The translations under genes were made by a program, and so were the position numbers. A stretch of 18,225 nt of DNA from Chlamydiia bacterium (GTDB lineage Bacteria > Chlamydiota > Chlamydiia > Chlamydiales > Parachlamydiaceae), in NCBI GenBank assembly GCA_038257035.1, contig JBBSJT010000044.1, forward strand, positions 1 to 18,225. Reading direction: 5' to 3'. The notes beneath the pieces were generated by a model. It ran no database searches. It was not told the origin of the DNA and worked only from the letters and a program-made list of their open reading frames with translations. Positions 1 through 18,225 of the stretch are shown piece by piece; within the stretch, counting starts at the first letter, position 1; each line of letters begins with the position of its first letter.

Positions 1-63
1 AACGACACGCACATATTCGACAAAATTTCTTTTTTGAACTTTAAAGTACAGTATCGGTTCCAT
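1..63 (-). CDS. 5' end of a hypothetical protein running off the window edge (MEPILYFKVQKRNFVEYVRVV...)
   Basis: ATG at 63-61 followed by 21 open codons to the window edge; co-oriented with and downstream of mgtE. Too short to identify. Confidence 0.35.
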   Translation of the reverse strand, partial: MEPILYFKVQKRNFVEYVRVV

Positions 64-227
64 AGTTATTTTATAAGATAAACACTGATTCTACTTCAAC
101 CTGAAAATTTTGTGCCTATCTGATTTGAATGAGAAGCAAGGGATTTGCGTGGTAAGAGTATCATAATCTCTAACAAGATAAAACTCTTATTTCTCTCATT
201 CTTCCTATGTGACCTCGGTGTTAAAAA

Positions 228-1703
228 CTATAAAGTAAATAAAAGCGTAACGATCCAAGCAACAAAGAAAAACATCAATGTGGACAATAAATCATTAAAA
301 GCCGTCACAATAGGACCTGATGCAACAGCTGGATCAATGCGAAGCCTTACAAAGAAGAAGGGTGACAATGTCCCTAAAATAGAAGCTGTCATACAAGCGG
401 CTAAAACGCCACCAAAAACCGTCACACCAAGTAATAAAGGTTCACCTTTTGCTTGTGTTAGACCAAACATACTGAGCAGATAAATGACCACTCCGCAAAT
501 AACCCCAAAAGTAAGGCCAATTAAAAGGCCCATTCCAATTTCTTTACGGATTGCTTCTCGTTTTGATCCTGGCGAAAGTTGCCCGGTTGACATTCCACGA
601 ACGAGGATGGTACTACACTGAATACCTACATTTCCACTCATTCCTGTAATTAAAGGAACAAAGAATGGAACGAAGGTAAACCAGTAACGATTATTAAAAT
701 GAGACATGGCAGTTGCTGTAGTAAGACCTGCTAGTAATGTGACAAAAAGCCAAGGCGCTCGTAAAAGAAAACGTGTGAGTACGGCCTCATATTCACCAAC
801 TTCCTCGGACGTACCCCCGATAGTTGCAATGGTTTCATCGGCAATGTCTCCGATCGCTTCCATAACATCTTCGTCTGTAATTACACCAATGAGACGATCT
901 TCTTTATCGACAACAGGAAGACCTGGCACCTTATAACGCTCAACAATATCGACAACCTCATCACGTGAAGCATCTGCTGTCACCTGATGCTGAACCGGCT
1001 GCATCACTTGCTTCAATAAAACATAATCGGGATTAACAATTAAAACACGGCCGGGAACGTAGCCGACAAGCTCGCCTTCATCATTTGTAACAAATACTCT
1101 GCGTGTTAAGTCAATGCCAGGATTGTCATGAATAACGGTGGAAACTTCACCAATTGTGGTGTTCATTTTGAAAGAGAAAAATTCGTTGGTCATCATTCGA
1201 CCGGCACTATGCCTGTCATGCTTTAATAGCTCACGAAGACGCATGGCTTTTTTAGGCTCAAGCAAATCTAAAAGACGTTTTAAACGGCGATTGGACAAAT
1301 CATCTAAAACAAAGACCGCCTCATCTGGTGGCATGCGCTCAACTAATTGCTTGATTTCATCGTCATTAATCTGGCGAAAAATAGCAGAGCGTGTTTTGTT
1401 GCCTGTATTAATCATAAAAATGATTTTGGCATTGACATCGGGGAGGTTATCGTAAACAACAACGCGAGAAGTTGGGGGAAGCCTTGTTACTGCATAAGCT
1501 AAGTCGATTGGGTCATATTCGCTTGCAATTTTGGCAACGTCATGCAAAATAATTTGGTAGGTTTGTTTATGAAAAGCATCTTCGAGTTTTTCATTCAATA
1601 CATCATCTAAAAGACTGGTTTTAGATTCCAAACTTGATACATGAGATTCATCGTCGTGATCATGATTTTCGCTGTCAATGTTTCTATCCAATACAAACCC
1701 CAT
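228..1703 (-). CDS. mgtE: Magnesium transporter MgtE
   Basis: 491 aa with MgtE N-domain, CBS pair (SAGRMMT...LPVVD...LIGVITDED) and TM domain with RAPWL, GMSGNVGIQ and DPAVASGPIVTAFND (Mg-binding Asp). N-terminal SKTSLLDD...YDPIDLAYAV resembles chlamydial MgtE. Confidence 0.96.
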   Translation of the reverse strand: MGFVLDRNIDSENHDHDDESHVSSLESKTSLLDDVLNEKLEDAFHKQTYQIILHDVAKIASEYDPIDLAYAVTRLPPTSRVVVYDNLPDVNAKIIFMINTGNKTRSAIFRQINDDEIKQLVERMPPDEAVFVLDDLSNRRLKRLLDLLEPKKAMRLRELLKHDRHSAGRMMTNEFFSFKMNTTIGEVSTVIHDNPGIDLTRRVFVTNDEGELVGYVPGRVLIVNPDYVLLKQVMQPVQHQVTADASRDEVVDIVERYKVPGLPVVDKEDRLIGVITDEDVMEAIGDIADETIATIGGTSEEVGEYEAVLTRFLLRAPWLFVTLLAGLTTATAMSHFNNRYWFTFVPFFVPLITGMSGNVGIQCSTILVRGMSTGQLSPGSKREAIRKEIGMGLLIGLTFGVICGVVIYLLSMFGLTQAKGEPLLLGVTVFGGVLAACMTASILGTLSPFFFVRLRIDPAVASGPIVTAFNDLLSTLMFFFVAWIVTLLFTL

Positions 1704-1903
1704 GCTTTTTTTAAATATTCTTACAAACTTTACAAAAGAAGTTTAACTTAGCAGGCTTTATTAATACAAGAATTTTCAAGGCTTGCCAAGACTTTTATTT
1801 CTTATGGTAAAAGTTTGTATTTTATGGATTTTATAGATAAGCATCAGATTAAAAATTTTAAGTTGATTTTCTCGCAGGTTCACAGCTTTATTGCTCTAGA
1901 GAA

Positions 1904-1922
1904 CCACGGGTTTCACCCGTGG
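1904..1922. repeat. GC-rich REP-like hairpin CCACGGGT-TTC-ACCCGTGG
   Basis: Perfect 8-bp stem with 3-nt loop in AT-rich intergenic DNA, 45 bp past the stop of the 396-aa gene; no good U-tract on either strand. Confidence 0.55.
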
Positions 1923-1966
1923 CAACATGAGGTGTCGCATTCGCACTTTAACAAATGGCTTTTTAC

Positions 1967-3157
1967 TTATTGCTCGAGAAGTTTATATGTTGGTTTGTTT
2001 GGAGCTTGGCAAATACCTATGGTAAGTAATGTCTTTAAAGCTATTTTCATTGGGTAATACTTAGCTGCATTCATTCCATGCTTATTACTCTTAGACATAA
2101 TATCACTCAGACTCGTCATATATTTGCCGTTTGAGCCATTATACTCCCCTAATAATCCTCCGCCACTTTCAAACCAATCATCCGGTCTATATATAGAACG
2201 TTGAAAAAAAATGGATATTCTTTTCTTATCATTTTCACTATATTTAATGGCAAGAAAAGGACGGCCCTTTGAAATTCCACGCATAATTGATTGGCCGGGT
2301 TCTATTTCAACTCTATCAATATAATTACCACTACCATCACCAGACCACTTTTGCGCATTATTAGGATCTAATACAAGAATTTTTAGATCATGAAACTTCG
2401 ATTTGCCACCGGATACTTCATAAATGAAATTTTCATTGTTTTTCATAAGTGGAAGGTTAGCTATTTTTAAAAGAATTTTTTCTTGTTTTTTCTTATATGA
2501 ATTATTGATGGCCTCTTTTTCTGTTTCTTTTTCTGCGATAAAATCTAAATATTGAGTATGAATCACGTCTTTTGAAAATTGTGAATTAATTTCTGATTGC
2601 TCTATTTCTAAAGCAGCTTTTTCTTTTTTTAATATAGATAAATTATTCAGTTGAGAAATTGCCTCGGATGCTGAATTACTTGCATAACATAATTTTACAA
2701 GTGAACTATTTGAATATCCTTCAGGATGGGCCATTGCTTGATTAAAAAGTCCCTGAACAATATATTTCCAATTTGGATTGATGCTGGAATTTTTTAAAAT
2801 TTCATCATCATTTTTTTTCAATAGTATGGAACATTGATCTATTTTCAAATTTTTGATTTTTAAAAGTTCACAATATTCAATGTCGAAAGGATTAAATTTA
2901 TTTTCAATAATTAAAAATTCATTTTTAAAGTTCTCATCCAAGGAATTCAATTTTTCTTGTAACTTCATGCCTTTTAAAACTAAATTTTCACCGTAGAGTC
3001 CAATTTTTTGATCGGTTTCTGCCTGAATAAAATTTTGGTAATAGGCTTTTTTTGTTAAATGTATCTTCGATGAAAAACCACAGTTTTGGAAAACGAGGTC
3101 CTGTATTTCTTTTGGAAAGTCTTCAAAGCTAGAAAAATTTAAAAAATTATTAATCAC
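1967..3157 (-). CDS. F-box-like protein (N-terminal F-box-like motif, central coiled coil, uncharacterised C-terminal domain); putative secreted effector
   Basis: 396 aa, GTG start with AGGAG RBS at 3167-3163. N-terminus FEDFPKEIQDLVF fits the F-box LPxEI pattern; K/E-rich helical middle; C-terminal GGKSKF...GQSIMRG...RPFLA...FFQR...W domain shared with the adjacent paralog. Confidence 0.75.
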   Translation of the reverse strand: MINNFLNFSSFEDFPKEIQDLVFQNCGFSSKIHLTKKAYYQNFIQAETDQKIGLYGENLVLKGMKLQEKLNSLDENFKNEFLIIENKFNPFDIEYCELLKIKNLKIDQCSILLKKNDDEILKNSSINPNWKYIVQGLFNQAMAHPEGYSNSSLVKLCYASNSASEAISQLNNLSILKKEKAALEIEQSEINSQFSKDVIHTQYLDFIAEKETEKEAINNSYKKKQEKILLKIANLPLMKNNENFIYEVSGGKSKFHDLKILVLDPNNAQKWSGDGSGNYIDRVEIEPGQSIMRGISKGRPFLAIKYSENDKKRISIFFQRSIYRPDDWFESGGGLLGEYNGSNGKYMTSLSDIMSKSNKHGMNAAKYYPMKIALKTLLTIGICQAPNKPTYKLLEQ

Positions 3158-3243
3158 ATAAACTCCTTTTTATTTTTAGTATCAATCATACTATAACAAA
3201 CAATTATTAAGGTATTATAAATTTTTTTGTTTTTAAATTTATG

Positions 3244-3463
3244 GGGGTCAGGCTTTACAATATTACAGTTTTTTTTCGCTACATTTTATATGTTTGGTGA
3301 ATTAAAAAACTGTCAAATTGTCAATCCAGACCCCAATGAGCTCTTGTTTTAAGCGTAAAAAACAATCCAAAGGTATTGTGGGGTCTGGCTTGACAGAATG
3401 ACAGTTTACTGTAATAAATGTATAGATATTAACGGAAACTGTAATTCTGTAAAGCCTGACCCC
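3244..3463. repeat. Four copies of a 28-bp motif GGGGTC(A/T)GG(C/A)TT(T/G)ACANNNT(T/G)ACAGTTT arranged as two inverted pairs (REPIN/MITE-like)
   Basis: Copies at 3244-3271(+), 3307-3334(-), 3380-3407(+) and 3436-3463(-), read directly from the sequence. Confidence 0.85.
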
Positions 3464-3476
3464 ATAATAAAATATT

Positions 3477-4468
3477 TTAACTATATTGTGGGCTGTGGTC
3501 TTCGACAATGAGCTGATAGGATGAATTTATTTTATGAAAATAGCCTTTTGTAATAAGTTGCTTTAAATCTTGGACTATTCGTTCTTCAAGATTTACAACA
3601 TTATCATAACTACCATATTCAAATAATTGATGCCCTGTCCCGGAAACTTTCCATTCTTTATAATGATCGTTATTGCGGTAATAAAAGGCAACTTTTCGGG
3701 TAGCAGAATTGCCTGTGCTAAAACAAAAAGCAATAAAAGGCCTATGAGCAAATACCCCACGCATTACGGATTGCCCTTTTTCAAGTTTGGTTATCTTTGA
3801 ATAATAGGAACAGTTCGCAGGAATATCTAGAATTTTTAGGGCATGAAACTTATCTTTGCCTCCAACAATATCGAAGATTCTATTTTCATTAAATTTCAGT
3901 TCAAAAAGATCTTTTACTTTATATTTCATGCTTTCAAGAGTGCTGCGTAATTTAGCCTCTAAAGCGAATTTTTCTTTTAGTTTTATGTCTGCACCATTCC
4001 ATAATAAACGATCTAGCGGTACTTTTTTCTCCTGTATCACTTCCCTTTCAATTTCAAGCTCTGATAAATTTTCAAGCTGTAAAGTAGCCTCCACGCTCAT
4101 ATAATTTAAGAGCGCTGCGGATTTGCCTTGTCTATTTGCAACAGCATTATAAAAGAGTGTTTGGACAGCATAATTCCAGTCCGGATCAACTGTAGAATAT
4201 TCAATTTCTTTAATTTGTATATTATTAAGATGAAATTCTTTTCTTTCTGCTAATTCCCTTTCAAAATTTTTTCAAGCTGCAAACATCTTTCGTAAAGTCC
4301 CATTTTTAAGTCCGTTTCTGCTTGCAGAGAGTTTAAATAATCTTTTCGGTAAACTTTTTTGGTAAAAAAAATGTTTGAATCTTGCCCCACTAGGTTTTTA
4401 AAAATCTCTGTTTGGATTTCTTTTGGGAGTTTCTCAAAGGAATCAATTCTCAAAAAATTAGCAATCAT
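3477..4468 (-). pseudogene. Frameshifted paralog of the 1967-3157 F-box-like gene (72-aa and 207-aa ORFs are one gene of about 330 aa)
   Basis: The 72-aa ORF matches the neighbour's N-terminus (FEKLPKEIQTEIF...QAETDLKMGLY). The -1 frame is open from about 4270 (RELAERK...VDPDWNYAVQTLFYNAVA, compare INPNWKYIVQGLFNQAMA) into the 207-aa ORF. One extra A in the A6 run at 4272-4267 restores the frame. Confidence 0.8.
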
Positions 4469-4571
4469 GTTCTAACCTATTACTTTTGTTTTATTTTCTT
4501 ATAAAAAAGCTAAAGTTTATAATATAACAATCAATTGGAGATATTTTTTGATTTCCAAAGCAAGAAATAAA

Positions 4572-4601
4572 TTGATTTCTTTTTAGATATCATGCTATCC
4601 T
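4572..4601 (+). promoter_or_regulatory. Putative sigma70/sigma66 promoter of typA
   Basis: TTGATT-N18-TATCCT with a TG extended -10 motif, 45 bp upstream of the ATG. Confidence 0.35.
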
Positions 4602-4646
4602 TGCTATTATCTATCAACATTAAACAAGAAGTTAAAGAACAATATC

Positions 4647-6476
4647 ATGTCAACAACACCAGATAAAATTCGCAATATTGCGATCATTGCCCACATTGAC
4701 CATGGCAAAACAACTCTAGTTGATGCCCTGCTTAACCAATCCCATGTTTTTCGTGAAAATGAAGTCGTTGGAACATGCGTTATGGACTCAGGCGATCAAG
4801 AAAAAGAGCGCGGGATTACTATCACTGCTAAAATTACTTCAGTGCCTTACCGCGATTATAAAATTAATATTGTCGATACTCCCGGTCACGCAGACTTTTC
4901 AGGTGAAGTAGAACGTATTTTAGGTACTGTTAATTCCGTCCTACTCCTAGTTGACGCCTCTGAGGGGCCAATGCCTCAAACACGCTTTGTTTTATCAAAA
5001 TCCTTGAAAATGGGCTTAAATCCAATTGTTGTCCTAAACAAAGTTGATCGCCCTCATGCAAACCCTGATCGCGTTCTTGACCAAACATTCGACCTATTCA
5101 CAGAGCTTGGCGCAACTGATGAACAACTTAATTTCCGTTATTGCTATGCGTCAGGCCTTGCAGGTTTTGCAAAACAGCATTTAGATGATGTATCCACAGA
5201 TATGGCTCCTCTATTCGAACTGATCTTAACAGCAGTTCCTGCTCCTAAAGGTGATCTTGACAAGCCATTCCTAATGCATGCGTCAAGCATTTTTTATGAT
5301 GATTATGTTGGACGTCAAGCATCAGGCAGAATCCTAGAAGGAAAAGTTAAAAAAGGACAACAAGTCATCCATATCGATCAAGATGGCAAACAAAATAAGT
5401 GCACGATCGTTAAGATTCAAGGCTTTCTTGGAATTCAAAAAATCGAGATGGATGAAGCATCTGTTGGCGATATCGTAATTCTTTCAGGCGTACCTGAAGT
5501 TTCAATTGGAGACACACTATGCGATCCATCAAACATTGTACGTTTACCAAGCATCCATATTGATGAGCCTACAGTTTCTGTTGACTTTACGGTTAATAAT
5601 AGCCCGTTTGTTGGAAAAAGTGGTAAACACGTGACAATGAATAAATTGCGCGATCGTTTAGCAAAAGAGCAGCGTGCAAATATTTCGTTACGTATTACTC
5701 TCGATGATATCGAACAAGATAGAGTTACTGTTGCAGGTCGTGGCGAATTGCACCTTTCCGTTTTAATGGAAACGATGCGTCGCGAAGGCTATGAGTTTAG
5801 CGTTTCAAAACCTAAAGTATTGATCAAAGAAATTGATGGCGTAAAACATGAGCCTTTAGAGCGCGTTTACGTTGAAGTTCCAGAAGAATATTCAGGTGGC
5901 GTCATTGCAGAATTGTCTAAACGTCGTGGTGAAATGCAACATTTGGATACAGATGAGCATAAGATTACACGTATTGAATTCTTAATGCCTACTCGTGGCT
6001 TAATGGGTTACAGAAATGAATTTCTTACAGAAACACGCGGTCTTGGAATTTTAACTTCCCTTTTTGATTCTTACACACCATGGAAAGGAGTTATTCCTGG
6101 ACGTGCTCGTGGCGTACTTATCTCTATTTGCCTTGGCAAAACAACAGGCTACTCTCTATTTAATCTACAAGATCGTGGAGTATTGTTTGTTGGACCGGGA
6201 GAAGATGTTTACGAAGGCATGGTTGTTGGGGAAAATAGCCGCGATAACGATTTGATCGTCAACGTTGTAAAAGGTAAGCAATTAACAAACGTTCGTGCTT
6301 CAGGAACTGATGAAAACGTCGTTCTTACACCTGCAAGACGCTTTACGCTTGAACAAGCTATCGATTACATCCAAGATGATGAATTGATCGAAATTACACC
6401 TGATGCGATCCGAATGAGAAAACGCTTTTTGACAGAGCAAGAGCGCAAAAGCTCAGACCGTAGCAAAAAGAGTTAG
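4647..6476 (+). CDS. typA: Translational GTPase TypA/BipA
   Basis: 609 aa; IRNIAIIAHIDHGKTTLVD, EKERGITI, DTPGHADF, NKVD, GRGELHL, and the BipA-specific C-terminus KQLTNVRASGTDE...DDELIEITPDAIRMRK. Confidence 0.98.
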   Translation: MSTTPDKIRNIAIIAHIDHGKTTLVDALLNQSHVFRENEVVGTCVMDSGDQEKERGITITAKITSVPYRDYKINIVDTPGHADFSGEVERILGTVNSVLLLVDASEGPMPQTRFVLSKSLKMGLNPIVVLNKVDRPHANPDRVLDQTFDLFTELGATDEQLNFRYCYASGLAGFAKQHLDDVSTDMAPLFELILTAVPAPKGDLDKPFLMHASSIFYDDYVGRQASGRILEGKVKKGQQVIHIDQDGKQNKCTIVKIQGFLGIQKIEMDEASVGDIVILSGVPEVSIGDTLCDPSNIVRLPSIHIDEPTVSVDFTVNNSPFVGKSGKHVTMNKLRDRLAKEQRANISLRITLDDIEQDRVTVAGRGELHLSVLMETMRREGYEFSVSKPKVLIKEIDGVKHEPLERVYVEVPEEYSGGVIAELSKRRGEMQHLDTDEHKITRIEFLMPTRGLMGYRNEFLTETRGLGILTSLFDSYTPWKGVIPGRARGVLISICLGKTTGYSLFNLQDRGVLFVGPGEDVYEGMVVGENSRDNDLIVNVVKGKQLTNVRASGTDENVVLTPARRFTLEQAIDYIQDDELIEITPDAIRMRKRFLTEQERKSSDRSKKS

Positions 6477-6483
6477 AACTTCT

Positions 6484-6519
6484 AAAAAACAAAGGAGTGC
6501 AACATCTGCACCCCTTTGT
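6484..6519 (-). terminator. Intrinsic terminator on the minus strand (hairpin A)
   Basis: 13-bp stem 6489-6501/6507-6519. The single mismatch becomes G-U only on the minus strand and is followed there by a T-run; homologous to the 9056-9088 hairpin. Confidence 0.7.
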
Positions 6520-6531
6520 AAATTTTTTGGT

Positions 6532-6588
6532 AAAGAGCCGTGTAATGGACAGAAAATTATCTGTCTCCATTACACGGCTCTTTTTTTT
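6532..6588 (+). terminator. Intrinsic terminator of typA (hairpin B)
   Basis: 18-bp perfect stem AAAGAGCCGTGTAATGGA/TCCATTACACGGCTCTTT running into T8, 56 bp after the typA stop. Confidence 0.85.
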
Positions 6589-6679
6589 AGTTATACGTAG
6601 TAAATTTGGTGACATTCCCCTATTCAATTAAGCTACCGTTCTATTCAACAAATTTAGTTATTAAGATTTACATAATCGT

Positions 6680-6709
6680 ATTATACTATTAAAATAATAT
6701 AAGTGACAA
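6680..6709 (-). promoter_or_regulatory. Orphan sigma70/sigma66-type promoter (TTGTCA-N18-TATAAT), copy of the promoter at 10062-10091
   Basis: Consensus -10 and near-consensus -35; 21-bp block 6668-6688 is identical to 10050-10070. Confidence 0.6.
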
Positions 6710-6769
6710 CAATATTAATAACAGTTTAAATATTTTTTACAGTAAATTGCAAATAACGTAAAATTCCTT

Positions 6770-8194
6770 TTAGCCCTTGATGACGAGTGCCGGTTTTAGC
6801 TTTGCAACCATTTTGGCAAGTTGCGCATCTTGACAAGCCATGACCACGCTATCTACATCCTTGTAAGCATCAGGCATTTCCTCTGAAATGGTGCCCTTTG
6901 AAGCCGCCATCACTGTAACACCTTGGGATTTCATATAGGCTACGGTATCTCTTCCTTGCCATGCTTCCATGGATTTATGCCTTCCCATGGCACGTCCTGC
7001 TCCATGGCAGCAGCTACACCAAGTGAGTGGATTGCCTTGTCCAACCATCAGGTGACTTGCTCGTCCCATGTCACCGGGTACAAGTACCGGTTGACCTGTA
7101 ACTTTAAATAAAGGGGATAATTCTTCTGCCCCGGGACCCAAAGCGCGCGTTGCCCCTTTGCGATGTACTAAAACTTTTTTAGTTTTACCATCAACTTGAT
7201 GTTTTTCAAATTTTGCAATATTGTGGCAAACATCATATAAAAGTCTAATTTCCTCAGGCTTTACACCTAACACTTCTTTAAAGCCCATTCTCACTTCGTG
7301 TAAAATGCGTTGACGGTTGTTAAAGGCGTAATTAGCTGCTGCTGCCATTGCTTTAAAGTATTTTTTTCCTGCATCGCTATTTATGGGAGCTGCTATTAAT
7401 TGTTTATCGGGAAGATCTTTTCCATATCCCATTTTTATAAATTCATTTAAAGTGTCCTGACAAACTTGATGTCCAAATCCTCTTGATCCTGAATGTATCA
7501 AGACATAAGTTTGCCCCTTTTCAACGTCCCATGAAGCTGCCGTTTCAGGTAAATAAAGATGCGAAATTTCGCCGATCTCAATGAAATGATTACCTGATCC
7601 AATTGTTCCAAGCTGATTTATACCTCGCTCAAGAGCATAGTTTGAGCAAGCCTCGCTATCGGCACCTTTAATTATTCCATAGCTTTCTGTAAATTCAAGA
7701 TCAATCTCAAACCCAAAACCATTTTCAATTGACCAGCGACTCCCCTGCTCTAACAGTTTTTTATAATCAGCCTCATTCAATTTTTTGGATTTATATCCAC
7801 CACCAACCCCTGAAGGCACTCTAATAAAAATAAAGTTTAATAATTTTTGCAAATCAGACTTTTTAAAATCCTTAAAAGCTCTTGGCACAATTGCTAAACG
7901 CACGCCACAATTAATGTCATAACCAACACCGCCCGGACTTATAACTCCATACTCAGCATCCATGGCGGCAACGCCCCCAATTGGAAATCCATAGCCCCAA
8001 TGAATATCGGGCATGGCAATACTATGGCCTATGATCCCCTGCAAAAATGCTACATTTCTCACCTGTTCTAACGGCTTTTCAAAATCTTTTGAAGATATTA
8101 ACTCATCATTTGCAATAATTAATCCAGGGACGCGCATCCCCTCTTCTTTTGGCAAAAGGTATGTTGAAGGAGCTATTTTATTTAAATTATACAT
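6770..8194 (-). CDS. rtcB: RNA ligase RtcB (3'-phosphate/2',3'-cyclic phosphate to 5'-OH), long archaeal/eukaryote-like type
   Basis: Catalytic motifs all present: MPDIHWGYGFPIGG, GYDINCG, GSGNHF, HSGSRG, HNIA, HRKGAT, PGDMG, CHGAGR (guanylylated His), EEMPDAYKDV, terminal KG. ATG at 8194 preferred over TTG at 8200 (GGAG at 8208-8205). Confidence 0.97.
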   Translation of the reverse strand: MYNLNKIAPSTYLLPKEEGMRVPGLIIANDELISSKDFEKPLEQVRNVAFLQGIIGHSIAMPDIHWGYGFPIGGVAAMDAEYGVISPGGVGYDINCGVRLAIVPRAFKDFKKSDLQKLLNFIFIRVPSGVGGGYKSKKLNEADYKKLLEQGSRWSIENGFGFEIDLEFTESYGIIKGADSEACSNYALERGINQLGTIGSGNHFIEIGEISHLYLPETAASWDVEKGQTYVLIHSGSRGFGHQVCQDTLNEFIKMGYGKDLPDKQLIAAPINSDAGKKYFKAMAAAANYAFNNRQRILHEVRMGFKEVLGVKPEEIRLLYDVCHNIAKFEKHQVDGKTKKVLVHRKGATRALGPGAEELSPLFKVTGQPVLVPGDMGRASHLMVGQGNPLTWCSCCHGAGRAMGRHKSMEAWQGRDTVAYMKSQGVTVMAASKGTISEEMPDAYKDVDSVVMACQDAQLAKMVAKLKPALVIKG

Positions 8195-9005
8195 CGACAA
8201 TCATCTCCCATTGCAAAATTTGATCATTTTTTTTAAGATCCCCATGAAAGGAAACAGCTTTAAAAGGGCAACCAATAGTTCCATCGGCAAGACATACAGC
8301 CTCATTGAGCAACATAATTAGATCATCAAGGTCTGAGGGTACCTTTTTTGGCAAAAAATCAAGTAATTCAGGAAATTTAAAACTTAAAGAAAGCCCTGCA
8401 TGCCGATAAAGCTGTTCAAGATTTTCTCCTTTAAGATTAAATGCAATATCTGCCGTATGTTCAATTTCAGTCCAAGGCATAGTGAGCGGCATGCTCCAAA
8501 GAGAGCGATAACGCAAATTTCCTATGCTTTCATAAAGATGAATTGAATCAAATACCACCGGAAGCTTTTGAAAGGAAGCCTCCCACTCATCATTTGAAAA
8601 GGGCTTGCGAGCAACAGTTACATGAGGCAACCAATTTTGATGCGTGTCGTCTGTGTCAAAGCCTTCATTTTTTAGCCATGTTATAAGCTCTTTTTGGCAT
8701 TTTTCCAAACGTATTGCATTTTCAAAAAAATCAACATGCCACGCGACCACATTTGGTTGATTTTTTGGCAAAAATAGCAACTGATCAAAAATAGCTGCAA
8801 GACCTGATGGAAAGTTAAATGAGGGAAATGTTTTGAGTAAGGGAATTAATTTTTCGAGATCGGCCTTTCCCAAAAAAGCAAGGGTTGCATGCAATTCATC
8901 CATTTGAATCAGTCTTCCGCTAGGATAATTGCTTGGCCAAGGAGCGTTGCTTTTAAGTCCAAAAAATAAGTTGTTAGCTGACTCTTGAATCATATTTTCA
9001 TACAT
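8187..9005 (-). CDS. Fusion of 2H phosphoesterase (ThpR/LigT-like RNA 2',3'-cyclic phosphodiesterase) and C-terminal archease domain
   Basis: N-part: LFFGL, LHATLAFLG, WLPHVTVAR (two HxT motifs), IHLYES...Y. C-part (8474-8187): WTEIEHTADIAFNLKGENLEQLY...KAVSFHG...WEMIVDV-stop, matching archease HTAD, KAVTYH and terminal DV. Start uncertain (TTG 9029, ATG 9005 or ATG 8993). Confidence 0.9.
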   Translation of the reverse strand: MYENMIQESANNLFFGLKSNAPWPSNYPSGRLIQMDELHATLAFLGKADLEKLIPLLKTFPSFNFPSGLAAIFDQLLFLPKNQPNVVAWHVDFFENAIRLEKCQKELITWLKNEGFDTDDTHQNWLPHVTVARKPFSNDEWEASFQKLPVVFDSIHLYESIGNLRYRSLWSMPLTMPWTEIEHTADIAFNLKGENLEQLYRHAGLSLSFKFPELLDFLPKKVPSDLDDLIMLLNEAVCLADGTIGCPFKAVSFHGDLKKNDQILQWEMIVDV

Positions 9006-9051
9006 ATTCGATATTATTTTGGCTGTCAACTTTAATTCAAAACAAAATAAG

Positions 9052-9088
9052 AAAAAATAAAGGAGTGGAACATCTCCACTCCTTTATT
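9052..9088 (-). terminator. Intrinsic terminator of the 289-aa gene (hairpin A')
   Basis: Perfect 14-bp stem AATAAAGGAGTGGA-acatc-TCCACTCCTTTATT with a T-run on the minus strand, 63 bp after the stop at 9152. Confidence 0.8.
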
Positions 9089-9151
9089 AAGTTATAATAC
9101 TTAGAGTTTAAACTCTCTAAAACAAGCCGCAGAGCCACCTTATGGTAATTT

Positions 9152-10021
9152 TTATGTCTTATAATTATCAAAAATAGTCATATCAACCCCGACTTTTTTG
9201 GCAATCTCTAGGGTTTCAGCAGTTGGTTTAGCGCCCAATTCTAATAATGTTATTATAGTGTCATTCGCCTGATTTTTTATTAATTCAATAACTTTCTTAG
9301 TAACGGTTTTATCTAGCATCTGCGTATTAACTCTTTCATACTTATTCTGGATTGCATAATTTAAATTATTGGTTGTTGGCTTATACCCAAATTCGGATAA
9401 AATTATCATTTTCCCGATTTCATCTTTTTTAATGGCGGTTTCAAAACTTTTTTCAGTAGCGTATGCACCTTTTTCCAATGTTTCTCTAAATGTATTATCA
9501 TCTTTAAACATAGTAATCATAGACAGTTCAATATAGAGTTGTTTATGTTTATTAGATAAAGGTACGAAGTCAAAATATAATTTAGGTTTTGGACCTTTAA
9601 AAGCATCAAAAAGATTAGCCAAATCTTCCTGTGGAAGAGTTAATAAGATTTGTTTTATTTCTGCTTTGACATTATTAAGCTTTTCTTTCATCTCATCAAA
9701 TGTAAGATTGGCCTTATATTCGTCTGAAGTCACAAGATGTGAGAGTGCTTCTTTTTGATCCTTATATTTTTCGGGAAGTTTATCTGCCAATGAGCGTCCA
9801 AAGCTTGCTACTTTCAGAAATTCTTGATTTTTGACGACATGGATGGTTTTTTCGTTCAAACTACTTGTTATCGAGGAAAGAGTGCTCGTGTCCTCATTAT
9901 TTAAGTAGGACATAATCTTTTCGTGAATTTCCGGTAGTAATTCCTTCTTGTGTAATGGCCCTTCTTTTATAGTGTTTGGGGTGGGTTGAATATTTGAATT
10001 TCCGCCGTTTATGCTTTGCAT
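9152..10021 (-). CDS. F-box-like protein with C-terminal ankyrin-like repeats; putative type III effector
   Basis: 289 aa, GAGGTG RBS. S/N/P/T-rich N-terminus; LLPEIHEKIMSYLN F-box-like motif; three repeats GAYATEKSFETAIK, GYKPTTNNLNYAIQ, GAKPTAETLEIAKK. Confidence 0.7.
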   Translation of the reverse strand: MQSINGGNSNIQPTPNTIKEGPLHKKELLPEIHEKIMSYLNNEDTSTLSSITSSLNEKTIHVVKNQEFLKVASFGRSLADKLPEKYKDQKEALSHLVTSDEYKANLTFDEMKEKLNNVKAEIKQILLTLPQEDLANLFDAFKGPKPKLYFDFVPLSNKHKQLYIELSMITMFKDDNTFRETLEKGAYATEKSFETAIKKDEIGKMIILSEFGYKPTTNNLNYAIQNKYERVNTQMLDKTVTKKVIELIKNQANDTIITLLELGAKPTAETLEIAKKVGVDMTIFDNYKT

Positions 10022-10061
10022 ACTACACCTCTGTTAAGTAATTAACTAATTACATAATCGT

Positions 10062-10091
10062 ATTATACTACTAAACTAAAATTAGTGACAA
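10062..10091 (-). promoter_or_regulatory. sigma70/sigma66-type promoter (TTGTCA-N18-TATAAT) of the 289-aa gene
   Basis: Consensus -10 about 40 bp upstream of the ATG; duplicated at 6680-6709. Confidence 0.7.
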
Positions 10092-10128
10092 TGTATTAAA
10101 TAGTTTGTAAATATTATTTACAATAAGG

Positions 10129-10241
10129 CGATTAGGGACAGTTCTTCATAAGTGCATAACTTTTAATCGAGGTTTGTGAGGTGTAAAGGTTAAGTCGTCG
10201 ATTAAAAAGTTATGCACTTATGCGAGAACCGTCCCCCAATC
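10129..10241. repeat. Long inverted repeat (42/44-bp arms, 27-nt spacer) with G(G/A)GGGAC(A/G)GTTCT-type ends; REP/MITE-like
   Basis: 10129-10170 pairs with 10198-10241; core CATAAGTGCATAACTTTT is perfect. Confidence 0.85.
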
Positions 10242-10333
10242 GTTATACCGCTCTTTTCGCATACGTATTAGAAAACGGGTTAAAGCCCGTTAAAAAAGGC
10301 TCAGGCTAAAGCCTAAGGTACAAAACACGGATG

Positions 10334-12472
10334 CTAAGGGTTTTTATCGGGTTTGTTGGAGAGGGCGGAAATAAAGTTACGGAATGCTTCCGTGTGTTTT
10401 ACGTTGGTTAACCATTCATCATGCATGATATCGTCTAATGGCGGCAGGGACCCGACAGCTTCTGCACGTTCCATGTAATGGATGGCAGATTTAACATTAT
10501 TATTGAGTGCGTAAAGGCATGCAAGATTGTAATAAGTGGGTAGTGAGCCTAAAGATAAGGCATGAAAAAATTTACCTTCGGCAAGCTCGTAAATTGATTT
10601 GGATTGTCCTGGAAGACAAGATTCATCGATAAGTTCTGCCTGATGTAATAGACATAGTCCCCAATCATTCCAAGCTACTTCATCCTCACGGTCTTCAGAA
10701 AGTAAAATTTCAAAATGCTCTGATGCTTTTTGTAAACATTCAAGATCAGAGACTGACTCACCAAGATGAGACAAGGCTAAAGCTAAATTGTATCTTGCGT
10801 GTACATAATCAGGATCAATTTTTACTACATTTGCCAAAATTTGAACCGCTTTCTCATAGCTATTTTGATCGCCGGTAAAATCTCCGTGCATATCGAGTGC
10901 GCATCCATAATTGTAAAGCCACTCCAAGTCAATTTCTTCGCCATCAGTGTTTTCACCCTGGCGCTTAATCAACTCTTCAAATTTCATTAAAGCAGAATCA
11001 AGATAATCCGGCTCTATAGTCATTTCAGCAAGACGCATCAGTCCTACAGCCCAGTCATTCCAAAACTGTAAAAAAACCTGACCTCCAAATTCGAGGACCT
11101 GTGAGCAATATCTAATAGATTTTTCAATCATCAATCGATCATTAAGCATGTCGCCGAGGGCAAAATTAGACATGGCAAGGCCATACCAAAGAAGAGGATC
11201 TGTTTGTGTTAGAGAAAGCCCCCACTGGAATTTTTCTATAGCGGACTTATAAAAATTTTGATCATTAAAATAGCGGCCGAGTTCGTTCAAGCAGATTCCA
11301 TATAAATACCAAATTTCAGCAGCTTCCGGATTTACTTCTAGACTGCGTACAAATTTTTCTTCGGCTTGCCTTAATAGATTAATTTCATCTGTATTAGCGC
11401 CAAGAAGCATTTCAGCCTCGCCCCAGCGGCTTAAAATTCCGGGATGATTAGGCTCAATTTTATCTGCTTGCATAAATTTTTCAAGGCTTTGCTCTAAATA
11501 AGAGATCTCTCGTTTTAATTTGCCCAAAGTGGCAAGAAGCTGTCCCCATTTTAACCAAACGACAGCATGATGAAATTCCGTTTTTTCTTCGTATTTGACA
11601 GCCCTTTCAAAAGATTCATTTGCCTTTTCAAAATAGTCAAGATCAATTGTAATTTCAAAAACACATTGATAGGCACATGCCAAGTTAAAATGACCTTGAA
11701 ATTGGTTTTCATTTGCTTTAATAGAATTGTTGTAGTGATCGATTGCTTCAAAAAAATACTCTTTTTTGCCAATTAAAAAGGCCATTTCGATGACCGCATC
11801 CCCATACACATTCCAAAAGCTTGATGTTTGCATCCCGCATTGACAGGCTTGCTTATACCAATCTAGAGCATAGCGAAAATCCATTGCCTCGCCAGACAAT
11901 TTACCCAAATAAAACCAGCTTTGTCCAAAATCACGATAAAATTCAGCTTTGCAATGAGTGTCATCAATAAGAGTCACTGCTTTTTCGTAATTTGAAATGG
12001 CATCTTGGAAAAAAGGCGCCTCTTCCAAAAGCATTCCTTGCTGAACCAGCACGCGGGCTAAAGAGTAAAGAGCATCAAATGTGTTGGGTTGAAGTTTTAA
12101 TGCTTCTTCAAAATATTTTTTGGCGTAAATAAGAATTTGTACGTTGTGAGGGTATTTTTCACATGACGCACCAAGAGAATAGATAACTTTATAGGAGTCT
12201 TTTGCAATCTTAAAACTTAACTCGAAGCTTGTCAAAAATTTATTATCTTTAGCTTTTAATTGATTAGTTCCAAGTCTTGCATAAAGCCTTCCAAGGATTT
12301 CTCGATCCTCAAAATCCATTGCTTCGGCAGCAGCAGTTGGATTGAAAAAGCTCAATTCCGATTCAAGTGAATCGTCAAAATTTTGAGCATTTTCATCAGC
12401 AGAATTTTCGCTTGCAATTTCACTAGCAACAATAGCTGCTAATTTTTTTTTTAGTTCTTCATTTTTATTCAT
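10334..12472 (-). CDS. Tetratricopeptide-repeat (TPR) protein
   Basis: 712 aa of tandem TPR-like helical repeats (AEIWYLYGICLNELG, HARYNLALALSHLG, TYYNLACLYAL). Confidence 0.88.
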   Translation of the reverse strand: MNKNEELKKKLAAIVASEIASENSADENAQNFDDSLESELSFFNPTAAAEAMDFEDREILGRLYARLGTNQLKAKDNKFLTSFELSFKIAKDSYKVIYSLGASCEKYPHNVQILIYAKKYFEEALKLQPNTFDALYSLARVLVQQGMLLEEAPFFQDAISNYEKAVTLIDDTHCKAEFYRDFGQSWFYLGKLSGEAMDFRYALDWYKQACQCGMQTSSFWNVYGDAVIEMAFLIGKKEYFFEAIDHYNNSIKANENQFQGHFNLACAYQCVFEITIDLDYFEKANESFERAVKYEEKTEFHHAVVWLKWGQLLATLGKLKREISYLEQSLEKFMQADKIEPNHPGILSRWGEAEMLLGANTDEINLLRQAEEKFVRSLEVNPEAAEIWYLYGICLNELGRYFNDQNFYKSAIEKFQWGLSLTQTDPLLWYGLAMSNFALGDMLNDRLMIEKSIRYCSQVLEFGGQVFLQFWNDWAVGLMRLAEMTIEPDYLDSALMKFEELIKRQGENTDGEEIDLEWLYNYGCALDMHGDFTGDQNSYEKAVQILANVVKIDPDYVHARYNLALALSHLGESVSDLECLQKASEHFEILLSEDREDEVAWNDWGLCLLHQAELIDESCLPGQSKSIYELAEGKFFHALSLGSLPTYYNLACLYALNNNVKSAIHYMERAEAVGSLPPLDDIMHDEWLTNVKHTEAFRNFISALSNKPDKNP

Positions 12473-12624
12473 AGTTACAAAGGTAATTTGTTAATCAATC
12501 TATCAATCATACTCTACTTTAATAAAATAACAAAGCAAAAAATATTTTTTTCACTACGAGCGTCTATAATATTTTTTCACCACCAAGCAGGCTTTTCCAC
12601 CACTTAGGAAGTTTTTTACCGCTG

Positions 12625-12842
12625 TGTAGGCCTTTTTTTACCGCGAAGAGCGCGAAGAAGCGCAGCTACGCTGCGGGAAGAAACGCGAAGATAGCGCGCT
12701 TAAGCGCGATTAAGGAAATTTAAACATTACTAAAAAAAATTTCATTTTCCTTCTTCTTCCGCAGCATAGCTGCGCGTCTTCGCGTTTCTTCCCGCAGCGT
12801 AGCTGCGCTTCTTCGCGCCCTTCGCGGTAAAAAAATCCCTAC
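12625..12842. repeat. GC-rich foldback element 1 (59-bp arms made of CGCGAAG units)
   Basis: 12633-12691 and 12777-12835 are reverse complements at 58/59 positions; internal mini-hairpins CGCAGC-tac-GCTGCG; AT-rich spacer. Confidence 0.92.
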
Positions 12843-12857
12843 GAACGGTATAAATTC

Positions 12858-14921
12858 TCAGAGTTTATGGATGGCCTCGATCATCGCCGGTAACTGGTTT
12901 ATAGGCGTTTGGCAGATACCTTCAAAACAAATATATAATGTTGTTTTCCCATCTATTGCAACAAGATCCTTAACAAAAGGAATAACTCTCAATAAATCTT
13001 TATCATCCTGCTGCTTCCAAATCAAGGCTTTGTGAGGTATAAAATGATGATAAATTTCATTTTTTAATTCATTTTCATAGTTTTTGTCTTCATTAAGCGC
13101 AATCACCAAAGTCGGAGCATGCTTGTCATAGTAGCGGTTTAAATTCATCATATGATATGAATATCCGGGGGGATAATTATCAATATATTTTTTTACTGCA
13201 GCAAAAATATCTTCTGCTTGTTCAATATAGGTGTCTTCATTCGTCAGCTGATAAAGTCTTAAAAGATTTTCGCAATGAATAGCATTTCCCGAGGGCTCTG
13301 AGCCATCTGAAAACTGGCATTTTCTTAAAATAAGATTGATGTCAGTTCCATCCGTTTCATAAAATGCGCCATCGGGCTCTTTAAAGCTTTCATCCAAAAT
13401 ATTTGTCATCTCAATAGCAAGCACAAGCCATTCGACCCCATAATCTGACTCGAACAAGCTTAAAAATGCGCGAATAAGACACGCATATTCACTAAGACTT
13501 GCATTAAAGCGGACTTCTCCGTCACGGAATCTGCGAAAGAGTTGCCCATCTTGCCACATATGATTTTTAATAAAATTTGCAGACTTTACAGCTGCATCTA
13601 AAAATTCCGGGCAATTAAGAGCATTTCCTGCCTCAACTAGAGTGTAAATCATTAATCCATTCCAAGCGACTAGTATTTTATCATCTTTAAAAGGATGTTC
13701 CCTATCTTGACGAACCGTAAAAAGAAGTTTTTTCTGTTCCTTGATTGTTTCAGCCAAAAATTGAACGTCTACATTATGTTTTTTTGCAAACTCATCTAAG
13801 TTTAGATGAGTGTGAAGAACATTTCTTCCCTCAAAATTGCCATCCTCTGTCATACCAAAGTACTCAATAAACAACTGACTTGTCTCATCGCCTAAAATGT
13901 TTATTATTTCATCGATTGTCCATGTGTAGAATCTTCCCTCATGTCCTTCAGAATCTGCATCTTCTGCAGAATAGAAACCACCGTTTTTTGAGCTCATTTC
14001 CCTTAATACGTAATCGAGAATTTCTTTGCAAATCTGCTTATGAAAAGGTTTTTGAGTGAGTTGCCAACATTCCAAATAGCTAAAAGCCATTATGGCATTG
14101 TCATAAAGCATTTTTTCAAAATGAGGAATTAGCCACTCCTCATCGATGCTATAACGTGAGAAACCACCTCCTAAGTGATCATAAATGCCGCCACGGTGAA
14201 TCATGTCAAGGGTGCGTTCAACTAAAAAACGGGCTCGGCTGTCTTTGCCTGTCAAGTAGTAGCGAAGCAAAAAATTTAATTGGTACCCGATCGGAAATTT
14301 AGGTGCCCCCTTAATCCCCCCAAAGATTGGATCAGCCATTTTAAATAAAAGGTCAACGGCATCTTCAATTTGTTCTTTTTCCGGAAATTCATCGCCTACA
14401 GGGTTTTGATTATTGGCAAAAATATCCACTATTTTTCTGGCCTGTTCAAGAACGTGCTCACGCTCTTCACTATCCCACATCTGTTTGATTTTCGGGATCA
14501 AATCTTTGAAGCCGACAAGGCCATGACGACCTTCGGGGGGCAAGTAAGTGGCTGCAAAAAAGGGCTCAAGATCTGGTGTAAGAATGACATTTAAAGGCCA
14601 ACCGGAAGCTCCTGACATCATCCCTTGAGCAAATTCCATATAAATTCCATCAATTTCGGGCAACTCTTCACGATCGACTTTGATGTTTACAAATGCATCG
14701 TTCATCATTTCTGCAATTTCCACATTTTCAAAGCACTCTTTTTCCATCACATGGCACCAGTGGCAAGTCGCATAACCAATGGAAAGAAAAATTGGTTTTT
14801 GACTATCTTTGGAGGCTTCAAACGCTTCCTGACCCCATGGGTACCAATCTACCGGATTATATGCATGCTGAAGCAAGTAGGGAGATTTTTCAAGATTCAA
14901 TCGGTTTGCTTTTTTTGCCAT
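12858..14921 (-). CDS. yyaL: Thioredoxin-domain protein, YyaL/DUF255/SSP411 (Spata20) family
   Basis: [88 protein letters not shown]. Confidence 0.94.
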
Positions 14922-14981
14922 AGTTTTGTACCTTTACGTGAAAAATTAGTTTGTACAAATTTTTTAAGAAGGTCAAGAGAC

Positions 14982-15269
14982 TTTTTTACCACGAAGAAAA
15001 ACTATCTAGCTTCTGTAGGCCTTTTTTACAGCGAAGACCGCGAAGGAAGACGCGAAGGCACGAGAAGAAGAGCAGCTTATGCTGCGAGAAAAAAATTACA
15101 CAACTACTAAAATGCAATAAAGAAATGTTATTATTGCCTCCTCTTTTCGCAGCGAAGCTTGCGCTTCTTCGCGCGCCTTCGCGTCTTTCTTCGCGGTCTT
15201 CGCGGTAAAAAAATCCACACTAGCTGTATAAACAAAAAATAAATATTAAAGGTTCTTCGTGGTAAAAAA
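14982..15269. repeat. GC-rich foldback element 2, nested inside a second related inverted repeat
   Basis: Inner arms about 15022-15090 and 15144-15213 (CGCGAAG units, several mismatches). Outer perfect 17-bp IR TTTTTTACCACGAAGAA at 14982-14998 and 15253-15269. Confidence 0.9.
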
Positions 15270-15322
15270 TTCCTTATGTTGTATAATCTTAAGTATCTAA
15301 CAATATAAGGGTTTAAGATTTA

Positions 15323-18225
15323 ATGGATAATAAACAGATCATTCTAAAAAAAGTTAATGTTCATAATCTTAAATCTGTTGATTTAACATTAGAAAAAAAT
15401 CAGCTGATTGTTTTTTCTGGCGTTTCAGGTTCCGGAAAATCCTCCCTTGCATTTGACACACTCTACGTCGAAGGTCAAAGACGCTACGTTGAATCACTCT
15501 CTACATTTGCAAAACGACAATTAGGCGAAATGAGCAAACCTGACATTGAAAGCGCAACCGGCATTTCTCCCACAATTTCCATTGAACAAAAAACGGCCGG
15601 GAAAAATCCAAGATCAAATGTTTCGACTATGACGGAGATTTATGATTATCTTCGTGTACTTTATGCAAGAGTTGGAGTTCCACACTGCCCCATTAGTGGC
15701 GAAAAAGTAATGCCTGAAAGCCGCGAAAAAATCATCAAGACCGTGCAAAATACGATGGTTAACAAAAAATTGATTATTTTAGCTCCTTACGCAAAAGGCA
15801 AAAAGGCAGAGTTTAAAGAAGATTTTCAAGACCTTTTAAGAAAAGGTTTCATGCGGGCAAGAGTTGATGGTAAAATCATTAATTTAAACGATGAAATTAC
15901 CCTCGATGGCACAAAAGCGCACGATGTGGATGTGGTGATCGATCGGATAGTTGTAAAACCTGAAAATGACTCAAGAATTTCAGAGTCACTATTTGCCGCA
16001 TTGAATTTGGGTGCAGGAGTCTGCAGTGTCCAAGATGCGGACACTCTGGAAGAAACTCTTTTTTCCATGCATGCCTTTTCAAAAAAATCGGGTCTTTATT
16101 ACTCATCCTTAGAGCCTCATGATTTTTCCTTCAATAGCCCCGGTGGAATGTGCCCGACATGTAGCGGTCTTGGAGTGGCAAGTGAATTTGATTTAAACCT
16201 TATTATTGATGAAGATTTAAGTATTTCTGAAGATTGCTGCTCTATTGGAAGCTCTTACAGAACAGTTCGTTTTGGAAACATTTACGACAACTTAGCCGCC
16301 ATTTATGGGTTTAGCGTAACGACACCTTGGAAAAAACTTACCCAAAAAGCTAAAAATATATTTTTGTATGGTACAGAAAATAAATGGACCCGAATGAATT
16401 TTATTCATCCTGAGACACATGCCACCTGGGTTGATCATGTGAGATGGAGGGGTGTTCTTTACGAGGCGCATGCAAGGTTTGCCGAAGCTACTAGTGATTC
16501 TTACCGCAATAGAATGAAAAAGCTGATGCGCGAGCAAACCTGCCCTGTTTGCAAAGGTGAGAAATTAAAGCCTTATCCTGCAGCCACACTTCTTAACGGT
16601 GTAAGAATAGCCAAGCTTACCTCCATGACCATTGCAGATACTTTGGAATTTTTTAAAAATTTAAAGTTAACAAAAAATGAATTGCTTATTGCAGACGAAC
16701 TTTTAAAAGAAATTAAAGAGCGGTTGCAGTTTTTAATGGAAGTTGGGCTTCATTATTTGACGCTTGATCGAACAGCTCCGACTTTATCCGGTGGAGAGGC
16801 TCAAAGGGTGCGCCTTGCCTCGCAAATTGGTTGCGGACTGGTCGGAATTACCTATATTTTAGATGAACCATCCATCGGGTTGCACCCACGCGATAACCGA
16901 AAACTGATCAAAACGTTAAAACATCTAAGAGACATTGGAAATACTGTCATTGTTGTGGAACATGATGAGGAAACCATTTTAGAGGCGGATCATATTGTGG
17001 ATGTGGGCCCGGGCCCAGGTTCACGTGGCGGTGAAATTGTTGTGGATGGCACTGTTTCAGACCTTCTTGAAAGTAAAACCTCATTTACCGGAAGGTATTT
17101 GTCCGGAGCTTTAAAAATTGAGATCCCTAAAAAACGAAGAAAGCCTACCAAAGAATTTATCGAAATAAAAAACGCGACGCATCACAATTTAAAAAACATC
17201 AATGCTAAATTTCCGGTCGGTTTATTTACTGCAGTAACCGGGGTTTCAGGTTCCGGTAAATCATCTCTTGTCACAGATATTCTTTATCCTGCGTTATCCA
17301 ACTTTCTGCATCATGGCGAGCATCAAGTGGGTGCGCACAAGGAAATTAAGGGGTTGGAGTTTATTGACAAAGTGATTGCGATCGACCAATCCCCTATCGG
17401 AAGAACCCCAAGATCCAACCCCTCTACATATATTAAACTTTTTGATGAAATTCGTGATCTTTTTAGTCAATTACCTGAAAGTGCAGCAAGGGGTTACAAA
17501 GCGGGAAGATTTAGCTTTAACGTGAAAGTTGGCTCTTGTCCTGAATGTGAAGGCATGGGCATGGTCAAGATCGACATGGACTTTATGGAAGATGCATTTG
17601 TTGATTGCCCCGTTTGTAAGACAAAACGTTTTGATCCCGAAACACTTTCTGTTTTTTACAAGGGAAAAAATATTTATGACATCCTTGAAATGGAAGTGCA
17701 TGAAGCATTGGAATTTTTTCAGAATCATCCTTCGATCAAGCATAAGCTTGAAACCTTAAAAAAGGTAGGTCTTGAATACCTTAAGCTTGGACAATTCTCC
17801 ACTACATTGTCGGGAGGTGAGGCCCAACGCATTAAGCTTGCAAAAGAGCTTGTCAGACCATCGACCGGTAAAACTCTATATATTTTGGACGAACCAACCA
17901 CAGGTTTGCATTTTCATGACATTAAACACTTACTTGAAGTCTTACATGAGCTTGTCGACCGCGGAAATACTGTGATCGTAATTGAACATAATATGGACGT
18001 TGTTAAAACTGCCGATTGGATTATTGATATTGGCCCTGATGGAGGCTCTTACGGCGGTGAAGTTGTTGCATCTGCAAAGCCTGAAGTTATTGCAAAGATG
18101 GACACACCGACAGGTAAATACCTTTCATTAAGTTTGCACCCTCAAACACACCAACCAAAAGAAAAAGAAAATCAGCAATCTGTTGAGGCCATTAACGAAA
18201 TCAGTGTGACAGGCGCTTGTCAAAA
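15323..18225 (+). CDS. uvrA: Excinuclease ABC subunit A, partial (double-length chlamydial type); missing from the ORF track because it has no stop in the window
   Basis: ATG 15323: MDNKQIILKKVNVHNLKSVDL...GVSGSGKSSLAFDTLYVEGQRRYVESLS. LSGGEAQRVRLA, LDEPSIGLH, a second GVSGSGKSS and LSGGEAQRIKLA, LDEPTTGLH follow, then a linker and EISVTGACQ(N), the start of a second UvrA module. Confidence 0.97.
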   Translation, partial: MDNKQIILKKVNVHNLKSVDLTLEKNQLIVFSGVSGSGKSSLAFDTLYVEGQRRYVESLSTFAKRQLGEMSKPDIESATGISPTISIEQKTAGKNPRSNVSTMTEIYDYLRVLYARVGVPHCPISGEKVMPESREKIIKTVQNTMVNKKLIILAPYAKGKKAEFKEDFQDLLRKGFMRARVDGKIINLNDEITLDGTKAHDVDVVIDRIVVKPENDSRISESLFAALNLGAGVCSVQDADTLEETLFSMHAFSKKSGLYYSSLEPHDFSFNSPGGMCPTCSGLGVASEFDLNLIIDEDLSISEDCCSIGSSYRTVRFGNIYDNLAAIYGFSVTTPWKKLTQKAKNIFLYGTENKWTRMNFIHPETHATWVDHVRWRGVLYEAHARFAEATSDSYRNRMKKLMREQTCPVCKGEKLKPYPAATLLNGVRIAKLTSMTIADTLEFFKNLKLTKNELLIADELLKEIKERLQFLMEVGLHYLTLDRTAPTLSGGEAQRVRLASQIGCGLVGITYILDEPSIGLHPRDNRKLIKTLKHLRDIGNTVIVVEHDEETILEADHIVDVGPGPGSRGGEIVVDGTVSDLLESKTSFTGRYLSGALKIEIPKKRRKPTKEFIEIKNATHHNLKNINAKFPVGLFTAVTGVSGSGKSSLVTDILYPALSNFLHHGEHQVGAHKEIKGLEFIDKVIAIDQSPIGRTPRSNPSTYIKLFDEIRDLFSQLPESAARGYKAGRFSFNVKVGSCPECEGMGMVKIDMDFMEDAFVDCPVCKTKRFDPETLSVFYKGKNIYDILEMEVHEALEFFQNHPSIKHKLETLKKVGLEYLKLGQFSTTLSGGEAQRIKLAKELVRPSTGKTLYILDEPTTGLHFHDIKHLLEVLHELVDRGNTVIVIEHNMDVVKTADWIIDIGPDGGSYGGEVVASAKPEVIAKMDTPTGKYLSLSLHPQTHQPKEKENQQSVEAINEISVTGACQ

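Follow-up and report, generated by a model that had tools for sequence, protein, structure and literature searches.

In environmental chlamydiae, a protein that joins a 2H phosphoesterase to an archease and the ligase RtcB encoded next to it probably form a translationally coupled two-gene RNA-repair unit, which, taken as a whole, is the best explanation of the present analysis. Within this unit, the archease half likely activates RtcB and the 2H half has a separate role, the division of labor that we favor overall. The genes lie in a stretch of 18,225 nucleotides from a Chlamydiia bacterium (GCA_038257035.1, contig JBBSJT010000044.1), hereafter the window.

Gene layout and translational overlap

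A reading of this DNA from its sequence alone (the sequence-only reading) had placed an RNA-repair module at 6770..9029. Its open reading frames (ORFs) and their 8-nt overlap stand, but the ORF list of the window puts both genes on the minus strand, and the fusion protein is shorter than proposed (Table 1). The 280-aa form (ORF 8187..9029, minus strand) uses an alternative TTG start at 9029, whereas the ATG at 9005 is the start chosen by gene callers and found in all relatives, and the resulting 272-aa form is the called protein. Residues are numbered here in the 272-aa form, in which the previously described H47, H136, and W186 are H39, H128, and W178.

Table 1. Positions of the fusion gene, rtcB, and associated features in the window
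Feature	Position	Strand	Description and basis
Fusion gene, ThpR-like 2H phosphoesterase plus compact archease	8187..9005	−	272 aa plus TAA stop; ORF list
rtcB	6770..8194	−	474 aa plus stop; long archaeal/Thermus type; Pfam RtcB 508 bits
Fusion end GAT GTA TAA (Asp-Val-stop)	8187..8195	−	rtcB ATG inside at 8194-8192; 8-nt overlap
Terminator-like hairpin	9056..9088	−	After upstream gene; 15-pair stem, then T run; consensus match only
2H phosphoesterase domain, residues about 10-175	8481..8978	−	Structure comparison and TIGR02258
First catalytic motif HATLAF (H39-F44), ThpR-type HxTxxF	8874..8891	−	Sequence
Second catalytic motif HVTVAR (H128-R133), ThpR-type HxTxxR	8607..8624	−	Sequence
Compact archease domain, residues 176-272	8190..8480	−	About 98 aa; VIA-align and phmmer
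EHTAD motif (E182-D186); D186, counterpart of metal-binding human D51	8448..8462	−	Alignments
KAVSFH motif (K249-H254); K249, counterpart of phosphate-binding human K156	8244..8261	−	Invariance and C-terminal spacing

The arrangement at the junction is uniform. In 80 of 80 loci, an ATG is embedded in the end of the fusion gene, the penultimate Asp codon is GAT, and the protein terminates in (V/I)-D-V-stop; elsewhere in these 80 ORFs, 594 Asp codons are GAT and 260 are GAC (70% GAT). Judging from the GAT codon and the embedded ATG in every locus, the gene overlap is under selection. On the other side of the fusion gene, the two-gene unit is bounded at its 5′ end by the putative terminator following the upstream gene. 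A promoter scan ahead of the fusion gene gave weak consensus matches only (9 of 12), and tRNA genes, as possible substrates, were not found within the window.

Domain identities and the predicted RtcB complex

Sequence searches were too weak to name either half of the fusion protein, and the identities were therefore settled by structure comparison. Pfam brought up the LigT/2H and Archease families expected from the earlier reading, but both fell below their cut-offs: LigT_PEase scored 20.1 bits (cut-off 23.3) and Archease (PF01951) scored 23.0 bits (cut-off 25), covering only positions 1-30 of the 136 in the model. The TIGR02258 score of 44.6 bits (E 1.4e-11) was likewise below the curated equivalog cut-off of 65.7. 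A profile compared with Protein Data Bank sequences found archease with E values no better than 0.0016 (ranging to 0.9), and phmmer started from the C-terminal part found it at E 0.29 and 0.99. The AlphaFold2 model of the fusion has a pLDDT of 93.9 and a pTM of 0.90. With the whole model, Foldseek returned 2H chains only; the archease match came from the VIA-align search. Collectively, the 2H, archease, and RtcB identities that had been proposed all hold.

The 2H half is closest to enzymes of the ThpR/LigT type. Residues 6-195 match the Deinococcus radiodurans cyclic phosphodiesterase (CPDase) 5h7f (VIA-align Z 15.6, rmsd 3.1, 166 aligned), and the half also matches Escherichia coli ThpR 4qak (VIA-align Z 14.6) and LigT 5ldm (Foldseek E 2e-8). 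Further 2H structural matches are Usb1 (Z 12.6) and AKAP18 and viral 2′,5′-phosphodiesterases (2′,5′-PDEs; Z 10-15). The two HxT motifs noted in the sequence are intact: H39, T41, F44, H128, T130, and R133 do not vary across 37 of 37 aligned sequences, and HxTxxF and HxTxxR are both found in 120 of the 120 best relatives. These are the extended motifs of ThpR, in which the Phe stacks on the base and the Arg is essential (PMC4201822). The fusion is the single TIGR02258 or PF13563 match in the genome. With its score under the TIGR02258 cut-off, the half is a divergent relative of ThpR, so identical function cannot be taken for granted; nonetheless, we read it from its motifs as a probably active ThpR-subfamily RNA 2′,3′-cyclic phosphodiesterase, the sole recognizable one in the genome.

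The C-terminal half has an archease fold, as had been surmised. Residues 175/183-272 match TM1083 (1j5u; VIA-align Z 9.5, rmsd 2.9, 86 aligned), human Archease (8odo_B; Z 8.2, 94 aligned), and MTH1598 (1jw3; Z 7.8, 93 aligned), and the best unrelated chain reaches a Z of only 4.9. At about 98 aa, compared with 136-143 aa in solved prokaryotic archeases, it is about 40 residues short of the canonical fold. Because it falls under the Pfam cut-off and has this length rather than the usual ∼140 aa, we call it a compact, divergent archease domain; it would represent the minimal complement of elements that selection has retained. In the phmmer alignments, IEHTADIAF is aligned with IEHTADIAY of TM1083 and YEHTADIGI of the Pyrococcus horikoshii archease. 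K249 lies 23 residues from the C terminus, the same spacing as K156 in the 179-aa human Archease, and H183, A185, D186, D241, K249, H254, D271, and V272 are the same in all 37 aligned sequences. The fusion is also the genome's single archease match. Human Archease coordinates Mn(C) through D51, D178, and the carboxylate of I179 and contacts phosphate through K156, and guanylylation is abolished by the D51A and K156A substitutions (10.1101/2023.03.30.534986). By alignment, the chlamydial half thus keeps everything that binds the third Mn and the phosphate in the human protein, and its fixed Asp-Val end agrees with the terminal carboxylate acting as a metal ligand. As the free C terminus is part of the metal site, an archease can be fused through its N terminus only and hence comes last in the protein.

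The Pfam match of RtcB covers model positions 1-426, and its closest solved chains are Thermus thermophilus TTHA1785 (E 3e-137) and P. horikoshii RtcB (E 8e-129). All 28 sequences compared share D93, C96, N202, H203, H234, H324, and H397; by position from the P. horikoshii enzyme, we take these residues to have its metal-binding and guanylylation roles. RtcB of T. thermophilus turns over only with Archease (PMC4604427). Prediction of the chlamydial fusion with RtcB gave ipSAE values of 0.78, 0.78, and 0.79, with 0.00 for the best control, values that may stem from the model's memory of the solved like complex 8ODO; the mark is reached by 116 of 157 solved complexes and by 2 of 215 mismatched pairs. 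The partners have a pLDDT of at least 87, and at least 89% of contacts agree between runs. The confident contacts to RtcB are made by archease residues 183-187, 227-254, and 271-272, with K249-250 and 252-254 within the interface, and no 2H residue takes part in them. From these data we infer that the fusion binds and activates RtcB.

Distribution and separability of the two halves

A search for the architecture and for its adjacency to rtcB, which had been suggested alongside the original reading, found that the fusion recurs in Chlamydiota. A relative is encoded in 147 species genomes, the ORF occurs in about 238 clusters at 50% identity, and the fusion is present in 132 of 300 sampled Chlamydiota genomes and in at least 83 genera, always in a single domain order. 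An RtcB match accompanies the fusion in 122 of the 132 positive genomes. The immediate downstream neighbor is rtcB in 76 of 80 loci; three of the remaining four end within 50 nt of the fusion gene, and one has a 25-codon rtcB remnant. The Asp-Val end is present in 96 of 124 full-length representatives at 50% identity. In the Atlas, the fusion has one cluster of its own, with 254 members that are most commonly Chlamydiota and of which 49% carry PF01951; beyond this cluster only single-domain LigT clusters appear (at 0.78), and the archease part alone finds plain archease clusters (at 0.75-0.76). The scan of genomes for relatives relied on family-specific patterns, and as far as seen the fusion is restricted to Chlamydiota. 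That a frameshift, an assembly error, or a miscalled gene joins two separate genes is a negligible prospect, refuted by the recurrence of the uninterrupted ORF across the species genomes, clusters, and sampled genomes counted above.

The 2H and archease halves are separable in evolution. Fifteen copies lie away from rtcB, in at least five genera; they were chosen for partial matches or RtcB-less genomes and come from few lineages, and thus represent a handful of events rather than 15 independent ones. All 15 keep HxTxx[R/K] and 13 of 15 keep HxTxxF, but the H-x-A-D motif and the Asp-Val end are each present in 0 of 15. Conversely, two copies beside rtcB (L097 and L098) keep EHTAD, KAVSFH, and DV and have lost the second 2H motif. 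Loss of the archease tip away from rtcB and of the 2H motif beside it points to an archease that serves RtcB and a 2H half with a role of its own.

This independent decay is also what might be expected if the joining were a neutral accident, in which an adjacent thpR and archease merged once in an early chlamydial ancestor and the 2H half is unrelated to RtcB, and it fits with the stand-alone, dispensable state of ThpR in E. coli (PMC4201822). We regard this as quite unlikely, given that the join persists in at least 83 genera in one domain order and with a confidently modeled, rigid structure (pTM 0.90), and that both enzymes act on RNA 2′,3′-cyclic phosphate. Retention in most of the family argues for a benefit of the joint form, one that the favored division between an RtcB-activating archease and a separate 2H role leaves unexplained.

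Literature searches, in which coverage of RtcB-neighborhood surveys was incomplete, found no paper on a 2H–archease fusion, in line with the original remark that no characterized protein of this architecture came to mind. A survey of RtcB neighborhoods, reportedly that of Burroughs and Aravind in 2016 (NAR), might mention such a fusion. The further expectation that automatic annotation would miss the archease half was borne out in part: many of the 120 best relatives carry one Pfam label, but 22 of the 120 carry both, and one JGI protein name among them states both halves. We consider the fusion moderately novel, as a lineage-specific joining of two known modules and a variant of a known RNA-repair operon.

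The 2H half and the fate of RNA ends

In the archaeal and bacterial Archease–RtcB “tRNA splicing operon” of P. horikoshii and T. thermophilus (Desai et al. 2014, PMC3973293, and 2015, PMC4604427), archease adjoins a long-type RtcB and carries metal-binding carboxylates at its tip, as here. In contrast to that operon, the chlamydial archease has about 98 rather than about 140 aa, stands behind a 2H phosphoesterase, and holds the rtcB start codon in its last two codons. The human RTCB–Archease complex (8ODO/8ODP; 10.1101/2023.03.30.534986, published as PMC10944509) provides a further parallel: counterparts of D51, K156, D178, and the C-terminal carboxylate are kept, and the predicted chlamydial interface would use the same tip and RtcB active-site region. 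Human Archease, however, is a free 179-aa protein with no enzyme attached, and RTCB is one of five subunits in its complex. E. coli ThpR (LigT; Remus et al. 2014, PMC4201822; 4QAK, 5LDI) shares the 2H fold and both extended motifs, but it is a stand-alone protein of 176 aa with no known partner or pathway, whereas the chlamydial domain carries a C-terminal archease. The E. coli rtcBA genes with RtcR also form an RtcB-centered RNA repair unit, although with a short, archease-independent RtcB, the cyclase RtcA, and the sigma-54 activator RtcR. RtcA (PF01137) and RtcR (PF06956) gave no match in the window, as originally noted, nor in the whole 95.8%-complete assembly, with E. coli controls positive; Tpt1/KptA was not found in that assembly either.

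What the 2H half makes would bear directly on RtcB. The product of E. coli ThpR is a 2′-PO4 (PMC4201822), and the earlier point that such a product would oppose RtcB is sound. Since neither RtcA nor Tpt1/KptA was found, a 2′-phosphate product would be a dead end and the fusion of an activator with an antagonist looks wasteful, which leaves room for another regiochemistry. The sequence-only reading had accordingly proposed an integrated healing-and-sealing machine of two proteins, in which a 2H domain with altered regiochemistry would give 3′-phosphate or clear dead ends and so feed an RtcB tethered through the archease. Conservation of the fusion and of its 8-nt overlap favors such a machine, as does the apparent cost of a 2′-phosphate with no RtcA or Tpt1 found for its rescue. 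Moreover, regiochemistry varies in the 2H superfamily, yeast Usb1 being a 2H enzyme that leaves a 3′-phosphate. Nevertheless, the chlamydial domain has the exact motifs of ThpR, the 2′-PO4-forming enzyme (PMC4201822), and RtcB itself opens the cyclic phosphate to 3′-phosphate (cited in PMC3973293). In addition, RTCB cannot bind Archease and RNA at once (10.1101/2023.03.30.534986), and thus the tether would be absent while RNA is bound. With the confident predicted interface confined to the archease tip, and with natural variants in which the halves are separated, including two lineages that have kept archease and rtcB but no functional 2H half, the proposal of an end-healing and sealing machine is not borne out in the form given, and we now hold it to be unlikely.

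The structural matches to Usb1, AKAP18, and viral 2′,5′-PDEs suggest a different way in which the 2H half could supply RtcB: an enzyme like Usb1 or a 2′,5′-PDE might trim 3′-OH ends or cut 2′-5′ links and leave sealable cyclic-phosphate ends. Although chemically sensible beside RtcB, such an end generator seems very unlikely, because the best matches in both sequence and structure are CPDases of the ThpR/LigT type and the ThpR-specific Phe and Arg are invariant.

We therefore return to the favored explanation, an archease half that activates RtcB and a 2H half with a separate role. In this model, the archease tip (D186, K249, D271, and the free carboxylate of V272) would enter the RtcB active site and supply the third Mn site and a phosphate contact for GMP loading, as in human RTCB–Archease, and the 2H half would be dispensable for this action. 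The 2H half would most likely yield 2′-phosphate ends; if so, it may act as a gatekeeper that competes for cyclic-phosphate ends with RtcB, in a dose fixed at 1:1 relative to the activator and coupled to that of the ligase. Both the product and the gatekeeper role are guesses, to which we give somewhat less than an even chance. This would be reminiscent of mammalian CNP, RTCA, and RTCB (Unlu et al. 2018, as reported in PMC13247085 and PMC10630183), where a 2H phosphodiesterase and the ligase share RNA>p ends as substrates but affect ligation in opposite ways: RTCB-dependent splicing is decreased by CNP and increased by RTCA. In mammals, however, each activity resides in its own protein and RTCA completes the cycle, whereas in chlamydiae the 2H enzyme is fused to the ligase activator and no RtcA was found.

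A more elaborate possibility, which we consider unlikely, is a push-pull controller, in which the fusion would recharge RtcB through its archease tip and turn ends that are not sealed in time into 2′-phosphates, which RtcB is unable to seal. Each recharge would place the 2H site beside just-released ends, given that RtcB accommodates either archease or RNA. If true, this would amount to kinetic proofreading against wrong ligations, with no RtcA found that could undo it.

Amoeba-associated and environmental chlamydiae commonly carry the unit. No positives came from family f4, whose genomes are small (0 of 29 and 0 of 30 examined), which suggests that RNA repair was shed with genome reduction. 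ThpR/LigT enzymes occur widely, but on the role of ThpR in the cell the E. coli study could “only speculate” (PMC4201822). The conserved covalent link of a ThpR-like enzyme to the RtcB activator hints, at the level of genomes, that ThpR and RtcB have the same broken RNA ends as substrates, and the compact fusion with its RtcB partner offers a test system for whether RtcB is aided or held back by a cyclic phosphodiesterase.

Fold assignment and gene layout

The fusion, a 2H phosphoesterase followed by an archease, is detected by sequence models over both halves, all with scores below their cut-offs: Archease reaches 23.0 bits (cut-off 25) over model positions 1-30 only, LigT_PEase 20.1 bits (cut-off 23.3) and TIGR02258 44.6 bits (cut-off 65.7). 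The fold assignment comes from comparing an AlphaFold2 model (pLDDT 93.9, pTM 0.90; alignment of 37 relatives) with 48,161 solved chains. Residues 6-195 resemble 2H enzymes (Deinococcus radiodurans CPDase, Z 15.6; Escherichia coli ThpR, 4qak, Z 14.6), and residues 175/183-272 resemble the archease TM1083 (Z 9.5, rmsd 2.9, 86 aligned). Two further archeases match this C-terminal part, human Archease (8ODO; Z 8.2 with 94 residues aligned) and MTH1598 (Z 7.8 with 93), whereas unrelated chains reach at most Z 4.9 there. In addition, phmmer aligned its IEHTADIAF with the same motif in TM1083 and Pyrococcus horikoshii archease; these proteins have 136-143 residues whereas the archease half has ~98, and it is therefore a compact form.

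We number residues from the Met at 9005, the start in gene callers and all relatives (P0001), which gives 272 aa; H47, H136 and W186 of the earlier sequence-only reading thus become H39, H128 and W178. That reading's 8-nt overlap with rtcB is borne out, the fusion ending GAT GTA TAA (8195-8187) and the rtcB ATG lying at 8194-8192. With a terminator-like hairpin at the 5′ side and a convergent gene beyond rtcB, the pair looks like a two-gene unit. The remaining named genes of the window are ordinary housekeeping genes, none tied to RNA repair.

Features of the window and of related chlamydial loci (L, fetched locus; G:C, sampled genome and contig)
Feature	Location	Strand	Remarks
Fusion ORF	8187..9029	-	280 codons from TTG (ORF list)
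rtcB	6770..8194	-	474 aa; Pfam RtcB 508 bits
Terminator-like hairpin	9056-9088		3′ of upstream gene
ORF directly upstream of fusion	9152-10021	-	289 aa; no Pfam family at thresholds used; terminates in strong terminator-like hairpin
ORF	1967-3157	-	396 aa; no Pfam family at thresholds used
ORF	3477-4100	-	207 aa; no Pfam family at thresholds used
MgtE transporter	231-1703	-	
BipA/TypA GTPase	4647-6476	+	
TPR protein	10334-12472	-	
DUF255 thioredoxin-like protein	12858-14921	-	
UvrA	15323-18223	+	
Divergent rtcB	L099:2223-4221 (G067:C19)		stretch with 482-aa rtcB; no fusion upstream
Small HTH ORF, HigA-like	L099:3732-4022	-	upstream of that rtcB; named from translation
rtcB	L100:3436-5327 (G296:C28)		stretch with 453-aa rtcB preceded by 160-aa ORF
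Short second RtcB	G060:C1:1249486-1250616		
Short second RtcB	G053:C1:1353068-1354198		
Short RtcB	G045:C1:984277-985407		
Short RtcB	G032:C1:301424-302554		
Short RtcB	G071:C16:8277-9407		
Short RtcB	G220:C4:484981-486111		
rtcB, one in-frame stop	L038:4776-6200		
rtcB, one in-frame stop	G289:C192:1115-2410		

A start codon hidden in the end of the fusion

Of the 80 fetched loci, 76 have rtcB immediately downstream in the same orientation. Another three are cut off 12-43 nt past the fusion stop, and in the last, L072 (from the genome that also gave L102, G127:C69), a 25-codon rtcB remnant runs into a stop. The L072/L102 fusion is still complete, including its VDV end and the ATG within it, which looks like a recent ligase loss in which the archease tip has not yet decayed. 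In all 80 loci the rtcB ATG lies within the Asp-Val codons, and the penultimate Asp is encoded by GAT (80/80, vs. 594 GAT and 260 GAC among the remaining Asp codons of these ORFs). Thus, the hidden start codon is under selection, although relatedness among the genomes weakens the statistics.

Other arrangements occur. At L099, where a short toxin-like ORF (named from translation) runs off the contig end, an RNA ligase would neighbour a putative toxin-antitoxin pair of the RNA-cutting sort. The ORF preceding rtcB at L100 has no likeness to the fusion and may be another partner in its place. The rtcB copies with in-frame stops could be pseudogenes or sequencing errors.

The archease tip and its predicted partner

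Human Archease, according to passages of 10.1101/2023.03.30.534986, binds a third Mn through D51, D178 and the terminal carboxylate of I179 and a phosphate through K156, and D51A and K156A abolish guanylylation. These residues correspond, at equal distances from the ends, to D186, D271, the V272 carboxylate and K249 of the fusion, all invariant in 37 aligned relatives; the C terminus is (V/I)-Asp-Val-stop in 80/80 loci. Because the free C terminus belongs to the metal site, we infer that an archease could take a partner only at its N terminus, which would account for the 2H-archease order.

RtcB itself is of the long type, closest among solved chains to Thermus thermophilus TTHA1785 (E 3e-137) and P. 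horikoshii RtcB (E 8e-129), with active-site columns invariant in 28/28 chlamydial sequences; excerpts of PMC4604427 describe Thermus RtcB as turning over only with Archease. The fusion-RtcB complex, predicted with both alignments, gave ipSAE values of 0.78, 0.78 and 0.79, a mark attained by 116/157 solved complexes and 2/215 mismatched pairs, whereas the three controls scored 0.00 at best; partner pLDDT is at least 87 and the runs agree in at least 89% of contacts. The confident interface comprises fusion residues 183-187, 227-254 and 271-272, the archease tip, and RtcB residues 65-68, 92, 130-132, 186-190, 239-253, 264-267 and 401-407. It contains no 2H residues, and in the model the predicted docking can accommodate the 2H domain without a clash. 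The prediction resembles 8ODO, and since that like complex has been solved, the pass may reflect the known structure.

Natural variants separate the halves. Copies were chosen from the phylum table for a partial match or a genome without RtcB, a biased sample of few lineages, and 15 of them, from at least five genera, had no rtcB in the fetched flanks (mostly ~3-4.6 kb each side; at two loci the contig stopped short of this on one side). These keep HxTxx[R/K] in 15/15 and HxTxxF in 13/15; H-x-A-D and the Asp-Val end are kept in 0/15 each, one copy ending Asp-Leu. Four aligned copies of the G045 type carry D241 to Asn, K249 to Met and H254 to Gln. Reciprocally, beside intact overlapping rtcB, L098 has lost the second half of its 2H domain by in-frame deletion and L097 has a shrunken N-terminal part without the second 2H motif, and both retain EHTAD, KAVSFH and Asp-Val; at L096 a frameshifted fusion adjoins intact rtcB. 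Among 124 full-length 50%-identity representatives, the two 2H motifs occur in 117 and 120, H-x-A-D in 93 and the Asp-Val end in 96. Thus, the tip is retained only in company with rtcB and the 2H site regardless of it. The best-supported reading is that the archease half would recharge RtcB.

Distribution and the role of the 2H half

A word-indexed search found 759 relatives, the best 120 all of 258-298 aa, and the hits of an exhaustive profile search end sharply, the 238 clusters at E ≤ 1e-30 increasing only to 293 at E ≤ 1e-10. A relative is encoded in 147 species genomes; the 80 kept loci are labelled as chlamydial groups, "bacterium"/"uncultured bacterium" or Verrucomicrobia (some metagenome bins), and the Atlas cluster has 254 members, most commonly Chlamydiota. 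In the phylum sample, the fusion occurs in 132/300 genomes and 83/165 genera, but in 0/29 small genomes of family f4, and it is absent from the only further genome of the genus to which the window belongs. RtcB occurs in 129/301 genomes; as we read the tables for the fusion and for RtcB, they coincide in 122 genomes, the fusion stands alone in 10 and RtcB in 7. In several Chlamydiota genomes an additional RtcB of short type, with an open frame of 411-460 aa, lies apart from the fusion; in G045, G032 and G071 the short form is the only RtcB, and the archease tip of their fusion is decayed.

E. coli ThpR is defined by extended HxTxxF and HxTxxR motifs and turns RNA>p into 2′-phosphate, as parts of PMC4201822 state. 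The fusion has HATLAF (39-44) and HVTVAR (128-133), with H39, T41, F44, H128, T130 and R133 invariant in 37/37 aligned relatives and both motifs in the 120/120 best relatives. Ranked next after the archease role, then, the 2H half is probably an active ThpR-type cyclic phosphodiesterase with its own role, and by motif identity would yield 2′-phosphate ends. Such ends would not be joinable by RtcB, with no visible recycling in this genome. The fusion is the sole archease and sole ThpR-like match in the 95.8%-complete assembly, which has one RtcB and in which RtcA, RtcR and Tpt1/KptA were not found, extending the earlier remark that the window lacks RtcA and RtcR. With that product, the 2H half could compete for RNA>p ends or act as their gatekeeper, a tentative reading that we put somewhat below an even chance and that is modelled on CNP, described in portions of PMC13247085 and PMC10630183 as acting this way against RTCB in mammals. 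Rival proposals are a changed regiochemistry feeding RtcB, a Usb1-like generator of >p ends and a neutral gene merger.

Literature searches found no paper on the 2H-archease architecture; a survey of RtcB neighbourhoods is possibly relevant. Four points are new here: the free carboxylate at the C terminus as an argument for the domain order, the codon usage that speaks for the embedded rtcB start, the predicted interface limited to the tip, and the finding that either half has decayed in copies that keep the other. The fusion-rtcB pair is a variant of the archease-RtcB operon and not a separate kind of system.
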